Shown here: positions 1-11,564 of the stretch, one piece after another | How positions within the stretch are numbered: position 1 is the stretch's first letter | Layout of the letters: each line of letters starts with the position of its first letter | From: Geosiphon pyriformis uo1 | Lineage: Eukaryota > Fungi > Glomeromycota | Assembly (NCBI GenBank): GCA_016748015.1 | Contig: JAAOMT010000589.1 | Location: 7,783-19,346, forward strand | DNA length: 11,564 bases | Direction: 5' to 3' | Program-made: the position numbers and the translations under genes | The notes under the pieces: model-generated | Seen by the model: only the letters and a program-made list of their open reading frames with translations | The model's database searches: none | What the model was told of the DNA's origin: nothing

Positions 1-263
1 GGCTTAACACAAAATTTGAAACCAGATTTCTATTATGTTTATTTTTGTCTAGTTTGCAAAACAGCGAAGATTAAATTATGCCTTATTTCAGGTCTCAGCG
101 GAGATTTTATTCTTGTATTACAATACGCAAATGGAAGTACACTTCGAGACTATTTAAAGAATCATTTTGAATTGCTTGGCATTAGTAAAAAATTGAGCTA
201 GCCAAAAACATAGTCGACGCTATAGCATATTTACATGAAAACAAGATATTTCATAGGGATTTA
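1..263 (+). pseudogene. Protein kinase (tyrosine-kinase-like) fragment, subdomains IV-VIb, frameshifted and truncated
   Basis: Frame 1 gives GLTQ... then, after the acceptor ttatttcag (ends 91), LSGDFILVLQYANGSTLRDYLKNHF. A one-base shift in the A6 run (187-192) continues KIELAKNIVDAIAYLHENKIFHRDL (HRDL = 252-263), followed by donor-like GTGAGT (264-269). No intact DFG/APE exon downstream. The 5' end lies outside the window. Confidence 0.85.
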
Positions 264-646
264 GTGAGTTGCTTGAGAGATGTCATTGGTTTGTGTGCTC
301 ATCTCAAGCGTTTGTTTAAAAAAAAAAGGGATTCAAATTTCGTGTCACGAATATTAAAATGATTATAAGTTTGGACGGTGTATTTTCCAGCATCGATCCC
401 AAATGTTTTTTGTTGAAACAAATTTTTTTAACGAGTGAACAAAAATGAGTATTGTTGAAATTTGGCAATTATTTCAAGATACTTATTGCAAAATGTTATG
501 AATGATTTTTATTTTAGAAAATTTCCAACTTAGAATGTAAGTTAGCAACGTTCAGGATAAAAAAACTTGTATCCAAGAAAACATCTAATTCCTAGATTTG
601 CAAATTAATCATTCATCATTTTATCATGAATAAAGGAATCTTTAAA
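255..646 (+). repeat. Left arm of long inverted repeat, near-identical core (pairs with 11173-11564)
   Basis: Reverse complement of 11173-11564 matches base for base with 9 substitutions and no indels in 392 bp (manual count, ~97.7%). Confidence 0.97.
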
Positions 647-1400
647 GATTCCACACTATCCTTCATAATTGATTATTATTGTTCCATGAGTAAAAATTAT
701 TTGTTATTTTTTTAATATATAGAAATCATCCTGTGACACCTCATCAATATCTTATCTCACTTTATTTAATATTTGTGTAAGAAATTGTATTTTATAGAGA
801 AATAATAATTAAATTACAGGATTTTTTTTTTTTTTTTTGCAAATCATATTTATATAACTTCATTAATTCAATTTAATTTGGTTTCCTAGATTCAAAAATT
901 TTAATCTGAAGTTTTGAAAGAACTCAAAATATCGAATTGTTCCATAAGAAATTATTTCAACATTTCGATTTCGAATTAAATAGTATTTCCAAGACGAGTC
1001 CAATTTTTCTCAAATATATTGTTGGTTTACTTTCTTTTTTTCTTTTGCAATTTTTATTTTATCAATAAAAATTCTATTATCAAAGGGATAAATAATAACA
1101 ATGTGATTCAAAATAAAATAAAAGAGATTGTAGCATATTTAAAAATATTTTGCTCTTGGCGATAATAATTTTGTTTAAAAATCCTTTTCTTAGAAAATAA
1201 TCACGAGATTTGCATATGAGAACTAGGGTATTTGGTTGAATTATCAGATTCGTAATTGACCTGGTTTTTTTTTTAGGTGAATGACGATGAGGTAACACAA
1301 AGTAAGCATTATACATTTTATATTTTGCTTTTTTAATGATACACACAATTTTATCTCGAGCCAAAGTTAATTTATGTCTCTTTAATTTATTTAGATAATA
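647..1400 (+). repeat. Left arm of long inverted repeat, diverged inner part (pairs with ~10445-11172)
   Basis: Colinear blocks continue inward with indels. cactatccttcataattgattattattg (654) pairs with ~11124-11152. gtttcctagattcaaaaattttaatctgaa (881) pairs with ~10780-10810. gatttcgaattaa (967) pairs with 10719-10731. catatgagaactagggta (1213) pairs with ~10520-10537. The match is clear to ~1230 and weak to ~1400. Confidence 0.75.
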
Positions 1401-1831
1401 TATCATAAGGGTGACAAATTCATTTTATGAGTCTAGCTAAAGAAGATATGTGAGACTGAGAATTTGGTGAGTTTGGATTCTTTGAAATTCGATTAATCAC
1501 TTTAGATAGTAAAACTTCTAACAAATCACAATAAATGAATGAGGAAAAAGAAAAAAGTTATCTATTTGTGATAGGATAGTGATAATAAAAAACGGGGACA
1601 AAATTCTTACCTGTTCCATTAGGGTTTCTCATATTTAAATTATTCAAAAATCTTAAAGAGAAACAAGTGGTTCAATACATTGGTTCTTTTCTTTCTTTGG
1701 TTCCTTAGAAATTCTTTGCAATATGGTAGTCATTCACCACTGATAGAATATGAGATTTTTTTAAGAAGAAACTTAAATTTGAGCTTAATACACATGATTA
1801 AGATGAAATTTATTTATTATGAAACATTCAT

Positions 1832-3510
1832 TTATAAATTGAAATTATCCCATCCTTTATTAAATCTCTCTACATTCAATTGATTCAACCGCTTTACTAT
1901 ATCAAATAAGTTGCCCTTCCAGTAATAATCTACACGAACACGGAAAATGTATTTAAATTTAGAGTAGAAAAGATTAGAAAATTCTGTCAACACATCGTAG
2001 TTGACCTCAGAGGCAAAAGTATCAATGCAATTAGTTGTAGGTTTTTCCGTTTTTTTCATAGAATTTTCGACATCTGATTTCTGAGCAGCGATTCTAGAAA
2101 GAAAAGAAATAATTTGAAATTTTATTTCGGGTAAAAGTTTAAAACGTTTTCGAAATTAACAAAAAATCAACTTACGTGTCATCAAGAACTTGCCATCGTA
2201 CACGTCCAAATTTCTGTTTATCGTCTTTAATAAGATCTTGTGCTTTTTCACTCCATTGAATAAAAGCTTTACTGAGCTCGTGAAGAGTTCCGGCATTATA
2301 AGAATAAGTGAAAGATTCGATAAACCAGTCTTTACTGCTTTGGATCCAAGGTTTCAAGTTTGGTGTTTTTTTATATAAAGAATTTCCAAAAAAAATCACT
2401 ATTCTTTGATTCTCTTCAATCATCTCTCTTAATGTTGGCCATTTAAATTCTCTCCCGATTTTTGGCCAAACCATTGAGTGACCAGGATCAATTATAAAGA
2501 ATTGTTCCAATTTTGATTGGATATAGGTTCCTGACACGCTTATATCACCATCGGTATCTTTAAATTCGATTGTGACAATTTCATTAGGATTTGTCTCCAA
2601 AAAATCTCTGATTTGTTTGAAAACTGGATCTAACTCATCACCGAGTGCTCTATAAGGGGTCCGACCATGGCATAAAATAGCTTCATGTTTATCAACGAGA
2701 CAAGTATCAAGATCGAATAATCGAATTCCTAAAAATGTATTCAATGTGAATATACATGTATATAATTTTTTAGCTATATTAAAAAAGAAATGAATAACTT
2801 ACCATCATTCAATTGGGTGGCAATATTGTGGCCAAAATTATTGTTAAAAAGGCAGTTATGGGTCCAAGGGGCAGGAAAATTTCCGCATGCATTTTTGGAC
2901 ACATCACATACCGCTGAACTTAGCCTACATATTGCTTCATTATTATCACAAAATGCCCTATCAATTTTCGAACATCCAAATTGATGTATATTGCAGCCAA
3001 AATCTAAGAATTTCGGGATTTTTTGTTTACAGGCATCTATTTGGGCTTCACAACGAGCCTTTTGGGATGCTAAACATTTTTGTTTTTTTTTATCGCAATC
3101 ATTAGTAAACTCTTTACAATTTAATAAATTTTGTTTGCAGTCAAATTTGAGGTTGTATGCTGCGCTGTTGTGGCTCCCAGGATGTGTCTAAGATGGTAGT
3201 GGGGAAGTATTTTAGCATAAATCTTAAACATCCTTTTCTTACAAAAGGCTTTTTAATAGATGCCCGGGACCCCCAAGTTGAATAATTTCAACAATTTAAG
3301 ACTCACCACTTGGTCATATCTTAAATCACATAGATCTGCGTTGCCATTGCAAACCAATGTTGAATTGTTACTTTTTTCATTAACATTCTGTAGACCCATG
3401 TCCTTCGTTATTAAAGCTGATACGCCTCGTGAGAATATTAGTTGAAGAACGTAAGACAAAATCAATTGATTTAATTTTGACTTTATAAATTGGATGAGTA
3501 AATTTTTCAT
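1832..3510 (-). CDS. PI-PLC X-domain / PLC-like phosphodiesterase (TIM barrel), probably secreted; complement(join(1832..2093,2176..2728,2803..3187,3307..3510)), 467 aa
   Basis: Three GT-AG introns (donors GTGAGT, GTAAGT, GTAAGT) with matching phases 0, 1, 2. Spliced length 1404 nt, no internal stop. Family motifs: CNGNADLCDLRYDQVTHPGSHNS, QLNDGIRLFDLD, LCHG, FLETNPNEIVTIEF, WPTLREMIEENQRIVIF, VDYYWKG...VKRLN. Both catalytic His motifs (HNS, LCH) are present. The N-terminus is moderately hydrophobic and ends ...RGVSA (possible signal peptide). Confidence 0.92.
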
Positions 3511-4385
3511 TTCGTTGAAAAATTTTGGAATATCGTAAAATTTTTTGTTAGCTGTGATAAAGATACTTTTCTCGGAATTTTTGGCAAAATTTGTAGCTTT
3601 CAAATAATGCTGTAAACTTTCGTGATTTTAGCTGAGTAGTACTTTCATTACCAGAATTTTCAGGTTGAACCAAGCCTTTACAAATAATGACCGCTCTTGA
3701 AAAGCATAACCGGTTGAGTAATGTTTAGATCGCTAGGGGCTTTCTTTTTGGGAAAAATTTTACGCCCAATGAACTTGTCTAGATAGAGTAAAGGGGAATT
3801 AATTGAAATCTTTTTAAGTTCCAGTGAAAAAAAAAATTTGACTTTTAGAATTTTTTTCTCAGATAGTTTTTGCAAAAATTATCTAGTTGGTTGAATAATT
3901 ATTTTTATTCTTGTCACTATTACGGGTGATTTTTCTTTATAATATATTAAATTCTCTTGATTAAAACTTTTTGGATAAAAAATATTTCCATAATTCATTT
4001 GAATCTTTTAAATTCAATCAAGACATCAGGCTACCGACGCTTATCGTGGCTTTGAAATTTAAGCAAACTGGTTATGATTTCGAATTTTTTTGGAAAGTTA
4101 AATGAAGGTAGATCATTTTTTTTTTTCAGATGAAATTACCAAGTACAGTAGTTAAATAATCATGAAAATCGGATAAAAAGATTTTTTACTTTGGATCAAA
4201 CTTTTTCAATAAAGTTTTTATATAAATCTATAGTTTTTTTTCTAGAATAATTTATCAAAGAATAATAAAGTTATCTGAGAAAGGATATGAAAACATTTAA
4301 AATAGATGAAATTTTATTTTTAAAAGAATCAAATCTTAATCCTCATCCATTAGATAGAAAGAAGAATTTTAATTATTCAAATATA

Positions 4386-5739
4386 CAGGGGGGTATAAAA
4401 AGTATTCGACACTTAATATAATATATAAAAAAGGCTATATATTGTAATACCATTACCAATTTAAACCATAATTTTTTTTATAATTACTTATAGTTATAAT
4501 TTGCAAATCAACATAAATTGCGTCCTTGTAAAACACAACAGTGGATCATACGCGTATATATAAAATATCAAACATTCTTGTCGTGAAAAAATTTACCGCA
4601 TCAAATGTGTCTTGGAAAAGAACTTTCTGAATATCAAAAAGGAGGGATTATTTCAGCAATAAAGTTAGGACATACAAACAGTGAGATTTCCACGACTATT
4701 GGATGTTCACGTTCTTCTGTAATACGTGTATAGAAGTCATACGAGCTAAAAAAACTTCCTAAAAAACGAACGGGCTGACCACAAATTCTTGACAAACGCG
4801 CACGTGAACAACTCAAATATTCAATAATGGAGAATAAAGAAACCCGCCGCCAAACTCTTTCTCAAATACGATTAAATTTTATTAAAGATACCAACAAATC
4901 TATTTCTATACAAACTATTCGAAATGGATTAGCTCAAGAAGGACTTCGCTCGTGCATTCCTCATCTCAAGCCATTAATTTCCAAATCAAATAAAGAAAAA
5001 CATTTACAATGGGCTCGTACTTATGAAAATTGGACAGTAGAAGATTTTAAACGAGTTGTTTGGTCAGATGAATCTACATATACACAATTTAGAACTACAG
5101 GATTTGGACGTGTATGGCGTAAACCTTCCGAAGAGTTTCATAAGGATTGTATTGCAGCCACAGTTAGAAAAAGCTTTGGTCGCATGTTTTGGGGATGTTT
5201 TTCATGGGTTGGTTTGGGTCCTTTAGTTCCTTTGGTTGGTCATATTACTGGAGTTATACACCGCGAAACCTTGGCTAATTATGCAATTCCTGCGGTAAAA
5301 CTTCATGCAAAAAAAAACCAAAAAAAAGTTTTTTTTTCAGGAAGACAATGCACCAATCCACACATCAAAAGTCGCGAGTTCTTTTCTTACCTCTTCAAAT
5401 GTTGAATTACTTCCTTGGCCAGCACAAAGTCCTGATATTACTCCAATAAAAAATTTTTGGTCATATATTGAAGTTAAAATTCGTCAACGTAATTCACAAC
5501 CCTCAAATATTGTACAATTGAAACAGTGGGTTAAGGAAGAATGGGATGCGATACCTGTAAATTACTATCGTAATTTGATCAAGTCTACGCCACGTCGAGT
5601 TCAAGCTATTCTTGAAGTAAATGGGGGTCAAACAAAATACTAACATTTATTTTAATATAATAATAAAAAATTAACGATTCATAAGTTAATTCTTTTATAT
5701 AACATATTATAAAAGTGTCATATTTTTTATACCCCCCTG
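4386..5739 (+). mobile_element. Tc1/mariner (Tc1-type, DD34E) DNA transposon, full length 1354 bp, inactivated
   Basis: Left TIR CAGGGGGGTATAAAAAGTATTCGACACTT (4386-4414). Right TIR reverse complement CAGGGGGGTATAAAAAATATGACACTT (5713-5739). TA on both sides (4384-4385, 5740-5741). Transposase remnant inside. Confidence 0.96.
4605..5643 (+). pseudogene. Tc1-family transposase pseudogene
   Basis: ATG 4605 (MCLGKELSEYQKGGII..., HTH-like) is in frame with ORF 4827. Stops at 4731 (TAG) and 4776 (TGA, in the GRP motif). Motifs VWSDES, MFWGCFS, FQEDNAPIH, WPAQSPDITPIKNFW, NGGQTKY. Frameshift in the A/T homopolymers at ~5309-5337. The position 34 residues after the second D is K (5449-5451) instead of E. 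Confidence 0.95.
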
Positions 5740-6710
5740 TATGTATATATTGATTTCCCATTGGTGTAAAAAGTGAATGTATTTTTTAAAGATTTAAAAA
5801 GGTTGGAATTGAAACTAAACCTATATTAAATATTTTTTCTAAAATTATAAAGGAATTAGCTTTTAAAAAAATAAATTTACCCGGTAGAAAAGACTCATTA
5901 TTAATCATTGAACAACAAAATCTTTGTACATGTATAAAATGATTGACAAAAAACTTTTCAATTTTTAATACATATATTAAAAAGGGAGTTATACATTGTA
6001 CTTTCGATCTTCATAAAAGAAATTTTTGCCAAAAATTTAACATATAGTCTATAAATAAATTTGATCCTGAGATGCAGTCTGCAATTCTTGTACATTTTAC
6101 ATGTATTTTATAAGTCATTGGACTAAAATTCCCCTTAATATTCAATTACAAGGATTAGTTTTTTTATAACCATTCAAGAATCTTATAAATTTGTGTAATA
6201 CCTAAATGTACCAATACGATACAACCAATTTCGAAAATAATAATTAACGGATAAATATTTTGCAATATTCTCAAACTATAAAAATTTAGTTAATTTTCAA
6301 AAAATTAGGTGATAAGCTTTATGTTCACAATAAGTCATAACTTGAAAATTCAAGAAAACTTAAAGTGTAATGAATAATTTTAATAAAATTAAAATTTCCA
6401 TTCAAGAATGATACATTTTCTATTCAAAACCTGCAATATTTCTCAATGGTCTTAAATGTAAACCTGCACAAATATTTGAATGTATATAGTTACAATGTAT
6501 ATAATCTGGTGAAACTTTTATTTTGAACACGATGGATAATTTCGGCACAAAATGATTAAATACTCTACGTAACAACCGAATTTCTGGTTCAAATAATTAA
6601 ATCTTTTTTAGGAATATCATCAGAAAAATAGAAGCGTACTGCATGCATTAAATATCATAATTAAAGGTTCCTGCATTTTGAAGTTACTGATAAATTTGAT
6701 ATATATTAAT

Positions 6711-6718
6711 TATAAAAA
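6711..6718 (+). promoter_or_regulatory. Candidate TATA box for the 7TM gene
   Basis: TATAAAAA 127 bp upstream of ATG 6838. Weak evidence in such AT-rich DNA. Confidence 0.25.
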
Positions 6719-6837
6719 GGGTTAAAAAGTATTGGAATTTATTATTCAAAGATTAAAATTGAATTTTTTTTTAAAATTATATTCTTCTACACTCCTTAAA
6801 ATCCTTACATGTAGATTCAAAATTATAAAGATTCTAA

Positions 6838-7764
6838 ATGTCTATCGCTTTTATTCTGGTCGTTATCGGTGCCATAGTAGCGATTGGGTGCACATCGATT
6901 ATTGGGTACAAATGTTTGGCCAACTTATCTAGACTAAGGGTAGCATGGTAGGGTTCTAAAGATTATTTTTCGCTTTACAATTATCATGTTTAATTAATCA
7001 TTTCCTTTTTCTTTTTTTTTTAATCAAGTTTCATAGCCAATTTTTTTGTCTGTATCTCGGCTATTTTTCGGCTCTTTCCATTTTACCATATCAAACTTTC
7101 ACCAAAAGTATATTGGTTAACAAATAGTATAACAGACACAGTTCACGATACAATTTTAATCGGTGCCGTTCTTGATATGGGTCGAAAATTTTATTTTAAA
7201 GAACAATGGAACACTCTTTTCTTTAAAATTATAATTTTTTTAACAATTCTTTTCGATTTTTTCAAGATAATTCCTACAATATTATTAATTTTAAACGTAT
7301 ATCCTTACCCTCTTGTTTCAATATACGTAGCACAAAATACTTTTGACGCAATTGTAACTATTTTAGCTTTTATCTATACATTTCGTCCAATCATAAGCGT
7401 ACATATAATTTCATTGTCTAAAGCTAAAAATACAAAGTTTATAGATCCCAGAAGAGCGGCAATTGCTACTTGGTACATGGGAACGCTTGTCCTAATTTTT
7501 ACCATTTATTTAGTTGTTTATGTATTATTTCTTCTACTAGCTGATCGAACAAATCATTTCACAGAGTTAAACGCTTTCGATAGTATACTTCGAATTTCTA
7601 CTACAATTATTATAGCTTTACCACCACCAAAAAGAGTTTTACGACTCCTTAAATCAATAATTATTGATCGTAGACCAATGAATTGGGCTATTCATTCAAG
7701 AGGGGTACTAAGTTCAGGAATTATTCATTGCGACCATTTTGCTGGTCAAGAATATGAATGTTAA
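6838..7764 (+). CDS. Integral membrane protein with about 7 TM helices (GPCR-like topology); join(6838..6947,7029..7764), 281 aa
   Basis: Exon 1 encodes MSIAFILVVIGAIVAIGCTSIIGYKCLANLSRLRVA. Donor GTAGGG at 6948, pyrimidine-rich 81-nt intron, acceptor AAG ending 7028, phase 2. The open frame runs into ORF 7177..7764. Seven hydrophobic segments by eye. Confidence 0.8.
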
Positions 7765-9381
7765 TAATAGAAAAAAATGTTTAGATACCCAATAATTTTT
7801 TTCATACAAATTTTTATATTCAATTCACATAAATTTTACTTTTCAATAGTTTTTTTCTTTTTGTAAAAATATATTACTGGTTATCTAAATTAGAAAAAAA
7901 AATTCTTTGAATATATAACATAATATATAATTAATAAAAAATAAGATTTTTTTTTTACTACACTATTTCATTTTTCTCAATTTATAAAGATTTACCTATA
8001 GAATTATAAACATAAATTTCACTTTTTTCCCTTTTTTTTTATTTCGAATTTTTAATATAAAATTCTTGATAAAAATATATTTTGTGAAAATAATTTTCAG
8101 AGTTTTTTTTTTTTATTGTGGGATAAATCAAATAAACACACACAATATGCATTTCATTAATTATTTTACCATATACGAAAAACGTTTTCAATATAATCGA
8201 TCTTGAAAAAATTATCTTTAAAACTTCATTCGCTTCTTTTCTCATATTTCCAAATAAGAGCTAGTCACAAAGTAAACAACTTCATAATGAGTTTAGAGCG
8301 TTCTATTTAATAAAAAAATGTTCTAAAGGAGTATTCCGTACAATTTGATTCATAAAACTTTTATTGAATATTTTTAGAGTAAATTTTGAAAATTCATTAT
8401 ATACTTTACGCTCGTGACATTTATTGAAACTAATTCACATTTCAATAAACTCAGAACCTTATTATTCTGTTTAATCATGATAGGTTACTATTGTGATCTG
8501 TACCAATGGTGTGACATGTATTTAGTAAGCGAAAACCAGTGAAATGGTTTTTTATAGAGCCCGTTTTCTTGTACGAGTTAAAAAATTTAGTAGATCAAAT
8601 CAGAAATGATTTAAAGCAAGTGGATTAAATTTTTTTTGCCAAGAATTTTATCGTTGCATATTCTGTGAGTAGATCAACCCATTTATGTTACTTTTGGTCA
8701 AAACTGTTGACACGGATAGAAAAGTAGCCAATTATCAATAATATTATCCCACTTTGTAGGTCTATATTATGAAACTTTTTTTTGCAACGTAGATCAGGGA
8801 AATTTGAGTTGATTGAATCAACGATAGATTTTATTTTGTGTTTCTTTATCATTAGGCTTAAATCTTTTGCAGCAAACGAAGAAACAATATTAAAATTAAA
8901 GAAATGTAATCAGAAATTTATGATAAAAGTTAATTTGATTTCAGAAATATAAGAATTATGGTCTTTTTAACAACGAACTTCACAGAAGTGATAAATAATT
9001 TTTGTTGGCTCAGTTGATTGAATTTTACAAAAATGTGGGTGAAATTGGGTTCACCTTTTAGTATGATTCTAAAAATAGCAGAAAAATCTTTTACATGATT
9101 TTTAATTTGGATAATTTATAAAATTATCAACTTTTGAAAAAAGTTTTATAACCCATTTTTGATTAAAATTAGTTCGTTGAAAATTGTGAGATGAGAGACT
9201 TTTTGCTTTTTAACCCAACAAATCTGCTCTCAGTGCGGAAAAACTTAGTTGTACCAAACTTATTATTGAGACTTCTAATTAATATTTGAGAAACATTAAA
9301 AATTTCCTTTTTTAAATTGGCATTAATATGGCGTAAAACAATTTTTTTAACGTGGGAAAGGTTGGTCGAGAAAAAAAAGAA

Positions 9382-9407
9382 ATGATGATGATGATGATGA
9401 TGATGAT
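9382..9407. repeat. (ATG)8 microsatellite
   Basis: Eight perfect ATG units plus AT. Confidence 0.95.
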
Positions 9408-10444
9408 CACTTTAATTTCTCAGCTTTTAGAGTTAACCGGCAAAAACAGAGTTTGTACATCTTTGATTAAGCATATTGAAATAGAGTATTACTCTTTTTA
9501 GGTGATTTGTCAATTTACCCATTGTTACCCTTGGAGATATTCATTTAAGGAGTTTATGGCTTTAAAATCAATAGCTCCGCTTTTTCACAAATTAATTTTA
9601 CCCTCCCAACCAACATATTGACTTTTCTCAAAGAAATACACAATAGTTCAAAAATCCACTTCAGAGTTTCATAAAAAGTTTGGTATACATTATAGTAACT
9701 CAAAGGCCGGCAGATGGTTAAATTGTTTACTTTGTCTGTTTGTTTGTTTTAATTATTTATTTATTTATTTAATTTTCTGTTTTTTTATTTTATTCACCCT
9801 ATCAACAAACAAGGGGGTAAATTCATTAAAATTTTAAATTTAAAACAATCTTATTTGAAGAATTTTTCAAATGAAAAATTTTATATTGTTTATTGTCAGT
9901 TTAGTTAAACTATGAAGAAATCCTGCACTTTAAGAAGGTATTAATTCTTGGCACATGAAAATTTTTAATTAATGATATGAATGGCGATCTATAATATTTC
10001 TTTATAAATTTCAATACATACAATAAATGTTATTTACAATTAAAACCTAACTGATTGAAAAGTTTTTATATTTAATGCATTTTTCTGGATAAAAATAACT
10101 TTAAAAAGGTTTGATTGTATTAAAAATTATTGGTTCTAACTTTAATGAATAGCTACATTTTATTTGTTGTGATAAATAAACATAACTTAAAACTTTAGCT
10201 TTAAATAATGCGTTATTTTGCTTATTCTTTGATTAATACAAAAATAATGTTTAAAAATTACATGAAATTGATATTGTAAACCCTATATATCAAAAGAATT
10301 CATATGGTAACATAAAAAACTAGTAATTTTTAAAATTCAAAACTTTTATATTTATATCTAAGTTTAATAGCTACAATTTTTTGAATACAATATTTAATTT
10401 TTACAAATAAAGTAAACAAGTTATTTTTCTAGTAATCTAAAAAC

Positions 10445-11172
10445 ATTCTATCTAAATTATTTAATAGAGAAATTTGAAATTTTTATAATTCAACTAACAG
10501 AATAACTCGTGAGATTAATTACCCTAATTCCCATATTGAAATCCCGTAATTCTTTTGCAAAAAGTAAAGATTTTTTAACCAAAAATTATAAAAATTTCTA
10601 TCCCATTACTATTCCTTTGAGAATAAAATTTTTATGGATAAATTAAAATTGAAAAAAATAAAAAAGAAATTAAAAAAACAAATTTGTTTGTGGAAATTAA
10701 AGCTTCTTGGAAATGGCATTAATTCGAAATCAAAATTTCTAAAAAATTTATTCTGAGCTAATTTGAAATTTTTCGAAATTTCAGATTAAAATTTTTGGAA
10801 TTTAGGAAACCGAAACAAATTTATATAAAATTTACAAAAAAACTAAAAAAAAATTGAATTTCTCCCGTTTAAAATATGTAATTTCATGTTCAGGTTAAAT
10901 ATCTTGCTAGATTGCGGAGGAGAAAACCATTCAAAGGCATTAGTTTTAAAATGAAAATGTTATTTGATATATTCAGTAGGGATTTTCCTGTCATTTAAAT
11001 ATTATTATTATCACTTGAAATATAGTTTATTATCCAAATGTTAAATGAAATATGGTATGATATTAATGCATGTTAGAGGAGAATTTATATATGAAAAGAT
11101 AACAAAAAATATTTCCTCATAGGACAATAATAATCAGTTATGAAGGATAGTGAGCTTTTTTGAGGAATATTT
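10445..11172 (-). repeat. Right arm of long inverted repeat, diverged inner part
   Basis: Colinear reverse-complement similarity to ~647-1400 with indels. The inner boundary is approximate and is clear from ~10520. Confidence 0.75.
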
Positions 11173-11564
11173 TTTAAAGATTCCTTTATTCATGATAAAA
11201 TGATGAATGATTAATTTGCAAATCTAGGAATTAGATGTTTTCTTGGATACAAATTTTTTTATCCTGAACGTTGCTAGCTTACATTTTAAGTTAGAAAATT
11301 CCTAAAATAAAAATCATTCATAACATTTTGCAATAAGTATCTTGAAATAATTGCCAAATTTCAACAATACTCATTTTTGTTCACTCGTTAAAAAAATTTG
11401 TTTCAACAAAAAACATTTGGGATCGATGCTGGAAAATACACCCTCCAAACCTATAATCATTTTAATATTCGTGACACGAAATTTGAATACCTTTTTTTTT
11501 TAAACAAACGCTTGAGATGAGCACACAAACCAATGACATCTCTCAAGCAACTCACTAAATCCCT
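11173..11564 (-). repeat. Right arm of long inverted repeat, near-identical core (runs to the window end)
   Basis: Reverse complement of 255-646 with 9 substitutions. The match continues to the last base of the window, so the outer boundary is unknown. Confidence 0.97.

Follow-up and report, generated by a model that had tools for sequence, protein, structure and literature searches.

The minus strand of the window (the whole 11,564-nucleotide stretch of Geosiphon pyriformis DNA analysed here) carries G9A89_003431, a four-exon gene that holds a ladder of 12 regularly spaced cysteines. As a whole, the evidence is best explained by an intact gene for a secreted PI-PLC-like phosphodiesterase with a cysteine-ladder arm, an account that we consider reasonably probable. 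Exon 1 (3307..3510, minus strand, as are all features below) opens with an ATG at 3510 and spans 68 codons, encoding a signal-peptide-like hydrophobic stretch (hydrophobicity peaking at 2.1 over LILSYVLQLIF) and then CNGNADLCDLRYDQV. The public gene model, P0023, starts at the second methionine (3399) and so is without a signal peptide; the in-frame ATG upstream of that start gives the protein its signal peptide back. Ortholog proteins begin with classical signal peptides, and we infer that the G9A89_003431 protein is secreted as well.

Intron 1 (3188..3306, gtgagt...ttag) joins YDQV to THPG, the same junction as in P0023, and is followed by exon 2 (2803..3187), whose frame is open on translation from THPGSHNS through the ladder to QLND and includes the first catalytic His-Asn (H37, codon 3172-3170; N38, codon 3169-3167; P0023 numbering). 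The junctions made by intron 2 (2729..2802, gtaagt...ttag, phase 1; QLND-G-IRLF) and intron 3 (2094..2175, gtaagt...ctag, phase 2; LDDT/IAAQ) likewise match P0023. Between them lies exon 3 (2176..2728), the barrel core with GIR162, D165, D167, Cys169 (codon 2702-2700), Cys179-His180 (His180 codon 2669-2667) and TIE214F, while exon 4 (1832..2093, stop codon 1834-1832) supplies the C-terminal part of the barrel, including Cys366; C179 and C366 are both cysteine in 28 alignment rows. The flanks GSHNS and QLNDGIR and the total of 467 codons are as the initial annotation had them, and the GT..AG splice sites agree. Its remark that the open reading frame track had missed exon 2 holds in that an internal exon has no start codon, but the public model already contains that exon. 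Full-length analyses used P0023, which consists of exons 1-4 from Met38 (the 467-residue model has 37 more upstream residues), and exons were searched singly.

Translation confirms a 12-cysteine ladder with palindromic spacing at 2885-3139, as first observed: the gaps, encoded from 3139 to 2885 in exon 2, run 6,6,6,7,6,11,6,7,6,6,6, and the 85 codons from C1 (codon 3139-3137) to C12 (codon 2887-2885) fill exactly this interval. A 13th cysteine (residue 143, 2852..2854), 10 residues past C12, was absent from the earlier count. When 12 cysteines were placed at random in 85 residues 200,000 times, no trial had 10 or more of its 11 gaps equal to 6 or 7, and the heptad periodicity of the ladder greatly exceeds what chance would give. 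Its mirror symmetry carries little further weight, because 5 of the 45 arrangements of eight 6s and two 7s are already palindromic. The canonical family pattern is 6,6,6,7,6,11,6,6,6,6,6 plus the 13th cysteine, and most orthologs are not exact palindromes because their C8-C9 gap is 6 rather than 7. The perfect palindrome noted earlier is thus real in the Geosiphon gene but is found elsewhere only in Ambispora, and the comparison of orthologs marks exact mirror symmetry as a lineage detail, not a defining feature.

The PI-PLC-type host claimed at the outset agrees with the Foldseek, profile and Atlas matches. Foldseek ranks bacterial PI-PLCs in its first 24 places (E from 1e-7 to 2e-5, prob 1.0, target TM ~0.5); in ESM Atlas, the TM by target rises to 0.74-0.81 for rows in clusters annotated PI-PLC_X or PI-PLC_cat; and a search of the PDB with the family profile (A3) gives PI-PLCs at E 3e-9. 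Precomputed records on P0023 list PF26146, PF26178 and PF00388; a direct PF00388 scan gave E 0.025 on exon 3, under Pfam's threshold, and PF26146 and PF26178 are barrel families found on insert-less proteins too (Atlas output). On these structural matches the host is modelled as a single-domain TIM barrel of the bacterial PI-PLC/PLCXD kind. The TIM-barrel fold is common to bacterial PI-PLCs (Bacillus cereus/thuringiensis, S. aureus, Listeria; PDB 1ptd, 7ptd, 3v18, 1aod) and PLCXD proteins, and the bacterial enzymes also share both catalytic histidines and the GIR motif with the Geosiphon protein; in the latter, however, Asp167 stands at the position of bacterial Arg69 and the first histidine is followed by Asn, not Asp. 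Whereas the helix B segment of bacterial PI-PLC has ~15-20 residues, the Geosiphon protein has a Cys-rich module of 100 residues instead. This insert follows the first catalytic His and precedes the second barrel strand, on the side of the active site, in line with its earlier placement next to that site. The profile alignment picks up again at Bacillus residue ~46, and the insert therefore occupies the segment of helix B, the deepest membrane anchor of BtPI-PLC (I43, K44; PMC4816757).

H37 and N38 are each found in 38 of 38 filled alignment rows and H180 in 40 of 40; by profile alignment and motif order, H37 and H180 are the equivalents of Bacillus His32 and His82. N38, D165, D167 and E214 are all present in the Geosiphon protein, with D167 aligned to the Arg of GIRYIDIR in Listeria PI-PLC, a set that we take to be comparable to N312/E341/D343/E390 of PLC-delta1. 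An Asn after the first His and an Asp at the bacterial Arg69 position would be akin to the calcium-dependent eukaryotic PLC site. The Asn/Asp/Asp/Glu set would resemble the calcium site of eukaryotic PLC, and the enzyme may be calcium-dependent; its predicted activity is that of a phosphodiesterase on PI or GPI.

The long antiparallel helical hairpin proposed for the insert is predicted both with an alignment (AF2 of P0023 with 41 rows; mean pLDDT 89.2, pTM 0.85, insert blocks pLDDT 74-94), as helices 48-87 and 90-133 on the PI-PLC barrel, and without one, single-sequence prediction giving the same two helices. Arm 1 (3029..3139; residues 48-84; C1-C6, gaps 6,6,6,7,6) is mostly polar, with the classical heptad hydrophobic stripe absent, and its 36 residues from C1 to C6 correspond to 10 helical turns. 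At the tip, KQKIPKFLDFG (2996..3028), AF2 breaks the helix at 88-89; Pro89 is invariant in the 14 rows of the insert alignment A4 and is followed by aromatic or Leu residues (consensus P-x-W-L-H-W-x). Of the 'hydrophobic/basic' tip described initially, the Pro and the aromatic and Leu residues after it are conserved, but the basic character of tip and arm 1 is specific to Geosiphon; a basic arm or tip was rejected as a conserved feature, net charge ranging from -5 to +3 among orthologs. Arm 2 (2885..2995; residues 96-132; C7-C12, gaps 6,7,6,6,6) shows in the family a heptad pattern of W/F at C+3 and V/I/A at C+6. The Geosiphon copy has lost this aromatic stripe, which other members conserve; constraint on its arm may therefore have relaxed, or the arm may function in another way.

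The helix-turn-helix comes from prediction, the AF2 model being read for secondary structure and confidence, and the pairing of cysteines is argued from comparative patterns. Six nested inter-helix disulfides (C1-C12, C2-C11, C3-C10, C4-C9, C5-C8, C6-C7), as proposed in the initial annotation, appear the most likely arrangement. The residue numbers of every proposed pair sum to 180 in the Geosiphon protein, and the arms are within 0-2 residues of each other in length in all 17 long forms. In two species of Diversispora, C6 and C7 are both replaced with length unchanged (gap 25 = 6+1+11+1+6), and short forms (Spizellomycetales chytrids, Geosiphon G9A89_001044 and Ambispora 908_t) have only C1, C2, C11, C12 and C13 of the ladder cysteines. 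Thirty rows have C13 and Cys169 together, 9 rows lacking the insert have neither, and a single one of the two occurs in no complete row (2 rows are gapped at 169); a C13-Cys169 disulfide probably tethers the base of the hairpin to the barrel. The arm-length match, the paired loss in Diversispora, the outer-pair-only short forms and the C13/Cys169 co-occurrence together favour nested pairing.

A helical hairpin without the nested ladder, in which the cysteines pair otherwise, form intermolecular bridges or, reduced, bind metal between the helices, seems unlikely to us, although some observations speak for it. In most orthologs the arms are unequal by 1-2 residues, and AF2 breaks the helix a little away from residue 90, the centre of symmetry; both points count against a nested register. 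The AF2 output on the insert is secondary structure only. Two facing rows of cysteines could also in principle hold soft metals, as the soft-metal binding of designed Cys coiled coils illustrates. However, cysteines at i and i+7 of one helix are too distant to bond within that helix, so their partners must lie on the other; loss at C6 and C7 is joint and retention in the short forms confined to outer pairs; and cysteine counts are balanced in every verified family member. Since orthologs carry signal peptides, the protein would moreover fold in an oxidising compartment.

That the Geosiphon long form is a decaying or drifting paralog, its ladder kept by structural inertia while the short-hairpin G9A89_001044 does the ordinary enzyme work, is in our judgement quite improbable. 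The long form has lost the arm 2 Trp/Phe at C+3 and the FWEN motif and is adjoined by a broken Tc1/mariner element; in the tree its branch is rather long (0.65) and no pairing with another sequence is supported; and a 5'-truncated pseudogene copy lies on another contig (C592). Yet the gene is intact in its frame, its three GT..AG introns, all 13+5 cysteines, and H37, N38, R162, D165, D167 and H180.

Exhaustive searching with HMMER, together with a profile search, places the ladder in Glomeromycota, Mortierellomycota, Zoopagomycota and one amoebozoan transcriptome. Conservation of the cysteines in homologs, which the initial annotation had made a check on its reading, is pronounced: all 12+1 are retained from Glomeromycota to Zoopagomycota at just 23-48% identity, and more than 20 independent gene models keep the ladder, the Paradermamoeba Trinity ORF P0006 being a ladder protein from a transcript assembly. 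Two other exhaustive-search matches, P0009 and P0010, were set aside as spurious, as neither has a heptad-spaced cysteine run and P0009 has a single cysteine. A 2+2 mini-hairpin occurs in chytrids and in a Geosiphon paralog, and the corresponding segment in bacterial and Dikarya relatives has 16-20 residues and no cysteine, in agreement with the earlier statement that it is normally short in PI-PLC X-domain proteins. The tree does not separate a long-first from a short-first origin of the hairpins. Judged by this sequence distribution, the module is old in a fungal clade and has been conserved across early-diverging fungi. The public model of Podila humilis appears to be an unbalanced 2+4 form, having 44 ladder residues spliced out, but in the DNA the frame is open through the annotated 'intron' and encodes all 13 cysteines; the 2+4 form is an annotation error. 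That the ladder is absent from the mature Geosiphon protein, exon 2 being partly spliced out and the insert a gene-model artefact, is extremely improbable: no RNA run is listed for Geosiphon pyriformis and the Podila model could be cited as a parallel, but that parallel is itself the error just described, the ladder recurs in independent models including one assembled from transcripts, and 13 cysteines conserved at such low identity would be unexpected for an intron.

Ladder proteins are already public as 'hypothetical' or 'PLC-like phosphodiesterase', the insert itself being unnamed. The suggestion of an undescribed module therefore stands as to the lack of a name and of any Pfam or PDB match, but the module is not peculiar to the Geosiphon gene and its proteins are in databases. 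Pfam searches on each exon and on the inserts of 14 members found no named domain covering the insert, as anticipated; sub-threshold Cys-rich matches (Paramecium_SA, Ragweed_pollen and PLA2_inh, in 1-2 members each) were composition matches. PDB searches by sequence and by insert profile found no solved structure matching the insert, and ropporin and mS35 (E 0.15 or worse) were rejected. VIA-align with a low-confidence exon-2 model returned phasin, prefoldin, EsxAB and designed bundles, generic hairpins at Z ~10, below the tool's bar for helical folds, and no match with a disulfide ladder. ESM Atlas by features gave no usable match, and the blank result of a word-index search with exon 2 was expected because candidates were confined to 70-224 residues. 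A literature search on CX6C disulfide hairpins led to retroviral Env CX6CC, ginsentides and CHCHD4, and to nothing describing the insert module. A 'PLC-like phosphodiesterase' effector candidate of Rhizophagus clarus is an unrelated GDPD protein.

We suggest that the 85-residue module, as two antiparallel helices of ~40 residues, would take the place of the short membrane-inserting helix B. Each helix would show six heptad-spaced cysteines on one face, six inter-helix disulfides would stand in for a hydrophobic core, and a seventh, C13-Cys169, would pin the hairpin base to the barrel, yielding a rigid arm ~55-60 Å long that resists unfolding. In the orientation we infer, the arm would leave the barrel on the active-site side and end in the conserved Pro-aromatic tip; it probably serves the enzyme in binding at an interface or to a partner, on a membrane or a cell surface. 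With the tip end-on in a membrane the active site would be ~55 Å away, so the arm would have to lie along the surface or bind something else. We tentatively put forward a structural class not described before, the 'cystine-zipper' alpha-hairpin, as possible, if not yet probable: up to six heptad-spaced inter-helix disulfides would form its core, with rungs gained or lost pairwise in evolution (chytrids 2+2, Diversispora 5+5, other forms 6+6). A single origin among early fungi, by elaboration of helix B of a PI-PLC-like enzyme, would have produced a rigid ~55-60 Å arm to determine the place and the surface of the enzyme's action.

If the cysteines do form six rungs, the module would exceed in length every other regular disulfide-stapled helical hairpin known to us and would be a natural helical pair with a cystine rather than a hydrophobic core; a rigid arm on a polar-faced scaffold of tunable length might appeal to protein designers. 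It bears on no long-standing open question. The ladder is also a conserved trait, so far without annotation, of a family of secreted lipid phosphodiesterases from arbuscular-mycorrhizal fungi, soil fungi of the Mortierella kind and zoopagalean parasites, three groups whose biology turns on surface and membrane contacts with partners. Because the module replaces the membrane anchor of bacterial PI-PLC, it gives a direct way of asking what these enzymes bind.

Among known disulfide hairpins, the CHCH domain (twin CX9C; Cox17, Mia40/CHCHD4, the CHCHD4 motif being described in PMC12114033) and the small Tim proteins (twin CX3C) are antiparallel helix-turn-helix structures in which disulfides link periodic cysteines on the facing sides of the helices, as is proposed for the Geosiphon module. 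They have two disulfides at a spacing of 9 or 3 and are free-standing proteins of the mitochondrial intermembrane space, whereas the Geosiphon module, with six proposed disulfides at a spacing of 6, is an insert in a predicted secreted enzyme. Its pattern is CX6C, with CX7C once or twice and six cysteines per helix, not twin CX9C, and PDB and Pfam searches found no sequence similarity of the insert to CHCH or small Tim proteins and no Pfam CHCH match. Plant alpha-hairpinins (CX3C-Xn-CX3C) and CS-alpha/alpha toxins are secreted helical hairpins with nested disulfides. These are independent peptides of ~30-40 residues with two disulfides and CX3C spacing; the Geosiphon module, in contrast, has a spacing of 6-7 and lies inside a 467-residue enzyme, and neither group matched the insert in Pfam or PDB. 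The short-hairpin relatives (Spizellomycetales, G9A89_001044, 908_t) have the barrel and the insertion point in common with the Geosiphon long form and retain Cys169 together with C1, C2, C11, C12 and C13, that is, the proposed outer two rungs and the tether. Their 2+2 cysteines enclose a loop of 6-10 residues, whereas G9A89_003431 has four more proposed rungs on each arm.

The cysteine ladder lies in a four-exon gene on the minus strand of the window, which is AT-rich and eukaryotic in composition (~23-36% G+C) and was placed on contig C475 of the 128-Mb Geosiphon assembly. Exon 1 (3510..3307, start ATG at 3510), exon 2 (3187..2803, a stop-free frame reading THPGSHNS...QLND), exon 3 (2728..2176, the barrel core) and exon 4 (2093..1835, stop codon 1834-1832) are joined across introns that are all canonical GT..AG, and sum to 467 codons, the length of the spliced protein given in the initial annotation. 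By comparison, the public 430-residue 'hypothetical protein G9A89_003431 [Geosiphon pyriformis]' (P0023, whose residue numbers are used here) is identical to exons 1-4 from the second Met on, with exon 2 whole, so the splice model has been annotated independently. This public model takes the second Met (3399) as its start and so has no signal peptide; beginning at the upstream in-frame ATG (3510) extends the protein by 37 residues (3399-3510, minus strand), which include a hydrophobic core, LILSYVLQLIF, and are signal-peptide-like. Because the orthologs carry classical signal peptides at their N-termini, the true start is likely the ATG at 3510. Full-length analyses used P0023, and the exons were otherwise searched one by one.

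Translation of exon 2 returned the 12 cysteines (C1-C12) exactly between 3139 and 2885 on the minus strand, with gaps of 6,6,6,7,6,11,6,7,6,6,6 as first described, and a further cysteine, C13, 10 residues past C12. None of 200,000 random placements of 12 cysteines over 85 residues reproduced this heptad regularity. The mirror symmetry of the gaps is weak evidence in itself, since two 7s can be placed among ten gaps in 45 ways, of which 5 are symmetric. While the perfect palindrome is exact in Geosiphon, the second 7 that makes it so was found only there and in Ambispora (both Archaeosporales); the canonical gaps among the long forms are 6,6,6,7,6,11,6,6,6,6,6, then 10 to C13, and the exact palindrome is incidental to the module.

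That the insert sits in a PI-PLC X-type protein was borne out by profile and structure comparisons. Exon 3 alone showed PI-PLC-X similarity below threshold (Pfam E 0.025; PDB 1t6m E 0.014). A family profile of 41 rows matched the PI-PLCs of Listeria, S. aureus and Bacillus in PDB at ~E 3e-9, and an AlphaFold2 model of P0023 built on the 41-row alignment (mean pLDDT 89.2, pTM 0.85) had bacterial PI-PLCs as its top PDB matches (E 1e-7). The model also matched ESM Atlas clusters with PI-PLC_X (PF26146) and PI-PLC_cat (PF26178), at TM <=0.81 by target. Because both families are annotated on P0023 and also on insert-less relatives (e.g. proteins P0028 and P0029), it is the barrel that they describe rather than the insert. 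The family alignment shows essentially no variation at H37, N38, R162 or H180; D165, D167 and E214 are present, and the HMM alignment sets D167 opposite the Arg of bacterial GIRYIDIR; together with the His-Asn, D167 presumably resembles the site of a calcium-dependent PLC.

Structure prediction lends good support to the long helical hairpin initially proposed for the insert. AlphaFold2 gave two long helices from exon 2 as a single sequence, at low confidence (pLDDT 53), and helices 48-87 and 90-133 for P0023 with the alignment (block pLDDT 74-94). With 100 degrees per residue, the 36 residues from C1 to C6 make 10 turns, so the six cysteines of each arm (C1-C6 and C7-C12) would fall within ~60 degrees of one face. 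Within one helix, cysteines i and i+7 are too distant to bond to one another, and their partners must therefore be on the other helix. Six nested disulfides (C1-C12...C6-C7), as first suggested, are likely on comparative grounds. The residue numbers of each proposed pair in P0023 sum to 180, and in 17 of 17 long forms arm 1 spans 36-38 and arm 2 36-37 residues, differing by <=2. In both Diversispora species, the cysteines of the proposed innermost pair, C6 and C7, have been substituted together while the length stayed unchanged (25 = 6+1+11+1+6), and the short forms retain C1, C2, C11 and C12, which would make up the outermost two rungs. The sole unbalanced member in public models, Podila humilis with 2+4 cysteines, reflects an annotation error: its KAG-type model P0035 cuts 44 ladder residues as an intron (locus L007:1177-1560, JAAAIR010000567.1), through which the genomic frame is open, with all 13 cysteines coded. 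In the family alignment, 30 rows have both C13 and Cys169 (in DLDTC) and 9 have neither, with none of the complete rows having either singly; this co-occurrence points to a seventh disulfide that would pin the hairpin base to the barrel.

Across the family, 88% of arm 2 heptads have V/I/A just before the cysteine and about half have W/F at C+3, while arm 1 heptads are mainly T/S/Q/K. From this pattern, the helix interface would be built mostly of the cystines, with a single apolar stripe contributed by arm 2. In Geosiphon the apolar C-1 residues have been retained, but the aromatic stripe has been lost. At the tip (C6-C7), described initially as hydrophobic and basic, a Pro invariant across the 14 aligned long forms is followed in most members by W/F-L-x-W/F-L (KIPKFLDF in Geosiphon); net charge of arms and tip showed no conservation among orthologs.

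The profile alignment to Bacillus PI-PLC picks up again at ~residue 46, directly after C13, and the first catalytic His of P0023 corresponds to Bacillus His32, so the insert occupies the helix B segment of the B. thuringiensis enzyme (BtPI-PLC). Helix B (I43, K44) is the deepest membrane anchor of BtPI-PLC (PMC4816757), and 2or2, among the PDB structure matches, is the interfacial mutant W47A/W242A. This placement supports the insert as an elaborated interfacial element, with a predicted arm ~55-60 A long that would project from the barrel.

Pfam models, PDB by sequence and PDB by profile gave no match covering the insert, in agreement with the view that it is not a named domain, and searching the literature likewise turned up no account of the module. 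Its structural neighbours were generic helical hairpins (Z ~10), which is uninformative for helices. CHCH twin CX9C, small Tim CX3C and plant alpha-hairpinin units, all disulfide-stapled helix-turn-helices, are its closest analogues in mechanism, but each has two disulfides and another spacing and context; the insert would thus act as they do, yet is no member of those families. The initial observation is real, and G9A89_003431 is a PI-PLC-like enzyme bearing a probably disulfide-stapled hairpin, not something categorically new.

We surveyed the distribution and spacing conservation of the insert by an exhaustive HMMER search with exon 2 against 1.84 billion representatives (cut-off E <1e-3), together with cluster look-ups and two further searches. 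Two of the 13 HMMER matches were spurious, with no run of heptad-spaced cysteines. Long ladders were found in Glomeromycota (Ambispora, Entrophospora, Funneliformis, Gigaspora, Cetraspora, Diversispora), Mortierellomycota (Podila, Gamsiella, Entomortierella, Actinomortierella, Mortierella), Zoopagomycota (Syncephalis, Thamnocephalis) and one amoebozoan transcriptome (Paradermamoeba). Spizellomycetales chytrids have five cysteines (6,6,6,10), short paralogs in Geosiphon and Ambispora have gaps of 6,9-10,6,10-11, and in bacterial, Dikarya and Smittium relatives the segment is 16-20 residues long and free of cysteine. With the insert columns left out, a tree placed every hairpin-bearing protein on one side of a branch (SH-aLRT 99%) and did not show which form, long or short, is the older. 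The module is unnamed, yet old and widespread among early-diverging fungi rather than confined to the Geosiphon gene. The long-form ladder protein of Paradermamoeba levis (P0006, EukProt) sits on a very long branch in a clade with Zoopagomycota (98% SH-aLRT); its source could be a zoopagalean parasite present in the culture, or gene transfer.

The short Geosiphon paralog (P0026, G9A89_001044; contig C348:282032-285580, locus L004) is intact and alike in exon structure, and its insert is a 2+2 cysteine mini-hairpin with gaps of 6,9,6,10. Since Ambispora also has both forms, the long/short duplication predates the Geosiphon-Ambispora split. Contig C592 of the same assembly holds a 5'-truncated pseudogene copy of the window gene (~129233-129929; loci L002, L005 and L006), with similarity from inside arm 2 near C10 through exons 3-4. 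This copy has several deletions as well as in-frame stops, and of the three ladder cysteine codons that it covers, two are changed. Within the window, a Tc1/mariner-type transposase remnant (4827-5643, plus strand) lies 1.3 kb upstream of the G9A89_003431 start; it is split into two overlapping frames, HTH_Tnp_Tc3_2 (4827-5405, plus strand, E 5e-13) and DDE_3 (5305-5643, plus strand, E 9e-9), and therefore carries at least one frameshift.
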